Source: a virus | Taxonomy: Duplodnaviria > Heunggongvirae > Uroviricota > Caudoviricetes | IMG/VR virus record: IMGVR_UViG_3300020714_000006 | Length of the DNA: 64,000 nucleotides | Strand: one strand, 5' to 3' | Shown here: piece after piece, positions 1 through 64,000 of the stretch | How the letters are laid out: every line of letters begins with the position of its first letter | How positions within the stretch are numbered: the stretch's first letter is position 1 | Program-made: the position numbers and the translations under genes | Notes under the pieces: model-generated | Database searches by the model: none | The model's input: the letters and a program-made list of their open reading frames with translations, nothing else | What the model was told of the DNA's origin: nothing

Positions 1-1364
1 CAGTTGTAATTGATATTGGTTTTACTAAAGACGTTGCAGCACAATATTATTCAGAAGAAATTGATGAAAGTGAACTAACAGAATTATTTGATAATCCATT
101 GCCATTTGAGTGGACAACTAAACTACCAAATGATAGATACGTAGCAAAATTTATGGTAGGGCATCATGAATATAGATTTTCTGCACATATGTTTCCATAT
201 GATGACTTGATGGGTGCTGAAATTGCATTCTGTATGATGGACAACGGTAAGTGTAGAACTGATAATACCGGAACAGGTAATGCCAACCAGATATATGCTA
301 CCGTAATTGAATTGATAAAACAAGTAGCAGATGCTGCAAATTTATCTAGAATAGCATATGATGCTGCTGATGATAAACGTAAGAGTATATACCCTACCTT
401 AATTAAGAAAGCATTACCAGGATGGGAGTTATCAGAACACGAAGATGACTACTACTATTACGATAAACCAATTAAAGAAGAACTTAATGAAGGTATAAGT
501 TCAGTATTATACCATTATACTAGATTACATACTGCTGTTAAAATATTAAATGAAAATCGGTTTATATTGACTTCTAGTATTGGTAATAGATCTGAAGAAA
601 AATTGATGCCAAAAGGTTACCCATATTACCTAAGCACTACAAGAACAAAAATGGGTGGATATCATCATACACCATATAATGGTGAGGTTATATTTAATTT
701 AGATGGTGATTGGTATAACAAACGATATAAAGGTAATTCTGTTGATTATTGGGGTGATAGACATAATGACTACGGTAGAGTAAGTGAAGCTGAAGATAGA
801 ATTTTTAGTAAAACACCAACTATTCCAACAACTGGTATTACATCTATTCATGTATACTTAACACTAGATAAACAGTTACAGTTTTATACTGAAGACGTAA
901 GACTATTATTCAGACTAGCAAAAACAAAAGGTATTCCAATATCATTATATAATGATCCTAAAGCATGGTTATTACAAGATCCAAAACGTGTTATTAGTAT
1001 TTCTTCTATATTGTCATCATTAAAAACTAATGATAAAAAACCAAAACCTTATAGAGGTCAAAGTAGATTTCAACCAATGAAAGAAATACTAGAATTGATA
1101 TATAAAAATTCTACTAGTCAATTAAGTAAAAATGCTGACAAATTAGTCTACAATCTACGATATTACAATGACACTATAAGTGGGTTAGAAACTGATATGT
1201 TTAATGCACGTAAACCATCGGATAGTGAACGTCCTTTTTTGGATAACTTAATCAAAGCTATGCGTGCTAATGGTTGGAATACCACTGCTGATATGGGTAA
1301 TGCATTAAAAGATAAATGGACAGAAATTCAGAAAAAAGAATATGAAATAAACAAGAAGGTATAA
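1..1364 (+). CDS. Hypothetical protein, 5'-partial. The reading frame is open back to the window edge; the first in-window ATG is at 99.
   Basis: Frame 3 has no stop between nt 3 and the ATG at 99, so the gene very likely starts upstream of the window. The 421-aa in-window part has no recognisable motif. Confidence 0.5.
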   Translation, partial: VVIDIGFTKDVAAQYYSEEIDESELTELFDNPLPFEWTTKLPNDRYVAKFMVGHHEYRFSAHMFPYDDLMGAEIAFCMMDNGKCRTDNTGTGNANQIYATVIELIKQVADAANLSRIAYDAADDKRKSIYPTLIKKALPGWELSEHEDDYYYYDKPIKEELNEGISSVLYHYTRLHTAVKILNENRFILTSSIGNRSEEKLMPKGYPYYLSTTRTKMGGYHHTPYNGEVIFNLDGDWYNKRYKGNSVDYWGDRHNDYGRVSEAEDRIFSKTPTIPTTGITSIHVYLTLDKQLQFYTEDVRLLFRLAKTKGIPISLYNDPKAWLLQDPKRVISISSILSSLKTNDKKPKPYRGQSRFQPMKEILELIYKNSTSQLSKNADKLVYNLRYYNDTISGLETDMFNARKPSDSERPFLDNLIKAMRANGWNTTADMGNALKDKWTEIQKKEYEINKKV

Positions 1365-1450
1365 TGAATAAAATTGAAATCTATTGATAAATAGATATAG
1401 GTCGCGGGATTGCAGTCCCCACCTATTCTAAAGCCTTGGAGGTCATCAGC

Positions 1451-2119
1451 ATGAATATTTATCAACCTTATACGTATCTATTAAAATTTAAACCAACTGG
1501 GCAAGTTTATTATGGAGTTTCGTATATTAATCATTATAGAGGAAAAGCACATCCATCTCAATTATGGAATACCTACTTTTCATCATCTAAATATGTTAAA
1601 GAATTAATAAAAATTTATGGACAGGAAATGTTTGATGTGCAAGTTAGAAAAGTATTTGTATGTAGAGAAGATGCAATTAAATGGGAACATAAAGTTTTAA
1701 AAAATTTGATGCAAAAAACAATCCAATGTGGCTCAATAAAAGTAATGGTGGAAAACAATTTATATCTCAATTTGGTAGAATTGTCACAGATGAAACCCGA
1801 AAGAAAATAGGACTTGCAAATACCGGAAAACTAAACAAAAAGAAGGGAACAACACTTTCAGACGAAACTAGGAAAAAGATGTCAATAGCATCTACCGGAA
1901 GAAAACATTCAGATGAAACAAAGAGAAAGATATCTGAGTTCAATAAAGGAAAACATCAGGGTGATAAAAATCCATTTTATGGTAAAAAATCATACACCCG
2001 AATCAATTGCAAAAATGTCAGAATCTCACAAAGGACACATTCCATGGAATAAAGGAAAGCCTGCACCACTAATTTGTCGTGTTATAGATAAAAAAGAGAT
2101 GTCTGTGTTAAAGGTGTAA
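1451..2119 (+). pseudogene. GIY-YIG homing endonuclease (I-TevI-like, with NUMOD3-type repeats) interrupted by two frameshifts.
   Basis: N-terminal YQPYTYLLKF..GQVYYGVSY motif followed by repeats SDETRKKMS, SDETKRKIS and TPESIAKMSESHKGH. The three ORF pieces (1436-1810, 1726-2052, 1913-2119) alternate between frames 2, 1 and 2. They rejoin sensibly across the A6 runs at 1713-1718 and 1984-1989. The sequence NPMWLNKSNGGKQF parallels SPYWLNKNNGGNKF of the intact paralog at 32479-33444. Confidence 0.6.
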
Positions 2120-2211
2120 AAGACATCCAGAAAATTAAAAAAATGTCCTCATTGTAATTTTTCAAGTAGAGGGTTACGATGGGGAAATAACTGTGATAAT
2201 TGTGTATATAA

Positions 2212-2741
2212 AAATGGCGAAACTTATGAGTAAAATAGAAAATAGAATAGAAATATATGTAGATTTAGATGAAGTAGTAGCAAACTTTATGGGATATGCT
2301 CGCAAGTTCTTTGACAAACAACTTAAAGACGGTGATAAACTACTAGTGGATGAATGGAACAAATTAAGTAGTAATCCACACCTATTTAGAGATCTTGAAG
2401 TTAAAGATAACGCATACGAATTAATCGATTGGTTGAAAAAGTATCAACAAGAAACTGGATCAGAACTATATTTTCTAACTGCTATTCCATCAAAGAACAC
2501 AGTGAAATTTGCTGCACAAGATAAAGTGTATTGGTGTAATAAATATTTTCCAGATATTCCAGTTATAATTGGTCCGTATAGCCATGATAAACATTTACAA
2601 TGCAGTGGCAATCATTGTATACTGTTAGATGATAGATTAGATAACTGTACACAATGGCGCGAAGTCGGTGGCCGTGCTCATCAATATAAAACTTGGGAAC
2701 AATGTAAAATTTGGTTAGAGCAAGAACTATTGAATAAATAG
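2212..2741 (+). CDS. HAD-superfamily 5'(3')-deoxyribonucleotidase-like protein.
   Basis: HAD motif I (YVDLDEVVANF, DxDxV), then LTAIPSKN and DDRLDN motifs. The likely start is the ATG at 2212 (MAKLMSK) inside the tracked ORF 2193-2741. Confidence 0.5.
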
Positions 2742-2746
2742 AATTT

Positions 2747-2855
2747 AAAATTGCTTATTAATTAATTTATATGATAAATAAGTAATATTAAAGGAATAAA
2801 AAATTGCTTATTAATTAATTTATATGATAAATAAGTAATATTAAAGGAATAAAAA
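2747..2855 (+). repeat. Perfect tandem duplication of a 53-bp unit ending at the start codon of 2856.
   Basis: ttgcttattaattaatttatatgataaataagtaatattaaaggaataaaaaa occurs at 2751-2803 and again at 2804-2856. Each copy carries an AAGGA RBS and a GATAAATA motif. Confidence 0.9.
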
Positions 2856-3092
2856 ATGGCAACACAGATAGGAAATGGAAACGTTCTTTTTGGTGATGGT
2901 AGTTCACAAACTTCGGCAACACCTACCGGAAATCCAGCAACTGGGCTTGGATTTGTCTATGAAAATTCACAATCTGTAACACAAAATTACACAATGACTA
3001 GTGGTAAATCAGGTATGTCAACTGGTCCAATTACTTTTGGACCGGGAATAACAGTTACGATTCCTAGTGGCTCAAGATGGATAGTATTATAA
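2856..3092 (+). CDS. Small Gly/Ser/Thr-rich protein, probably fibre-associated structural.
   Basis: Its composition resembles the downstream fibre proteins and it sits at the head of the fibre cluster. Confidence 0.4.
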   Translation: MATQIGNGNVLFGDGSSQTSATPTGNPATGLGFVYENSQSVTQNYTMTSGKSGMSTGPITFGPGITVTIPSGSRWIVL

Positions 3093-3102
3093 AGGATAAC
3101 AT

Positions 3103-4371
3103 ATGGCAATTATAAACGCAAGTAATACTAGTGGATTAGTTCAAACTGGTGATGCTAGTGGAGTACTTGCCCTTCAAACTGGCGGAACTACTGCGGTCAC
3201 TATAGATGCTTCAGGCAACGTGGGGATTGGGACGAGTAGTCCTACACAAAAGCTAGATGTCACAGGAAACATCAACACTTCAGGTTCATTAAATAGCATC
3301 AACACTTTTGGATTCAAAAACAGAATTATCAATGGTGGCATGGCTATAGACCAGCGTAATGCTGGGGCGCAGATAACAGCAGCTAACTTGGCTCCCAGCG
3401 CATACATGGTTGACCGTTGGTCATACTCTGCTTCACAGGCCGCAAAATTTACGGCGCAGCAAAATGCTGGGGCTGTAACAACTCCAGTTGGGTTCCCAAA
3501 TTATCTTGGCATGACAGTTGCTTCGGCATTTACCGTTGGCGCGGGTGATTGGTTTTGTATTGGTCAATCAGTAGAAGGGTTTAATTTTGCAGACTTGGCA
3601 TGGGGGACGGCAAGCGCAAAAACCGTAACTCTTTCATTTGTTGTTTATAGCTCTTTAACAGGTACATTCGGGGGCGCACTTCGCAACAACGCAACGAACC
3701 GTTCATATCCATTTACATATTCAATACCGACAGCAAACACTTGGACCACAATATCGGTGACCATTGCTGGCGATACAAGCGGAACTTGGGTTGGGGCGAC
3801 AAACGGACTTGGTGTTTCTCTCTTTTTCGGTCTTGGCGTAGGTACTACTTACAGTGGCACGGCAGGAGCTTGGGCGGCAACAAACTATATATCAGTTACT
3901 GGCGCAGTTTCCGTAGTCGGCACATCAGGTGCTACGTTCTACATCACAGGTGTTCAACTTGAGAAAGGATCAACCGCCACGAGCTTTGACTATAGGCCGT
4001 ATGGGACTGAGTTGGCGTTGTGTCAGAGATATTTTGAAAAGTCTTTTAATGTAAGTGTAGCCCCCGCCAACGGTACAACGGCTACGACTTTAATTGATAA
4101 TGCTGGTTGTTTTGCTAGCATGGCAATAAATGGCCAAGTTGATGGTGGGTTTATATCGTTTAAAGTATCAAAGAGGGCAGTCCCTACTTTAACTATTTAT
4201 GGAAATAATAGTGGGTATTGGAACTATTATAGTGGTGGAGCATCTTTATGGGGGGCAAATGCGTATTCCCCTGGTACTTTGGGTGAAAATGGACATGCTT
4301 TTTCGCAACAAGTTGTAAATGCCATAGCTATTGCTGTTAGAGGGCATTGGACTGCTTCAGCGGAGCTATAA
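3103..4371 (+). CDS. Tail fibre protein.
   Basis: AAGGA RBS. Carries the [21 protein letters not shown] module shared with neighbouring fibre genes and has Thr/Ser/Gly/Asn-rich beta-type composition. Confidence 0.6.
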   Translation: MAIINASNTSGLVQTGDASGVLALQTGGTTAVTIDASGNVGIGTSSPTQKLDVTGNINTSGSLNSINTFGFKNRIINGGMAIDQRNAGAQITAANLAPSAYMVDRWSYSASQAAKFTAQQNAGAVTTPVGFPNYLGMTVASAFTVGAGDWFCIGQSVEGFNFADLAWGTASAKTVTLSFVVYSSLTGTFGGALRNNATNRSYPFTYSIPTANTWTTISVTIAGDTSGTWVGATNGLGVSLFFGLGVGTTYSGTAGAWAATNYISVTGAVSVVGTSGATFYITGVQLEKGSTATSFDYRPYGTELALCQRYFEKSFNVSVAPANGTTATTLIDNAGCFASMAINGQVDGGFISFKVSKRAVPTLTIYGNNSGYWNYYSGGASLWGANAYSPGTLGENGHAFSQQVVNAIAIAVRGHWTASAEL

Positions 4372-4374
4372 AAA

Positions 4375-4743
4375 ATGTACAAACTAACTAACAACACATC
4401 AATAATCCGCATAGAAGATAACGCTTGTATCCCAAACGATCCAACCAACACCGATTACCAAGCCTACCTAGCGTGGCTAGAAGAGGGCAACACACCCGAA
4501 CCTGCTGATATACCACCTGTAGTTATACCCAACATCTCAATGCGACAAGCGAGATTAGCACTATTAGCTGATGGCTTACTTGATGATATTGAAGCTGCTA
4601 TGTCTACACCTGAGTATAAAATTTGGTGGGAATATTCAACGGTTGTTGAGCGTAATAATCCGCTTGTTGAGCAAGTGCTAGCAATCCTCGGCAAAAGTGA
4701 TGCTGAGATAGATCAAATGTTTATAGGAGCATCACAGTTATGA
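4375..4743 (+). CDS. Hypothetical protein in the fibre cluster.
   Basis: ORF with a GGAG RBS that overlaps the next gene by ATGA. Confidence 0.4.
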
Positions 4744-6353
4744 GTTCTATCGTAGTTGCTGGAGATACCAGCGGTTCAATCACATTACAAGCGCCTGCAG
4801 TAGCAGGGAGTACGGTTTTAACTTTGCCCACAACTTCAGCAACTTTAATCACGGACAGCTCGGGAATATTGAACATAGGCTCAGGTCAAGTCTATAAAGA
4901 TGCTTCAGGCAACGTGGGGATTGGGGTTATACCTAGCCCAGCCCAGGGAGGGTTATTACAATTAGGTAACACATCACAATATGGTTTTCAAGGGCCAATA
5001 GGTTATTTAAACGCAAATATATACTTTGGAACTGGGGCTTTTAGGTACTCAATAACAGGCGCAGCTTCGTCATATCAACAAAATTCAGGGTATCATATTT
5101 GGAGTTACGCGGCTTCAGGTACAGCCAATGCAGCGGTTTCTTTAACAGAAGCTATGCGCATCGACTCCTCCGGCAACGTGGGGATTGGGACGAGTAGTCC
5201 TAGCACTTACGCTGGAAAAGTAGTTTCTTACAATAATACAAATGGTTTAGCGTCATTTACAGCGTTGTCTGGTTTAGCGGCTACCAGTGTTATAGAAATA
5301 CAAGATGGTGCAGCAACTCCAAACAGATGGTGGTTATTATCTGGATTAGGAACAACAACAGATGGAACTTTTTCTATTTATGATAAAAGGCAAAGTGTTT
5401 CAAGATTAGCCATCGACTCCAGCGGCAACGTGGGGATTGGGACTACACCATCAGGAACATACAAACTTGAAGTAACAGGAGCTATAGGTAGTTCAACCAC
5501 CATAAATGCAACAACCGGATATAAGGTTGCAGGTGCAGCTACATCAGGACAATATCTACGAGGTAATGGCACTAACTTTGTATCTTCTGCCATACAAGCA
5601 GCTGATGTACCCACACTTAATCAAAATACTACAGGCAATGCCGCCAATGTGACGGGAACTGTTGCCGTAGGTAACGGTGGAACTGGGTCAACAACATTGC
5701 CCACTAATAACGTGCTACTAGGTAACGGCACATCAGCATTACAAGCGGTCGCCCCAAGTACATCGGGCAACGTATTAACATCAAATGGGACAACATGGCA
5801 ATCAATCGCGCCAAGTGGTGGCGGTGGCGGTTTCACCAGTATGGTCGTCTTCACAGCATCAGGTACATGGACTATTCCTGCTGGCATTACTAAGGCGAAA
5901 GTGACTATCCAAGGGGCTGGCGGTGGTGGTGGTGGTGGTTTTGGTTATGAAAACGGCGGCGGCGGCGGTGCGACTATAAAATATGTAACTGGATTGACTC
6001 CAGGTGGAACTGTTGTTTGTACGATTGGCGCTGGTGGCTCTGGTGCCGTCGCTTGTGGTGCGAATGGTGGTGCGGGCGGGACTACATCTTTTGGCGCTTA
6101 TTGCTCTGTAACTGGCGGAGGAGCAGGGCTTTCGTCAGGAGTCACAGGGTCAGGAGGCGTAGGAACAGGCGGGAATTGGAACCTTACTGGATCAGGTTTA
6201 TTTTCAGGTTATTATATCAACACACCGCCCTCTTTATCCTATATTTCTGATGGCACTGTGGCACGAGGTAGTGGTGGCGTTGCTGGTAATTATTGTGGAG
6301 TACCTACACCAGCTACTGCTGGAATGTCAGGTTTTATCATGATTGAATATTAA
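4740..6353 (+). CDS. Tail fibre protein with three SGNVGIGT modules and a Gly-rich C-terminal region.
   Basis: AGGAG RBS. The modules [27 protein letters not shown] and [14 protein letters not shown] are present, followed by poly-Gly stretches ([18 protein letters not shown]). Confidence 0.6.
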
Positions 6354-6366
6354 GGAGAAAATATAA

Positions 6367-6618
6367 ATGAAAGCATTAATAAGCCCTATTGAACCTGTAA
6401 ACAATTCTGACGGCACAACGGGCTATCGAGTTGCACAAGTTGAAGAAATAACTTTTGATGTAGCTGAACCATTATATTGGCTTGACTGCGATGCCAACGT
6501 GATAGCAGATATTTACTATTTTGATACTACATCTAATAATATATTAATTAAGCCTGTTATTGCTCATACTAATGTATCAAACACACAACCAATATCAACT
6601 GGAACACAAGCATTCTAA
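6367..6618 (+). CDS. Hypothetical protein.
   Basis: ORF with a GGAG RBS. Confidence 0.4.
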   Translation: MKALISPIEPVNNSDGTTGYRVAQVEEITFDVAEPLYWLDCDANVIADIYYFDTTSNNILIKPVIAHTNVSNTQPISTGTQAF

Positions 6619-6902
6619 TGGATATTTTGATACTGCCCCCAGCGCATAGCCTAACTTATGACGGTGCAACACTAAACATTTATCACGCCAACAAGGGTGA
6701 GGGATTGCCGCATCATGTTCACACGTTTAGTCACGCAACCATGTGTCATTCAGGGTCAATCATTGTCCGTAAGGAGGGCAAAGAAATGATAGTTACTAAA
6801 GAAACTCAACCTATAAATCTTACTGCTAATGAATGGCATGAAATTGAAGCATTAGAAGATAATACAGTGTTCTGTAATATGTTCTCTGAAGGAAAATATT
6901 AA
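6618..6902 (+). CDS. Small cupin-fold protein.
   Basis: LPHHVHTFSHATMCHSGSIIV resembles the cupin G(x)5HxH(x)n signature. Confidence 0.4.
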   Translation: MDILILPPAHSLTYDGATLNIYHANKGEGLPHHVHTFSHATMCHSGSIIVRKEGKEMIVTKETQPINLTANEWHEIEALEDNTVFCNMFSEGKY

Positions 6903-7082
6903 GGGCATGGTGATGAGTATGCTAGATAAACTTGAAGCTTCAGCTAGAGCCGCGTCATGTATTTCATATTTAACTAGCGTGGGGTTAGTGACTGGAAGTC
7001 TCTGGGAGTTTTTAAACACTAACGCCGCTGGCTTTGGTGCAGAAAAACTAAAAGAGTTACTTGCTCTTGTGAAGAGTAAATA

Positions 7083-7496
7083 ATGACTAACGAAAAAATG
7101 AAATTAGCTTTTGAGAGAATGGCTGGCATACCTGATGCTTGGACTAACCCAACACTTATGCAATCTCGTAATGGATTTTTTGCTACATCTGATAAAATAT
7201 TTAAAGAAAATATTCAAAATATTAACAATGCATTAGAAATTGTTTCTAACATAGGTGGTAAAACATTTGATTGGACCGATGACTATATTACCGAAAAAGG
7301 CGGTGTAGATGGTTATTTTGTTAATAAATCAGACTTTGGAGTAATAGCGCAAGATGTTCAATCAGTATTTCCACTAGCAGTAAGAACAAGAACTGATGGA
7401 ACATTAGCAGTAGATTATATAAAGCTTTGTGCATTAGCATTTGCTGCAATTAGAGAATTAAAAAATGAAGTTGATAATTTAAGGAAAACAATATGA
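7083..7496 (+). CDS. Short fibre or spike protein carrying an intramolecular chaperone (peptidase S74-like) domain.
   Basis: TSDKIFKENI matches the S-D-x-x-x-K-E-N-I autoproteolysis motif, and the C-terminal helical segment matches the C-terminus of 7680-8852. Confidence 0.55.
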   Translation: MTNEKMKLAFERMAGIPDAWTNPTLMQSRNGFFATSDKIFKENIQNINNALEIVSNIGGKTFDWTDDYITEKGGVDGYFVNKSDFGVIAQDVQSVFPLAVRTRTDGTLAVDYIKLCALAFAAIRELKNEVDNLRKTI

Positions 7497-7679
7497 TATT
7501 AAATGGATCTAATGGAATAAGTGGATTACCAGTCCCATTAGCACTTAGTCAAGGTGGAACAGGATGTTGACTATCACTGGTTGGAGCAAAACTGAAGCAA
7601 GATTAGTAAAAGCAATCCAAGAACTCAAAGCCATCATCGACACGCAAAACGCTCGTATAGAAGCACTGGAGGCTAAATA

Positions 7680-8852
7680 ATGGCTATCACGCTAAATGGA
7701 ACAACTGGAATCACAACTCCAGGTTTATTAAATACAGGTACAGAAACTATTGTTGACCTTACAACATCGGGCAATACAATACTAGGTGATGCTTCAACAG
7801 ATACTCTCAATGTAGGTAATGGTGGTATTGTCAAAGATGCGTCAGGCAACGTGGGGATTGGGACGAGTTCGCCAACAACAAAACTTACAGTCGCAGGTGC
7901 AATAACTATCACGGGTGGATTTGCGCTCAGAGGCTCATATAGTGCTGGTGCAATAAACTCAAACTTTGCGGCTGGAGATGGAGCTTTAACATCAAACACC
8001 ACAGGCTACTCCAACACAGCTAGTGGGTTGGGCGCACTCCAGTACAACACCACAGGCTACTTCAACACAGCTAGTGGGGTGGGCGCACTCAACAACAACA
8101 CCACAGGCATCTCCAACACAGCTAGTGGGTTGGGCGCACTCCAGTTCAACACCACGGGCAACTACAACACAGCTAGTGGGCAGAACGCACTCAACGCCAA
8201 CACCACAGGCTACTCCAACACAGCTAGTGGGTTGGGCACACTCCAGTACAACACCACAGGCTACAACAACACAGCTAGTGGGCAGAACGCACTCTATACC
8301 AACACCACAGGCAGCTACAACACAGCCAGTGGGTGGAATGCGCTCCTATCAAACACCACAGGCAACTACAACACAGCTAGTGGGGCGGGCGCACTCAACA
8401 GCAACACCACGGGGTCAGGGAACTCAGCGTTTAATCCAATAAATTCAGCAGGTACTTATGCACCTGTGTTTAACCCAACCGTAGAAAACAATCGGTTCTG
8501 TATGGGTTCAACTGGGGTGACTAATGCCTATATTCAAGTCGCTTGGACAGTCGTATCTGACGCACGTGATAAAACGAATTTTGCTCCAGTCCCCCACGGC
8601 TTAGAGTTTGTTAATCAACTTAAACCTACTGCCTATCAGTTTAAGGAAAATAGAGAAACTGATATACCAACTGGTATTGTTAGATATGGTTTTAAGGCAC
8701 AGGATATACTTGCTTTGGAAGGTGACACTCCTGTCATCATTGACAATGAGGATTTAGATAAACTTAGATTCAACTCTGATAGTCTTATCCCTGTATTGGT
8801 CAATGCAATCAAAGAACTCACTGCTCGTCTTGAGCTTTTGGAAGGAAAATAA
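7680..8852 (+). CDS. Tail fibre protein with 20-aa tandem repeats and a C-terminal intramolecular chaperone (S74) domain.
   Basis: GGAGG RBS. Has an N-terminal [11 protein letters not shown] module, about seven copies of NTTGYSNTASGLGALQY, and a C-terminal VSDARDKTNF...LEFVNQLKP..IPVLVNAIKEL sequence typical of the endosialidase/T5 pb1-type chaperone. Confidence 0.7.
   Translation: MAITLNGTTGITTPGLLNTGTETIVDLTTSGNTILGDASTDTLNVGNGGIVKDASGNVGIGTSSPTTKLTVAGAITITGGFALRGSYSAGAINSNFAAGDGALTSNTTGYSNTASGLGALQYNTTGYFNTASGVGALNNNTTGISNTASGLGALQFNTTGNYNTASGQNALNANTTGYSNTASGLGTLQYNTTGYNNTASGQNALYTNTTGSYNTASGWNALLSNTTGNYNTASGAGALNSNTTGSGNSAFNPINSAGTYAPVFNPTVENNRFCMGSTGVTNAYIQVAWTVVSDARDKTNFAPVPHGLEFVNQLKPTAYQFKENRETDIPTGIVRYGFKAQDILALEGDTPVIIDNEDLDKLRFNSDSLIPVLVNAIKELTARLELLEGK
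7996..8420 (+). repeat. In-frame tandem repeat with a 60-nt period, about seven copies, inside fibre gene 7680-8852.
   Basis: aacaccacaggctactccaacacagctagtgggttgggcgcactccagtacaac recurs with few substitutions. Confidence 0.9.
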
Positions 8853-9054
8853 AATGAATGAAATCACACCAGCACAACAATATACATCAACTATGGACTC
8901 AGTAAACCTAATTAATGGTGTTAAGCCTGCGATGATGACTGATGTGGAATGGGCAGATTGTATCAAAAGAAACAAAGAACACATTGAAATTATGTTAGCT
9001 AAAGATTTCTGGACAACTGAAGATTTAACTCCTTTCAAGGACGCTGTGAAATGA
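8803..9054 (+). CDS. Hypothetical protein.
   Basis: ORF immediately downstream of the fibre gene. Confidence 0.35.
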   Translation: MQSKNSLLVLSFWKENKMNEITPAQQYTSTMDSVNLINGVKPAMMTDVEWADCIKRNKEHIEIMLAKDFWTTEDLTPFKDAVK

Positions 9055-9380
9055 TTACAAACACTTGGAACATCACAGCACTAAATTGCAACCCTGATGT
9101 AAATGGTATGCTTGATTATGTTGTGACGGCTCATTGGACTCTCAGCGCAACTGATGGTACTTACACAGGCTCAGTTTACGGTACAGCATCTTTTGAAGTT
9201 GATCCTGATAAGCCTGACTATACACCTTATGCTGACTTAACTTTAGATGAAGTTATTGCTTGGACCAAAGCAGCATTGGGTGAAGAACAAGTAGCATCAT
9301 ATGAAGCAAACGTAGCAAGTCAAATTGAATCTCAAATAAATCCAACAATCGTAACTCCACCATTACCTTGGACTGTATAA
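9051..9380 (+). CDS. Hypothetical protein.
   Basis: ORF overlapping its upstream neighbour by ATGA. Confidence 0.4.
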   Translation: MITNTWNITALNCNPDVNGMLDYVVTAHWTLSATDGTYTGSVYGTASFEVDPDKPDYTPYADLTLDEVIAWTKAALGEEQVASYEANVASQIESQINPTIVTPPLPWTV

Positions 9381-9531
9381 TGATAAACTTAAATTTAACA
9401 GTACAAGAAATAAACTTAATCCTACAAGCACTAGGTCAAGCACCATATATTCAAGTAGCAGAGTTAGTGGAAAAAATAAAAGCACAAGCTGTGCCTCAAG
9501 TCAAGGCGTTGCCAAAAGAAGAAACTCCAGA

Positions 9532-9750
9532 ATGAAAATCGACTGGACTTCAGCATCAACTAAAGGTATAGATGAGACTGAGTCTGACGCTATTGACGGT
9601 TGGTGGGAAACACCTACTGGTGCTGAGTTTGGTGCAGAATATCCAGATTTTAGACTATACTTAGATGGGGTTGTTAAAAATGATCAACAACAAATCCAAG
9701 ATTATATCGATGCTTGTCTAGCAGTTAAAGCAAAATATCCAAAGACATAA
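9532..9750 (+). CDS. Hypothetical acidic protein.
   Basis: ORF followed directly by a terminator. Confidence 0.4.
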   Translation: MKIDWTSASTKGIDETESDAIDGWWETPTGAEFGAEYPDFRLYLDGVVKNDQQQIQDYIDACLAVKAKYPKT

Positions 9751-9756
9751 ATAAAA

Positions 9757-9795
9757 AACCCCTGAAGTAGATTAGGCTACTATAGGGGTTTTAAT
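9757..9795 (+). terminator. Intrinsic terminator.
   Basis: Stem cccct(9759-63) pairs with agggg(9784-88), with an inner gtag/ctac pair, followed by a TTTTAATTT run. Confidence 0.6.
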
Positions 9796-10180
9796 TTATA
9801 ATACATTCCACCAAATCGGAACTGAACCAGTCCCAACTATCATGAAATAACATAATGTTACAAATAATGATAATCCAATAAATGCAGTTAAATTTTCAAA
9901 GGTTATCAAATCTTTCATAGGCATCCTCCTTCAAATAATTGTAAATAAAAATATGGTTACTGATGATACAAATACTACACTACAAATCGCTACAACTAAG
10001 GTGTTTACATCTATATGTGGATATTTCATTTTTTCCTCCCATACATATAATATATAGCTTTATTATACACCAGTTTATACAAAAAATCAATTAAAAACAC
10101 ATACTTATAAGGAAAAACACTATCAATAAATAGTAAACAATTATAGATATAATACTTCTATTGTAGTTTAATATAAAACA

Positions 10181-10209
10181 TTGACATATAATTTCAATAA
10201 TGGTATAAT
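10181..10209 (+). promoter_or_regulatory. Sigma70 consensus promoter.
   Basis: TTGACA(10181-86), a 17-nt spacer, then TATAAT(10204-09). Confidence 0.7.
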
Positions 10210-10242
10210 AATATACATAATGTTATAACTGTGAGTGAATTA

Positions 10243-12063
10243 ATGAAAAAGAAGAAAAATAAAATAGCAAAACCAAAACAAATTGATGCTAATCAATTAA
10301 GAAACACTGCTGTAGCAATGCATCAACAAAACAAATTAATAGAAGCAGAAAAATTATACAAACAGCTATTAACTATATTACCAAATGATACTACTTGTTG
10401 GACTAATTTAGGAACACTAGAATACCAACGTGGCAACTTTAAAAATGCAATTCAATTCATTGATAAATCATTAAAGATAGATCCAAACCAACCATTTGCA
10501 CATAACAATCGTGGCAACATTCTTAAAGATCTTAATCTAGTCAATGAAGCATTAGAAAGTTATAGCAATGGTATAGCAATCAATGATAAACTTCCAGAAC
10601 TCTTATACAACCGTGCTATTACATTACATGAATTAGGCAGAGTTGATGAAGCATTGGAATCATACACCAAAACTATAGAAATTGATAATAATAATATCAA
10701 AGCATATATAAATCTTGGTAACATTCTTCATGAATTAAACAGATCACACGAAGCTATAGCAAACTATAATAAAGTAAAAGAACTACAACCAGATTTTGCA
10801 TTAGCTTATGCAAATTGTGGCATTGTTTACCAACATATCAATGATGACGAAAAAGCATTAGAGAACTATACCAAAGCTACCGCAATTGAACCTATGTCAT
10901 CAGTATATTCTAATCGTGGTAATATCTATCAAAATCAACATAAACTATTAGAAGCAATAGAAGAATATGAAAAAGCAATCAAAATAGATCCAACATTTCA
11001 TACTGCACACGGTAACAAAGCTAATGCCCTATTATCAGTAAGAAGACTAGAAGAAGCTGAGAAATCATATAATACAGCATTAACTATTGAACCAGACTTT
11101 GCTGATGCACTTTGGAATAAATCTATACTTCTATTATTATATGGACAATATGAAGAAGGTTTCAAATTGTTTGAAAATAGATGGCGTTCTGCACTTAAGA
11201 ACTATTATCGTAGATATGATAAACCATTGTGGAACGGACAATCATTACAAGATAAAACTATTTACATATACCCAGAACAAGGATTTGGTGACTTTATACA
11301 ATTTTGTAGATACCTACCAATGTTTGATAACATGAATTGTAAAGTAATAGTAGAAGTTCCAATACTGCTTCGAGATCTAGTGAAAACAATAAAATGCAAT
11401 GCAACATTTCTAGATTCTGAAACATTTGACAAAACTATACCATTTGATTATCATTGTCCTATAATGAGTCTACCAGGTGGATTTAAAACCACATTAGATA
11501 CTATACCAGCTGATATGCCATACTTATATCCAGTTGAATCTAAACAAAAGTACTGGGCAGATAAATTAGGACCAAAAACAAAAACAAGAGTGGGATTAGT
11601 ATGGTCTGGTGGATTTAGACCAGAACAACCAGAAACCTGGGCAGCTAACAGTAGAAGAAATATTAAATTAGCAAATCTAGAATGCTTTAAAGATATAGAT
11701 GTAGAATTCTATAGTATTCAAAAGGGCGCAACACCTGAAAAAGAATTAACAGATTTGGTTGCACAGAATTGGGATGGTCCAGTTATTACTAGTTATACCG
11801 ATGAATTAATAGACTTTGCTGATACCGCTGCTTTCATAAGCAACTTGGATTTAGTAATATCAGTTGACACATCTACTGCCCATGTAGCAGCTGCTATCGG
11901 TAAACCAGTATGGATATTTAATAGATTTGATGCTTGTTGGCGATGGTTACTTAACAGAACTGATAGTCCATGGTATCCAACTGTTACCTTGTTCAATCAA
12001 AAAGTTACCAATGAATGGGATGAAGTTATACAAGAAATACACGAGAAACTTAAAACATTATGA
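10243..12063 (+). CDS. TPR-repeat protein with a C-terminal glycosyltransferase family 9 (heptosyltransferase)-like domain.
   Basis: About eight TPR units (A..Y..A repeats) at the N-terminus. The C-terminal half has PEQGFGDFIQFCRY and VDTSTAHVAAAIGKPVWIF, which resemble GT9 motifs. The tracked ORF starts at GTG 10231; the ATG at 10243 (MKKKKNK) is more likely. Confidence 0.55.
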   Translation: MKKKKNKIAKPKQIDANQLRNTAVAMHQQNKLIEAEKLYKQLLTILPNDTTCWTNLGTLEYQRGNFKNAIQFIDKSLKIDPNQPFAHNNRGNILKDLNLVNEALESYSNGIAINDKLPELLYNRAITLHELGRVDEALESYTKTIEIDNNNIKAYINLGNILHELNRSHEAIANYNKVKELQPDFALAYANCGIVYQHINDDEKALENYTKATAIEPMSSVYSNRGNIYQNQHKLLEAIEEYEKAIKIDPTFHTAHGNKANALLSVRRLEEAEKSYNTALTIEPDFADALWNKSILLLLYGQYEEGFKLFENRWRSALKNYYRRYDKPLWNGQSLQDKTIYIYPEQGFGDFIQFCRYLPMFDNMNCKVIVEVPILLRDLVKTIKCNATFLDSETFDKTIPFDYHCPIMSLPGGFKTTLDTIPADMPYLYPVESKQKYWADKLGPKTKTRVGLVWSGGFRPEQPETWAANSRRNIKLANLECFKDIDVEFYSIQKGATPEKELTDLVAQNWDGPVITSYTDELIDFADTAAFISNLDLVISVDTSTAHVAAAIGKPVWIFNRFDACWRWLLNRTDSPWYPTVTLFNQKVTNEWDEVIQEIHEKLKTL

Positions 12064-12308
12064 CACAGAATACATTACCAGATTTATATAACATATCAGT
12101 TGAAGAACTTCCAGAAGACATTAAAGAAAAGTTATATGATATGCTATTTGATAATGAATATAACAATTATGAGGAATTCGATGATTTAATAAAAAAGGAA
12201 CTTGATGAATATTTGTATAGCTTTACGTCTGCTTTATATTTAGAAGGGTACCAATTAACATTTAAATCTGAAGCTCATTATACCTTTTTCCTACTCAAAT
12301 GGATGTAA
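12060..12308 (+). CDS. WFxLRW-family small protein (divergent member).
   Basis: C-terminus FKSEAHYTFFLLKWM, with an ATGA overlap to the upstream gene. Confidence 0.5.
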   Translation: MTQNTLPDLYNISVEELPEDIKEKLYDMLFDNEYNNYEEFDDLIKKELDEYLYSFTSALYLEGYQLTFKSEAHYTFFLLKWM

Positions 12309-12309
12309 T

Positions 12310-12546
12310 ATGTATAAAGTAATGATACCAGAAACAAACAAAATTGGTTACGAATGGACTAAGTTACATTTAATGAAGGCGTGGTGCAAAGAAACATATG
12401 GATATGCTAAGGTAGATAACAAATATATATGGCGTAGTAGAATGGAATATCATGTTGATTGGGGGAAGAATTCGGTTGATAAAATTGCGTGCTTCTATTT
12501 CCAAAAAGAAGAACACGCTACATGGTTTGTTTTACGATGGACTTGA
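12310..12546 (+). CDS. WFxLRW-family small protein.
   Basis: C-terminus FQKEEHATWFVLRWT. Confidence 0.6.
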   Translation: MYKVMIPETNKIGYEWTKLHLMKAWCKETYGYAKVDNKYIWRSRMEYHVDWGKNSVDKIACFYFQKEEHATWFVLRWT

Positions 12547-12752
12547 ATACTGCCGTAGTTGATTTAGAAAAATATGATAAGTTTAGATATAGAGATATCA
12601 ATTCATATAATGGATTTGCCAGATTAAATGCTACCTATATTTTTAAAAAGAAGTTCAAGATTACCGGTGAACGATTTGTAGCATTTAATGAATTAGAACT
12701 AACATTTGAAACTGAACAAGCCAAAACTTGGTTCTTATTAAACTTGCATTAA
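12489..12752 (+). CDS. WFxLRW-family small protein. The start is probably the ATG at 12542, overlapping the upstream stop.
   Basis: C-terminus FETEQAKTWFLLNLH. Confidence 0.5.
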   Translation: MLLFPKRRTRYMVCFTMDLNTAVVDLEKYDKFRYRDINSYNGFARLNATYIFKKKFKITGERFVAFNELELTFETEQAKTWFLLNLH

Positions 12753-13183
12753 TGTTTTGATACTTTATAAAAAGCAAGATTACCAGTCACATCATGATGC
12801 ATTTTCCAAGTTGGTAATAATATTTTGGCTAATCTGCTATATAACGATTGTCTATTTGAATCTTCGGCAGAAAAAATAACACTGTTGACTTCATGTGTAT
12901 TTAAAAAATCTTTCATTATAGATACAACAGTTGAGAATACAGATTTTTCACTACCAGTACCAGTTTTGCTATAAACCTTTTTACCTTTTACTATTTGATA
13001 AAATGCAATCTTCCACGATTCACCATAATTAAATGCATCAAAACCATATTTAAGTTTCTTTGAAAAGAATCTGCCAGGTTGAACTATTACAAATTCCGCT
13101 ACTGCTGATTTATTATCATTAACAATCCATTTATATGGAACAGTTGAATCAAATGATTCACTTAGTATTTCAATTATCTTCAT
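12749..13183 (-). CDS. Hypothetical protein on the opposite strand inside the plus-strand array.
   Basis: 144-aa ORF beginning MKIIEIL. Confidence 0.45.
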   Translation of the reverse strand: MKIIEILSESFDSTVPYKWIVNDNKSAVAEFVIVQPGRFFSKKLKYGFDAFNYGESWKIAFYQIVKGKKVYSKTGTGSEKSVFSTVVSIMKDFLNTHEVNSVIFSAEDSNRQSLYSRLAKILLPTWKMHHDVTGNLAFYKVSKH

Positions 13184-13213
13184 TAATATTTCTCCGATAG
13201 TGTATTTATTGGT

Positions 13214-13242
13214 CTTGACAAATATTAGTAATTAACATATAA
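13214..13242 (+). promoter_or_regulatory. Sigma70 consensus promoter.
   Basis: TTGACA(13214-19), a 17-nt spacer, then TATAAT(13237-42). Confidence 0.7.
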
Positions 13243-13250
13243 TAAAGAAT

Positions 13251-13457
13251 ATGAATACTATAACATTAAACCAAAAACAAACTAGAATTTTCTGGAGTGA
13301 CATTGTTTTTAACAAACAAGTAACTATACACTCTATTGACAAATACATTTATGACACATATAATATCACTAAACGTAGATGGACAACCCATAGAACGTTA
13401 GAACTAACTTTTGAAGATGAAAAATATATATCCCTCTTTCTTGTGAGGTGGTCATGA
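13251..13457 (+). CDS. WFxLRW-family small protein.
   Basis: C-terminus FEDEKYISLFLVRWS. Confidence 0.55.
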   Translation: MNTITLNQKQTRIFWSDIVFNKQVTIHSIDKYIYDTYNITKRRWTTHRTLELTFEDEKYISLFLVRWS

Positions 13458-13660
13458 ACGAAAAAGAAAATACATTTAATATATTAGCTAATAAACCATT
13501 ATTAATTACTAGTTCATTATGCTACGTTGGTATACATAGTTGGAGTAAATGGAACGACCCACACACACGAGCAGTTGCCGGATATCAAACTATATTTGAG
13601 ACAATTCAAGAAAAAACTTGTAGACATTGTAATTTAAGAAAATATAAGAAGTTTAAGTAG
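13448..13660 (+). CDS. Hypothetical small protein.
   Basis: ORF overlapping its upstream neighbour. Confidence 0.35.
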   Translation: MVMNEKENTFNILANKPLLITSSLCYVGIHSWSKWNDPHTRAVAGYQTIFETIQEKTCRHCNLRKYKKFK

Positions 13661-13730
13661 AGGGTTTAATGAAAATAGTTCAAATTCTAGAAGAAGATGA
13701 TATACTACACCAACTGATTATTGTAGACCA

Positions 13731-14111
13731 TTGATTTTAACTACATTTTCACCACAAAGTGATGTTTATTCATTTTATAATACCTATTCTGGTACACCAG
13801 AGAACAATGCAAAATGGATAAGAGTAGACCAAAAGTTTGGTGACTTCTGGTTTGGTAAGCCGGTAAAAGAATTAGTTATGGTGAACCCATATGAATTTAT
13901 TCGTGGTGAAATACCTAAAAGCCATTTCTATGGTAAAACACGTAAAGATATAGAAAACGAGTATGATGAATATTTAAGTTCTAATGCAATGCCATACGGA
14001 AAATACCAAGAATATACTTTTGCAGAAATAAAAGCGTATGATATATCTTATTTTTCATGGGCTACTGATAAAGAAATAATAAAGGTTATTGATTATGATA
14101 ATAAAGACTAA
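13731..14111 (+). CDS. Hypothetical protein.
   Basis: 126-aa ORF. Confidence 0.4.
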   Translation: MILTTFSPQSDVYSFYNTYSGTPENNAKWIRVDQKFGDFWFGKPVKELVMVNPYEFIRGEIPKSHFYGKTRKDIENEYDEYLSSNAMPYGKYQEYTFAEIKAYDISYFSWATDKEIIKVIDYDNKD

Positions 14112-14334
14112 GGTTATTAATGGTTCATACTTCCCTTTCTTAGCAGAAATGCGTGAGATCGAAGATAACGATTATATTGTTATCAGACAATGGTGTATAG
14201 ACCAATTTGGAATACCATCTAAAGCTGGCAGAGGGTTAGATACAACTGCAAGATGGTTGGAACCAATTTTTAGTAATGGTTTTAGATTTAAGAACGAAGC
14301 AGACCGTGTTTGGTTTGTAATGAGGTGGACATGA
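14089..14334 (+). CDS. WFxLRW-family small protein.
   Basis: C-terminus FKNEADRVWFVMRWT. The codons gaggtgg of RW plus ATGA serve the next gene. Confidence 0.6.
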   Translation: MIMIIKTKVINGSYFPFLAEMREIEDNDYIVIRQWCIDQFGIPSKAGRGLDTTARWLEPIFSNGFRFKNEADRVWFVMRWT

Positions 14335-14555
14335 AAATAGAGAAACTTGATAACAATCCTTACCCATATATTATTAGATTTAGAACCAACTGTGCTCTGA
14401 CACAATGGGAAGAAATGTATAATTGGTGCACAGAAACGTTTGGCACCGCATACGCAACAGAAGGTATCTGGATTAAACAATTGAATGGCATACGATTCAA
14501 ACATAAAGAACATGCTACCTGGTTTGTTTTACGATGGTCTGGTAATGACATATAA
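14310..14555 (+). CDS. WFxLRW-family small protein. The true start is probably the ATG at 14331.
   Basis: Contains WCTETFG and the C-terminus FKHKEHATWFVLRWSGNDI. Confidence 0.6.
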   Translation: MVCNEVDMKIEKLDNNPYPYIIRFRTNCALTQWEEMYNWCTETFGTAYATEGIWIKQLNGIRFKHKEHATWFVLRWSGNDI

Positions 14556-14751
14556 TATAATATTAAATTCAGAACAAACTAAAAAGTTTTGGAAAGAAGT
14601 CTGTGAGAAAGTAAATTGGGAAATGAGTGAGCTTGACCAGTACTTATATGACAAGTATACTATTGTAAAACGAACATGGCAATCTAATCGAACTTTACGT
14701 CTAACATTAGAAGATGAGAAATATATAACTTGGTTTAGCTTATACTTATGA
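14485..14751 (+). CDS. WFxLRW-family small protein (divergent).
   Basis: C-terminus LEDEKYITWFSLYL. Confidence 0.5.
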   Translation: MAYDSNIKNMLPGLFYDGLVMTYNIILNSEQTKKFWKEVCEKVNWEMSELDQYLYDKYTIVKRTWQSNRTLRLTLEDEKYITWFSLYL

Positions 14752-15020
14752 ATGATTGTGAATTATATTTAAATGAAGAAATGTGGGAAAGATTAAGAAC
14801 ATATCTTAATTACCTTGATCCTACTGATGAAATTATGTATTCTAACGGAAATCATAGACAACAATGGAAACGAGAAATTAAGAAACATTTTAAAGGAAAA
14901 TACTATGAACATACTAAGGCATCAAGTCGTAAATTTTGGGGTTATATAATGTTTGATAAACCAGAACATAAAACATGGTTTATTATCAAAATATCAGCAG
15001 AGGAAATGTATGATCATTGA
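14748..15020 (+). CDS. WFxLRW-family small protein (divergent).
   Basis: C-terminus FDKPEHKTWFIIKIS. Confidence 0.5.
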   Translation: MNDCELYLNEEMWERLRTYLNYLDPTDEIMYSNGNHRQQWKREIKKHFKGKYYEHTKASSRKFWGYIMFDKPEHKTWFIIKISAEEMYDH

Positions 15021-15249
15021 AAAACCAGGATATGTATTTACTTATAGTATTCAATTTGATTGGTTGTATCCTCATTTAGGGGAAATTTATGAATGGTGTG
15101 AAGATACTTTTGGTGAAGCATTTAATAACTCAGTTCATCAAGCAGTACATAATCCAGCAAAATGGACTAAACAAAGGGGTGGTGTAAGGTTTACAAAATT
15201 AGAACACGCTGAATGGTTTGTGTTACGGTGGAGTGGTATTGACATATAA
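14953..15249 (+). CDS. WFxLRW-family small protein.
   Basis: Contains YEWCEDTFGEAF and the C-terminus FTKLEHAEWFVLRWSGIDI. Confidence 0.6.
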   Translation: MINQNIKHGLLSKYQQRKCMIIEKPGYVFTYSIQFDWLYPHLGEIYEWCEDTFGEAFNNSVHQAVHNPAKWTKQRGGVRFTKLEHAEWFVLRWSGIDI

Positions 15250-15295
15250 TACAAAACACTGTATAATACAGAATAATTAAAATATAAGGAATATT

Positions 15296-15805
15296 ATGAA
15301 TAAAGAAAAATACGTATTTTTTTGGGGCGGAGTTTTCAGCCAATGGTACAAATCTAACTTTACTTTAGATGGAATTACATTTAATACTGCTGAGCAGTTC
15401 ATGATGTATCAAAGGGCCATGCTTTTTGAAGATACCGACATTGCTAAACAAATTTTAAAATGCAATGATCCTAAGAAACAGAAAGAATTAGGAAGAAAAG
15501 TAAAGAACTTTGAAATGTCAAAATGGAATGAACATTGTCTTCAATATGTATTCCGTGGTAATCATGCCAAATTTGACCAAAACAAACGATTATATGATAT
15601 GCTAATGAATACTGCTCCTGCACTATTAGTTGAAGCATCACCATTTGATCGGGTATGGGGGATAGGATTAGATGAGAAAGCTGCCAGTAAAACACCTGAA
15701 AGTGAATGGCCAGGCACAAATTGGTTGGGTAAAACATTGACAAATCTTCGTGATCACTTTGAGCATGAGGAATTAATTGAACAATGGGAAAAAACTAATG
15801 AATAA
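15296..15805 (+). CDS. NADAR (YbiA/DUF1768) domain protein.
   Basis: FFWGGVFSQWY, AEQFMMYQRAMLF and especially NTAPALLVEASPFDRVWGIGLD..GTNWLGKTLTNLR match the YbiA-type LLATAPAKLVE..D..WGDG..G.N.LG..L..LR core. Confidence 0.75.
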   Translation: MNKEKYVFFWGGVFSQWYKSNFTLDGITFNTAEQFMMYQRAMLFEDTDIAKQILKCNDPKKQKELGRKVKNFEMSKWNEHCLQYVFRGNHAKFDQNKRLYDMLMNTAPALLVEASPFDRVWGIGLDEKAASKTPESEWPGTNWLGKTLTNLRDHFEHEELIEQWEKTNE

Positions 15806-16049
15806 ACTAATGCTACCATGTGGTGGAACTGCATACTTTGATTATGATAGTGGGTGTAGTTATATATGTTCAACTTGTTATGCTACTATTGGTAGTATCG
15901 GTCAATCACAATCATGTAAAGATGCTGCTCAAATGTATGAGAATTGGCAAGCACTCGGTGGTGGTGGATGGGATTACAAGTTAGGTAAGCCAGAAAAATC
16001 ATTAGATGGTGTTGAATATGATTTCAATCCAGATGATTATTTAAGTTGA
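15777..16049 (+). CDS. Small Cys-rich protein.
   Basis: ORF with C..C...C...C spacing. Confidence 0.4.
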   Translation: MNNGKKLMNKLMLPCGGTAYFDYDSGCSYICSTCYATIGSIGQSQSCKDAAQMYENWQALGGGGWDYKLGKPEKSLDGVEYDFNPDDYLS

Positions 16050-16610
16050 TTAATAGAAATTTGGATTACCAATATATAAAATCATAGGCATTAATGTATT
16101 CTGGTGTTCTTTTAAATAAGTTTCATTGGATTCCATAATAGTAATAGATGTTGGTCCAGCATGACCAGCATCGCTACTAGCATATATCCATTCTGCTCTA
16201 ATTTTGTCTATATCTGGATAATCTCCATTTTGATCCACCACAGTAAATCTTTTAGAATTACGTTGTAAAAATCGTAATAGCCACTGTAATCCTTCACTGG
16301 TCAATTGCTCATTTGATGAAAATATTACTTTTTTACCTAATACCCCAGTAATAAATGCAATTAGTGCAGTAATTCCACCAACTATATTAGCCCGATTACG
16401 CATTCCATGTAAAAAATCACCAGACATTAAAATGTAAACTGTGATTTTATCTCCTTTACTAAAGAAGTATAATGTAGCTTCACCTGATATGAACTTGTGA
16501 ACATCTTCACCATCAATGGTACCAATCTTTTTGCTATGTAATAGAATTTGGTCATCTGGCATGGTTAAATCTAATGCAGAATGTGCGTAATCAATTTCAA
16601 AAATTTTCAT
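16050..16610 (-). CDS. Hypothetical protein on the minus strand.
   Basis: 186-aa ORF beginning MKIFEI, with a hydrophobic segment in the middle. Confidence 0.45.
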   Translation of the reverse strand: MKIFEIDYAHSALDLTMPDDQILLHSKKIGTIDGEDVHKFISGEATLYFFSKGDKITVYILMSGDFLHGMRNRANIVGGITALIAFITGVLGKKVIFSSNEQLTSEGLQWLLRFLQRNSKRFTVVDQNGDYPDIDKIRAEWIYASSDAGHAGPTSITIMESNETYLKEHQNTLMPMILYIGNPNFY

Positions 16611-16625
16611 ATATGTATTTAGTAG

Positions 16626-16654
16626 TTGACAGTCTCAAAAAAATATACTATAAT
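16626..16654 (+). promoter_or_regulatory. Sigma70 consensus promoter.
   Basis: TTGACA(16626-31), a 17-nt spacer, then TATAAT(16649-54). Confidence 0.7.
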
Positions 16655-16816
16655 ATAATCTCAATAACAAACTTAGGAAATATAAATGGTTATCGGTGTA
16701 ATTGATATAATTGGTGATGTAATTGGAACTTTGATATTAGCAGGAACTATTTGGTTCTTCTATCCAACGCTAAAAAATATGTTTAACGAAATTAGAAACT
16801 CATATAAGGATTAAAA

Positions 16817-17083
16817 ATGAAAAGATATAATGGTGCACACGGATACCCAGATATGGTTGAGGCAAATGACGGACATTGGGTAACGTATGAATCATATTCG
16901 TTAGCATTACTAGATGCTAATAAAAGTTCTGAAAGATATTGGGCATCAACTTGTACTAGTGATGATAAGATTAGGGCAGAATATGAAAATCAATTAGCAA
17001 AACAACAAACTATTATAACAGTATTATCTGCTATACTGTTTGTATTGGGTATGGGTGCTATATTTACATTTATAGGTGGTTAA
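16817..17083 (+). CDS. Small protein with a C-terminal transmembrane helix.
   Basis: ORF with a hydrophobic C-terminus. Confidence 0.4.
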   Translation: MKRYNGAHGYPDMVEANDGHWVTYESYSLALLDANKSSERYWASTCTSDDKIRAEYENQLAKQQTIITVLSAILFVLGMGAIFTFIGG

Positions 17084-17262
17084 ATGAAAAAGTTATATGT
17101 TGGTATGTTTGATGTTGTATTAGCAGTAATGGTTATCTCATTCTTTGTATTTGTTGATTCAATTATAATTTTAATTGGATTTGCTGCTATTATGTACTTA
17201 GTTGTAGAACACTATTTAATTATGCGTAGTTGCTACTTATCTAGCAGCAAGTAGGTAGTAAA

Positions 17263-17496
17263 ATGATAGAATATAAAGTAAAAGTTTGTGATGATAGAAC
17301 GGAATGGTATTTAAATGACCAATTACATCGAGAAGATGGCCCTGCTACTGAATGGGCTAATGGTCGTAAAAGATGGTTTTTAAATGACAAAGAATATACC
17401 GAAGAAGAATTCCTCAAATCGACTCAACCAGCTAAAGAACTAACTATTGCTGAAATTGAAACATTACTTGGACATCGTGTTAAGGTAGTAAAATAA
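17263..17496 (+). CDS. MORN-like repeat protein.
   Basis: Repeats of the form W(Y/F)LNxxxHREDGPAxEW. Confidence 0.6.
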   Translation: MIEYKVKVCDDRTEWYLNDQLHREDGPATEWANGRKRWFLNDKEYTEEEFLKSTQPAKELTIAEIETLLGHRVKVVK

Positions 17497-17855
17497 TGGA
17501 TAAAGTATACCTAATAGAAACAGATAAACCATTTTCATGTATACCAGGAAACATTACTAGAACTATGTATTCTGTAGATGGCAAATACCACAGAGAAGAT
17601 GGCCCTGCTATAGAATGGGTTTATGGTAATGGTGAATGGTATGGTGAAGAATGGTATTTAAATGGCCAAAAACATCGACTAGATGGTCCAGCTATATTGT
17701 GGTATAATGGTGAAAAACAGTGGTGGGTAAATGGCGATTTACATCGAGAAGATGGACCTGCTATTATATGGGAAGATGGTTCTAAAGAATGGTGGTTAAA
17801 TGATAAAGAATACACCGAAAAAAAGTTTAATAAAATAATAAATGCGAAAGTTTGA
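17496..17855 (+). CDS. MORN-like repeat protein whose 3' end appears to be displaced by an insertion.
   Basis: Four HR(E/L)DGPA repeats. The protein ends YTEKKFNKIINAKV, where its paralog continues EEEFL..VKVVK. Confidence 0.6.
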   Translation: MDKVYLIETDKPFSCIPGNITRTMYSVDGKYHREDGPAIEWVYGNGEWYGEEWYLNGQKHRLDGPAILWYNGEKQWWVNGDLHREDGPAIIWEDGSKEWWLNDKEYTEKKFNKIINAKV

Positions 17856-17880
17856 CATTTGATAAAACCGATAGTATAAT
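17852..17880 (+). promoter_or_regulatory. Sigma70 consensus promoter.
   Basis: TTGACA(17852-57), a 17-nt spacer, then TATAAT(17875-80). It shares a 22-nt core, ccgatagtataatatacacata, with the promoter at 24864. Confidence 0.7.
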
Positions 17881-17908
17881 ATACACATACTAACAAAGAG
17901 GGTAGACA

Positions 17909-18238
17909 ATGAATACTAAAATATATTTTTTATGGGAATATGAGTGGCATTACGGAACACTTTTGAAAGAAAATGCAAAAAGTTATAAGATTTTCTTTCC
18001 AGGTAGCGGTATGCTTTCTGCACATGAAAGACATGTACCTAAAGAAAATTGTGCATTACCAGGTGAGAGTGTTTGTGTAGTATGGCAAAAATGGACATCT
18101 GCTCGTGGTAGTTATCGGGTTGAACGTGAGTTATATCCACATCGTCGTATCTTAGCAGAGAACGTTGCTAGTGCTGGCCATTTTAGAGGCGAGCGTGGTC
18201 GTGTATGGGAAACCGCACATGGTGTCGAACAAGTTTAA
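17909..18238 (+). CDS. Hypothetical protein, probable cargo of a small insertion.
   Basis: Has its own promoter and an AGAGGG RBS. The 3' third is visibly GC-richer than its surroundings. Confidence 0.45.
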   Translation: MNTKIYFLWEYEWHYGTLLKENAKSYKIFFPGSGMLSAHERHVPKENCALPGESVCVVWQKWTSARGSYRVERELYPHRRILAENVASAGHFRGERGRVWETAHGVEQV

Positions 18239-18250
18239 CCATCTTATTAA

Positions 18251-18312
18251 ACAACTGAGGAATAAAACAATGACAAAACAACTGAGGAATAAAACAATGA
18301 CAAAACAATGGC
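18251..18312 (+). repeat. 27-bp direct repeat, just over two copies.
   Basis: acaactgaggaataaaacaatgacaaa occurs at 18251-77 and 18278-304, followed by a partial third copy. Confidence 0.85.
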
Positions 18313-18315
18313 CAA

Positions 18316-18420
18316 CAAGCTACCGAAGAAGAATTTTTAGAAGCCACACAACCAGCCAAAGAACTAACCATAGCTGAAATAGAAGCATTGTTAGGGCATC
18401 GTGTAAAGGTAGTGAAATAA
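18316..18420 (+). pseudogene. Orphan 3' fragment of a MORN-repeat gene, a duplicate of the 3' end of 17263-17496.
   Basis: Translates to QATEEEFLEATQPAKELTIAEIEALLGHRVKVVK* with no in-frame start. Compare the paralog tail YTEEEFLKSTQPAKELTIAEIETLLGHRVKVVK. Confidence 0.6.
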
Positions 18421-18423
18421 GAT

Positions 18424-18452
18424 TTGACAATTATTGAAACCATTGCTATAAT
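18424..18452 (+). promoter_or_regulatory. Sigma70 consensus promoter.
   Basis: TTGACA(18424-29), a 17-nt spacer, then TATAAT(18447-52). Confidence 0.7.
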
Positions 18453-18473
18453 CTAATCTTACTAAACGATAAT

Positions 18474-18725
18474 ATGAAACTTGAAGAAAGATATCCAGAT
18501 TTAGATACTAGAATTACGAAAATATGTAAAATGCTTTTTGAAAATGGTTATACGGATTTTGCAAAAGTGATGTGGAGAATGTCTAGTGGAACTAGGAGTA
18601 AAGCATTTGATATTGCTAATCAAATGGTAGCTCGTTATGGGTATGAACCAATGTCAATAGAAGATTTTGACGATGCCTGTGCAGAAATTACAGGTGGTTG
18701 CGAAGTAGAATGGGATAACGAATGA
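18474..18725 (+). CDS. Hypothetical protein.
   Basis: ORF downstream of a promoter. Confidence 0.45.
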   Translation: MKLEERYPDLDTRITKICKMLFENGYTDFAKVMWRMSSGTRSKAFDIANQMVARYGYEPMSIEDFDDACAEITGGCEVEWDNE

Positions 18726-18894
18726 ACACACTATTAGATGATGAAACATATACAATTGAAGCACGTCTTGAGGCTGCTAAGATATTATTGGAAATGAAAG
18801 ATAAACAAATTAAACAACTTGAAGATATGTTAGCTGAAAACAGATCTACACAATCTTGGATTGATCAAGCCACTTATAACACAACGAGTTTACT

Positions 18895-19128
18895 ATGAAC
18901 GTAAAAATGATAAGAGAACTGGCATTTGATTGTTATACTGGTAAACATCATGAATTTGATGAGATACTATTTGCCGAGATGATTGTTAAAGAATTCATTA
19001 CAATTTGTAAATCAACAGTAAACGATGAGCAAGACTATGAAGATATGGATGAGTATGAAAAGGGTTGGGCTGATTCTGCTGATCGTATTATTGAGCTATC
19101 AATAAAACATTTTGGAGTCGAAGAATGA
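18895..19128 (+). CDS. Small protein of the FAEMIVKEC..HFGV paralog family.
   Basis: Shares FAEMIVKEF.ICK and a C-terminal KHFGVEE with the other family members. Confidence 0.5.
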   Translation: MNVKMIRELAFDCYTGKHHEFDEILFAEMIVKEFITICKSTVNDEQDYEDMDEYEKGWADSADRIIELSIKHFGVEE

Positions 19129-19391
19129 ACGAGAAAATTAGAGAACTTGCTGAACAGTCTGGTTTCTTTCCAGTTCCTGATGAAATGGAATGGGATTGGG
19201 ACTATAGAGCAGAAAATGCTCGTTATGAAAGGTTTGCCGAGATGATTGTAAAACAATGTATGAAAATTTGTGAGGATCAAGCTAGTCTACAATATGATGC
19301 ATATAGGTTTGATTTTGTAGAACATGATACAAGTGAAACTGCAAGTCAGTGTGCAACACAGATTAAAGAACACTTTGGAGTAAACGAATGA
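19125..19391 (+). CDS. FAEMIVKEC..HFGV-family protein.
   Basis: Contains RFAEMIVKQCMKIC and ends KEHFGVNE. Overlaps its neighbour by ATGA. Confidence 0.5.
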   Translation: MNEKIRELAEQSGFFPVPDEMEWDWDYRAENARYERFAEMIVKQCMKICEDQASLQYDAYRFDFVEHDTSETASQCATQIKEHFGVNE

Positions 19392-19618
19392 ATGAAAGAA
19401 TTAAAGAAATTGCATTAGAATCTTGGGCATATGTATCCTATAATGATGCTCCTAAAGGTATATTAAAAAGAGATTGGTATGACCAGAAATTTGCTGAGTT
19501 GATTGTAAATGAATGTGTAGCAGAAGCAAAAGATGATTGTGCTGGTTGGTCAGAACGCGACCAGTGTCTTGTGATGCAGGTCATGGACAGGATTAAACAA
19601 CATTTTGGAATAAGATAA
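19388..19618 (+). CDS. FAEMIVKEC..HFGV-family protein.
   Basis: Contains KFAELIVNECV and ends KQHFGIR. Confidence 0.5.
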   Translation: MNERIKEIALESWAYVSYNDAPKGILKRDWYDQKFAELIVNECVAEAKDDCAGWSERDQCLVMQVMDRIKQHFGIR

Positions 19619-19809
19619 TGGTAAAAGTAATTTCAACAGAACCACATCCTAGTGTTGTTAAACAAACAGTTTGTAAAAATTGTGGAGCTATGTTAGAATA
19701 CGTTCCAGCAGATATACAAACGCGAAAAGAAAGCGACTATACTGGTGGCGTAGATACTATAAGATTTATTAGTTGTCCTCCTTGTGGTCATAAAAATACA
19801 GTAAAATAG
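19618..19809 (+). CDS. Zn-ribbon protein.
   Basis: CKNCG...CPPCGH. Confidence 0.45.
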   Translation: MVKVISTEPHPSVVKQTVCKNCGAMLEYVPADIQTRKESDYTGGVDTIRFISCPPCGHKNTVK

Positions 19810-19816
19810 GATTAAA

Positions 19817-20017
19817 ATGATTAATAAAATGTGTGCATGTCTGGGTCCGATGTATAACGAACCATATTGTCCATGTAAAATGGTAGATCAAAATTTAGAA
19901 CGAAGTGATGAATATAAAGAATACATGCTACCTGAAAATGTAGAAAAACGTAATGCAGAATTAAAAATTCAACTTGAAAACTGCATGGAGATAATGAAAA
20001 ATTCACGAAAAGATTAA
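19817..20017 (+). CDS. Small Cys-rich protein.
   Basis: CACLGP..CPCK. Confidence 0.4.
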   Translation: MINKMCACLGPMYNEPYCPCKMVDQNLERSDEYKEYMLPENVEKRNAELKIQLENCMEIMKNSRKD

Positions 20018-20041
20018 AGAAAATCTGAAAAATGACTATAA

Positions 20042-20227
20042 TTGAACAACATAACGAAAACGATAATGATTAAAATTTTACAATTCTTATGGCACGGATG
20101 CTGGCACAACTGGGAACTCAGTAGCACTGGCGCAAAATCTATTGATGGTAGACCTAACGGATTATACTATATTTATAAATGCTCTAAATGTAGTAGAATA
20201 GAAGAACGCGGAAAAAACAGTTGGTGA
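20042..20227 (+). CDS. Small Zn-ribbon-like protein.
   Basis: HGCWHNW...CSKCSR. Confidence 0.4.
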   Translation: MNNITKTIMIKILQFLWHGCWHNWELSSTGAKSIDGRPNGLYYIYKCSKCSRIEERGKNSW

Positions 20228-20228
20228 T

Positions 20229-20567
20229 ATGAATCTTAAACAACTTTATGATATTATAGAACGGCAGATGATTCTTTGTGAGCAAAGACATCAAGATCCA
20301 GCTGAAATTAGAGTTTGCATTCCAATTCAAACGGCAAAAGCAATCGGTGGTACACCATGTGCAAATGTCAAACAAGCTAATAAAGGGTTTGATTGGGATG
20401 ATAATAAATTTATGTTATATCCAGAAATAGATTTGAGCTTGACAGATCACGATTATCTTGCTATAATGCGTAAAGAAGCTGAAGAAATCGGCTGGACATC
20501 ATACGAAGTCGGCAATCTTAAACGTGAAGTTAAACGGTTAACGAAACTATTGGAGGATAAAGAATGA
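20229..20567 (+). CDS. Hypothetical protein.
   Basis: ORF. Confidence 0.4.
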   Translation: MNLKQLYDIIERQMILCEQRHQDPAEIRVCIPIQTAKAIGGTPCANVKQANKGFDWDDNKFMLYPEIDLSLTDHDYLAIMRKEAEEIGWTSYEVGNLKREVKRLTKLLEDKE

Positions 20568-20788
20568 AAAAAGCAGAACAAACAGAAATCATAAAGACAA
20601 TTAGAGATAGAGATATCGTTCTTGCAATCGAAAATGCATTAAACTACGGTCCTCCACACGATACCTTATTTTTAGCAGCTTTAACTGAAATAACAGAGTT
20701 GCGTCAACAGATTATTGAATTGGGTGGGACATTACCAATGGCACAAACATTGGATGGACGTCCAAATTATCAGAAATTATATTTATGA
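20564..20788 (+). CDS. Hypothetical protein.
   Basis: ORF with an ATGA overlap. Confidence 0.4.
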   Translation: MKKAEQTEIIKTIRDRDIVLAIENALNYGPPHDTLFLAALTEITELRQQIIELGGTLPMAQTLDGRPNYQKLYL

Positions 20789-20830
20789 ACAATTTTTTAT
20801 TATTAAGTAAACCAACAAGAGGAAACTAAT

Positions 20831-20994
20831 ATGACGATTTATTAGTAATTGGTACATTTTTGGTTGGAGTTTTTATTGGTGGATTTTTATTCCATATGTT
20901 AATAATACGTACTTATGAACTTGAACGAAAATTTGTTATAGAGGTATATGATAAAGCTACTGGACAACTTACTATGGATGAACATCCAATTTAG
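20831..20994 (+). pseudogene. Small membrane protein, paralog of the N-terminus of 36927-37274, with a -1 frameshift in a T run.
   Basis: MTIY in frame 0 is followed by TAG TAA. Frame 2 then reads VIGTFLVGVFIGGFLFHMLIIRTYELERKF, matching the paralog MMILLVIGAFLFGMFIGGFLWNKIIMRAY. The shift is at the TTT run 20838-40. Confidence 0.5.
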
Positions 20995-21032
20995 ATTTAT
21001 GATAATAGTTAAAAATTATTAAAGGATAAAGA

Positions 21033-21239
21033 ATGACTAAAACAAGAATAGATAATAATGTTAATCATGGGTATAAAAATACTCCAAATGAAGTTAGCAG
21101 ATTAAGTTCAAACAATCCAATTTTAGAAAATAATAAAGAAATTACAGAAGAAACTATGCAATCATTGATTGATAGATGTACTGCACTGACTGAAAAAACA
21201 ATGCAATATTTTGCTGATAGTAAGTATGAAAATAAGTGA
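21033..21239 (+). CDS. Hypothetical protein.
   Basis: ORF. Confidence 0.4.
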   Translation: MTKTRIDNNVNHGYKNTPNEVSRLSSNNPILENNKEITEETMQSLIDRCTALTEKTMQYFADSKYENK

Positions 21240-21513
21240 AGTAGTAATACATCAACATAAAAAAACTTGGGAGATTTTGAAGAACGAACAATTAGTTAAT
21301 CAAATGTATGAACTGTATGAAATATTTTTGCATAATACTAAAAATTTTTCAATACAAGCAACTGAAATCTTTGATGAATATAAAATAACTGATCTCATAA
21401 TTGACTATAACAGTTATAAAAAAGAATTATTAGAAATATTTACTACAAAAGACCAAGTAATTAAACTTATTGATAGAATAATTAGCTATTTGGAATATAA
21501 TGAATTAAATTAA
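21211..21513 (+). CDS. Hypothetical protein, paralog of 31264-31551.
   Basis: Shared tail motif KITDLIIDY...QVIKLIDRIISYLEYNELN. Confidence 0.5.
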   Translation: MLIVSMKISEVVIHQHKKTWEILKNEQLVNQMYELYEIFLHNTKNFSIQATEIFDEYKITDLIIDYNSYKKELLEIFTTKDQVIKLIDRIISYLEYNELN

Positions 21514-22063
21514 AGAAACTATTAGAGAATAGAGAATAAAGAATGAATAAAGAATTAGTTTTACTAGTGAGTGGTATTGTTTTAATTGTGTTTGGAAGCG
21601 TGTTCGGTGCAATTGTATATCATAATCATACAAAATATGAATGTGTTAAATTCGCCATAGAAAAAAATATTTCATCAACAGAAGCCAAATCGTTGTGTGA
21701 TATAATAAGATGATCGATATGACACCAATCTACTTTACAATGCTAGATTATAGTAATAATCCAGAAAATCATTTATCAGGTCAATTGATATTTATTTTTG
21801 GTCTAGTACTAGTCGTAGGAATTTTATGGATGATGAAAATAATAAAAGATCTAAAATGAAATGAAAAAATACCTAAACATATTTAGTTTACGAAAATAAA
21901 GAAGGATGAAGATGAATGAGTATAAAGCGTATTATATAGCATACGAAAACCGTATAGTTGCTGGGCCGTTTCAGTCAGTTGAAGCTGCTGTCGATGGTAA
22001 GAAAAAACTTAATCCTAATCCTGCGTTAATAGTAGTAAAATCAACAATATTGTGTGAGGAAGT

Positions 22064-22291
22064 ATGAACGAAAACATTGAAAACTTGAAGAAACAATGTT
22101 ATATTAGTATTGTTGACAGAGATGGCGATATGGAATATAATATGCAAAAATTTGCTGAGTTGATTGTAAAAGAATGTTATCAAATCTGTAAGGATAATCT
22201 TATAGCTGGTGATGACTATGGCGAATTAAATTATAATGATGGTGTTATGGATTGTGGTATTATGATTATGCATCATTTTGGAGTCAAATAA
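22064..22291 (+). CDS. FAEMIVKEC..HFGV-family protein.
   Basis: Contains KFAELIVKECYQICKDN and ends HHFGVK. Confidence 0.5.
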   Translation: MNENIENLKKQCYISIVDRDGDMEYNMQKFAELIVKECYQICKDNLIAGDDYGELNYNDGVMDCGIMIMHHFGVK

Positions 22292-22488
22292 TGAGCAACA
22301 TGATTGGTAATTTGTTATATGTGGCGATTTGTGTGCTATTTCTATATTCAATAGTAATATTAATGCTTCAAATGTCACCATTTATTTCAATTAAAACATT
22401 TGTTAGTTATGAATCAATTATTTTTGGAATACTTAAGGTATTGTTAACTATAGTTGGAATGTTGAGTTTATTGTGGGTATGGAAATAG
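22252..22488 (+). CDS. Small membrane protein.
   Basis: Two hydrophobic helices. Confidence 0.4.
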   Translation: MWYYDYASFWSQIMSNMIGNLLYVAICVLFLYSIVILMLQMSPFISIKTFVSYESIIFGILKVLLTIVGMLSLLWVWK

Positions 22489-22778
22489 GAGCCAAAATGC
22501 CGGAAGATAATTCATCAGAATACTATAATAAAAGAGTTCCAGAGTTAGACAAATTAATAAAGAAAATACAACGTGAGATAAAGAATAAAACAGCAGGTGT
22601 TAACAGACCATCGATACAGTATTGGGCAACAATTGATCCAAAAACAAGATTACCTATTATAAATTTTAAGGGTGAGATTGATACAACATTGCCAAATAGT
22701 AGCATTGATGAATTAACGATTTTACATGATTTGATATTAAAATACGGAAAGGATATAACACGTGAACGAACTAATTAA
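22473..22778 (+). CDS. Hypothetical protein.
   Basis: ORF. Confidence 0.4.
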   Translation: MGMEIGAKMPEDNSSEYYNKRVPELDKLIKKIQREIKNKTAGVNRPSIQYWATIDPKTRLPIINFKGEIDTTLPNSSIDELTILHDLILKYGKDITRERTN

Positions 22779-23043
22779 CGATATAATGCAACAAGCTAAA
22801 ATGTATCATGCCGATAGCAATGGCAATTTAGATGTTGTATATGAACATATTATAAGAGCAACCATCAAAAAATGTATTCATGAAGTATCACAATATAATT
22901 CTTTTTCCTTACACGATGGCATCACACCTGACCTAACAGTAGAACAACGTGAGGAAATTGCTTATATAAAAGGAATAGATCAAGGGTACAATGATGCTGT
23001 TCAACAAATTGCAGATGGACTTAGAAACATAATTGGTGTATAA
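22762..23043 (+). CDS. Hypothetical protein, possibly a distant HFGV-family member.
   Basis: ORF ending NIIGV. Confidence 0.35.
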   Translation: MNELINDIMQQAKMYHADSNGNLDVVYEHIIRATIKKCIHEVSQYNSFSLHDGITPDLTVEQREEIAYIKGIDQGYNDAVQQIADGLRNIIGV

Positions 23044-23237
23044 TGAACAACCAAGATTTAGAATTTATACAAGCAGTTTCTGACTGGCGTCTTAATAAAC
23101 CAAAAAAAGAAATAGCTGCCTGGTGGTGGGAAGAACTTACCAGTGATGGATGGGTTGAATGTGCTGATACAGATAAACCACCAGAAAATGAATATAGAAG
23201 AAATATAACTCCATTAATTAAATTGATAAAAGAATAA
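23043..23237 (+). CDS. Hypothetical protein.
   Basis: ORF. Confidence 0.35.
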   Translation: MNNQDLEFIQAVSDWRLNKPKKEIAAWWWEELTSDGWVECADTDKPPENEYRRNITPLIKLIKE

Positions 23238-23241
23238 CAAA

Positions 23242-23559
23242 ATGAATGATATTATTATAGAACGACCAACACAATTGGTACAAGAACCGGTTGCTTGGAT
23301 GTATGATTGGGATGATGAACATGGCCGAACCCGTATTAATCTATTAACTACAGATCCAGAGCATAGTCATTTACAAACGGCTTTTAATATTACACCACTC
23401 TATTCATCACCACAAACACCAAAACAAGAGCCTTTGAGTGATCGTGAAATTCTTAAAAATACGCCACATTTGGCAAATTTTGAAAGAACTGGTGTATATG
23501 GCTGTTTAATGTTCGAATATGGAGTTAGATTTGCTGAAAAACATCACGATATTAAATGA
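23242..23559 (+). CDS. Hypothetical protein.
   Basis: ORF. Confidence 0.4.
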   Translation: MNDIIIERPTQLVQEPVAWMYDWDDEHGRTRINLLTTDPEHSHLQTAFNITPLYSSPQTPKQEPLSDREILKNTPHLANFERTGVYGCLMFEYGVRFAEKHHDIK

Positions 23560-23803
23560 GATGAGTGCAGAACGAGAACTATTAAGAAAAATTATGGATT
23601 CAGGTTTGTTAAATATGGATTTAAGCATAGAAGTAGAAAAACTACTTGACCAACCTGAACCAGAACCTGTTGTTAGAGTTCATAGCATACACGCGGACGG
23701 TGAAACATTACCTGTATATATTCTGGGTGAGGTATTATCTAATGAACCTAATATTTGGGATTTACCTATAAAATATGATGATCTTCTCTACTTAAAAGGA
23801 TAA
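23519..23803 (+). CDS. Hypothetical protein.
   Basis: ORF. Confidence 0.35.
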   Translation: MELDLLKNITILNEMSAERELLRKIMDSGLLNMDLSIEVEKLLDQPEPEPVVRVHSIHADGETLPVYILGEVLSNEPNIWDLPIKYDDLLYLKG

Positions 23804-23806
23804 CAC

Positions 23807-24208
23807 ATGAAAATTAAAAGAAATTCACTGATATATAAAATTGCAGAATTTGGAGATCCATCTGTTGGAATGTACGGAAATACATGTGATTTTATAAACA
23901 GCCTTATTACTGGAATTGCAAGTTTTAGTATTATGTCCTTTGCTGTAGGGTGTATGATATTTTCAATTTATCATACAATTTGCTATTTTATAGATCCATC
24001 TATTGGATTTCGACCATCAACAGACATATCTAGTGTGATTATGGTTATGGGTTTGTTATTTAATGGAATTGTTCTATTATTTGGATCTTTTGGATTGTAT
24101 ATGGAGTATAGATGGAACCATCGGGCACTAACAAAATCACCATCTAAGATTACTTTACTTTGGCGTTCATTTCGTGATAAGATATGCGTAAAAATTGAAT
24201 ATGAATAA
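23807..24208 (+). CDS. Membrane protein.
   Basis: Three or four hydrophobic helices. Confidence 0.45.
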   Translation: MKIKRNSLIYKIAEFGDPSVGMYGNTCDFINSLITGIASFSIMSFAVGCMIFSIYHTICYFIDPSIGFRPSTDISSVIMVMGLLFNGIVLLFGSFGLYMEYRWNHRALTKSPSKITLLWRSFRDKICVKIEYE

Positions 24209-24241
24209 CCAAACTCATTTTTAAGAAATTTAGGAATTAAT

Positions 24242-24475
24242 ATGACAACATCATTATGTAATTGGTTTTTCTTATTTGTAATGTTTATTGGTCCAGTATT
24301 ATGTATTGTTGCAATGCTTATAATTGGACTAATTGATTCGTTTAAACGCAAAGATACTGAAAACATAGAACAACGTTCAGTAAAACAATGGCGTGAAAAT
24401 AATTTAAGAGCTCAACACGAAATGAGAAAAGATTCTGGATGGTATGTATACGATGACAAACAAAGAAAAAGATGA
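24242..24475 (+). CDS. Small membrane protein.
   Basis: N-terminal transmembrane helix. Confidence 0.4.
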   Translation: MTTSLCNWFFLFVMFIGPVLCIVAMLIIGLIDSFKRKDTENIEQRSVKQWRENNLRAQHEMRKDSGWYVYDDKQRKR

Positions 24476-24664
24476 AAGAATTGAAGAACTAGAAGATTGG
24501 AAAATGAGATTTAATTGGAACCTACACGGTGAAGTTGAATCATGGGGAGATTGGGAAACAGCATATCCTATTGATGCTGCTGAATTAGAAGAATTAAAAA
24601 GGTTGACAAACCGAAATAATGGTAGTATACTACACACATAAACTAAACTATTGAGGAATTTAAA

Positions 24665-24859
24665 ATGTATATGAGAGAATATTACCTTGTTGTAACACCG
24701 GACGAACAATACGCCCACTTAGAATATGTTGAAGGACCAATGTCTAAAGAACTTGCCATGGAAAAGGCTTTTAATAAAAACACATATGATCGTTACGAGG
24801 GTGGGAGATATGATGTTGTTGTAAAAATTATTCAAGGGCTTGAATATATCGAAGAATAA
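24665..24859 (+). CDS. Hypothetical protein.
   Basis: ORF with a GAGG RBS. Confidence 0.4.
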   Translation: MYMREYYLVVTPDEQYAHLEYVEGPMSKELAMEKAFNKNTYDRYEGGRYDVVVKIIQGLEYIEE

Positions 24860-24863
24860 GGGG

Positions 24864-24892
24864 TTGACAAAAGGTAAGACCGATAGTATAAT
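24864..24892 (+). promoter_or_regulatory. Sigma70 consensus promoter.
   Basis: TTGACA(24864-69), a 17-nt spacer, then TATAAT(24887-92). The core is identical to that of the 17852 promoter. Confidence 0.7.
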
Positions 24893-24926
24893 ATACACAT
24901 AATTTAAAACAACTAGGAGCAACTCA

Positions 24927-25181
24927 ATGAGTTCACATAAAATAGAATATGTCAAATATATTAAAATTTCATATACTATTCCTTTACATTCAAGTAAAGG
25001 AAATTTTATAGCTGATGTAACCGATTCAAAAGAATTCAAAACTGCACATCACGCCGCAAGATGGTATGCCCAAAAATGGTCAAATAAGAGATGGAGACAT
25101 TTGCCATATAATCCCGATGATGGTAAACAAGCTGTTGTCGAACGCAGAGTTAAAAAGATTTTTAAAAAATACTTACCATAG
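24927..25181 (+). CDS. Hypothetical basic protein.
   Basis: ORF downstream of a promoter, with an AGGAG RBS. Confidence 0.45.
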   Translation: MSSHKIEYVKYIKISYTIPLHSSKGNFIADVTDSKEFKTAHHAARWYAQKWSNKRWRHLPYNPDDGKQAVVERRVKKIFKKYLP

Positions 25182-25192
25182 GAAATATCATA

Positions 25193-25585
25193 ATGACTTA
25201 TACAACAACACCATTAGCATCTTATGATACTCTTAATAACCATGTCGGGTTTTATGTTACAATAGGTGTAGCTTTTGTGATATTAGCGGTATATAGAAAA
25301 GATGATTTCGCATGGATTTCAATAAGTATTTGGGTTATAATTACTGCTATAGTTAGTTGGAATTCTGGTGAAATTAGAGTATATAAAAACAATCCAGTTA
25401 TTGGGCATTTGGTTAGATTTGAACCAGAAGTATGGGATGAAGAACACCATGGACCAAAAAATCAGGTGTCTCATACTACTGAAAGAAAAATGTATGTGGT
25501 ATACCAAGTAGATGGCAATGAAGTAATATTCGATGCCAATAAAGGTGAACCATATCCACAAACAGCAACACTTTATCAAAATTAA
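25193..25585 (+). CDS. Membrane protein with two transmembrane helices.
   Basis: Hydrophobic helices at about residues 20-35 and 45-65. Confidence 0.45.
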   Translation: MTYTTTPLASYDTLNNHVGFYVTIGVAFVILAVYRKDDFAWISISIWVIITAIVSWNSGEIRVYKNNPVIGHLVRFEPEVWDEEHHGPKNQVSHTTERKMYVVYQVDGNEVIFDANKGEPYPQTATLYQN

Positions 25586-25600
25586 ACAATAGAGATTAAA

Positions 25601-26665
25601 ATGACATATTATATTAAGCAAGGCGACATCTTTAAACCTAGTTCAGAAGCATCTTTAGACATTCGTAATGAATTACCAGTTGGTAATTATACAATTGGTA
25701 AAGATATGTATGATAACTTCTTTTTTCAAACAGTTGATTCATTTACATTACCTAATAAACGCTATGGTGATAATACCAAATATAGTGAACGTATCTTTAA
25801 TACTTTCGTAAAAAGAGAAAATGCAACTGGTGTTCTATTAACTGGTGAAAAAGGATCTGGTAAAAGTCTATTAGCTAAATGCCTTTCTAGCAAAGCAGCT
25901 GAGAATAATATTCCAACTATTATTATCAATGCACCTTGGCATGGTGATGGATTTAATAACCTAATTCAAAGCATCCAACAACCATGTGTTATATTGTTTG
26001 ATGAGTTTGAAAAAGTATATGATTCACAACAACAAGAAGCAGTTCTTACACTATTAGATGGTACATTCCCATCTAAGAAATTGTTTGTGCTAACTTGTAA
26101 TGATCAGTGGCGTATTGATAGCAATATGCGTAATCGTCCAGGTCGTATTTTTTATTCTATTGAATTTAAAGGTCTATCTGTGGAATTCATTAAAGAATAC
26201 TGTGAAGATAAGTTAGAGAATAAAACACATATCGAAACTTTATGTAAAGTATCAACACTTTACGAGCAATTTAACTTTGATATGCTTCAAGGAATTGTGG
26301 AAGATATGAATCGATATGATGAAAGTCCACAAGAGGCATTGCAATTATTAAATGCTAAACCAGAGTACAGTAATAAAATGTCATTTACTTGTGCTATGTC
26401 ATTAAATGGTAGATGGTTGGAACAAAAAGAATTCTACTCTAATGGCTGGCAGGGCAATCCATTGTCTTCTCGTAAAAGCATTGAATATCTTAGAGTTGAC
26501 GAAGATGGTGATGAATTCTGGGATAATTATGAACAGTTTGAACATAATGATTTAATTAATGTTGATGCAACCGCTGGTACTTTTACATTTAAAAATAACA
26601 ACGGTAATGTTTTAATCTTGACTAAAAAAACTTATGCGAAACATAATTTCTTTGATGCATTCTAA
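25601..26665 (+). CDS. AAA+ ATPase.
   Basis: Walker A LLTGEKGSGKS, Walker B VILFDEFE, sensor TCN and an Arg finger in RNRPGRIF. Confidence 0.7.
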   Translation: MTYYIKQGDIFKPSSEASLDIRNELPVGNYTIGKDMYDNFFFQTVDSFTLPNKRYGDNTKYSERIFNTFVKRENATGVLLTGEKGSGKSLLAKCLSSKAAENNIPTIIINAPWHGDGFNNLIQSIQQPCVILFDEFEKVYDSQQQEAVLTLLDGTFPSKKLFVLTCNDQWRIDSNMRNRPGRIFYSIEFKGLSVEFIKEYCEDKLENKTHIETLCKVSTLYEQFNFDMLQGIVEDMNRYDESPQEALQLLNAKPEYSNKMSFTCAMSLNGRWLEQKEFYSNGWQGNPLSSRKSIEYLRVDEDGDEFWDNYEQFEHNDLINVDATAGTFTFKNNNGNVLILTKKTYAKHNFFDAF

Positions 26666-26903
26666 GTTAATGAACAACGATAATTCTTGGGGATGGTTAG
26701 TTGTATTACTACTAGTATTTACTGGCCATCCATTAGCATTGGTGATATTATGACCGCATTATTTATGTTTAGATGTTTTTATACTTAATATTTGGAATGA
26801 TATTACATGATATTGACTTAAAACTATTTCTTGCTGCACTTGGAATCCTTATGCTAATTTCAGTTGTAACATATGTTGAAGGATATATTGAAGGGTATAG
26901 CTC

Positions 26904-27350
26904 ATGAAAATATTTGAAATAATTGCAGACAAACTCTCAAAGTCATATATTTTTGAAATGGCATTTGATAGGAAAGATGTTGAAGCGAGGATTACATCAA
27001 TTGCTGATCCAATTGTTGAACACTTAGTTAAAGCTTTAAAATGGGAGGATCCAGTTAATTATGAAAAACATTTAGGTGATATAAACAATTGGTTATTTCA
27101 AATTCAACGATTGAAAATGAAAAACAATAAAAAACCAACTCAACATGATTATTATACTTGGATGTTTACTGATGTAGCACAAGACGAATTAACAATTAGT
27201 AGATTTGTCAAAGGATTACATAGATATCACCATCTACCAATAATTAAAACTGATGATGAAGTTTTTAATATAATTAAGAATATTTTATACCAATTAAGTT
27301 ATGATTTGGCATTGAATAAATTTGATGATATAAATCATTATTTGAAATAG
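26904..27350 (+). CDS. Hypothetical protein.
   Basis: ORF. Confidence 0.4.
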   Translation: MKIFEIIADKLSKSYIFEMAFDRKDVEARITSIADPIVEHLVKALKWEDPVNYEKHLGDINNWLFQIQRLKMKNNKKPTQHDYYTWMFTDVAQDELTISRFVKGLHRYHHLPIIKTDDEVFNIIKNILYQLSYDLALNKFDDINHYLK

Positions 27351-27358
27351 AAAACAAA

Positions 27359-27544
27359 ATGAAAATTTGTAAACGAAATGAAAAATGGAAATCCTTCAGC
27401 GACTACATCTACAAAACTGTTGCATGGAGTGATGATGAATTACCATATTGTCCGATATGTGGAATGTGTTCATATGATTCAGATTATAGTAAAACACACG
27501 ATTATTTTAAATTAAATGAAGGAATTGAAAAATATGAATTTTAA
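27359..27544 (+). CDS. Small Cys-containing protein.
   Basis: CPICGMC. Confidence 0.35.
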   Translation: MKICKRNEKWKSFSDYIYKTVAWSDDELPYCPICGMCSYDSDYSKTHDYFKLNEGIEKYEF

Positions 27545-27698
27545 TATATACACAGTACTAAGACTAATTTTATGTGGTGCCTTTGGGTTCCTAAGTGGAT
27601 TTTGGTTAACATTACCACATGCAATAATTTTAATTTTGTTGGCAATAGTGATTTCTGCAATAGCAATGTATGAAGGGGAAGCAAGTGTCAGAAGGTAA
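27516..27698 (+). CDS. Small membrane protein.
   Basis: Two transmembrane helices. Confidence 0.4.
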   Translation: MKELKNMNFNIYTVLRLILCGAFGFLSGFWLTLPHAIILILLAIVISAIAMYEGEASVRR

Positions 27699-27699
27699 T

Positions 27700-27864
27700 A
27701 TGTCTACAATTACAATAGATTTACCAGATGAAATACTATTTCAACTAATGTTGTTAGCTCACGAACGTGATATCACATTGAATAAATTAATAGAAAGCAT
27801 TCTGCGTGAATATATTGATAGAATAGAACCATCTGAAGCAGATAATCAATTGACAGGTTGTTAA
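27700..27864 (+). CDS. Ribbon-helix-helix (CopG/Arc-like) DNA-binding protein.
   Basis: MSTITIDLPDEILFQLMLLAHERDITLNKLIESILREYI fits a beta-strand plus two-helix RHH fold. The tracked ORF 27670-27864 has an upstream alternative start. Confidence 0.55.
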   Translation: MSTITIDLPDEILFQLMLLAHERDITLNKLIESILREYIDRIEPSEADNQLTGC

Positions 27865-27878
27865 CAACCTGTTATAAT
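27850..27878 (+). promoter_or_regulatory. Sigma70 consensus promoter whose spacer is a perfect 20-bp palindrome (candidate operator).
   Basis: TTGACA(27850-55), the palindrome acaggttgttaacaacctgt(27853-72), then TATAAT(27873-78). The RHH gene's stop codon lies inside the palindrome. Confidence 0.65.
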
Positions 27879-27906
27879 AGAATTTTTAATTTAAACAGAG
27901 AATAAT

Positions 27907-28185
27907 ATGAAAATCAAAACTAGAGTTAAATTTTCGGACAAAGGCCATTTATTAGTTGATGTACCATATAAACATGGTAATGTAACTTGGGCATTGAACT
28001 TCCATAGAAATCATTTTGACTGGATCCTTTTTAATAAACCAGACAAGTATAGTCCAACTAGAGTTACATTGGATCATCACAGTATTTTGAATGGTAAGAA
28101 ATTACGTTCACAAATGATTTCAAAGGCAGCTGCCTCTCATCAATATGGTGTTTTAGACAAAATCAAGGCTACCATTAAGGGGTAA
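27907..28185 (+). CDS. Hypothetical protein downstream of the operator promoter.
   Basis: ORF. Confidence 0.45.
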   Translation: MKIKTRVKFSDKGHLLVDVPYKHGNVTWALNFHRNHFDWILFNKPDKYSPTRVTLDHHSILNGKKLRSQMISKAAASHQYGVLDKIKATIKG

Positions 28186-28430
28186 CTATGAAAAAAATAA
28201 AAGATACAATCATTGCCATTACATTGGTAGTGGTTGGATTGACCTTTGCATTTTTAATAGGTATCGGTGCATATGAAACCCTTACCAAAATAAGATTATT
28301 ATTACAATGAACATAATATTATATACCATTTTAACGTGCTTGGCTGCTGCAATAATTCATTACGATTTGTATGTAGTATTTGCAATGCCAATAATATTAT
28401 AAAAGTTATATCATTTTAAACGGAGAGAAG

Positions 28431-28652
28431 ATGAAAGAGAAAATTAAGGAAATAGCTCAACAAGCTGGATTAGTAGCAGATAACAATATATTTAGATTAG
28501 AACACTTTGCTGAATTAATTGCAATGGATGTTATATCCATTATCACAAGTCAGCAAAGTGATACCGAATTCTTAGATGATTGGGATTATGGATATGATGC
28601 AGCCTTGGATAAAACTGAAAATGACTTAAGAAAATATTTTGGAGTTGATTAA
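28431..28652 (+). CDS. FAEMIVKEC..HFGV-family protein.
   Basis: Contains HFAELIAMDV and ends RKYFGVD. Confidence 0.45.
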   Translation: MKEKIKEIAQQAGLVADNNIFRLEHFAELIAMDVISIITSQQSDTEFLDDWDYGYDAALDKTENDLRKYFGVD

Positions 28653-28704
28653 TGCGAAAACCTAACAGTAATTATAATTACTGTTAGGGAATTATATAAG
28701 TTTA

Positions 28705-29292
28705 TTATAATTTTAATTTTTTAAGATTAAATGGGAGGCGTCCTGGAACACATTCTTCTGGACAGGATGAGCTTAAGAAAGAACGTTGTCCATTATTATA
28801 CCATTTATAATTTTCTCGTGACTTAGTTCTTTGGGCAATTGCATCAGCCGGTTGTTGTTTTCCACGTTTTACTGCTGCATTATTTTCTTTATGTTCCGCA
28901 GTTTGTGGTCCATAACGTTGCCCTTTCTTAACAGATGCCATATGCTGTTTGTATTCTGCAGTGCGAACTTTTCCAGAATTAGCAATTGATAATTTTTTAA
29001 TAGTTTCAATAGAATGCTTACCACTATGACCAGCTTCTTCTTTAAGATTAGCCCATTCAGTGCTTTCAACTACATTCCATAAATTACTATAATATAAACC
29101 CCATTCTTCAATTTCGCTCATGCTTTGACATTCTTTGAGAATTATTGTTTCAACATCATATCCATGTTTTTTGATGTGTAATTTCCATTTAACTCCAGAA
29201 CCTTTATAATTGTATGGGTCTGGTTTAGTTGTCATTCCTAAATATTTAAGGCCGGTTTTTCTATGTGTTTTTTGGTATAGATAAATAATCAT
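28705..29292 (-). CDS. GIY-YIG-like (Seg-type) homing endonuclease.
   Basis: N-terminal IIYLYQKTHRKTGLKYLGMTT..YKGSGVKWKLHIKKHG, a basic C-terminal half, and a CPEEC cluster. Confidence 0.6.
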   Translation of the reverse strand: MIIYLYQKTHRKTGLKYLGMTTKPDPYNYKGSGVKWKLHIKKHGYDVETIILKECQSMSEIEEWGLYYSNLWNVVESTEWANLKEEAGHSGKHSIETIKKLSIANSGKVRTAEYKQHMASVKKGQRYGPQTAEHKENNAAVKRGKQQPADAIAQRTKSRENYKWYNNGQRSFLSSSCPEECVPGRLPFNLKKLKL

Positions 29293-29426
29293 GTTGATAC
29301 TCCATATAGTATTAAAGTAGATGGGAAGTCCAATTCCGCGATCTACACTTATTTATCATTTTCTTCTTGACATTTATACTTCATTATAATATAATATACT
29401 CTTATAAACTATAAAATATTAAAAAT

Positions 29427-29930
29427 ATGAATGATAAACCATTATGCATAATGCTTGTAGGTATTCCAGGTAGTGGAAAATCCTATTTTAACCAATATTC
29501 ATTATATGAAATGTTCCCGCAATTATCACATGATAATACTGTATTTGTGAGCACAGACAAGTATATTGAACAATACGCAACTCAACACAATAAAACTTAT
29601 AATGAGGTGTTTCAAGAACAAATTAAACCAGCCACTAAAAATATGTATGACATGGTAGAAGATGCAGTTAATAATAATAAAAACATATCATGGGACCAAA
29701 CAAATACCAGTGTTAAAACAAGATCATTTAAAATTAAAGCAGTTCCTGATACCTATGAGAAAATTGCTGTCATGTTTATGACACCAGAAGATAAAGAACA
29801 CGCTAGACGATTAGCATCACGACCTGGTAAGAATATACCAGATGAAATAATGGCTAATATGAAAGCACAATTAGAAATTCCAACCGAAAAGGAAGGATTT
29901 GATAATATTATTTTTGTAGATAACAAATAG
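29427..29930 (+). CDS. P-loop kinase (polynucleotide-kinase/AAA_33-like).
   Basis: Walker A IMLVGIPGSGKSYF, a downstream Asp, and an RRLASRPG lid-like motif. Confidence 0.5.
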   Translation: MNDKPLCIMLVGIPGSGKSYFNQYSLYEMFPQLSHDNTVFVSTDKYIEQYATQHNKTYNEVFQEQIKPATKNMYDMVEDAVNNNKNISWDQTNTSVKTRSFKIKAVPDTYEKIAVMFMTPEDKEHARRLASRPGKNIPDEIMANMKAQLEIPTEKEGFDNIIFVDNK

Positions 29931-29941
29931 AAGGAATAAAA

Positions 29942-30172
29942 ATGCCAAAGAAAATCGAAGCGTTAACAGTACCAACTTTTGCTGATGTGGAAAAAGATGG
30001 GGATTGGTATCATATACTAATACCAGATCATGAAGTGTGTGAAGCACAACTTATAAGATGGGATTTTAATTATGATCTATGGCAATCGTTAATAATCCCA
30101 AATGATAGCAGAGATGAGGCATTTTGTTATTTTATGTATGAAGATGGTATAAGATTTTCTGATACATTTTAA
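29942..30172 (+). CDS. Hypothetical protein.
   Basis: ORF. Confidence 0.4.
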   Translation: MPKKIEALTVPTFADVEKDGDWYHILIPDHEVCEAQLIRWDFNYDLWQSLIIPNDSRDEAFCYFMYEDGIRFSDTF

Positions 30173-30180
30173 GGAATATA

Positions 30181-30444
30181 ATGAGCAATCATATTTATTG
30201 GGTTGAAGTCCTTGAAAGAGAACCAGGTACCTTAGATAGCAAACAAGTTTTAAATGAATATCCATTCCCAGAGGTACCATTTGAACCATTTGGGTTTGAC
30301 TTGGAACTGTTCAAAGAACAACTTAACAAAATTGAAAATAGGCACCAACGGCTTGCTTCACAGAACAGATTTAACTTTATTACTGAACGATGGCATCCAA
30401 ATAATTTTCTTAGAGTTGTAAGAAAACCTTGGAAATATGCTTGA
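30181..30444 (+). CDS. Hypothetical protein.
   Basis: ORF. Confidence 0.4.
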   Translation: MSNHIYWVEVLEREPGTLDSKQVLNEYPFPEVPFEPFGFDLELFKEQLNKIENRHQRLASQNRFNFITERWHPNNFLRVVRKPWKYA

Positions 30445-30469
30445 CAAACTATACAATAACCAGTATAAT
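30441..30469 (+). promoter_or_regulatory. Sigma70 consensus promoter.
   Basis: TTGACA(30441-46), a 17-nt spacer, then TATAAT(30464-69). Confidence 0.7.
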
Positions 30470-30486
30470 ATAATCTTTAATTACAC

Positions 30487-30688
30487 AGGAACATGCATGA
30501 GCACATTTTATAAAATAGTTTTATCAATAGTTGTAATTTTTATACAACTATTCTTTATAGCACCTTGGTTGGTTTCACAACCATCTGATACTACTGTAAT
30601 AACTGGTTTTGTTGATTTAATTTTATTGATTCCACAAGGATGGCTATTGGGTAAATGGATTGGTTTAACATTCGATAAGGAACAATAA
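30487..30688 (+). CDS. Small membrane protein. The start is probably the ATG at 30487, inside the tracked ORF 30437-30688.
   Basis: Two transmembrane helices. Confidence 0.4.
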
Positions 30689-31068
30689 TGGACTTTACGA
30701 TAGAACAATATTTAGACACCATTGATTACAAAATTGGTGATGGATCTAAATTTATGTGGTCTTGTTTTGGACCAAAAGCATATCAATATACATATGCCGC
30801 AATAAACTTTACAAGCTATGTCTTCGAATTAAATATGATTTTTGATACAGAAACTAGAATTGTATATGTAGTTGAGTTTTGTGTTGTTGAAGGCGATAAA
30901 GTATACAAATGTTTCAATCCAGAATTTAAAGAAGCATACGATACAGAAGAAAAAATCAAGAATGAAAGCCTTGGGTTTGAGCCTATTGAATATGAAGATT
31001 ATACTGATAGAACACATGAGTTTAAAAATTTAGTAAACAGTTATTTTAACAAAATAGAGATTGTGTAA
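30688..31068 (+). CDS. Hypothetical protein.
   Basis: ORF. Confidence 0.4.
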   Translation: MDFTIEQYLDTIDYKIGDGSKFMWSCFGPKAYQYTYAAINFTSYVFELNMIFDTETRIVYVVEFCVVEGDKVYKCFNPEFKEAYDTEEKIKNESLGFEPIEYEDYTDRTHEFKNLVNSYFNKIEIV

Positions 31069-31289
31069 TGTGTACACCCAAAGAAAAAGCAGAAATTGAC
31101 AAAGAAGTCCACGAATGGTGGTCTAGAAATCAAGATGTTGTAGAAAAAATCAATAATTCAATGAACATGGTTGAAATCAATTCTGATATAACAATTGACA
31201 ATTTTTCAGACACTATAGATAAGTTAATTCAAAAATCAGAGAGATACCATAAGGAATTTTTAGATGAAATTAAAGGAAATAATACTTAA
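31068..31289 (+). CDS. Hypothetical protein.
   Basis: ORF. Confidence 0.4.
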   Translation: MCTPKEKAEIDKEVHEWWSRNQDVVEKINNSMNMVEINSDITIDNFSDTIDKLIQKSERYHKEFLDEIKGNNT

Positions 31290-31551
31290 GCCAGAATTAA
31301 TAAATTGGGACATATTGAAGAACCCAGAAATTGCAAAACCGGTATATAAATTATTTAAATATTACAAAGATATTTCTCATAAGTTTTCAATTCCATCTAC
31401 CGATTTATATAACAACTATCAAATAACAGATATAATAATTGATTTACATAAAATTAAACATGATGCATTATTTATATTTTCAAATACAGATCAAATTATT
31501 AAAGTGATAGATAGACTAATTAGTTATTTTGAATATAATGAATTATCATAA
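31264..31551 (+). CDS. Hypothetical protein, paralog of 21211-21513.
   Basis: Shared tail motif QITDIIIDLHKIKHDALFIFSNTDQIIKVIDRLISYFEYNELS. Confidence 0.5.
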   Translation: MKLKEIILKPELINWDILKNPEIAKPVYKLFKYYKDISHKFSIPSTDLYNNYQITDIIIDLHKIKHDALFIFSNTDQIIKVIDRLISYFEYNELS

Positions 31552-31576
31552 TTTTTAACAAAACAGAGAGTAAAAC

Positions 31577-32431
31577 ATGAAGAAAATTTTAGCAGTATTA
31601 GCATTTGCATTTTTAATAACCGGTTGCAGTGATGTTCCGTCTGGATACGTTGGTATTAAGGTAAATCTTCTTGGTTCTGAAAAAGGGGTAGATCTACAAG
31701 AGTTAGGGACCGGTCGATATTGGATTGGTATTAATGAAAAATTATATACATTTCCGGTATTTTCACAGAACCAAGTTTGGACAAAAGATAGTAATGAAGG
31801 AAGTCCAAACGATGACAGTGTGACCTTTAATACTGAAGAAGGGCTTTCTGTTAACACCGACATTGGTATATCTTATAGTATAGATCCAAAGCGGGTATCT
31901 CTAATCTTTCAAAAATATAGAAAAGGTATAGATGAAATTACTTCTATATACATGAGAAGCATGGTGCGTGATGCATTAGTAGCAGAAGCATCTTCTAGGT
32001 CAATGGAAAGTATTTATGGTAGAGGAAAAACTGATTTTATAGCTGCTGTCCAACACCGGGTTATATCACAAACAGAACCACTTGGTATAATTGTAGAGAA
32101 GATTTATTTAATTGGTGAGTTAAGATTGCCACAAAGTGTTATTTCTTCGATAAATGCAAAAATTGAAGCCACACAGAAGACAGCACAAAGAGAAAATGAG
32201 GTTGCCCAGTCGAAAGCAGAGGCCGATAAATTAGAGCAAACCGCTAGAGGGGAAGCAAATTCAAAATTGCTTTTAGCAGAAGCGGAAGCCAAAGCTATTA
32301 AAATAAAAGGTGATGCTCTATCAGCTAATCCAAAATTGGTAGAATTATCAGCAGTAGAAAAATGGAACGGGGTTTTACCACAATATATGATGGGTTCGAC
32401 AACACCATTTATAAATATGTCTTCAAAATAG
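31577..32431 (+). CDS. SPFH/band-7 (prohibitin/HflKC-like) domain lipoprotein.
   Basis: Signal peptide with an LITGCS lipobox, an SPFH core (GYVGIKV...DSVTFNTEEGLSVNTDIGISYSIDP), and an Ala/Glu-rich coiled-coil C-terminus. Confidence 0.6.
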   Translation: MKKILAVLAFAFLITGCSDVPSGYVGIKVNLLGSEKGVDLQELGTGRYWIGINEKLYTFPVFSQNQVWTKDSNEGSPNDDSVTFNTEEGLSVNTDIGISYSIDPKRVSLIFQKYRKGIDEITSIYMRSMVRDALVAEASSRSMESIYGRGKTDFIAAVQHRVISQTEPLGIIVEKIYLIGELRLPQSVISSINAKIEATQKTAQRENEVAQSKAEADKLEQTARGEANSKLLLAEAEAKAIKIKGDALSANPKLVELSAVEKWNGVLPQYMMGSTTPFINMSSK

Positions 32432-32438
32432 GTTTAAC

Positions 32439-32467
32439 TACATCCAGACGGTTACCGTCTGGATGTA
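32439..32467. terminator. 13-bp perfect inverted repeat, a probable bidirectional terminator.
   Basis: tacatccagacgg tta ccgtctggatgta, lying between convergent genes. Confidence 0.6.
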
Positions 32468-32478
32468 CTATCAAAAAA

Positions 32479-33444
32479 TTATTTTGGATGATTGCGATTA
32501 TAAGTTTCTTTATATTTTAATCTTGACTGCAGTTTTTGTTCGGCGGTCCTACCACTTTTTGTTTGTTTTTCTTTCCGTTTTCGTTCATTCTCCTGTTCAG
32601 GAGTTCTAGCAGCATGAGAATTTTTTAGTTTTAGTGTTATTACTAATTTTTCTTCTGGTGTTTTAGCATCAAATGTAGCTTTGCGCTTTGCTATAATATC
32701 TAATTTTTCTTCTAACGGTTTTGCCTCGATGGTTGCTTTAAGTGTTGTTTTTTGTTTTTCTATTTGAGTTTGTTTTTCTTCAGGTGACCTAGCATTCTTT
32801 GTTTTCCATTCTTTTTGTTTAGTTTCCAATTTTTCTTCTGATGTTCTATTAATTTTAGCTAATCTTTGTTTTTCTTTCGTTGCTAATTTTTCCTCTGGAG
32901 ATTTTGCATCTTCTGTAGCTTTTTTCTTTGCATTGACCAATAATCTTTCTGCTGGGGTTCTTGAAGTTTTTGCTAGTCGTTGCTTTTCTTTAATTGTATA
33001 GTTTTCTTCTGCACTTCTAGCTGCTTCTGTAGCTTTTTTCTTTTCTGCAATTAATGTTTTTTCATACAAACATTTAGCCTTTCTAGTTATTGCAGTTTTT
33101 GCAATAGAATCTTCAGTAGCATGAAATTTATTACCACCGTTATTTTTATTAAGCCAATATGGACTTTTCGCTGCATTAATTCTTGTTAAGAACTTATGTT
33201 CCCAAGCGACTGTATCTTTTCTAGTTTTAAATATTTTTCGTATTTGAACAGAAAATAATTCCTTGCCATGTAGAGCAATTAGATTTTTTATTTCTTTTGA
33301 TGATGTAAAATATGTCACCCAAAACTCAGTTGGATTTGCCACATTTTTTCTACTATTTGCATACCTACATCCGTAATAACGTTGGCCGGTTATTAGAAAT
33401 GTTATGCAATATGTATACGGGACATAAATAAGTTTGTTGGTCAT
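32479..33444 (-). CDS. GIY-YIG homing endonuclease with about eight tandem DNA-binding repeat modules.
   Basis: N-terminal YVPYTYCITFLITGQRYYGCRYANS, followed by repeats of the form TPEEKLxxKEKQRLAKxxRT. Confidence 0.7.
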   Translation of the reverse strand: MTNKLIYVPYTYCITFLITGQRYYGCRYANSRKNVANPTEFWVTYFTSSKEIKNLIALHGKELFSVQIRKIFKTRKDTVAWEHKFLTRINAAKSPYWLNKNNGGNKFHATEDSIAKTAITRKAKCLYEKTLIAEKKKATEAARSAEENYTIKEKQRLAKTSRTPAERLLVNAKKKATEDAKSPEEKLATKEKQRLAKINRTSEEKLETKQKEWKTKNARSPEEKQTQIEKQKTTLKATIEAKPLEEKLDIIAKRKATFDAKTPEEKLVITLKLKNSHAARTPEQENERKRKEKQTKSGRTAEQKLQSRLKYKETYNRNHPK

Positions 33445-33571
33445 AATTGTTTCCTTAAATAATTGTTAGAATGATTAATGCTTATGGGAATTTGCCGTTC
33501 CGCGATAAGCAACCGATTTTCTCAATCGATGTATTTATTTATATAAAAAACTAATTTACGTCGTTTCTTTC

Positions 33572-33600
33572 TTGTAATAGCACAAAAAATGTGTTATAAT
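33572..33600 (+). promoter_or_regulatory. Sigma70 consensus promoter.
   Basis: TTGTAA(33572-77), a 17-nt spacer, then TATAAT(33595-600). Confidence 0.6.
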
Positions 33601-33606
33601 ATTTCA

Positions 33607-33646
33607 AATAATTTAATTTTTATACCCTCTTCGGAGGGCTTTTCTG
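33607..33646 (+). ncRNA. Candidate short transcript or leader: the promoter is followed at about +25 by a GC-clamped hairpin and a U-rich tract.
   Basis: ccctcttcggaggg(33625-38) followed by cttttctg. This could be an sRNA or an attenuator for the gene at 33659. Confidence 0.35.
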
Positions 33647-33658
33647 CGTGGTGAAGAA

Positions 33659-33965
33659 ATGATAGACATAAATGAATACGTAATACATACAAAAAAAATC
33701 TATATTTGGTAATAACCAAGCAGTCTTCAAATTCCCAAATGGATACGGCGCATCATTAATCCAAGGACCAACAACATATGGTGGTGATGAAGGATTATTT
33801 GAACTAGGTGTGTTGATATTTAGTGATGCCGGATGGGAGTTATGCTATACCACATCAATAGCAGATGATGTTATTGGTAATTTAAATGAAGATGATGTAG
33901 TAGAAATATTAAATAAGATTTATAAATTAAACAAGAGAATAACAAATGAAAATATCCAGGACTGA
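33659..33965 (+). pseudogene. Small protein gene split by a frameshift in an A8 run.
   Basis: MIDINEYVIHTKK(33659..) runs into a stop. The +2 frame continues SIFGNNQAVFKFPNGYG...NENIQD* with no ATG of its own. The junction is at the A8 run 33691-33698. Confidence 0.45.
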
Positions 33966-34137
33966 ATTAAACAAGATACAAGAAACATTAAACAAATTTC
34001 CAGATGTACAGGAATTTAAAATTATTAAAGAAGGTAGTAGTGGTATTGGGAACATATTAAGTATTATGTTTAACCAAGAAGTAAACGGTGTAATGGCAGC
34101 AGTGCAAATAGAAATATCTGGTGTGGAGGATTGGTAG
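33946..34137 (+). CDS. Hypothetical protein.
   Basis: ORF. Confidence 0.4.
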   Translation: MKISRTELNKIQETLNKFPDVQEFKIIKEGSSGIGNILSIMFNQEVNGVMAAVQIEISGVEDW

Positions 34138-34320
34138 TTGTTTATATTGATCTTGATTACCTCACTTAAAGCACAGTTCCATCATCAGATTGAATTACAC
34201 ACTATACAAGGCTTGAAAACTGAAAACCAATGCCAGACCATAGGTAAGAAATTATCAGACGAATTTAAGCATTTAAATGCCGATATGGATGTAAAAATAA
34301 TGTGTGAAGAAGGTAAATAG
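34138..34320 (+). CDS. Hypothetical protein.
   Basis: ORF. Confidence 0.35.
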   Translation: MFILILITSLKAQFHHQIELHTIQGLKTENQCQTIGKKLSDEFKHLNADMDVKIMCEEGK

Positions 34321-34329
34321 CCAGACAAA

Positions 34330-34358
34330 AGAAAGCCCGCATTTAGCGGGCTTTTTAT
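34330..34358. terminator. Bidirectional intrinsic terminator.
   Basis: agcccgc attta gcgggct, flanked by an A run and a T run, between convergent genes. Confidence 0.7.
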
Positions 34359-34369
34359 TGCTTAAAATA

Positions 34370-34663
34370 TTAATTCATCTCAATTGACAACAATGCCATT
34401 GAAAGTAAAGCTTCATTCTTAACACAGATCCAATAAATTCTTTTAGAGTAATGACCTTTACTCTCTACAGTTTCCCATTTACCGGCATATTTAATATGAC
34501 TAGCCATGCACCAAATATACCTAGTAGGACGTGGGTACCGTTCTTCTAAATAATTTTTAATGTTCATGTAATTAGAAATTCCTTCACCTGCACCAAATCT
34601 TACAGCGTGGGTAAATCCATGCTTAAATGCCCTATTTCTTCTATCTAACTTTACTATCTTCAT
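34370..34663 (-). CDS. Hypothetical protein, the last gene of the minus-strand array.
   Basis: ORF lacking the WFxLRW tail. Confidence 0.4.
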   Translation of the reverse strand: MKIVKLDRRNRAFKHGFTHAVRFGAGEGISNYMNIKNYLEERYPRPTRYIWCMASHIKYAGKWETVESKGHYSKRIYWICVKNEALLSMALLSIEMN

Positions 34664-34857
34664 TTACTCCACCTCATTAAGAACCAATTACGATCTTCTT
34701 CATTTTCAAACCAAAATACGCCAGATTTGTGTGTCCAACGTGTACCACGATTACCAAATGATGATTTCATCCACGCTGCTTGTTCTTTGACAATAGACGA
34801 CAAACAGCAATGTTTAATCCAATAATTATACTTCATCCCCATCTCAATAAAAACCAA
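34660..34857 (-). CDS. WFxLRW-family small protein.
   Basis: C-terminus FENEEDRNWFLMRWSK. Confidence 0.6.
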   Translation of the reverse strand: MVFIEMGMKYNYWIKHCCLSSIVKEQAAWMKSSFGNRGTRWTHKSGVFWFENEEDRNWFLMRWSK

Positions 34858-35111
34858 TTCATATCTTCTCTATTTTTAAAATGAAAATGAGTTCCTGCTA
34901 CGAGCACACGGTCTCTTCCAAAATTATGACACCAGTCATGAATTGGTGGCAAATAGGTTTCATGCCAACCAGAACCTGGTTGATATAAATCATACCAATT
35001 AATGCTATAGATATCACACAATGAAAAAATAAGCCCATATTCATACTCTCTATCTAAAAAAGAAAATCTGTGAAACGTATATTCTTTCATGACCACCTCA
35101 ATACAAACCAA
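34833..35111 (-). CDS. WFxLRW-family small protein.
   Basis: Contains HDWCHNFG and the C-terminus FKNREDMNWFLLRWG. Confidence 0.6.
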   Translation of the reverse strand: MVCIEVVMKEYTFHRFSFLDREYEYGLIFSLCDIYSINWYDLYQPGSGWHETYLPPIHDWCHNFGRDRVLVAGTHFHFKNREDMNWFLLRWG

Positions 35112-35314
35112 TTATAATGCGCTTCACTTTCAAATGTAAGATATGTTTTTTCTAATGTTGCGTGAAATGGTTCTAACTCTTTATTGATATTATCAATTCT
35201 AGCAATTCTATCAACATGTAATAATCCAACTAAACTCTTACTCTTAAGAACAGTCTCTTGGTAAAAGTTCAACCACCCTGGAACAGTTATATAATTCTTT
35301 CTAATCTTTTTCAT
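35087..35314 (-). CDS. WFxLRW-family small protein.
   Basis: C-terminus FESEAHYNWFVLRWS. Confidence 0.6.
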   Translation of the reverse strand: MKKIRKNYITVPGWLNFYQETVLKSKSLVGLLHVDRIARIDNINKELEPFHATLEKTYLTFESEAHYNWFVLRWS

Positions 35315-35540
35315 GTCCCCACCTTAAAATAAACCAAGTATAATCTGCATCACTTAATGAATATTGATATGTCCCAGGCACCCATTTTGCCGACTTGTAT
35401 CCAATACTATGTAAAAACATCTCGCCACCTTCTCTGGATGTATTTCCAATTCTACTAGAGAAGTGATTACTAAATAATTTTCGAAGTTCTGGATATGAAA
35501 CTATTCGTATTGTTTTCATGAAAACCTCAATATAAACCAA
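35301..35540 (-). CDS. WFxLRW-family small protein.
   Basis: C-terminus DADYTWFILRWGHEKD. Confidence 0.6.
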   Translation of the reverse strand: MVYIEVFMKTIRIVSYPELRKLFSNHFSSRIGNTSREGGEMFLHSIGYKSAKWVPGTYQYSLSDADYTWFILRWGHEKD

Positions 35541-35734
35541 TTACGGTCTGCTTCATTTTTAAATTTAAATACATTACCGTAATTGGTGCTAGTATAAATC
35601 CAACTACTGGATTTATTCAAGTTTTGTGGTTTACCCCATTGTTCTTCACACCATTTATACATTTCTTTACGTTTCTTAAAATCTTCATCCGTTAAGACAA
35701 TATGAAATGTATATAATTCTTCATCAATATACAT
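35516..35734 (-). CDS. WFxLRW-family small protein.
   Basis: Contains YKWCEEQWG and the C-terminus FKNEADRNWFILRFS. Confidence 0.6.
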   Translation of the reverse strand: MYIDEELYTFHIVLTDEDFKKRKEMYKWCEEQWGKPQNLNKSSSWIYTSTNYGNVFKFKNEADRNWFILRFS

Positions 35735-35739
35735 TATGA

Positions 35740-36030
35740 TTATTTCCTATAAATATTATTACCATTCATGAATTGGACCATAACAAATTCTTCTTCTGTA
35801 TATTGTTTGCCATTTAAAAACCATGCTTTATACCCATTTGGGTATTCAACAGCAGGGCCATCCAGTCTATGTCTTTTGCCATTTAACCACCATTCTTTAT
35901 GACCAGTTATACCTTCATATGCTGGACCATCTTCTCGGTGTAATCGGCCATTTAATCGCCATGATTTAGTACCGTCTGGATATTCATATTGTTTTGGTTG
36001 TGTTTTCATGACCACCTCAATAAAAACCAA
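35740..36030 (-). CDS. MORN-like repeat protein embedded in the array.
   Basis: LHREDGPAYE, HRLDGPAVEY and YTEEEF. The real start is the internal ATG that forms an ATGA with the upstream stop. Confidence 0.55.
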   Translation of the reverse strand: MVFIEVVMKTQPKQYEYPDGTKSWRLNGRLHREDGPAYEGITGHKEWWLNGKRHRLDGPAVEYPNGYKAWFLNGKQYTEEEFVMVQFMNGNNIYRK

Positions 36031-36254
36031 TTTGCATATGCTTCGTTTCTAAATTTAACTTGAATTGTGCCAATAGTTGTTAGATAGAATGCCCATTCCT
36101 GGTCTTTAAGATAATAAGAATATCCACCGTTCTCTAAACCACCAAAACTTTCAACCAGCCAGTTGTATACCTGATTGGCATTTGATGGAACTTTTATTTC
36201 AATACAATAAAGTTTTTGACCAAGTAAGTCTGTGCTGCATCTAATATTGTTCAT
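36006..36254 (-). CDS. WFxLRW-family small protein.
   Basis: C-terminus FRNEAYANWFLLRWS*. Its last codons (ttgaggtgg tca TGA) provide a GAGGTGG Shine-Dalgarno and an ATGA start for the next gene. Confidence 0.65.
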   Translation of the reverse strand: MNNIRCSTDLLGQKLYCIEIKVPSNANQVYNWLVESFGGLENGGYSYYLKDQEWAFYLTTIGTIQVKFRNEAYANWFLLRWS

Positions 36255-36480
36255 TTGACCACCTTAACATAAACCAATTACGATCTTCCTCCGTTAAAAA
36301 TCTAATGCTAGGATAATCAAATTCTGTATTTACTACATGCCATTTTATTCCATGTTCACCAAATGTATCAGTACACCAATCAATATATTCACTTAATAAG
36401 AAACGTTCGTTATTTTCTAAATCTATAAGATATATAAAAACTTCATTAAATGCTTTCACGACCACCTCAATACAAACCAA
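36241..36480 (-). CDS. WFxLRW-family small protein.
   Basis: Contains IDWCTDTFGEHG and the C-terminus EEDRNWFMLRWSNEQY. Confidence 0.6.
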   Translation of the reverse strand: MVCIEVVVKAFNEVFIYLIDLENNERFLLSEYIDWCTDTFGEHGIKWHVVNTEFDYPSIRFLTEEDRNWFMLRWSNEQY

Positions 36481-36791
36481 TTACGATCTTCTTCACGTAA
36501 GAAACAAAACAAATCACAATCATAGGATTCACGATAATCATGAACCCATCGTTCATATTGTTCACCAAAAGTTTCTTCACACCATTCCCATAATGCTTCT
36601 GCCCAATCTACATTTTCTTGCAATGTAGATTCTATTTTCAATCTATCATCATAGTATAAATTAACCTGCCAGACAAATTCTTCTTTATAAAGTTCCATTT
36701 TAACTCCACTTAAAAATAAACCAGGTCTTGTGTTCTGGTTTTTTAAATGTAATTTTAAATCCATCATACAAATTACCACCAATAGTTGCAT
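36456..36791 (-). CDS. WFxLRW-family small protein.
   Basis: Contains WEWCEETFGEQYE and the C-terminus REEDRNWFVLRWS. Confidence 0.6.
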   Translation of the reverse strand: MQLLVVICMMDLKLHLKNQNTRPGLFLSGVKMELYKEEFVWQVNLYYDDRLKIESTLQENVDWAEALWEWCEETFGEQYERWVHDYRESYDCDLFCFLREEDRNWFVLRWS

Positions 36792-36927
36792 TAAATTCTG
36801 AATTTAACATAGTATCTAACTCTACACTATTGACAATTTTATAATGTTTAACATAATGTTTAATAAAATTTATCCAATATAACGGACACCTGTGTAGTTC
36901 GCCTGGTAATTGAATTACATTATCCAT
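36700..36927 (-). CDS. WFxLRW-family small protein.
   Basis: C-terminus FKKPEHKTWFIFKWS. Confidence 0.55.
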   Translation of the reverse strand: MDNVIQLPGELHRCPLYWINFIKHYVKHYKIVNSVELDTMLNSEFNATIGGNLYDGFKITFKKPEHKTWFIFKWS

Positions 36928-37274
36928 TATGCTACCGTATATTCAATATCATCTGGTAATTCAAAATGAAAATTAAACTTTGGAAAACGTTCATGTGCAA
37001 CCTCTAATGCTTCGTCTACTGATTCACCTTGTGATACAAATGTCCCACATTCTTTAAACCACATCATAATTTGATTACCATGTTTCTCAACTTCTAATTC
37101 TACATACTCATATCCCTCATCACTTTCAACAGTATATGATCTAGTAGCGTTGTCAAATAACTCTATAACTGATTTTGGATCTCGTGCATAAGCACGCATT
37201 ATTATTTTATTCCATAAAAATCCACCAATAAACATGCCAAACAAAAATGCACCAATTACTAATAAAATCATCAT
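36927..37274 (-). CDS. Protein with an N-terminal transmembrane helix. It is a paralog of the frameshifted 20831-20994.
   Basis: MMILLVIGAFLFGMFIGGFLWNKIIMRAY. Confidence 0.45.
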   Translation of the reverse strand: MMILLVIGAFLFGMFIGGFLWNKIIMRAYARDPKSVIELFDNATRSYTVESDEGYEYVELEVEKHGNQIMMWFKECGTFVSQGESVDEALEVAHERFPKFNFHFELPDDIEYTVA

Positions 37275-37275
37275 A

Positions 37276-37725
37276 TTATTTTCCTCTTGTTAGTTTACTT
37301 AATAATAAAAAATTGTCATAACTTTGTTGTAAAGCTGGGTTCTCTAATATTTCTTCAGCTTCTTTAATCATTTCTGAAACACCAGCTCTCACAGCTTCCA
37401 TTATAGTAGAAGTTTTCAATCTACACAAGTCTTCCCCATAGACTTCTCTCATACGGTCCCATGCTTCTTTTTGTTCTTGTGTATATGGTGGTATTTCTGG
37501 AGTATAAGTCAACTTATCTACAATAATAGCAGCAATGCGGTCTTCTGCATAACTTCCAGCAGCAATCATTGGTGCAAATGCTGGTTCAATGTTATATCGT
37601 CTAGATCTAGACCCTGGTTTGCATACTGTTAGATGAGTGCCTTCTGGCCAAGAATCGTTAAATTCATTGTCATATTCACGTGCAGGAATATATTTTCTGC
37701 CTTTTTTGATAAAATAAGTAGTCAT
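37276..37725 (-). CDS. Hypothetical protein.
   Basis: 149-aa ORF with no family motif. Confidence 0.4.
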   Translation of the reverse strand: MTTYFIKKGRKYIPAREYDNEFNDSWPEGTHLTVCKPGSRSRRYNIEPAFAPMIAAGSYAEDRIAAIIVDKLTYTPEIPPYTQEQKEAWDRMREVYGEDLCRLKTSTIMEAVRAGVSEMIKEAEEILENPALQQSYDNFLLLSKLTRGK

Positions 37726-37778
37726 TGATGGTTCCTGTAATCGTTAAAGTTCTATTATAACAATTACAGGAATAGATG

Positions 37779-38042
37779 TCAAGTAGAAAACTTGATTGTG
37801 TAGAATGTGTAATCTGATGGTTTAATATAAGCTGTTATATAATATTCGTATCCAAGGGTATATGGATGGTAATGTTTAACTACCTCTATATGTATACAAT
37901 GATTACTAACCCATTGTCCTTCTTCAGAATTTAGCCAAATATCTAATATTTCATTCTGTGTCGGTGATGTCATATATATTACCACTCTATGAAATATTTT
38001 TCTTTCATACACGGAGTCGTTAAATATCTTAAAATTATCCAT
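37779..38042 (-). CDS. WFxLRW-family small protein (divergent).
   Basis: C-terminus YTFYTIKFST. Confidence 0.45.
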   Translation of the reverse strand: MDNFKIFNDSVYERKIFHRVVIYMTSPTQNEILDIWLNSEEGQWVSNHCIHIEVVKHYHPYTLGYEYYITAYIKPSDYTFYTIKFST

Positions 38043-38045
38043 GTA

Positions 38046-38231
38046 TTATCCCCACTTTAACAAATACCAAGTAAAATCTGATTCATTTCTAAAGTAGATA
38101 TAGTTTTGAAACTGAAACCATCGGTTGGTATCAACTTTAAATTGTTCAGTACACCAGGTAACTTGGTCCCATCGTGTACTATTACAACTAGATAGCAGTA
38201 CACCATAATAATCGTGTAATTCTTCAGACAT
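38046..38231 (-). CDS. WFxLRW-family small protein.
   Basis: Contains VTWCTEQF and the C-terminus FRNESDFTWYLLKWG. Confidence 0.55.
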   Translation of the reverse strand: MSEELHDYYGVLLSSCNSTRWDQVTWCTEQFKVDTNRWFQFQNYIYFRNESDFTWYLLKWG

Positions 38232-38505
38232 TTTTATAATTGGTACTAGTTTCTTCTTTGTCCCACTTTAAAACAGCCCATGTATATTTTGCTTTTGCTT
38301 CTTCTTCATTGTCATATTTCCAACCAAACTTATTGATTCTATTTTGACTATTCAATATAGAATCATATTCTGTCATCTTATCTGCCGCTGTCCAAAACCG
38401 GTGTCTTAAATTTAAATCTATTTGATAATATTTTTGTTTTCTTACAGAATGTTCAGATAGCGAAAATTTATCAGATTTGTTTAATAATTTATGGCTATTT
38501 CTCAT
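38224..38505 (-). CDS. WFxLRW-family small protein (divergent).
   Basis: C-terminus EEAKAKYTWAVLKWDKEETSTNYKNV. Confidence 0.45.
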   Translation of the reverse strand: MRNSHKLLNKSDKFSLSEHSVRKQKYYQIDLNLRHRFWTAADKMTEYDSILNSQNRINKFGWKYDNEEEAKAKYTWAVLKWDKEETSTNYKNV

Positions 38506-38512
38506 TATTCTC

Positions 38513-38743
38513 TTATTTTTCTTCTTTTTTAGGAACTCTTTCAGACCATCTTAATAAAAAGAAATCACGATGGCCTTCATTTTTAAATGACCATAACCTA
38601 TCAGTCATAAAAATTCCACAATTAGAGCTTTCACTCCAATCAATCATTTCATCGCGTAAATCATCATTCATTTCATCACGGTCAAATGATAGACCTGGTA
38701 GTTTGAACATTCCCACGGATACGTGCTTCATATAACTCTCCAC
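38513..38743 (-). CDS. WFxLRW-family small protein.
   Basis: C-terminus FKNEGHRDFFLLRWSERVPKKEEK. Confidence 0.55.
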   Translation of the reverse strand: MESYMKHVSVGMFKLPGLSFDRDEMNDDLRDEMIDWSESSNCGIFMTDRLWSFKNEGHRDFFLLRWSERVPKKEEK

Positions 38744-38785
38744 ATAAAATTAAAAATAATATTGTATAATAAAACTGGTTAAATG

Positions 38786-39121
38786 TCAACTCAAAAATTC
38801 ACTATACTTTAATAAGAAAAAAGTTCTCTTTGGCTCACTATAAAAATCTAAGTGTATCATATTGGAATAATACCCTCTAGATGGTTGAATCATATAAGTT
38901 TCATCTACAATTTTATTAGCATATTGTTTCATGAATTCATCGTACATTGGATTTTCTATCCATGTACGATGCGACCTTGATGTAAATCCCAAAACTTTCT
39001 TAGTTTTTTCTCTTATGGCTAGAACACTTTTTGGATAATCTTTATACATTTCTATTAATAAATTATGCCATTGCATCTCTGATATTATTACTGGTTTCAT
39101 TGCCACCTCATTAAGAACCAT
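38786..39121 (-). CDS. WFxLRW-family small protein (divergent).
   Basis: C-terminus YSEPKRTFFLLKYSEFLS. Confidence 0.45.
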   Translation of the reverse strand: MVLNEVAMKPVIISEMQWHNLLIEMYKDYPKSVLAIREKTKKVLGFTSRSHRTWIENPMYDEFMKQYANKIVDETYMIQPSRGYYSNMIHLDFYSEPKRTFFLLKYSEFLS

Positions 39122-39309
39122 TGATAATGCGCTGTACTTTCAAATGTGAGAACACGATCTTGATATATTGCATTAAATTTTTGTAATTCAGCATTACGAA
39201 TTTCCAACCACAGTTCTTCATCATTCCCAGACATGCTATCACAATGATCACGAAGATTCAATATTACGGTGTCTGGCATATAACTGATACTTATTTTTAC
39301 TTCATCCAT
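39097..39309 (-). CDS. WFxLRW-family small protein.
   Basis: C-terminus FESTAHYQWFLMRWQ. Confidence 0.55.
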   Translation of the reverse strand: MDEVKISISYMPDTVILNLRDHCDSMSGNDEELWLEIRNAELQKFNAIYQDRVLTFESTAHYQWFLMRWQ

Positions 39310-39560
39310 TTTAATCTAAACCATGTCATTTGGGCACGTTTTAATTTCCTAGCATCAAATTCTACATACCATTCTGTCTCACGACCGTAATCATTCCAGT
39401 GATACCGTTTAATCATTGCCCAACCTTTGCCAGTTATATAGTCGGTAGACCAAAATTTGTGGTCATCTATTGGTCCAAAATGTTTTATTAACCATTCTTG
39501 AAGTTCTGTGTATTCAGGACTATCATATTCTATTAAATCTTTAACTTGTTTTCTAAGCAC
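39297..39560 (-). CDS. WFxLRW-family small protein.
   Basis: C-terminus RKLKRAQMTWFRLKWMK. Confidence 0.5.
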   Translation of the reverse strand: MLRKQVKDLIEYDSPEYTELQEWLIKHFGPIDDHKFWSTDYITGKGWAMIKRYHWNDYGRETEWYVEFDARKLKRAQMTWFRLKWMK

Positions 39561-39897
39561 TGTGTTTTATCAAATAAAATGTTAAATATTCATTATCCAA
39601 AATAGCCATATCAGTTGGATATCTATTGTGTTCGCCTTTGTACCATGTATTGGTATTCGCATTTAAGATTTGTATCTTAACCATCTTTGGATTGAGTTTT
39701 ATAACTTTTGCTACTTCTAATCTATTATAGACACTAACAGCTACAAAATCACCAACTTTGATCTTACGACCGATTATATCAAAATGAACTAGTTCCTTTT
39801 TAGGGGTTCTCTTCTTCTCTGTCATATACTTCCCATGTATTATTTTCATAGTCCCAATGTCTTGTATCATAAACTGTATATTCCAGAGTATAACCAA
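39553..39897 (-). CDS. Hypothetical protein, a possible distant family member.
   Basis: C-terminus YLTFYLIKHSA. Confidence 0.35.
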   Translation of the reverse strand: MVILWNIQFMIQDIGTMKIIHGKYMTEKKRTPKKELVHFDIIGRKIKVGDFVAVSVYNRLEVAKVIKLNPKMVKIQILNANTNTWYKGEHNRYPTDMAILDNEYLTFYLIKHSA

Positions 39898-40090
39898 ACA
39901 ACCCTAATTTAGTATTCAACCCTGCGTGGTCACAGTTAATACTTAAACAAAACTCGATATTAATAATTTGATCTGTGCGATATAGATTAAGTTCCCATGC
40001 TTTATGGGTTGTAAGTAACCCATTTGTCCCCCAAATCAAATTCCAAGTATTAGACCAAGGATTTGAAATTAAAAAATTAAAAGTTATCAT
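39800..40090 (-). CDS. Hypothetical protein.
   Basis: ORF. Confidence 0.35.
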   Translation of the reverse strand: MITFNFLISNPWSNTWNLIWGTNGLLTTHKAWELNLYRTDQIINIEFCLSINCDHAGLNTKLGLFGYTLEYTVYDTRHWDYENNTWEVYDREEENP

Positions 40091-40447
40091 TTATATCACC
40101 AAACAAAATGCAAGATAGCCAATATAACACAAATGATGAAAAAGCTGGTCAAGACCGATATGACACCAAAATTGTTTATCATTCATATCACGATTACCAT
40201 AATTCATTTTAATCCAATCGATATGGTAATGTAAAATTATATCAATTATACCAATAAATAATGCTTGGTTGAATGGAACTATGAATAAGAAAATAGCATA
40301 AGTTAAAAGACCATGTTTAACACTATGCCCTACACCAATCATATTACCATATATGCCTTTTGTCTGAACTTCATCTTGCGATTGATTCATGAAATCCACA
40401 TGGTAATGTTTTAATTGTAAAAATACAAGGACTAATAATATGTCCAT
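40091..40447 (-). CDS. Membrane protein with about four transmembrane helices.
   Basis: Hydrophobic helices with HYH motifs (HYHVDF, HYHIDW). Confidence 0.45.
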   Translation of the reverse strand: MDILLVLVFLQLKHYHVDFMNQSQDEVQTKGIYGNMIGVGHSVKHGLLTYAIFLFIVPFNQALFIGIIDIILHYHIDWIKMNYGNRDMNDKQFWCHIGLDQLFHHLCYIGYLAFCLVI

Positions 40448-40483
40448 AAAAATCTCCGAATTTAAATTATTAGTATACTACAG

Positions 40484-40819
40484 TTATTTGTTATTGTCAA
40501 GGTTTTCTTCAGCTTGACATATTTGTTTAACCATATTGTAATTGTTCTTGGCATTTAATAATGCTGGATACTTTTCAAGTATATCCTTTTCATTCATCTC
40601 TTCTATCATCTTTTGTTTAGCCCATTCTAATATTTGTACTGCTTCAAATGATAAATCTACCGCAGCATCTCCTTGTAATTCGTACCACGCGGTACCAGAA
40701 TTATATTCTACTCTACCATTTTTATACCTCATTTGACCACATTCTGCTAATGGGTCTAAATTGGATGAGTTAAAATTATAAGATGTTAGATATCGCCCTG
40801 TTGTTATTTTATTGATCAT
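40484..40819 (-). CDS. Hypothetical protein.
   Basis: ORF. Confidence 0.4.
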   Translation of the reverse strand: MINKITTGRYLTSYNFNSSNLDPLAECGQMRYKNGRVEYNSGTAWYELQGDAAVDLSFEAVQILEWAKQKMIEEMNEKDILEKYPALLNAKNNYNMVKQICQAEENLDNNK

Positions 40820-40988
40820 AGTTCTTTCACGTTAAATTTTAATAGTAAAAATGTTAAATCTGAATCATTTGTCAGTCTAAGATCCACTAAATTTTTTAAA
40901 TCCCACCGAGTGCCATAGCCACCCCAATTATTATTGATATACCAAATTACTTCCATTGGGTCTTCAAATTTCCAAATTGGTATTGATA

Positions 40989-41234
40989 TCATATTCCAAA
41001 CTTAATCCTAAATAACATATACTTTTGTTCATTTACAATTATGTAGTTTGCAGTAATATACCCATCTATTGTTATAGATATTCCATATGTTTTTTCAATA
41101 TATTCAGACAAATCTGCAAATTTCTTATGACATTCTGTAGATGCAATAGTTCTAATTATTTGATAAAACTTATCACGTTTTATACGTTCTTCGGCTAATT
41201 TTGGATCCATTATTTCCACCTTAATATAAACCAA
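40989..41234 (-). CDS. Hypothetical protein, a possible distant family member.
   Basis: C-terminus KYMLFRIKFGI. Confidence 0.35.
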   Translation of the reverse strand: MVYIKVEIMDPKLAEERIKRDKFYQIIRTIASTECHKKFADLSEYIEKTYGISITIDGYITANYIIVNEQKYMLFRIKFGI

Positions 41235-41443
41235 GTGTACACATCTTCTCTAAGATCATAGCAATTTTCTTCCTGCCAATAATCCTTAAATCTACGGTTT
41301 GCAGTATACCGCCATCCATCTGATTGGTTAATAATCCAATCGTTTATCTCTGGTCTATTAGATCTAATCGTATACCATTTTTCATTTAAATCTTGGACAA
41401 CCCGAACATTTTCATATGGTTTTGTAAATGCAGATGGAACCAA
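41210..41443 (-). CDS. WFxLRW-family small protein.
   Basis: C-terminus DLREDVYTWFILRWK. Confidence 0.55.
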   Translation of the reverse strand: MVPSAFTKPYENVRVVQDLNEKWYTIRSNRPEINDWIINQSDGWRYTANRRFKDYWQEENCYDLREDVYTWFILRWK

Positions 41444-41479
41444 AATATGATTAAAAAAAGATTTCAGAACACAAATTTT

Positions 41480-41701
41480 TCATTCTGAACACCATCTTAA
41501 TGCAAACATTGTTGAATCAATATCACGATATAACGTTAAAACACCACCTTGCATATTAAATTTCATTTTACGTTCTCGAAGCCATTCTGCTACATTATTC
41601 CATTCTACTGTTGTTAGACCTTTTTCGTTATTACTTAATAAAAAGCTATTATTTTCAAATGGCATTTTACGTATTCTCATCCCCACCTCAATGCAAACCA
41701 A
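41480..41701 (-). CDS. WFxLRW-family small protein.
   Basis: C-terminus RDIDSTMFALRWCSE. Confidence 0.5.
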   Translation of the reverse strand: MVCIEVGMRIRKMPFENNSFLLSNNEKGLTTVEWNNVAEWLRERKMKFNMQGGVLTLYRDIDSTMFALRWCSE

Positions 41702-41958
41702 TTACGGTCTGCTTCATCCTTTATTAAAATTCTTTCAGATCCAAGCCAACACCATTTAGGATTTACTTCACCCATACATGCTATTTCCTCATATTCATAG
41801 TATTCACAACTTGGTCCAAACTGTTCCCAACACCATTGGCGGATATCACGTACTCTAGCCATATTTTCTGATTTATTATAATGATACATTAACGCCATAT
41901 AGGTAAAATATGAATTACCATTGTGTCTACCATCCATCTTTTGTATTTTTATTTTCAT
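41677..41958 (-). CDS. WFxLRW-family small protein, the first gene of the minus-strand array.
   Basis: Contains IRQWCWEQFGP and the C-terminus IKDEADRNWFALRWG. Confidence 0.6.
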   Translation of the reverse strand: MKIKIQKMDGRHNGNSYFTYMALMYHYNKSENMARVRDIRQWCWEQFGPSCEYYEYEEIACMGEVNPKWCWLGSERILIKDEADRNWFALRWG

Positions 41959-41985
41959 AATTTAATCTAAATTTAGTAAATGTCC

Positions 41986-42014
41986 ATTATATTACAAATG
42001 ATGTTGAATGTCAA
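41986..42014 (-). promoter_or_regulatory. Sigma70 consensus promoter on the minus strand, driving the minus-strand array.
   Basis: The reverse complement reads TTGACA(42014-42009), a 17-nt spacer, then TATAAT(41991-41986). Confidence 0.65.
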
Positions 42015-42021
42015 TAAATAA

Positions 42022-42840
42022 ATGATGAGAATACTAGTTACCGGCGCCAACGGGTTCATTGGACGAAATATGCTTGAATGGTTAGCACAAGAAGAATTCT
42101 GGGATGTTGAAATCTGGAACTGGGATCCAAATAACTATCCTGATGTACGACGATATAAATGGGTTATCCACTTAGGAGCGGTTACCGATACTAGTGATAA
42201 AGATGTTGATACCATTATACACAAAAACTATGAGTTTAGTCAATGGCTTTTTCAAGAATGCAATAAAAATAAAGTTCATTTGCAATATGCGAGTACACAT
42301 GATGTATATGGAACTAATAAGAATTTTAGTGAATTTGCACCTTGTCATCCACATACCCCATATGCTTGGTCAAAATACTTATTTGATAGATGGGTTTTTC
42401 AACAAGAACACAGTGTTTATGTCCAAGGATTCAGGTACTTCAATGTATATGGAAAATATATGTATACCAAGGGAAGTCGTGCAGATATTATGTATAAATG
42501 GAGAGAAGAAGCAAAGTCAACTGGAACTATAAAAGTATGGAATAATGCAGAACACATAAAACGCGATTGGGTATGGGTTGGTGATGTTTGTAGATTACAT
42601 ATTGATTTTATTAAACAAGTCAATGGATCTGGAATCTGGAATGTTGGGACTGGGTTATCACACTCGTATTTTGACATCGCTACTGAAATAGCAGAACAAG
42701 AAGATGCTGTTATAGAATTTGTAGAAGCTGGTACTACAGAAAGATATGATGTAAAGGCAGATTTGAAACATCTTAAAGCAACTATTGGAAAACGTAAATG
42801 GTTGAATATATATGAATGGATTGATAGACGAAATGGATAA
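42022..42840 (+). CDS. hldD: ADP-L-glycero-D-manno-heptose 6-epimerase-like SDR.
   Basis: ILVTGANGFIGRN Rossmann motif, YASTHDVYG, YAWSKYLFDRW (the YxxxK motif), GFRYFNVYG, KRDWVWVGDV and GIWNVGTG closely parallel HldD/RfaD motifs. Confidence 0.8.
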   Translation: MMRILVTGANGFIGRNMLEWLAQEEFWDVEIWNWDPNNYPDVRRYKWVIHLGAVTDTSDKDVDTIIHKNYEFSQWLFQECNKNKVHLQYASTHDVYGTNKNFSEFAPCHPHTPYAWSKYLFDRWVFQQEHSVYVQGFRYFNVYGKYMYTKGSRADIMYKWREEAKSTGTIKVWNNAEHIKRDWVWVGDVCRLHIDFIKQVNGSGIWNVGTGLSHSYFDIATEIAEQEDAVIEFVEAGTTERYDVKADLKHLKATIGKRKWLNIYEWIDRRNG

Positions 42841-42864
42841 ATATATGATTAGAAGGATTAAATC

Positions 42865-43218
42865 ATGAGAGCAAATGAATTTTTAAAAGAAGCAAAACTT
42901 GGTGTAGAAGCTAAACGAGCAATGCGTGAGGGAAGTCGTCCAGGACGTGGGCACAAACCGGAAGCATGTTATAATATGGATGAAGAATTTGAATTGGATG
43001 AAGCTGGAAAAACACCAAAATCAGTTTGCTTAAGTAAAAAAACTGACAAAGAATTAGGTGCTAGTCAACTTTCATCTTGTAAAGCACAAGGTTTAAGAAA
43101 ACGTGATACAAAACGTAAGTTTAAAACTGGTGGAAGTGATGTACCAAAAAGTATTAAAGGGAAGAAAGTACGTAGCTCAGATTATGGTGGCCCGTTGCCA
43201 AAATGGAAAGGTAACTAA
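42865..43218 (+). CDS. Basic protein, possibly an internal virion or ejection protein.
   Basis: Lys/Arg-rich ORF upstream of a lysozyme-like gene. Confidence 0.35.
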   Translation: MRANEFLKEAKLGVEAKRAMREGSRPGRGHKPEACYNMDEEFELDEAGKTPKSVCLSKKTDKELGASQLSSCKAQGLRKRDTKRKFKTGGSDVPKSIKGKKVRSSDYGGPLPKWKGN

Positions 43219-43796
43219 TGAGATTCCAAGAATTCAAGGTATTAAAAGAATTAGCAAGTCCACTGAGTATTATATCACAGGCTGCTGATCTCGCTACTAA
43301 ATATTCAAACCCATTTTCTGCATTAGGGATTAGTAGTGGAAATGATACTAGTGGTAATACTGCTAGTAATCTTCCAGGTGACCAAAATATTAAAATTGGG
43401 TCAGGTGGTACAGGGTCTATAAATAAAAATGAAGTATCATCATATTTAAAATCAAAAATGGATGATAACCATAGATTAGGTATTTTAGCCAATATAGAAG
43501 GTGAGTCACATTTTCAACCAGGAGTATTAGGTGATAAAAATACAAGTGGTGGATTATTTCAACATCATAATGAGAGATTTACTAATATGGTAAATTACGT
43601 TGGAAGTGATTGGGCTACTGATTGGAAAAATCAAATTGATTTTGCATTATCAGAACCAGAAGGTAAACAATATTTGGCAACTAGATTTAGGACACCAGAA
43701 CAGGCAACTGAATGGTGGGTTAGAAATTTTGAAAGACCAAAATATGCAACATCTGATACAAATAAACGTATTGGTTATTTAAAAAATTTTGGATAA
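43218..43796 (+). CDS. Phage tail lysozyme-like protein.
   Basis: NIEGESHFQPGVLGD...SGGLFQHHNERFTNMVNY..W resembles the phage tail lysozyme domain. Confidence 0.45.
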   Translation: MRFQEFKVLKELASPLSIISQAADLATKYSNPFSALGISSGNDTSGNTASNLPGDQNIKIGSGGTGSINKNEVSSYLKSKMDDNHRLGILANIEGESHFQPGVLGDKNTSGGLFQHHNERFTNMVNYVGSDWATDWKNQIDFALSEPEGKQYLATRFRTPEQATEWWVRNFERPKYATSDTNKRIGYLKNFG

Positions 43797-43819
43797 CATT
43801 ATACTAAGTTAAATACCTA

Positions 43820-44389
43820 ATGAATTTAGGTAATATAGTAGGTAATTTAATAATAGCACCACCATCAGTCAAAGGCAACTTTTGGTATAAAACAGTTATA
43901 ATGATAGTTGAACATTATAATTATGGAAGTATAGGTCTAGTCCTTAATAAACGTAGTAATCTAACTATTAATGAGTTGGGTGAAAAAGTAGGACTAGACT
44001 TTGATATACCAGGATTTGTTTATAATGGTGGACCAATTAGTCCCAATAGTCTTTCATTGATACATTCAAATGAATGGGAGTGTAAAAATACATTAAGAAT
44101 CAATGATAACTTTTCATTAAGTTCATCAGATAAGATTCTGCCAAGACTTGCCAATGGTGACTTTCCAAATAAATGGAGATTGATGTTTGGGATGTGTGGA
44201 TGGGCCAATGACCAACTGCGCTCAGAAATATCGGGAACTCCACCGTATAATCATACCAATAGTTGGTGTACAGCTTCAAGCGACATTGATTTGGTATTTG
44301 ACCAAGATCAAAAAACACAATGGCAAAATGCGTTAGAAAAATCCGCAGAAGATTTTGCAAAATCAATTGAATTTAAAAGTAAAATATAA
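43820..44389 (+). CDS. yqgE: YqgE/AlgH (UPF0301/DUF179) family protein.
   Basis: GNLIIAPPSVKGNFWYKTVIMIVEHYNYGSIGLVLNKRS..VYNGGPIS..LSLIHS....GWANDQLRSE follows the YqgE pattern. Confidence 0.65.
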   Translation: MNLGNIVGNLIIAPPSVKGNFWYKTVIMIVEHYNYGSIGLVLNKRSNLTINELGEKVGLDFDIPGFVYNGGPISPNSLSLIHSNEWECKNTLRINDNFSLSSSDKILPRLANGDFPNKWRLMFGMCGWANDQLRSEISGTPPYNHTNSWCTASSDIDLVFDQDQKTQWQNALEKSAEDFAKSIEFKSKI

Positions 44390-44400
44390 GATTACAGATT

Positions 44401-44913
44401 ATGGATTGTTTATTACTAAATGCATCAGGAATGCCTGTTAGTATAATGCCACTCAGCACTATATCATGGCAGGATTCAATAAAATATATGGTTTTAGAAA
44501 AAGCCGATGTTGTGCTGTGGCACGACAATTGGACCATTCGCTCTGCAAATTGGAAAACTAATGTCCCAGCTGTTCTAATGCTCCGTGAATATTTAAAACC
44601 AAAAACTACAGTAAAATTTAGTCGGGCAAGTTTACTGGTAAGAGATGATGGAATATGTCAATACTGCGGAACTACACTTAATTTAAAAACTGCTACAATA
44701 GATCACGTTATCCCATCATCAAAAGGTGGAAGAACTAGTTGGAATAATTGTGCACTGTCATGTTCAAAATGTAATTCGGAAAAGGGAAATTCCTATCCAT
44801 GGAAGAGCCCATATAATACTCCTTATAAACCTGATTATTTTGAATTAGTAAACAAACGTAAGAAATTTGGTTTTGAAGTTAAACATAAGGAATGGTTACA
44901 TTATATTTTTTAA
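44401..44913 (+). CDS. HNH endonuclease.
   Basis: CQYCG...[27 protein letters not shown]. Confidence 0.75.
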
Positions 44914-45690
44914 CGTATCTGATACAGTTTCTGGTGTCCTAAGCCAGAAAGTATATCCAGCAAACTTTCCTTTTTGTATAATTTCCCCATCATACTTGTT
45001 AATAAGACAATAAATATTTCGTGCTTTAGCACCTATATTTGATGCAAAATCTGGTAGTGATATAAAAACATTAATATTTCCTTTTGGATCTTTTACAATT
45101 AATTTTTTACATTGTTCTCTAGTTTTTTCGTTTCCAATTTTACCGTGTAGTGCCAATTTATTTCTTTCATCGGAATTTAAAAACCGTTTGGATTGTGCAT
45201 TAGAGCAAGTAGCTTTATATATATCCGACATAAATTTTCCTTTATTTTTTGATGGTCTTCCTTTCATAGCTAATGATAATTTTAGATTTTTTCTGCCTGT
45301 ATTAGCAAGTCTTGTTTTTTCCACTGCTTCTCTAGGCATTATTCTTCCTGTACATATTTTGGACATATGTATTTTATATTCTTCGGTATGTTTATATCCA
45401 TGAGCACCTTCACCACCATCAGTTAGATTTCTTAAAATACCAGTTCCATTATTTTTCCTACCATACCATCGAATTACTCTACGTTCAATTGCAAATGCTC
45501 CAATACTACTTAAATTTGATTCAATAATAACTATTCGTTTTTTATCAGTTGGGACTTTTACAGTATGGTCATTTGAGAAAGCTCGATAACCAGTTCCCTT
45601 GCCAATATAGTAAGGGGTTCCATCTTTTTTACGAAGATATGCGTATACATAAAATCTAAAAATAGGATCGTTGTTTGTATAAATATTCAT
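44896..45690 (-). CDS. GIY-YIG homing endonuclease (I-TevI-like).
   Basis: [33 protein letters not shown] plus NUMOD-type repeats ([21 protein letters not shown]). It converges on the HNH gene with an 18-nt overlap. Confidence 0.75.
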
Positions 45691-45773
45691 GTTGATACTC
45701 CTTCAAAGTATTAAAGTAGTTAGATGTTGACGCATCGTGAACTACATCTTTATTTATTAAAATTATTAAAATT

Positions 45774-46184
45774 ATGAAAAATATACTTTGGAAAATAGCA
45801 GGATTTATCTTACTAGGATTGGCATATATCGGAGTAATCACCCCAGGGGTCCCCTTTAGCATTTTTATCGTGGGTGCTGCATATTGCTTTTCTAAAAGCA
45901 GTCCTAATATGCATAATTGGATTTATAATCATAAATTATTTGGTCCATTTATTACTAATTGGACACATTATAAGGTATTTCCAATCAAAGCAAAATACCT
46001 CATGGTAGGAATGATGGCTAGTAGTCTAATAATAATGTGGTTTACTACACATAATGAAAAAGCAGTGTTATATGCTGGCATTACAATGTTTCTAGTCGTG
46101 ATATGGGGATGGCGATATCCAGGAAGTATAAAAGAATATGATAATAGAATAGAATTACACAAAAAGATAGGGTGGTTTGTTTAA
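45774..46184 (+). CDS. ybaN: YbaN/DUF454 family inner-membrane protein.
   Basis: GFILLGLAYIGVITPGVPFSIFIVGAAYCFSKSSP....F closely parallels E. coli YbaN. Confidence 0.75.
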   Translation: MKNILWKIAGFILLGLAYIGVITPGVPFSIFIVGAAYCFSKSSPNMHNWIYNHKLFGPFITNWTHYKVFPIKAKYLMVGMMASSLIIMWFTTHNEKAVLYAGITMFLVVIWGWRYPGSIKEYDNRIELHKKIGWFV

Positions 46185-46219
46185 ATAACATAAATATTCA
46201 ATAACCTCAAAGGATTTTT

Positions 46220-46933
46220 ATGAAATATATTTTATTACTATTACTAATGGTAGTTGCACCAGTACACGCTGGGGTAATCAATGACCAATGTCCACAACTA
46301 ACTGTAAATGGAACACCATTATATCAACCACATCCAGGTGACCAAGAAATTTGTCATTTGAACTATGCAGTGATTCATAGATGTGATGTCAAAGCACCAG
46401 TAGCAGTGTTCGAACATCTATCTATGGATGATATGACAGGTCCAGCTAAAAGGAAAGACAACTTCCATCCAGATCCATCTGTTGCGCCACAATGTTCTGC
46501 AACATTAGCTGATTATGCTACTGTTGGTAACAAGTATGATCGAGGACATATGTCCCCAGCTAAGAATAATACACAAAATGATGCTGTTATGAGTGAAAGT
46601 TTTAATTTGTCTAATATGGTTCCACAAGTTGCCAATAATAATAGAGGAATTTGGAAATCACTTGAAACTATTGAACGGCAATGGGCTATGACACCAGGTA
46701 CTGATTTTTATATTATATCAGGTGGAATTTATGACCCAGGACATTTTGTAACTGGGAATGGATTAGGAATTCCAACTCGATTATATAAGATCATAGTTGA
46801 AAAGAATAGTAGAACAGTTAAAGCATATTTAATGCCAAATGCGCCATTACCAGTAGCAGATTTACCAAAATACGAAGTACCAATGGCTGCAGTTGAAGAA
46901 GCAACTCAAATGAAATTTGAGTTGGGTCAGTAA
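46220..46933 (+). CDS. Secreted DNA/RNA non-specific endonuclease (Serratia NucA/EndoG family).
   Basis: Signal peptide MKYILLLLLMVVAPVHA and the catalytic motif YDRGHMSPA (DRGH), with an N..N region downstream. Confidence 0.75.
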   Translation: MKYILLLLLMVVAPVHAGVINDQCPQLTVNGTPLYQPHPGDQEICHLNYAVIHRCDVKAPVAVFEHLSMDDMTGPAKRKDNFHPDPSVAPQCSATLADYATVGNKYDRGHMSPAKNNTQNDAVMSESFNLSNMVPQVANNNRGIWKSLETIERQWAMTPGTDFYIISGGIYDPGHFVTGNGLGIPTRLYKIIVEKNSRTVKAYLMPNAPLPVADLPKYEVPMAAVEEATQMKFELGQ

Positions 46934-46968
46934 CTCTGATAAATATTAGATATTCCAGGAGAATTAAA

Positions 46969-47337
46969 ATGAAAAGAATGTTAGTGTTAGTAGCAGTGAT
47001 ATCATTAGTAGGTTGTGCGTATATTCCAAGCAAATGGGATGGAAATGAAGCAAAAGCTATAATTGATATTGAAATGTCAGCAAAGTATTTTGATTGTGCT
47101 AATGTAAAAAGCCAAATCAATGACTTAAATAAACAAGTTGAATGGTTTAATACCTATTCAGTATCACGTGGTTCAAATGATATAGTAGCATTATTTGAAG
47201 AACTACACAAGACAGTTGCAGAATTTAAAGAACGTAGTGACCGTGGTAAGGTTAGTCCTATGTATTGCTCTTTAAAAAAGAAAATTATAGAGCAACAAAG
47301 CGACATCATTGCCCGCGCAGTGCAAAAAAGATTTTAA
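46969..47337 (+). CDS. Lipoprotein.
   Basis: Signal peptide with a LVGCAY lipobox. Confidence 0.5.
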   Translation: MKRMLVLVAVISLVGCAYIPSKWDGNEAKAIIDIEMSAKYFDCANVKSQINDLNKQVEWFNTYSVSRGSNDIVALFEELHKTVAEFKERSDRGKVSPMYCSLKKKIIEQQSDIIARAVQKRF

Positions 47338-47581
47338 GGAGAATAAAATGAGTTTATTAAGTGATATAATTAATAGTGGTCAACAATGGGCCATCGATAG
47401 AGCTAATTATGCCGTCCAAGTTTCAGAAGCAGTTGCATCTGGTCAATTGAGTGCTGAAGAAGGAAAAGAAATTTTAGCAGATCTAATTAGCACAGAAAAA
47501 CTAGAAGAATCAGCTAATAATGCTCAACTTAGAGCAGCATTGGTAGAATTAGTTACAATCGCCGCTAAAGCTATGGCTTAA
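47309..47581 (+). CDS. Hypothetical protein. The start is probably MSLLSD at 47348.
   Basis: ORF with a GGAG RBS ahead of the internal ATG. Confidence 0.4.
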   Translation: MPAQCKKDFKENKMSLLSDIINSGQQWAIDRANYAVQVSEAVASGQLSAEEGKEILADLISTEKLEESANNAQLRAALVELVTIAAKAMA

Positions 47582-47866
47582 TACTGCAGTTAACGCATTT
47601 ATTAAGTCTTCAATCAGTAATTCTTTATCAGTGAACGGATCAGATACCCATATAGTTTCTATAAATTCTTTGCCATGTTTTTTATAGTGTTTCTTCCAAT
47701 ATGTGCCGGACCCTAGATACTTATAAGGATCAGATTCTGTAGTTTTACCAAAATATTTAAGACCTGTTATTGAATGTTTTTTAATATAAAGATATGTTGG
47801 TGGTATTTCTGTATAAATACACATGCTGATGTCCTCCATAGACGTTAGAGTAGTTGGGAACGTCAA
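47549..47866 (-). CDS. Truncated Seg-type GIY-YIG homing endonuclease (nuclease domain only, 105 aa).
   Basis: YLYIKKHSITGLKYFGKTTESDPYKYLGSGTYWKKHYKKHG parallels 28705 and 63156, but the C-terminal DNA-binding half is missing. Confidence 0.55.
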   Translation of the reverse strand: MTFPTTLTSMEDISMCIYTEIPPTYLYIKKHSITGLKYFGKTTESDPYKYLGSGTYWKKHYKKHGKEFIETIWVSDPFTDKELLIEDLINALTAVLSHSFSGDCN

Positions 47867-47887
47867 TTCCGTGAACTACATCTTTAT

Positions 47888-49096
47888 TTATCTCGAATAC
47901 CTTTTCATTACGATAGTCAACGTTTCAACAAGATCGGAAATCATACCATCGGTGTGGTTCGGAGTAGGGGCGAACCTCAATCGTTCAGTACCAACTTCAA
48001 CTGTAGGAAAATTTATGGCTTGAACGTAAATGTTATAATCATTTAACAAAATATCACTTATCTCTTTGGCTTTCTTTGCATCACCAATTATTACTGGAAC
48101 AATGTGGGTTTTTCCATCCATCACTGGTATATTGTATTCTCTCATAAGAAATCTTAATTTATTCGCACGTTCTTTAATTTTCTCTCTTATTTCATTATGA
48201 TCTTTTAAATATTTCACAGCAGCCAATGCACCAGCACATATTACTGGACTTAGTGATGTTGAGAATATAAACCCAGCCGCAATACTTCTGATTGCATCTA
48301 CTACGATGGCATCAGCAGCAATATATCCACCCTGAACTCCATATGCCTTACCTAATGTTCCATTAACAATATCAACTCGATCTTGTAATCCAAGTTCTTC
48401 TAATAATCCAGCACCAGTTGGACCTATTACGCCTATGGAGTGGACTTCATCAAGATATGTTATGGCATTATACATATCAGCTAAATCACAAATTTCTTTA
48501 ATATGGCTAATATCACCATCCATACTGTATACACTTTCAAACACTATACAAGGAGTATTCCCATTTTCAACTGCTTTCTTTAAACAACTTTCTAAATCTT
48601 CTAAATCATTATGTCTGAATATTTGTTTTGGTGCTCTACTATAACTCATACCAACAATTAGACTATTATGATTTTTGCTATCACTAATAAATTCAATATT
48701 GTTAATGATCTTAGATAATGAAATCAATGATGACTCATTTGCCACATATGCTGAAGTAAATAACAATGCTTTTTCTTTCTTATGTAATGATGCCAATTCA
48801 TGTTCAAGTGCAACGTGGTAATGGCTAGTACCAGATATATTTCTAGTACCACCAGACCCAGCACCAGTCATATCTAATGCTGTTCTCATTGCATCTAATA
48901 CTACTTTAGACTGACCCATGCCCAAATAATCATTTGAACACCAATTGACAATGTTCTTAATAGCATATGGGCCATACCATATTGCATTAGGAAATTTACC
49001 TTGTTCTCGCAGTATGTCATTGAAAACACGATACTTTCCATTATCTTTTAAATTTTGTATTAAATTGTTGAAAGGAGTTTTATTAATCATTTCCAT
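47888..49096 (-). CDS. hemA: 5-aminolevulinate synthase (ALAS, alpha-oxoamine synthase family).
   Basis: KYRVFNDILREQGKFPNA, VNWCSNDYLGMGQ, GAGSGGTRNISGT, FESVYSMDGD, the PLP lysine in NGTLGKAYG, and FIFSTSL are collinear with bacterial and mitochondrial ALAS. Confidence 0.92.
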   Translation of the reverse strand: MEMINKTPFNNLIQNLKDNGKYRVFNDILREQGKFPNAIWYGPYAIKNIVNWCSNDYLGMGQSKVVLDAMRTALDMTGAGSGGTRNISGTSHYHVALEHELASLHKKEKALLFTSAYVANESSLISLSKIINNIEFISDSKNHNSLIVGMSYSRAPKQIFRHNDLEDLESCLKKAVENGNTPCIVFESVYSMDGDISHIKEICDLADMYNAITYLDEVHSIGVIGPTGAGLLEELGLQDRVDIVNGTLGKAYGVQGGYIAADAIVVDAIRSIAAGFIFSTSLSPVICAGALAAVKYLKDHNEIREKIKERANKLRFLMREYNIPVMDGKTHIVPVIIGDAKKAKEISDILLNDYNIYVQAINFPTVEVGTERLRFAPTPNHTDGMISDLVETLTIVMKRYSR

Positions 49097-49128
49097 ATTT
49101 ACCTAAATAGATAATAGAGGAAAAATTT

Positions 49129-49386
49129 ATGGCAGCCAACGGAATTTCAACATTATCTACCAAACAAGCTAAGCAAGAACAAAAACTTGCAATTGCTGAA
49201 GCAAAGCGTCAAGGCAAAACTGTAGCAGTTGATGGAACTATTACAGGTAGTTTAGACAATACTAAAAACTATTACAGACCATTACATACATTGGCAATAA
49301 ACAATTTACCAACAAAGTATAGTGGCAACAATGTAGTAGACAACCCAAATGTTGGTGGGTTAGTTCAAGGCCGTCCCTGGATATAG
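49129..49386 (+). CDS. Hypothetical protein.
   Basis: ORF with an AGAGG RBS. Confidence 0.4.
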   Translation: MAANGISTLSTKQAKQEQKLAIAEAKRQGKTVAVDGTITGSLDNTKNYYRPLHTLAINNLPTKYSGNNVVDNPNVGGLVQGRPWI

Positions 49387-49396
49387 GAATTAAAAA

Positions 49397-49717
49397 ATGA
49401 AAATGAGTGATATTTTACATAGCATAGCAGATATGCTAGATCAAAAAGATGGTGGTTTAGAAGCACCGGAAAATACAGAAAAATCAGCAGATGATTTTCA
49501 ACATGATGTCGATGACGGTGCGGAAAGTGGTGATAAAGATGCCAATATTGGTAATTTTATCCCACCATTACAAACAAAGCTTGAAATTCTTAAAAAATCT
49601 GCTGGAATGGATAACGCATTTAATCAAGATGATGAATTAAATGATATTAAAAAACTTTCAGGTGTTAAACCTATTGCAATTCAATTTGCAAGTGAAGATA
49701 ATGATATTGTAGGATAA
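49397..49717 (+). CDS. Acidic hypothetical protein.
   Basis: ORF. Confidence 0.4.
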   Translation: MKMSDILHSIADMLDQKDGGLEAPENTEKSADDFQHDVDDGAESGDKDANIGNFIPPLQTKLEILKKSAGMDNAFNQDDELNDIKKLSGVKPIAIQFASEDNDIVG

Positions 49718-49721
49718 CATA

Positions 49722-52406
49722 ATGTCAATAAGAAAAATTAGAGCAGGACGTATTCCAACTATTTCAGCAAATGAATATATTGGTGAACGTGGAACTATAT
49801 TTTGGAATGAAGATACTGGTGAACTACGCTTAAGTGATGGCATTACACCAGGTGGAAATACAGTTATTGTTGGATTTGCGTCCGAGCAAATAGCAGGAAG
49901 TGTAAAACCAGGTGGTGGATTTACTGTTTCAGCCGATGCAACACTTAGTTTGAATGTTGGATCAATGTTTGAATTAGATATAAACAATGTATTTCAGCTT
50001 AAACCTGCCACTTCTTCACAATTGGGTGGCATTAAAGCAGGTCCTGGTATCGAAATTGCATCCGATGGCACGTTACTTATTGATAGCGCTGGTCTAAGTT
50101 TTAGTTTTGGTGATTTTTATGCATCAGGAAATAATTTTTCAACTGTTAATTTAAATGAAGATGTGAACATCGTATCAAATGGTACTGGAACTGTTAACAT
50201 AGTTGGTAATTTTTCAGTTTATAAAACAGACGATACGGTAGCAGGTGCTGAAGCGGTAAGTCCGATTTTTCATATTAGTGGAGATGGACAAATACAAATG
50301 TTAGTTCCATCTGCAGACCAAAATACTGGTGCATTAGAAATAGTTGGTTCATTAGATGGTGTCTATCAAATTCCAGTTAATACAGGTGTAATGCTACATA
50401 TAACAGGTATACCACCCCAAGGAGGAATAGCTACACCGAGTCGTTTATATAACGATGCCCAAGGTTCATATGCATTATATGCTGGAAGAAGATATAATGG
50501 AACAGCGGTGTCACCATTGCCTGTATTAGCAAATGAACCACTTGTAAGATATGCTGGGGTTGGCTATGCTAGTGGTGGTTGGCCAGGATTTGGGCCAGCT
50601 AGAATGGAAATTAATGCTGGTGAAAATTTAACTAATACTAATCAAGGTGGATATTTAACATTCTATGCTACACCAAATGGTCAAATTGCAAGTACAAATA
50701 ATACTAAATTAGTTGCTAGAATGGATACTACCAGCGGTATTGTATCATCTAAATTAAATGTTGTAAATTATACCGTTATCAATGGGCATTTAAATGCAGT
50801 TCCTCTGGTTATTAACGTATCTGGTGCAAGTGGAACAGCAGGAACTGCTACATTAACTTTTTCAACACAACCATTCCCACCATTCTTGGTAGGTGGAAAA
50901 ATTACTGTTTCTAGTATGAATCCAGCAGGATACAATGCGAATTCGGTGACAGTTACTGCATGTACAACGACATCAGTAAGCTATAGTAATGCCACTACCG
51001 CAACATTTGTTGCTGGGGGAATTATAACTGGATTGGATACTATTGTTCTTAATTCTGGATTGGTTGGTGCAATTGATAATATTAACATCGGAACATCAAC
51101 TCCTGGCACTGGTGCTTTTTCTGCATTATCTGCATCAAATGTCTCATCATCTACTGGAGTAGTTTCACTAGGAACATTTGCTGGCTCATTCACCGATGGC
51201 GTAATCATCGATTATGCAAATAGCATAGGTCGTATTAGTGTAGGAGACAATGATGGAATTACATTTTATAAAAGTGCAAATACAACTAGAGCAGCATTAC
51301 TAGCAATAAATTCAAATGGAAATTTAACATTATCTGGAAATACATTAACTATATCAAATGCAACATGCTATATAGTTAATACAACTGCAACAACTGTTAA
51401 TTTTGCTGGTGCAGCTACCACATTGAACATTGGAAATTCTAGTGGCACTACTACAATATCTGGTAATTTATCTGTTTCTAATACCATATCTGGTAGTGTT
51501 AGTGGCAACGCTGGAACTGCGACTAAACTGGCAACAACAACTAACATAAATGGAGTTAGTTTTGATGGATCGTTGTCTTCATACACATTAACAGCTGCAG
51601 CAGGAACCTTAACAGGAACTACCTTAAATTCAACCATAGTAAATAGTAGTTTAACAAGTGTTGGAGCATTAACTAGTGGTAGTATAGGTTCTGGATTTAC
51701 TGCAATACCTAACTCAGCGTTAGCACATAATAGTACAACTATAGGTACTACTGCGATTAGTTTAGGTAGTTCAAGTACAACATTAAGTGGTATGTCTAGT
51801 ATAACATTTGCTGGTGCAACTAGCGGAACTTCATTATTACAATCTCAAGCAATCGCTGCAACAACAACATTTACTTTACCATCAACTACCGGTACATTAA
51901 TAGGTACAGGCGATACTGGCACAGTATCTAATTCTATGCTATCACATAGCACAATTTCTGGAGTTGCTTTAGGTAATAACTTAAATTCTTTAACAACAGG
52001 ATTTGGATTACAATTATCTTCAGGAACAACATATAATGGTAGTTCATCTCTTACATTAAATAAATATTACACAATAACTGGACCAGTATCTATAGTATCT
52101 AATGCTTATGCGTTAGACTTAGGAACAGCAAATGGTGTTGTTATTTTAGATAACGCTGGTGCTGCATTTACTATTACTATTTCTAATCCGCTAGCAGGTA
52201 GAAATATTCGTGTATTAGTTACATCATTAAAAGGAAATCCAGTAATTACTATTAGTGGATTATCTGCGTCAAATAGTAGTAATGGAACACTTACATTCAC
52301 TTCAAATTATGGTCCAGGTACTACTACATTTGCATTAATTGAATTCATTTGTACCTCTAGTGCTCTGTCTGGGGTTTATATGAATATATCTGGTGGGGCT
52401 AAATAA
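49722..52406 (+). CDS. Large tail fibre or structural protein (894 aa).
   Basis: Very Thr/Ser/Gly/Asn-rich beta composition; the tracked ORFs on the complementary strand inside it are not called as genes. Confidence 0.6.
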   Translation: MSIRKIRAGRIPTISANEYIGERGTIFWNEDTGELRLSDGITPGGNTVIVGFASEQIAGSVKPGGGFTVSADATLSLNVGSMFELDINNVFQLKPATSSQLGGIKAGPGIEIASDGTLLIDSAGLSFSFGDFYASGNNFSTVNLNEDVNIVSNGTGTVNIVGNFSVYKTDDTVAGAEAVSPIFHISGDGQIQMLVPSADQNTGALEIVGSLDGVYQIPVNTGVMLHITGIPPQGGIATPSRLYNDAQGSYALYAGRRYNGTAVSPLPVLANEPLVRYAGVGYASGGWPGFGPARMEINAGENLTNTNQGGYLTFYATPNGQIASTNNTKLVARMDTTSGIVSSKLNVVNYTVINGHLNAVPLVINVSGASGTAGTATLTFSTQPFPPFLVGGKITVSSMNPAGYNANSVTVTACTTTSVSYSNATTATFVAGGIITGLDTIVLNSGLVGAIDNINIGTSTPGTGAFSALSASNVSSSTGVVSLGTFAGSFTDGVIIDYANSIGRISVGDNDGITFYKSANTTRAALLAINSNGNLTLSGNTLTISNATCYIVNTTATTVNFAGAATTLNIGNSSGTTTISGNLSVSNTISGSVSGNAGTATKLATTTNINGVSFDGSLSSYTLTAAAGTLTGTTLNSTIVNSSLTSVGALTSGSIGSGFTAIPNSALAHNSTTIGTTAISLGSSSTTLSGMSSITFAGATSGTSLLQSQAIAATTTFTLPSTTGTLIGTGDTGTVSNSMLSHSTISGVALGNNLNSLTTGFGLQLSSGTTYNGSSSLTLNKYYTITGPVSIVSNAYALDLGTANGVVILDNAGAAFTITISNPLAGRNIRVLVTSLKGNPVITISGLSASNSSNGTLTFTSNYGPGTTTFALIEFICTSSALSGVYMNISGGAK

Positions 52407-52813
52407 TGAAAATAAGAGAAATAATTAACGAAGGGTTAGCGCAAGATAAAGCAAATTTAATAATTAAAAAATTTATACAGTTTGCACAAGACCATTTAGA
52501 GTTAGCTGAATTACCTTCTATTTCTCTAAACACTAATTCACACATAAGTATTGAACATAAATCATTTGGTGGATATAGTCCATCTGATAAAAGTATTAAT
52601 GTTATGATGTCTAATAGACATATACAAGACGTGCTTCGTACAATTGCACATGAACTTACGCATTATAAACAAGATCTAAATGGTGAATTAAATGCGGATA
52701 GTGGCAAAGATGGTAGCCCACAAGAAAATTCTGCAAATTCTACTGCAGCTATAATCCTTAGAAAGTGGGGTAAATTACACCCAGAATTATTTGGATATGA
52801 GGCTATAGAATGA
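52406..52813 (+). CDS. HExxH-motif protein, possibly a Zn-metallopeptidase or fibre assembly factor.
   Basis: HELTHY motif; ATGA overlap with the fibre gene. Confidence 0.4.
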   Translation: MKIREIINEGLAQDKANLIIKKFIQFAQDHLELAELPSISLNTNSHISIEHKSFGGYSPSDKSINVMMSNRHIQDVLRTIAHELTHYKQDLNGELNADSGKDGSPQENSANSTAAIILRKWGKLHPELFGYEAIE

Positions 52814-52840
52814 AAAAAGGCCCGTTAAGGGCCTTTTACT
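52812..52840. terminator. Bidirectional intrinsic terminator.
   Basis: An A6 run, then ggccc gttaa gggcc, then a T4 run. Confidence 0.7.
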
Positions 52841-53088
52841 TATTTCTTACCTACAAATTCATTCATGCTATTTGCAATATCAAGAACTTTTTCAATGGTT
52901 GGAAAATCTGGTCTGTCTGGTGGAATAGTAAATCTATCTAGTTGTTCTAGCATCAAATATAGTTCATACTCTCTAAATCGTGCATTAAAATCACTTATTG
53001 CTAAATCTTTAGACATTGCTAGTATATCAGTTCTGATATCATAACCCGTTTTACCACTTGTTTTTACTTCCCTGCTTTGTAATGACAT
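52840..53088 (-). CDS. Hypothetical protein.
   Basis: ORF on the minus strand. Confidence 0.4.
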   Translation of the reverse strand: MSLQSREVKTSGKTGYDIRTDILAMSKDLAISDFNARFREYELYLMLEQLDRFTIPPDRPDFPTIEKVLDIANSMNEFVGKK

Positions 53089-53177
53089 AATATTCTCCTT
53101 GTGTTCTTTAATTAAATAGTAAAAATGATATTATAGTATATTTTGTTATGGTTGTCAAGTCTCTATAAATAATTTAA

Positions 53178-54458
53178 ATGAAAACAATAATTAAATCAAG
53201 TCAACATAATATCAAATTTGCTAATATTGGTAAACAACTGATATTAAAAGAATTCATTACCGAATATGATCGGGTATTGTGGTGGTTTGTTGATTATTTA
53301 TGGAATAATAAAATCATTTGGGGCAATAATAGAACTTTAGATATCAAAAATAATAAATTAGATGTTCCAAGTTTTATTTCTACCACTGATATCGATTTAA
53401 TTACCGATCTTTCAGCAAGGGCAATTAAATTAGCGTCAGGGGAAGCTCTGGCAATTATCAAAAGTAGAACAGAAAAACGAAGAAAACAATTATTTGTTCT
53501 CGCTAAACAAATGCGTGCTGGTGATAAATCTATTTCAAAATTACAATCAAAAATTGATAGTAATCCATTATCAAAACCAACACGAAATAGCAATAATTTA
53601 GTAGCAAATTTGGATAGTAATTGCTGTAAATATATCCCAGATACCACTGGTATCTTTGATGGATGGCTGAAATTATCATCACTTGGTAAAAGGTATGGAC
53701 ATATTTATATACCAATTAAAACAACAAGGCATTCAAATCAATTAGCCAAGAAAGGTTATAAAATGATTACTAGTTGGCAGATTTCTACTAACACTTTATA
53801 TTCCAGATGGGAAACTACACGAGAGAAATCAACTGGTAGTAAAATCATTGGTGCAGACCAAGGATATGTTACTTGCTTATCATTAAGTGATGGACAAACA
53901 ACTAGTGCTGATATGCATGGTCATGATTTACATAGTATAATCAATAAGTTATCATATAAAAAGAAAGGCAGTAATGGCTTTAAACGAGTACAGGAACACC
54001 GAACAAATTATATCAATTGGTCCATAAATCAATTGGATTTATCAAATATAAAAGAACTCAGATTAGAAAAGTTATTTCAAATGAGAAAAGGTTCTAATAT
54101 GGGAAGAAATTTAAGTCATTGGACTTATACACAAATCAATGCACAGATAATGAAGCGATGTGAAGAACTGGGTGTCCCAGTAATCGAGCAATCGGCTAGT
54201 TATAGAAGTCAAAGATGTAGTGATTGTGGATGGACCCAAAAATCAAATAGGAAGGGAAAGGAGTTTATATGCAATCAATGTGGCGTATGCCATGATGCCG
54301 ATATAAATGGCGCCCTAAATCATGAAGCCGACTTATATCGGCTCCCTGTTGGTTTTTGGCAGAACAAATTTAATATCAAGGGGTTCTATTGGACTTCTAG
54401 AATGGTATTAGATTTATCTGGTGCGGAGCTTATAGTCCCGCATGTACAAAATGTATGA
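53178..54458 (+). CDS. tnpB: TnpB (IS200/IS605 OrfB-family RuvC-like nuclease), stand-alone.
   Basis: RuvC-I motif IGADQG, a Zn finger (CSDCGW...CNQCGVC) and RuvC-III motif DADINGALN. No tnpA is adjacent. Confidence 0.85.
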   Translation: MKTIIKSSQHNIKFANIGKQLILKEFITEYDRVLWWFVDYLWNNKIIWGNNRTLDIKNNKLDVPSFISTTDIDLITDLSARAIKLASGEALAIIKSRTEKRRKQLFVLAKQMRAGDKSISKLQSKIDSNPLSKPTRNSNNLVANLDSNCCKYIPDTTGIFDGWLKLSSLGKRYGHIYIPIKTTRHSNQLAKKGYKMITSWQISTNTLYSRWETTREKSTGSKIIGADQGYVTCLSLSDGQTTSADMHGHDLHSIINKLSYKKKGSNGFKRVQEHRTNYINWSINQLDLSNIKELRLEKLFQMRKGSNMGRNLSHWTYTQINAQIMKRCEELGVPVIEQSASYRSQRCSDCGWTQKSNRKGKEFICNQCGVCHDADINGALNHEADLYRLPVGFWQNKFNIKGFYWTSRMVLDLSGAELIVPHVQNV

Positions 54459-54559
54459 TTTATACAAACTGTATGTCTGTGAATATATATTATACTAAAT
54501 TATATAAAAATAGTCAAGATAATTTAATAATAAAATAAATACAGTATAAGGAACATCGG

Positions 54560-54814
54560 ATGAAAAAATCAACTCGCTCCATACTACAAGAATTAAGTGA
54601 AATTGGATTAAGTAGAGATACTAATCTAATAATAGAAAGTCGTGCTTCTAATATAATACAAAGTGCGATAAATCTAATTGAACTAATTAAAGAAAACTAC
54701 GATCCAGAAATCTCTGATGATTTAGAACGTAGATTCATCAATAGTATTAAATCAGGTGATACAACTAAATTCAAAAGGGGCCTTAAAAAACTACAAGAAA
54801 GTAAGAAAATTTAA
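54560..54814 (+). CDS. Hypothetical protein.
   Basis: ORF with a GGAAC RBS. Confidence 0.4.
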   Translation: MKKSTRSILQELSEIGLSRDTNLIIESRASNIIQSAINLIELIKENYDPEISDDLERRFINSIKSGDTTKFKRGLKKLQESKKI

Positions 54815-54879
54815 CTTTTTTGATAAATAATATTATAAACCTACAGAGTGTGGGTTGAAAAGCATATAGGAGAAAGATT

Positions 54880-55332
54880 ATGCCATCATTATTAGGAACA
54901 ACAGGCATCGACGGAACAGTGAACACTGGCGTTGCTGCTAATTATTTAAAAACAAAACCAACTACACAACTTGGTACTCGTGCATTAGTATTTTTAAACA
55001 TCACTTTGAGTGGTTCAGGTGCACCAGACTTAACTAAACAATCTGGTTCATCAGGTACTTATACTGACCCACAAAGTTATTTAACTACTCTAGTGCGTAC
55101 AGTTCAGGGTTATGCTGAAATTTATGCAATCGGTACACCAACTGCAACTGATATTACTATTGCTATCGCTAGCAACACTGCTAATGATTCAGCTGATGGT
55201 AGTAACGTTTCTGATAGTTCTTGGGGTGATATCGAAGTAGCAGTATGGACTGCACTAGGTTCTTGGAATTCACCAATAGGAACTAACGTTGTAGCTTCAG
55301 CTAAAAGCTTATCAGGTGCTACATTGGTTTAA
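54880..55332 (+). CDS. Candidate abundant virion protein.
   Basis: AGGAGAAAG RBS, Gly/Thr/Ser/Ala-rich, and followed by a strong terminator. Confidence 0.4.
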   Translation: MPSLLGTTGIDGTVNTGVAANYLKTKPTTQLGTRALVFLNITLSGSGAPDLTKQSGSSGTYTDPQSYLTTLVRTVQGYAEIYAIGTPTATDITIAIASNTANDSADGSNVSDSSWGDIEVAVWTALGSWNSPIGTNVVASAKSLSGATLV

Positions 55333-55352
55333 TAACTAGTTTAAATTAGATT

Positions 55353-55388
55353 AAAAAGCCTCGATTTATTCGGGGCTTTTTTTTGTCT
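55353..55388 (+). terminator. Strong intrinsic terminator.
   Basis: gcctcg atttatt cggggc followed by T8. Confidence 0.8.
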
Positions 55389-55817
55389 GCTAAATATAAG
55401 ATGATTTATAATTTATATACACTTGTAGATATCACACATACTGGACAATACCGTGCTGAACCTGGTAAGGAAGCTGCTCGATGGAAAGAACAAAACTTCA
55501 ATACCATCATCCAAACATTGGGTATTCGTTCTAATGTTTTCTATAGTATCAACCCAACTCTAGTAGAAGTAAAAGGAAAAGTTGTTGGGTTTAATACCAA
55601 TGATATTATAAGAGTATGGAGATTTGATTTTGAATCTGAACGTGATTTTGTTTATGAAAAAGACGGTGATCCTGTTGGATTTCTTAAAGATGACTTTAAT
55701 TTAGTTCCATATATCAATGGGTTAGATGAACTAATGGAACAAAAGTATGCAGTATTTGTGACTGAAGGTAAAGGTAAGAATATAGTTTTTAACCATTTTC
55801 CGATAAATACACTATAA
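55383..55817 (+). CDS. Hypothetical protein.
   Basis: ORF. Confidence 0.4.
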   Translation: MSAKYKMIYNLYTLVDITHTGQYRAEPGKEAARWKEQNFNTIIQTLGIRSNVFYSINPTLVEVKGKVVGFNTNDIIRVWRFDFESERDFVYEKDGDPVGFLKDDFNLVPYINGLDELMEQKYAVFVTEGKGKNIVFNHFPINTL

Positions 55818-55823
55818 CCTCAT

Positions 55824-56084
55824 TTGGGAGTCACAATGGAGAACGGAATGTCACTAAAACCAACTGATATTGAAAAAGAAAACTTAGAGAGTCACGTAGA
55901 ATTATGTGCATTACGTTATCAAAATTTAGAATCAAGATTACATACAATTGAAACTAAAGTAGAAGTATTAGCTGAAAAAATAGAAGAAAGTAAAGGCAGT
56001 ATGAGCAAAGTCATCATAGGTGCAACTGCTACTATTATAGCTGGTATTCTCTCAACTATTGTTACTATATTAATAAAATTCTAA
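55824..56084 (+). CDS. Small protein with a C-terminal transmembrane helix.
   Basis: Coiled-coil N-terminus and a hydrophobic tail. Confidence 0.4.
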   Translation: MGVTMENGMSLKPTDIEKENLESHVELCALRYQNLESRLHTIETKVEVLAEKIEESKGSMSKVIIGATATIIAGILSTIVTILIKF

Positions 56085-56085
56085 T

Positions 56086-57285
56086 ATGTCAATTTCAGAA
56101 GCACCAGTTGCAGCATTTACAGTAAACAATACATTAAACCCAATTCTATGGGATAATGATGAATTACGTTTAGATATTAGATACAAATTGCTATCTATTG
56201 CTAAACACTTTGCAGATACTTTAAAAGTTAAACATCTTAACTTAACTGATGTAACAATCAGTGGTTCAAATGCTAGTTTTGGTTATTCTGAATATTCTGA
56301 TGTTGATTTACATTTAGTAGTTGATATGCCAAATGATGAAGAATTAGAAGATTACTATAATGCAAAAAAGAATGAGTTTAATAACAAATATGATATTAAA
56401 TTAAAGAGCATACCAGTAGAAGTATATGTACAAAATAGTACACAACCACATCACTCGGCTGGTATATACAGTGTCCTAGATAATAAATGGATACATAAAC
56501 CATCTAAAGTAGTTCCAAAAGCAACTCCACAAGAAGTTAAAAATAAAGCACGAAATTATTCATCAAAAATTAATCAAGCACTTAGATCAAAAGATTTAGA
56601 TGAAGCAAAAGCAGCCATGGATGATCTTAAAAGATTAAGACAAGCTGGATTAGAAATGGGGTGTGAAGAATCTGTAGAAAACTTAGCGTTCAAGCTATTA
56701 AGATCTCGTGGAAAAATAGATAAGCTAAGAAATCACATAGACAAATTACAAAGTGCTGAACTCAGCCTTGGAGAACAAATGAAAATCAACGATATAGTAA
56801 AAGAAGATGGAACACATGCTGTTGTAACTAATTACCAACCAGGTAAATTAGTTTCGGTAACAATGCCAGATGGTACCCAAATTCAAAAAGATTTAACAAA
56901 AGACCCTACTGCAATTGGTAAAGATGCGCAAGGTAATCCTGTATTTAACTTAACAGGTCAGCAAGGTTCTGCCGGTGCTATGCAAACAACTGAAAAACCA
57001 ATTACAACTGGTTCACAGATTAGTATCAATACAAATCCATCACAAATGATGGGAATGGGTGAAACTAGTGAAGAAGAATTAGAAGATGACGATTTAGTTG
57101 ATTCTAATAATGAAATTGGTGGTGATCCAACTGATAACTTTATAGATGGTATAATAGATAAAAGATTTGAAAGAGGTGCTCGTGGTAGCATGAGTAGTAA
57201 ACAAACTGGTTCATTTGGGCCAGTATCTGGTTTAAAAGAGTCCGACGAACTTTATAAATGGTTAACCATTGCTGGTATAAAATGA
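56086..57285 (+). CDS. Protein with an N-terminal Pol-beta-type nucleotidyltransferase fold motif.
   Basis: ISGSNASFGYSEYSDVDLHLVVD fits the G[SG]x(9-13)DxD pattern. This is followed by a coiled-coil segment and an acidic S/T/G-rich tail. Confidence 0.45.
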   Translation: MSISEAPVAAFTVNNTLNPILWDNDELRLDIRYKLLSIAKHFADTLKVKHLNLTDVTISGSNASFGYSEYSDVDLHLVVDMPNDEELEDYYNAKKNEFNNKYDIKLKSIPVEVYVQNSTQPHHSAGIYSVLDNKWIHKPSKVVPKATPQEVKNKARNYSSKINQALRSKDLDEAKAAMDDLKRLRQAGLEMGCEESVENLAFKLLRSRGKIDKLRNHIDKLQSAELSLGEQMKINDIVKEDGTHAVVTNYQPGKLVSVTMPDGTQIQKDLTKDPTAIGKDAQGNPVFNLTGQQGSAGAMQTTEKPITTGSQISINTNPSQMMGMGETSEEELEDDDLVDSNNEIGGDPTDNFIDGIIDKRFERGARGSMSSKQTGSFGPVSGLKESDELYKWLTIAGIK

Positions 57286-57497
57286 AAATCGAAGAATTAT
57301 TAGAAAATATGGAAATCTGGACAACTAATGAAGAAGCCAAGATTTTAAAAAAACTTAAATCGCCAGTAAAATTAAATACACTTAATGAACACGATAAAGT
57401 TAAAGTAGAATATATGATTAGAAAAGGTCTAGTTGAAAAAACTGGGTTTACTGACCCAACAGTGGTAGCAAATGAAAAATTCAAAAAAGACAATTAG
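57258..57497 (+). CDS. Hypothetical protein.
   Basis: ORF. Confidence 0.35.
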   Translation: MVNHCWYKMKIEELLENMEIWTTNEEAKILKKLKSPVKLNTLNEHDKVKVEYMIRKGLVEKTGFTDPTVVANEKFKKDN

Positions 57498-57909
57498 AGA
57501 ACTAGCTCAATATTTTGATCAAGAACTACAAACAAAATTACCAATATCAATTTTGCCTAATGGTATGTTGATATATAAAGATTATCTGGTTAAACAACTT
57601 CCTAATAATAAATGGGGAGTGTTTAATATAAACAGTAAAGATTTAAAAGATCAGTTTCATTTGAAAAGTTGTGCCCTTATAGCTGCCAAAGCATATAATC
57701 ACAGATACTTTTACAAATGTAATGAAATTAAGGACTTGGATAACAGTTATTGGGCAAATTATAGCGATGTTATAGTATATAAAAGTATTATCAACAAAGT
57801 CACAGATGACCAGTATCCAATACTATTAACTAGATTAGAAGAAAGTGATTACAGAGCCAACAAAGTTAAGAATAAGATTTCTAAGTTGTTTAAACACACT
57901 TTTGTATAA
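57472..57909 (+). CDS. Hypothetical protein.
   Basis: ORF. Confidence 0.4.
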   Translation: MKNSKKTIRELAQYFDQELQTKLPISILPNGMLIYKDYLVKQLPNNKWGVFNINSKDLKDQFHLKSCALIAAKAYNHRYFYKCNEIKDLDNSYWANYSDVIVYKSIINKVTDDQYPILLTRLEESDYRANKVKNKISKLFKHTFV

Positions 57910-57942
57910 ATACATTATAAATTATGTTTAAGGAATATTAAC

Positions 57943-58890
57943 ATGCAACTAAAAGAATTATCACAACCAGTAACTAGCAAACAATTGAACGAAAGTTTAG
58001 CTAAAACCTTTGGTTACAAATTAAAATTAGAACAATTTAATGACGTTCAATTGGGTGATGTGAGGAATAAATTACGTACTGAACTTAGCCAAATGGAATT
58101 ATCAGAAAGCTATGACAACATCTTAGAAAATGCAAAGTATCAAAAAACCAAAGCATTACTAGATGTAGTAAATCAAGCACTTTCTGAAAGAGCAGAAGAA
58201 GCTGAGTTAGCTGAAAATACTGTATCAACTAGACAAGTAAGTCAAGAAGCTATGATTTCTGCAATTCGTCATCGTGCTGAAAAAATGTCAGTACCAGAAA
58301 GCTGGATTAAAACTGCTATCAAAAGAATTCAATTAGGTGAATCTGATAGACAAGAATTGGCTGCTGAATTAACTTTACGTTATGATTTATCTGAATCACA
58401 AGCAAGCTGGATGTTATTAGAAGGCGAAGAACAAAAGGCAGAAAATATTTTATCAACTAAAGATATGGTTAGTAAAGTTACTAACTGGATCGAAGATACT
58501 GCTGCAATGAAGGCTGATCAATTATTAGAATTACTTGACTCTATAAGAGCAGAACAAGGCAGTGACGTAGCAGGGCAATTTAATGAAGTGGTTCAATCAG
58601 CATTAGATGGATTATATACAGCATTGGTATCAAGCCGTGAAGGATTGTCTAAAGGATTGGCAATTGTTTCTGGCGAACAAATTGAAACAATGGGTGGTGC
58701 ACCAGGTTCTGATGTAACAGCTGGAATGGGCGGTATGGAAGTACCAGAAATGCCAGGAGCTGAGGGTGGTGTCCCAGGTGAAGAAGGTGGTGAATTACCT
58801 CCTCCAGCATCAGAAGCAGACCGTATGAAACGTGAAAGCGTTGAATATAGTCGTCGTCTAGGAATGTTGCTTACCTCAAAAAAAAAGTAA
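57943..58890 (+). CDS. Scaffolding-like protein.
   Basis: Acidic, strongly helical composition with a Gly/Pro/Glu-rich C-terminus. It is preceded by a TATAAATA motif at 57906. Confidence 0.4.
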   Translation: MQLKELSQPVTSKQLNESLAKTFGYKLKLEQFNDVQLGDVRNKLRTELSQMELSESYDNILENAKYQKTKALLDVVNQALSERAEEAELAENTVSTRQVSQEAMISAIRHRAEKMSVPESWIKTAIKRIQLGESDRQELAAELTLRYDLSESQASWMLLEGEEQKAENILSTKDMVSKVTNWIEDTAAMKADQLLELLDSIRAEQGSDVAGQFNEVVQSALDGLYTALVSSREGLSKGLAIVSGEQIETMGGAPGSDVTAGMGGMEVPEMPGAEGGVPGEEGGELPPPASEADRMKRESVEYSRRLGMLLTSKKK

Positions 58891-58895
58891 ATCTT

Positions 58896-59252
58896 TTGCG
58901 TGAGTTTGCTGATCCATTAGTAGATACTCTATCAAACTATCAAGCACAGGCAGATCATTCTGGACAAACTATAACCATACCGTGGGAAGCTATTAATAAA
59001 GTTATCACACGGTATGGATCACCAGCAATCGATGAAAAATCATTTAGTAAACAATACAATAGCGAACAAGAACAAGGTCTCTCTGTATTAAATAATATTG
59101 TTGATGGGAACAAAGACAGTTTTGACCAATATGGAATTAGATTAGTTCCAACTAATCAACCAGCAGACCAAGTAAATAATCAACAAGTAATAGATCAATC
59201 ACATAGCACAGTTAGTTCAACTGCAATGAGCCAACTTAAAAGGCAAAAATAA
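58896..59252 (+). CDS. Hypothetical protein.
   Basis: ORF. Confidence 0.4.
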   Translation: MREFADPLVDTLSNYQAQADHSGQTITIPWEAINKVITRYGSPAIDEKSFSKQYNSEQEQGLSVLNNIVDGNKDSFDQYGIRLVPTNQPADQVNNQQVIDQSHSTVSSTAMSQLKRQK

Positions 59253-59262
59253 AACTTTACAA

Positions 59263-59306
59263 AGTCCTATTAAAGTGGTATAATACTATTTTAATAGGAC
59301 TATTTT
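59263..59306 (+). terminator. 12-bp stem hairpin terminator whose loop contains an extended -10 element.
   Basis: agtcctattaaa [gtggtataatactat] tttaataggact, followed by ATTTT. Confidence 0.6.
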
Positions 59307-59328
59307 ATAATAGGCAACGGATAGGCAA

Positions 59329-60066
59329 ATGACATTATTAACAAATACACCACTAACTCCCCCACCATTCATTGAACGTTTTCAATATAAAAATTGTAAA
59401 CAGACCAATGACCCAATATCCAAAAAACGTGTTTATCAAACACCTGATGGAGAATTATTACCAAGTGTAACAACTATTCTAAGTGCGACCAAGGATATGA
59501 CTCATTTGAACGAGTGGAGATCCAGAGTTGATCATGATAAAGCACAACAAATCACAACCGAAGCAGCTGGAATTGGAACTTGTCTTCATACTAATTTAGA
59601 AAAGTTCATTTGTGGCTTACCACGACAACCTGGAAACAATCTCATCCATGTTAAAGCACACAAAATGGCTAATATTATTATTAAAGAAGGTCTTAAGAAA
59701 ATAGATGAAGTATGGGCTATGGAACAGAGTCTGTATTTTCCAGGATTGTATTCCGGCACCACCGACTTAGTTGCCGTATATAATGGAAAACCTAGTATTT
59801 GTGATTACAAACAATCAAATCGTTTAAAAAAATTAGAGCATATAGAAGATTATTTTTTACAGTTGCTGTTTTACATAACAGCACACAATAAAGTATATGG
59901 AACTGATATTAAAGAAGGGCATATTTTTATGTGCACAAGGGGTGATGATCCATATAAAGTCGGTGGAGAAATGTACCAACAATTTGATTTAGATAGTTCA
60001 AATTGGAATGAATACGAAGATAAAATGTGGACTAAATTAGAGAAGTATTATTTATCTGATAAATAA
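59329..60066 (+). CDS. PD-(D/E)xK family nuclease (phage exonuclease / Cas4-like fold).
   Basis: LPSVTTIL...H..E... GTTDLVAVYNGKPSICDYKQS fits the D..(D/E)xK motif order. Confidence 0.5.
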   Translation: MTLLTNTPLTPPPFIERFQYKNCKQTNDPISKKRVYQTPDGELLPSVTTILSATKDMTHLNEWRSRVDHDKAQQITTEAAGIGTCLHTNLEKFICGLPRQPGNNLIHVKAHKMANIIIKEGLKKIDEVWAMEQSLYFPGLYSGTTDLVAVYNGKPSICDYKQSNRLKKLEHIEDYFLQLLFYITAHNKVYGTDIKEGHIFMCTRGDDPYKVGGEMYQQFDLDSSNWNEYEDKMWTKLEKYYLSDK

Positions 60067-60084
60067 AAGAAATGGAGAGTTAAG

Positions 60085-60471
60085 ATGACACTTACAGTAA
60101 CAAGAATAAATGGTTCAAAAACCTTAATTAATACAGTTTACAATAATAACTGCAATTTATATAAAATCATAGTTCAGGACGCAACACCAACTGTTGTTAA
60201 TTTACAAAATGAAACAAGTGATTTAAAAATCAATGGTGCAATAGAAGCAATTGTTGATGAAATAAATCCATTAGCATATTATGTCCCAAATGCAACCGCT
60301 GGTATTATACATGTTGTTATGGATAAATCTATTAATGATTATGCTGAACTTCAACTTAGAATTCAACGTCTAGGAACATTGAAAACTACAATAATCTCAT
60401 CAGGTGCAACAGAAAATGTTACTATAAGTGGCACAACTGTTACACTAGCAACATCATTTGTAGTAGCTTAA
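60085..60471 (+). CDS. Small virion or structural protein.
   Basis: ORF with a GGAGAG RBS and a terminator downstream. Confidence 0.4.
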   Translation: MTLTVTRINGSKTLINTVYNNNCNLYKIIVQDATPTVVNLQNETSDLKINGAIEAIVDEINPLAYYVPNATAGIIHVVMDKSINDYAELQLRIQRLGTLKTTIISSGATENVTISGTTVTLATSFVVA

Positions 60472-60478
60472 TCACAAT

Positions 60479-60506
60479 AAGCCCTAGTAACATAGGGCTT
60501 TTCCTA
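60479..60506 (+). terminator. Intrinsic terminator.
   Basis: gccctag taaca tagggc followed by TTTTCC. Confidence 0.65.
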
Positions 60507-60545
60507 CCCACTTTTGCATAAATAAGACTATAAGAGGATTTATTT

Positions 60546-62930
60546 ATGGCAGTAGTAAGCATCAGTCGAATACAACAACGTCGCGGAAAAGCGAATAGCG
60601 GCACCGGATTACCACAATTAGCAAGTGGTGAGTTTGGTTGGGCAGTTGATACACAAGAACTTTACATTGGTAATGGTTCTGTATCAGAAGGGGCCCCAGC
60701 AGTTGGAAATACACGAATTTTAACACAACTTGATATAGATAAAATAACTTCTCCATCTAGTATCTTTGGTCAATTAGCGTATGTCTATAAATCAAGTGGT
60801 GCAATTAGCAATTATTCTTATTTAGAAGGTAGTGGATATACTGATAACGTATATGCAGATATCCCATTAAATTGGATATCTGGTGGTAATCAACCAATTG
60901 CAAACCCAATAGCAAATATAACTGTCACTAATGGTGTTGTTACATCTGTTGTATTATTATTTTCTGGAATCGGAACATCAATCAATGCAATATTTGATGA
61001 TAATGGTGTATTAGGACCTGGATCAGGATTTCAATTACGTGTAACAAGTGTAATTAATAGCACTGGAACATTGATAACACAAGCAGTAAAAAGAACTATT
61101 CAATCTAGATTAGATGACCAGGTTAATTCTAAAGATTTTGGAACAGTTGGTGATGGAGCAGTTGATGATACACAATTTCTTCAAAATTCTATAAATCAAT
61201 TATTTTATAATTCTCCACAATCAGCAACATCATCAATAACTGGTATATTATCTATTAATAACAACGTGGTTTTATGTGCGGCAACTACCGATATGGTAGG
61301 TGCAGTAGTAACTGGAACGGGTATACCATATGGAACTTCAATAGTTAGTGTTAATGTTGGAATTAGTTTTACAATGACTGATGTCGCGTCTGCAAATGGT
61401 TCACAAACATTAACCCTTGCATTGATCCCATCACATAATGTTGATTATAATACCGCTGATAGAGTTATATTAGAGATTCCACCAGGAACATATCGTATTA
61501 CTAATACTCTGTATATTCCAAGTTATGCTACAATAGTAGGTGCGGGAAATTCTAGCACTATATTATATTTTGATCCTAATCTGGCCGTTACTGCAACTAT
61601 TACATCTGGCTCATTCATTCTTAATACTATTGCTGCTGATATTTCAATGTCTGGCGCATCAGTCACAGGACCAGGAATCCCATTGAATACTACAGTAGTA
61701 TCAGTTAACCCTGGATATTCAGTTACATTATCTGCAGCTGCAACTGCTGACGAAATTTTGCAAGTGTTTCAAATAATTTTATCAGCATCTACCCCTGTTA
61801 TTCAATATATCAATGATATATCATCAATTGGGGCACCAGGAAATATTGAACAAACTACTTATATAAACCAACCAAGATTTATTACACTTAAAAATATAAA
61901 AATAACCACAGCATTAGGATCACAAATATGTGTACAATTAGATTCTGCAAGAAATTGTTTTTTTGAAAATGTGGCAATATCAGGTAATTGGAATGAAGTA
62001 TTTGATGAAAATAGCATCGGTATAAAACTTAATGCATTAAGTCAATTAGTTACATGTCAAGATAACATATTTAATAATATTTCTATTAATGGTTTTGGAT
62101 ATGGTATTTATTCTGATAGTGATATTGCAAATAACGTGTTTTCAACCGGCTATATGACTGATGTTAAGTTTGGGATTGCATTGGGGTTAAATACCGATGG
62201 AATAACAGTCGGTAAACAATATGGACCAACTACTACAAAAATTACTAAATTTAATTTTAATAATGTAAAACATCAAGCAATAGTTCTTGGGTTATGTGCA
62301 CATAATACCATTAGTGATATTAATCTAGTAAATGTTGGCAACGATGGTGGGTCATCAACTTCTCCATTATATCCACAAATATATATTAATAGCTATAATA
62401 ATATAGTTGAACGTGTTACGTCAGACAGAACTGAATTGTTATCATCACCATCTGTACTTACACAATATATACCAAGTGTTTCTGGTAAAGTATCTTTTAC
62501 AGCATTTGGTGGGTTTCAAAAGTCAACAATGTTGCAATCAGCTAATCCGTTATCATTATTTAAGTTACCAATGCCAACTAATATTAATGGTATTGCATCA
62601 GGTGCTATAAATTATAAAATTAACTATGTCTATACTAGCACTACTAACCACTATGTAAGAAGTGGTACTTTACATATTACATTAAATGTTACGTCATATT
62701 ACGTTTCTGGGGTATCTAATTATTCTAATATCGAAGTGTATGATGAATACAACTACACTGGATTAGAAGACTTTAATAGATCATTAACATTTAGTGCCAA
62801 ATTAGTTACATCAACCGGGTCTGTTGCTGCAATAGGAACTGCACCATACAATATTATAATAACTTACACTAATACCTTAACCGCCGATAGTGGAACATTA
62901 ACTTGCTCTTACAGTTATAATATATTATAA
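60546..62930 (+). CDS. Tailspike/depolymerase with a right-handed beta-helix (pectate lyase 3-like) domain.
   Basis: DFGTVGDGAVDDTQFLQNSINQ matches the N-terminal signature of pectate-lyase-fold tailspikes. The protein is a long Asn/Thr/Ser/Gly/Ile-rich beta sequence. Confidence 0.7.
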   Translation: MAVVSISRIQQRRGKANSGTGLPQLASGEFGWAVDTQELYIGNGSVSEGAPAVGNTRILTQLDIDKITSPSSIFGQLAYVYKSSGAISNYSYLEGSGYTDNVYADIPLNWISGGNQPIANPIANITVTNGVVTSVVLLFSGIGTSINAIFDDNGVLGPGSGFQLRVTSVINSTGTLITQAVKRTIQSRLDDQVNSKDFGTVGDGAVDDTQFLQNSINQLFYNSPQSATSSITGILSINNNVVLCAATTDMVGAVVTGTGIPYGTSIVSVNVGISFTMTDVASANGSQTLTLALIPSHNVDYNTADRVILEIPPGTYRITNTLYIPSYATIVGAGNSSTILYFDPNLAVTATITSGSFILNTIAADISMSGASVTGPGIPLNTTVVSVNPGYSVTLSAAATADEILQVFQIILSASTPVIQYINDISSIGAPGNIEQTTYINQPRFITLKNIKITTALGSQICVQLDSARNCFFENVAISGNWNEVFDENSIGIKLNALSQLVTCQDNIFNNISINGFGYGIYSDSDIANNVFSTGYMTDVKFGIALGLNTDGITVGKQYGPTTTKITKFNFNNVKHQAIVLGLCAHNTISDINLVNVGNDGGSSTSPLYPQIYINSYNNIVERVTSDRTELLSSPSVLTQYIPSVSGKVSFTAFGGFQKSTMLQSANPLSLFKLPMPTNINGIASGAINYKINYVYTSTTNHYVRSGTLHITLNVTSYYVSGVSNYSNIEVYDEYNYTGLEDFNRSLTFSAKLVTSTGSVAAIGTAPYNIIITYTNTLTADSGTLTCSYSYNIL

Positions 62931-62936
62931 CTTTTA

Positions 62937-62965
62937 CTTGACTTATCAATCTAACAGGTGTATAA
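62937..62965 (+). promoter_or_regulatory. Sigma70-like promoter overlapped by an imperfect palindrome.
   Basis: TTGACT(62937-42), a 17-nt spacer, then TATAAT(62960-65). The inverted repeat tctaacaggtg...cacttgttaga flanks the -10 element. Confidence 0.55.
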
Positions 62966-63155
62966 TATCACTTGTTAGATTGAACAAATACACCAATTTA
63001 AATCATCATTTAACCACAATAATACGTGATATAACAATCACTTATTAATTTTTTTTGTCTTAATATGTCATCAATAAATACTACCTAACAAATAAATTAA
63101 ATAACCGAAAGTAATATGTTTAACAATAGATAAATATAGGTTTAGGAAAATTAAA

Positions 63156-64000
63156 ATGTATTATCTTTATTTAAAAACTCATAATAACACCGGGCTCAAA
63201 TATCTCGGAAAAACAACACAAGATCCATTTTCTTATGCAGGGTCTGGTAAATACTGGATTAGACATTTAAAAAAACATGGTGATTATGTTACTACAGAAA
63301 TATTAGCAGAATGTAAAACAATAGAAGAATTTAAAATAATTGCAACCCATTATTCAACTTTATTAGATATTGTTAAATCAAAAGAGTTTGCCAATTTGGT
63401 GCCAGAAACTGGGGATGGTGGGAATACCTCTGATTCTGAAAACTATAAAAAATACTTTGCAGAACATAAACATTCTGAAGTATTCAGTGAACGCGGCAAG
63501 CGGTCTAGGGTAACAGCAAAAGAGAATGGAACAGATATTGTAAGAACAGAAAAATATAAGAAAACTGTTAATTCATCACAATGGAAAGAAACAATTGGCA
63601 ATGAAAAAATAAAAAAATGTAATGAAAATAGAGATCATAAAAAAGCCGGAGCTAACATATCAATGGCTAAACAATCTGCTGAATGGAAAAAAACAATAGG
63701 AAAACAAGCGACTGAAAAAAGACTTCAATCAACTGATTGGAAAAAACTAGCACAATCGGTATCTGCTACTAGAAACAGTCAAGAATGGAAAGATACTATT
63801 GGTAAAAAAGCTATTCAAAAAACATCAATAACAAAAAGTAATCCAGAGTGGAAAAACACTATTGGAAAAGATAGTAGTAAAAAACGAACAGATACTATTA
63901 GTAGTTCAGCTTGGAAGGAACAAAATTATATATGTTGCATACATTGCAATAAATTATTAGATCCGTGTAATTATAAAAGATGGCATGGGGATAAATGCAA
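63156..64000 (+). CDS. Seg-type GIY-YIG homing endonuclease, 3'-partial (the ORF is open to the window end).
   Basis: MYYLYLKTHNNTGLKYLGKTTQDPFSYAGSGKYWIRHLKKHG, then six or more WKxTIGK repeat modules, with no stop codon before position 64000. Confidence 0.65.
   Translation, partial: MYYLYLKTHNNTGLKYLGKTTQDPFSYAGSGKYWIRHLKKHGDYVTTEILAECKTIEEFKIIATHYSTLLDIVKSKEFANLVPETGDGGNTSDSENYKKYFAEHKHSEVFSERGKRSRVTAKENGTDIVRTEKYKKTVNSSQWKETIGNEKIKKCNENRDHKKAGANISMAKQSAEWKKTIGKQATEKRLQSTDWKKLAQSVSATRNSQEWKDTIGKKAIQKTSITKSNPEWKNTIGKDSSKKRTDTISSSAWKEQNYICCIHCNKLLDPCNYKRWHGDKC

What the first reader, a model, noticed from the sequence alone, without database searches (positions are those of the whole stretch)
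53178..54560. Stand-alone TnpB (RuvC-like, guide-RNA-type nuclease) between structural genes, without TnpA
The gene has complete RuvC-I/II/III motifs and a Zn finger, so the protein is probably active. TnpB proteins use a right-end-derived omega RNA, which would be expected to overlap the 3' end of the gene and the region downstream (about 54380-54560). Phage-resident TnpB elements may be domesticated, serving for example as RNA-guided nucleases or regulators.
Basis: partly seen in the sequence, partly recalled or inferred. Interest (0 to 1): 0.55.

Follow-up and report, generated by a model that had tools for sequence, protein, structure and literature searches.

The report
Transposase-less IS607 TnpB element in phage
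This is a 1.37-kb IS607-type insertion sequence in a large phage genome that has lost its transposase gene but keeps an intact RNA-guided nuclease (TnpB) and its guide-RNA scaffold; it is a known kind of selfish element, with an unusual target motif and a built-in promoter that replaces the one it displaced.

Summary
ORF 53178-54458 (+) encodes a 426-aa TnpB with an intact RuvC triad (D227, E297, D375) and a CxxC...CxxC zinc finger. No transposase gene lies anywhere in the 64-kb window.

The element belongs to IS607, not IS605. The three closest full-length relatives (85, 80 and 79% identity) carry an IS607 serine-recombinase tnpA directly upstream of tnpB. In the window, about 585 bp holding tnpA are missing, while the left end is kept.

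Two related phage contigs have the same gene order and an empty site. They define a precise 1368-bp insertion, 53105-54472, with no inverted repeats and no target duplication.

A structured guide-RNA (omega RNA) scaffold overlaps the tnpB 3' end, about 54236-54472. Covariation supports it strongly: one hairpin is 96.6% paired across 76 sequences, with double changes at all 7 pairs. It ends in AACUGU, and the predicted guide starts at 54473.

Across the clade the left flank reads GT-NT and the right end reads CT-NT, not the canonical GG.

The left end carries a perfect outward-facing TTGACA-17-TATAAT promoter. It now serves the neighbouring gene, whose own promoter was displaced.

The most likely role is an immobilised selfish element acting as an RNA-guided homing nuclease. 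Domestication as a regulator is not supported.

The parts
53105..54472 (+). IS607-family insertion sequence lacking tnpA (1368 bp). The boundary is ambiguous by the shared TGT (53102-53104 and 54470-54472).
   Evidence: blastn of the window against empty-site contig L064 stops at 53104 and resumes at 54470, at adjacent L064 positions 3986/3988. Independent insertions of related elements break at the same motifs.
53101..53104 (+). Left-flank motif GTGT: inferred target site of the lost TnpA and predicted TAM (target-adjacent motif) of TnpB. The last two bases are the putative crossover dinucleotide.
   Evidence: The left flank ends in GTGT in nine junctions: window, L001, L250, L072, L074, L013, L067, L012/L014 and L030. 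It ends in ATGT in three (L033, L035, L037). Subclades whose right end is ACTCT or ACTAT have flanks ending GTCT or GTAT.
53105..53177 (+). Left end (LE) remnant, fused almost directly to the tnpB start after loss of tnpA.
   Evidence: Window 53100-53159 is 78% identical to L001 5345-5404, which lies upstream of tnpA. Window 53166 onward aligns to L001 5989 onward. The 585-bp tnpA interval is absent.
53130..53158 (-). Perfect sigma-70-type promoter (TTGACA-17-TATAAT) inside the LE, facing outward toward the 82-aa gene.
   Evidence: 12 of 12 matches. The layout matches the phage's other 15 perfect promoters. The homologous LE sequences in L001 and L250 match only 9 of 12.
53178..54458 (+). tnpB ORF, 426 aa. 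RuvC-I D227 is at 53856-53858, RuvC-II E297 at 54066-54068, RuvC-III D375 at 54300-54302. The zinc-finger cysteines lie at 54216-54281.
   Evidence: dN/dS is about 0.15 against L001 and L247.
54236..54472 (+). Predicted omega-RNA (guide RNA) scaffold. Helices: 54236-54251/54345-54359, 54263-54277/54293-54308, 54326-54331/54338-54343, and 54360-54378/54403-54420. The 5' limit is uncertain.
   Evidence: Fold z-score is -4.86 in the window and -3.5 in L001, with the same architecture. Covariation on a 20-sequence alignment gives a score of 0.206, against 0.119 shuffled and 0.079 or less slid. Synonymous divergence drops in the last ~76 codons.
54421..54443 (+). Best-supported omega-RNA hairpin (GUGCGGAG-CUUAUA-GUCCCGCAU), inside the codons for G-A-E-L-I-V-P-H.
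   Evidence: 96.6% of cells are paired in 76 distinct sequences. All 7 pairs show changes on both sides.
54452..54466 (+). Terminal hairpin of the scaffold. It spans the stop codon (54456-54458).
   Evidence: Almost all 76 relatives have a hairpin of unrelated sequence whose 3' arm ends about 6 nt before the right end.
54467..54472 (+). Right-end terminal motif AACTGT, the last scaffold bases and the right boundary of the element.
   Evidence: AACT[G/A/C]T is conserved in nearly all relatives. Independent copies diverge immediately after it.
54473..54492 (+). Predicted guide segment (AUGUCUGUGAAUAUAUAUUA), transcribed from native phage flank. Its length of 16-20 nt is assumed from other TnpBs.
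   Evidence: Position follows from the right boundary. The same sequence starts the right half of the empty sites in L065 (11 of the first 12 nt) and L064 (first 9 nt). There is no other close match in the window.
54489..54517 (-). Displaced native promoter (TTGACT-17-TATAAT) of the 82-aa gene. It is now separated from that gene by the element and points into the right end, antisense to tnpB.
   Evidence: Promoters sit at the equivalent place, about 30 nt from the gene, in empty sites L064 and L065.
52840..53088 (-). Flanking 82-aa gene. The element inserted into its 5' leader. Not part of the element.

Best explanation
Positions 53105-54472 are a non-autonomous IS607-family insertion sequence sitting in the 5' leader of a small early gene of a large AT-rich phage.

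Shown:
- The element was inserted precisely at a GTGT|A site. Inferred from this: the agent was its own serine recombinase.
- The tnpA gene is now absent, while both ends, tnpB and the 3' RNA scaffold are kept.

Inferred by analogy with characterised IS605 and IS607 TnpBs:
- The tnpB transcript is processed into an omega RNA. Its scaffold is about 54236-54472 and its guide is the adjacent 16-20 nt of phage flank (54473 onward).
- The TnpB-RNA complex recognises a GTGT-like TAM followed by ATGTCTGTGAAT..., which is the junction that exists only in genomes of this phage lacking the element.
- In a mixed infection it would cut such genomes. Recombinational repair from the element-bearing genome would then copy the element and co-convert flanking markers, or the competitor would simply be destroyed. 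This is the role of an RNA-guided homing endonuclease.
- The copy itself is protected because the right end presents CTGT instead of GTGT next to the target.
- The outward consensus promoter in the left end drives the 82-aa gene whose own promoter was displaced. This would make the insertion tolerable.
For: - Family and intactness.
- IS607 identity: the relatives' upstream gene scores 173-181 bits on NF033518 'IS607 family transposase' (cutoff 110). tnpA lies directly upstream in P0001, P0002 and P0003. About half of the viral-contig relatives have it.
- tnpA deletion with the left end kept.
- Precise insertion and empty sites. No TIR and no TSD.
- Omega RNA.
- Boundary and flank rules.
- Purifying selection, dN/dS 0.15.
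- The exact protein occurs at the same locus in at least 23 contigs, some 0.2-1 Mb.
- tnpA has been lost independently in another relative, L249.
- Promoters.
- Mechanistic precedents: IS607 TnpB cleaves the donor joint and uses a G-versus-C difference to spare the right end (PMC10690162). TnpB processes its own mRNA (PMC10278001). 'Non-restorative homing' among co-infecting phages has been proposed (PMC13565253).
Against: - No expression, RNA or cleavage data exist.
- tnpB has no recognisable Shine-Dalgarno sequence and no sigma-70-type promoter on its own strand.
- The displaced native promoter fires antisense into the element and could suppress it.
- No near-identical element-free allele with an exact guide match was found in IMG/VR. 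The empty sites found are in diverged phages that match the guide over only 9-11 nt.
- The dN/dS values mostly reflect history before tnpA was lost. Identical copies in many contigs may mean a recent sweep rather than selection for function.
- The GTGT TAM is inferred from flanks, not measured.
Confidence: 0.6

Rival explanations
1. Inert passenger. This is a recently immobilised insertion that has not yet decayed. TnpB and the RNA are intact only because too little time has passed, and neither does anything for the phage or for the element.
For: - tnpA is gone, so transposition is impossible in cis.
- There is no own-strand promoter or ribosome-binding site.
- The copies in at least 23 contigs are identical, which is compatible with a recent event.
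- No exact target allele was found.
Against: - Many tnpA-less copies with full-length tnpB exist across the clade: 45 of 76 distinct loci have no adjacent tnpA, though some contigs are cut.
- At least one other loss is independent (L249).
- One jumbo-phage contig holds four diverged (84-90%) tnpA-less copies, all with open tnpB. This argues that tnpB persists after tnpA loss.
- The left-end promoter has been perfected relative to relatives, implying time and selection since insertion.
Confidence: 0.25
2. Still mobile in trans. The element keeps both ends and could be excised and inserted by an IS607 TnpA encoded elsewhere, in the more than 200-kb phage genome, the host, or a co-infecting phage. 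TnpB would then play its usual restorative role. This is compatible with the best explanation rather than exclusive of it.
For: - Both ends are intact and homologous to those of tnpA-bearing relatives.
- Other contigs carry several copies, with and without tnpA.
- The window covers only 64 kb of a genome that appears in 0.2-1 Mb contigs.
Against: - No tnpA is present in the 64-kb window.
- Only one copy of the element or its RNA motif is in the window.
- The same locus was seen in all contigs read.
Confidence: 0.2
3. Domesticated RNA-guided regulator or defence nuclease, like TldR or a mini-CRISPR effector, serving the phage.
For: - Phage-encoded TnpB derivatives that act as transcription factors exist (PMC10705468).
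- The predicted guide target overlaps the -10 and start region of the displaced promoter at 54489-54517. Binding without cutting could in principle silence antisense transcription.
Against: - The RuvC triad is intact. TldRs are nuclease-dead.
- The guide is the unaltered native flank, as in any transposon copy.
- There is no other target in the window, and no associated array or partner gene.
- The element has canonical transposon ends shared with autonomous relatives.
Confidence: 0.04
4. An IS200/IS605-type TnpB whose right end carries the subterminal DNA hairpin used by a Y1 (HUH) transposase.
For: NCBIfam IS200_TnpB gives a weak hit (33 bits, cutoff 425).
Against: - The closest relatives carry a serine recombinase that passes the IS607 transposase model.
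- No Y1 transposase is seen next to any relative examined.
- The flank and end motifs fit a two-base crossover rather than IS605 cleavage sites.
Confidence: 0.01

Closest known systems
IS607-family TnpB with omega RNA, as characterised in the Clostridium botulinum IStron/IS607 (PMC10690162)
   Same: - tnpA (serine recombinase) lies upstream of tnpB in autonomous relatives.
- There are no inverted repeats and no target duplication.
- The RNA scaffold is at the 3' end and runs to the right boundary.
- The guide is the adjacent flank.
- The TAM equals the transposase's target motif.
- The right end differs from the TAM by a G-to-C change that would spare the occupied site (TGGG versus TCGG there; GTGT versus CTGT here).
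   Different: - The core and terminal dinucleotide is GT (CT or AT in sister subclades), not GG.
- There is no group I intron.
- tnpA has been deleted.
- The RNA scaffold lies mostly inside the ORF, including a 45-aa C-terminal tail.
- The host replicon is a lytic-type large phage.
- All functional properties here are inferred.
ISFba1 and other IS607 TnpBs guided by RAGATH-18-derived RNAs (PMC11061315; PDB 8iaz)
   Same: - Overall fold: Foldseek E 3e-12, TM about 0.5.
- RuvC D/E/D triad and zinc finger.
- IS607 association.
   Different: - No RAGATH-18 or any other Rfam hit, even at E up to 10, in the window. Relatives searched at gathering threshold also give none.
- Those RNAs lie downstream of the ORF, whereas this scaffold overlaps it.
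- Their TAMs are AGGAG or GAGGG, against the GTGT inferred here.
- Only about 16% sequence identity.
Free-standing homing endonucleases of T-even phages (SegF, SegB, Mob; reviewed in PMC13565253)
   Same: A selfish nuclease gene wedged between conserved phage genes. It is expected to cut the allele of a co-infecting relative that lacks it and to spread by recombinational repair with co-conversion of flanks.
   Different: Specificity here would come from an RNA guide plus a short TAM rather than from protein-DNA recognition. The gene arrived as a transposon with defined ends.
TldR, phage-encoded nuclease-dead TnpB-derived repressors (PMC10705468)
   Same: A TnpB-family protein encoded in a phage without a transposase, with an RNA derived from its 3' region.
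   Different: TldRs have lost RuvC catalysis and carry re-targeted guides against host promoters. This protein keeps D227, E297 and D375, and its guide is the native flank.
Phage-borne IS607-type element reported in Microcystis and its cyanophage (Kuno et al. 2010; known to me only from the reference list of PMC6188088, not read)
   Same: An IS607-family element associated with a large tailed phage.
   Different: Not compared at sequence level here. The relationship is unknown.

Membership tests
TnpB (OMEGA RNA-guided nuclease) | RuvC-like catalytic triad D...E...D | tested here: met
   D227 is nearly invariant. E297 and D375 are invariant in 38 relatives. E297 and D375 align to the catalytic positions in the Cas12f and TnpB PDB entries.
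TnpB (OMEGA RNA-guided nuclease) | Zinc-ribbon/TNB domain with CxxC...CxxC between RuvC-II and RuvC-III | tested here: met
   PF07282 scores 54.6 bits (cutoff 26.3). C347, C350, C365 and C368 are invariant.
TnpB (OMEGA RNA-guided nuclease) | Whole-protein match to curated TnpB models | tested here: inconclusive
   NF040570 guided_TnpB gives E 2e-18 but 66.8 bits, below the cutoff of 100. The full-length fold match to Cas12f, ISFba1 TnpB and Fanzor2 compensates.
TnpB (OMEGA RNA-guided nuclease) | Conserved structured RNA overlapping the 3' end of the gene and ending at the transposon right boundary | tested here: met
   Covariation. Terminal hairpin plus AACUNU. Boundary.
TnpB (OMEGA RNA-guided nuclease) | RNA-guided, TAM-dependent DNA cleavage | not testable with these tools
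   Needs biochemistry or interference assays.
IS607 family | Serine-recombinase TnpA encoded upstream of tnpB | tested here: not met
   Absent from the window. It is present and passes NF033518 in the closest relatives. The window copy is therefore a tnpA-deleted derivative, not an autonomous member.
IS607 family | No terminal inverted repeats and no target-site duplication | tested here: met
   The alignment score of the left end against the reverse-complemented right end is within shuffles. The flanks share only the TGT crossover overlap.
IS607 family | Termini and target contain GG (the canonical crossover dinucleotide) | tested here: not met
   The left flank ends GTGT and the right end ends CTGT. 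Sister subclades use CT or AT. The canonical GG rule is stated in PMC6188088, PMC10690162 and PMC13565253.
IS200/IS605 family | Y1 (HUH) TnpA and subterminal DNA hairpins at the ends | tested here: not met
   No Y1 transposase lies next to any relative examined. The partner is a serine recombinase.
TldR (nuclease-dead TnpB-derived repressor) | Loss of RuvC catalytic residues and a guide re-targeted away from the flank | tested here: not met
   The triad is intact. The guide region equals the native flank seen in the empty sites.
RAGATH-18 reRNA class of IS607 guide RNAs | Match to the Rfam RAGATH-18 covariance model downstream of tnpB | tested here: not met
   No Rfam hit at gathering threshold in the window or in 7 relatives. 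No relevant hit at E up to 10 in 53000-54900.
Fanzor2 (eukaryotic/giant-virus IS607 TnpB homologues) | Catalytic Glu relocated to about six residues before the zinc finger (per PMC13565253) | tested here: not met
   E297 lies 50 residues upstream of C347, the prokaryotic arrangement. The genomic context is a tailed phage.

The most novel reading that the evidence does not exclude
A large, phage-associated clade of IS607 elements has switched from the canonical GG crossover to GT/CT/AT cores (target GT-NT, right end CT-NT). It repeatedly sheds its transposase while keeping TnpB and the omega RNA. The surviving TnpB-RNA modules would then act as RNA-guided homing endonucleases, a gene drive and competitor-killing device between co-infecting large phages. 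Left ends that evolve outward consensus promoters would let the elements sit inside promoter-to-gene leaders at no cost to the phage.
Probability: 0.35. Interest if true: 0.6.

Novelty: new variant of a known kind. Interest (0 to 1): 0.45.

Why it matters
TnpB genes in phages are known but usually only catalogued. Here the element's ends, empty site, predicted TAM, guide and RNA scaffold are all defined to the base. That makes a direct test possible of whether transposase-less TnpB modules behave as RNA-guided homing endonucleases in phage populations.

The GT-NT/CT-NT rule widens the known target range of IS607 serine transposases and their TnpBs, which matters for anyone looking for compact genome editors with new TAMs.

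The outward promoter shows one way a transposon can be tolerated in a densely packed phage genome.

Tried and rejected
- **Near-identity DNA search against GenBank phages:** no match. Protein-level hits there are all below 33% identity.
- **Rfam:** no match for any family at gathering threshold or at E up to 10. The RNA had to be defined by comparative analysis.
- **IMG/VR scan with a 14-mer of the empty site:** 120 random hits, none related to this phage. This was a wasted scan.
- **IMG/VR scan with an 18-mer (TAM plus guide):** one unrelated contig. No exact element-free allele was found.
- **tnpB driven by a T4-type late promoter:** TATAAATA sits at 53164-53171, and ATAAATA lies upstream of neighbouring genes and of tnpA in L001. 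However, TATAAATA is not enriched in the window (11 found, 17 expected). I dropped the idea as unsupported.
- **Long-range helix between the DADING codons (54297-54300) and the right-end CUGU:** RNAalifold proposed it. Its central pairs do not covary with the G/A/C variation of the right end, so I rejected it.
- **Additional copies or solo RNA scaffolds in the window:** none found.
- **The 32-nt direct repeat 53128-53159 / 54487-54518:** I first considered a target duplication or target mimicry. It turned out to be two copies of the phage's promoter consensus on the minus strand.
Full report
**1. The observation**

The ORF at 53178-54458 (+) encodes 426 aa.
- It hits the Cas12f1-like TNB domain above Pfam's cutoff.
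- It hits NCBIfam's guided_TnpB model at E 2e-18, but below the curated cutoff.
- It hits PHROG 'transposase' families.

A homology search returned 714 relatives. Nearly all are about 420-430 aa and come from metagenomes, at 40-85% identity over the full length.

In an alignment of 38 of them, D227, E297, D375 and the four zinc-finger cysteines are invariant or nearly so. An unexpected 45-residue tail after RuvC-III (GF[FY]W...G.E..VP) is conserved too. PDB sequence matches align the RuvC-II and RuvC-III motifs with those of Cas12f and ISDra2 TnpB.

An AlphaFold2 model built from the alignment is confident (mean pLDDT 89.6). Over its whole length it matches AsCas12f, the IS607 ISFba1 TnpB (8iaz) and mimivirus Fanzor2.

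**2. Which transposon family**

The decisive clue came from genomic context.
- The relative at 80% identity (P0002, locus L001) has a 194-aa gene directly upstream that overlaps the tnpB start. It hits the Resolvase domain.
- That protein, and its homologue in L013, pass NCBIfam's 'IS607 family transposase' equivalog at 173 and 181 bits (cutoff 110).
- The 85% relative (L247) and the 79% relative (L250) also carry this tnpA.
- About half of 57 IMG/VR loci with a relative have it in the same position.
- tblastn with this TnpA finds nothing in the 64-kb window.

blastn of the window against L001 gives two collinear pieces:
- 53166-54473 matches tnpB and what follows it, at 81% identity.
- 53100-53159 matches the 60 bp upstream of tnpA in L001, at 78% identity.

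The roughly 585 bp holding tnpA are therefore cleanly missing in the window, and the left end now abuts tnpB. Another relative (L249, 71%) has lost tnpA with a different junction, so this loss is recurrent.

**3. Ends and empty site**

Two IMG/VR contigs (L064, L065) carry homologues of the genes on both sides in the same order. These are the 135-aa metalloprotease-like ORF, the 82-aa minus-strand ORF, the 84-aa virion protein and the genes that follow. They have only 106-109 nt between the 82-aa and 84-aa genes and no tnpB.

blastn against L064 stops at window 53104 and resumes at 54470, at adjacent L064 positions (3986/3988). This is a precise insertion with a 3-nt TGT overlap.

The empty site reads ...TTCTCC-TGTGT-ATGTCTGT.... 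The window reads ...TTCTCCTTGTGT|TCTTTAATT...[element]...ACAAACTGT|ATGTCTGTGAAT....

There are no terminal inverted repeats and no target duplication.

Independent insertions of related elements break at the same motifs.
- Nearly every relative has AACT[G/A/C]T 4-55 nt after its stop codon, and copies diverge immediately after it.
- On the left, flanks end in GTGT (nine junctions) or ATGT (three) for elements whose right end is ...CTGT.
- Flanks end in GTCT or GCCT for ...CTCT elements, and in GTAT for ...CTAT elements.

This fits a serine-recombinase crossover at a two-base core. Here the core is GT, CT or AT rather than the GG reported as invariant for IS607 (PMC6188088, PMC10690162, PMC13565253).

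By the established rule that the TnpB TAM equals the TnpA target motif, the predicted TAM is GTGT, or RTGT. The right end presents CTGT next to the guide-matching flank. This parallels TGGG versus TCGG in the C. botulinum element, where that G/C difference protects the occupied site (PMC10690162). This step is inference.

**4. The RNA**

Folding and alignment:
- Positions 54230-54473 fold far better than shuffles (z -4.86). L001 folds into the same architecture (z -3.5).
- A MAFFT alignment of 76 distinct 3' regions was made without reference to structure.

Covariation:
- The hairpin at 54421-54443 is paired in 96.6% of cells, and all seven pairs show changes on both sides.
- The whole-structure covariation score is 0.374, against 0.18 for shuffles and at most 0.114 when partners are slid.
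- On the 20 closest sequences, further helices are supported: 54263-54277/54293-54308 (UUUAUAU/AUAUAAA changing to UUCGUAU/AUACGAA), 54326-54343, and 54360-54378/54403-54420.

Terminal hairpin:
- Almost every member has a terminal hairpin of unrelated sequence whose 3' arm ends six bases before the boundary.
- An A-rich linker precedes it and AACUNU follows it.
- In the window this hairpin is 54452-54466 and spans the stop codon.

Synonymous sites:
- Synonymous divergence falls from 0.48-0.56 in codons 1-350 to 0.18-0.30 in the last ~76 codons, as expected for an overlapping RNA constraint.
- Overall dN/dS is about 0.15.

No Rfam family matches, RAGATH-18 included.

The scaffold is thus about 54236-54472, with an uncertain 5' limit, and the guide about 54473-54492. 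Its distal part is native phage DNA.

**5. Promoters**

The window contains 16 perfect TTGACA-17-TATAAT promoters. Counting sites with at least 11 of 12 matches gives 30, against 4.6 in shuffles. They have a common layout upstream of genes.

One of them lies inside the left end on the minus strand (53158 to 53130). It sits about 40 nt upstream of the start codon of the 82-aa gene.

That gene's original promoter (54517 to 54489, 11 of 12) is now on the far side of the element. In the empty sites of L064 and L065, a promoter sits about 30 nt from the gene.

The homologous left-end sequences in L001 and L250 match the consensus at only 9 of 12 positions. I infer that the element landed between promoter and ribosome-binding site, and that its left end was selected to a perfect promoter that restores expression.

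The displaced promoter now points antisense into the RNA scaffold and tnpB. Its effect is unknown.

I found no sigma-70-type promoter or Shine-Dalgarno sequence for tnpB itself. A T4-late-type TATAAATA box at 53164-53171 is not statistically supported.

**6. Mechanism and rivals**

The best-supported reading is an immobilised selfish element whose TnpB-omega RNA would cut element-free alleles of the same phage during co-infection. It would then spread by recombinational repair, like a homing endonuclease with an RNA specificity module.

Shown:
- family membership;
- intact motifs;
- the deletion of tnpA;
- the exact insertion;
- the conserved RNA;
- the flank rules.

Inferred:
- expression and processing;
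- the TAM;
- cleavage and homing.

Points against activity:
- tnpB has no obvious expression signals.
- A promoter fires antisense into the element.
- No exact target allele was found in IMG/VR.

Other relevant observations:
- The identical protein occurs at this locus in at least 23 contigs, some 0.2-1 Mb. The insertion is therefore fixed in a widely sampled large phage.
- Domestication as a regulator is unlikely. The nuclease is intact, the guide is the native flank, and no other target exists in the window.
- Mobilisation in trans by a tnpA elsewhere cannot be excluded from a 64-kb window.

**7. Novelty**

TnpB in phages, TnpA-less TnpB, and IS607 omega RNAs are all known (PMC12607003, PMC10690162, PMC11061315, PMC13565253).

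New here:
- a phage-associated IS607 clade with non-GG cores and a GT-NT/CT-NT end logic;
- an RNA scaffold largely embedded in the coding sequence, including a conserved C-terminal tail;
- a left end that supplies a consensus promoter to the interrupted gene.

I rate it a new variant of a known kind, of moderate interest.

Noticed in passing
window 3001-9000: A block with 42-46% G+C in a 30-33% background. It holds ORFs 3103-4371, 4375-4743, 4740-6353 (glycine-rich domain) and 7680-8852 (Peptidase_S74 tail-fibre chaperone domain). It looks like a horizontally acquired tail-fibre module.
   Followed up: no
window, e.g. 10181, 13215, 13336, 15239, 16626, 17852, 18424, 20439, 22113, 24864, 27850, 29367, 30441 (+); 42014, 37782 (-): There are sixteen perfect TTGACA-17-TATAAT promoters in 64 kb, usually followed by A (TATAATA). 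Most lie in the 10-31 kb and 37-42 kb regions. The phage appears to rely heavily on host sigma-70 for an early gene block.
   Followed up: partly
window 52406-52813 versus L064 4289-4693: The 135-aa HExxH (metalloprotease-like) protein is 99% identical to its homologue in contig L064. The adjacent genes are only 45-83% identical. This is a sharp mosaic boundary right next to the insertion site. It could be recent exchange or co-conversion.
   Followed up: no
L030, L033, L035, L037 (IMGVR_UViG_3300029288_000059, 290 kb): One jumbo-phage-sized contig carries four diverged (84-90% identical) tnpA-less copies of a related element at different sites. All have an open tnpB and the same ends (left flank ..TGT | T[TC]A[AT]TTAAC ... 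GTGACTGT).
   Followed up: partly
L047, L106, L111, L109, L114, L116 (right end AACTCT); L022, L045, L052 (right end GACTAT): Sister subclades use a different last-but-one base at the right end, and the same base in the left flank (GTCT, GTAT). This suggests the crossover dinucleotide has switched among GT, CT and AT within one clade.
   Followed up: partly
L249 2060-2290: This is an independent loss of tnpA. Here the sequence that precedes tnpA in L001 and L250 (GATAAATAAAGT-ATG) is fused directly to the tnpB start. The junction differs from the one in the window.
   Followed up: partly
window 53118-53141 and 54441-54463: The left and right ends share a loose direct motif: GTA-AAAATG-ATAT in the left end and GTACAAAATG-TAT in the right end. 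These could be sub-terminal binding sites for the lost TnpA. Significance was not assessed.
   Followed up: no
window 52815-52837: A 9-bp GC-rich palindrome (AAAAGGCCC-GTTAA-GGGCCTTTT) is flanked by T-runs on both strands. It is a bidirectional terminator between the convergent 135-aa and 82-aa genes.
   Followed up: no
window 47888-49096 (-): A class I/II aminotransferase gene (PF00155, E 4e-65) lies among phage structural genes. It is a possible auxiliary metabolic or surface-modification gene.
   Followed up: no
window 10231-12063 (+): A 610-aa protein has many TPR repeats and a weak C-terminal glycosyltransferase family 9 match.
   Followed up: no
L007 6501-7865: Three tRNA genes lie just downstream of the related IS607 element in this viral contig.
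   Followed up: no
L003 5650-5945: Four to five tandem leftward TTGACA promoters fill the 350 nt between a minus-strand gene and the tnpA-less tnpB of this 327-kb viral contig. The last one lies about 60 nt from the tnpB start, an arrangement like that in the window.
   Followed up: no
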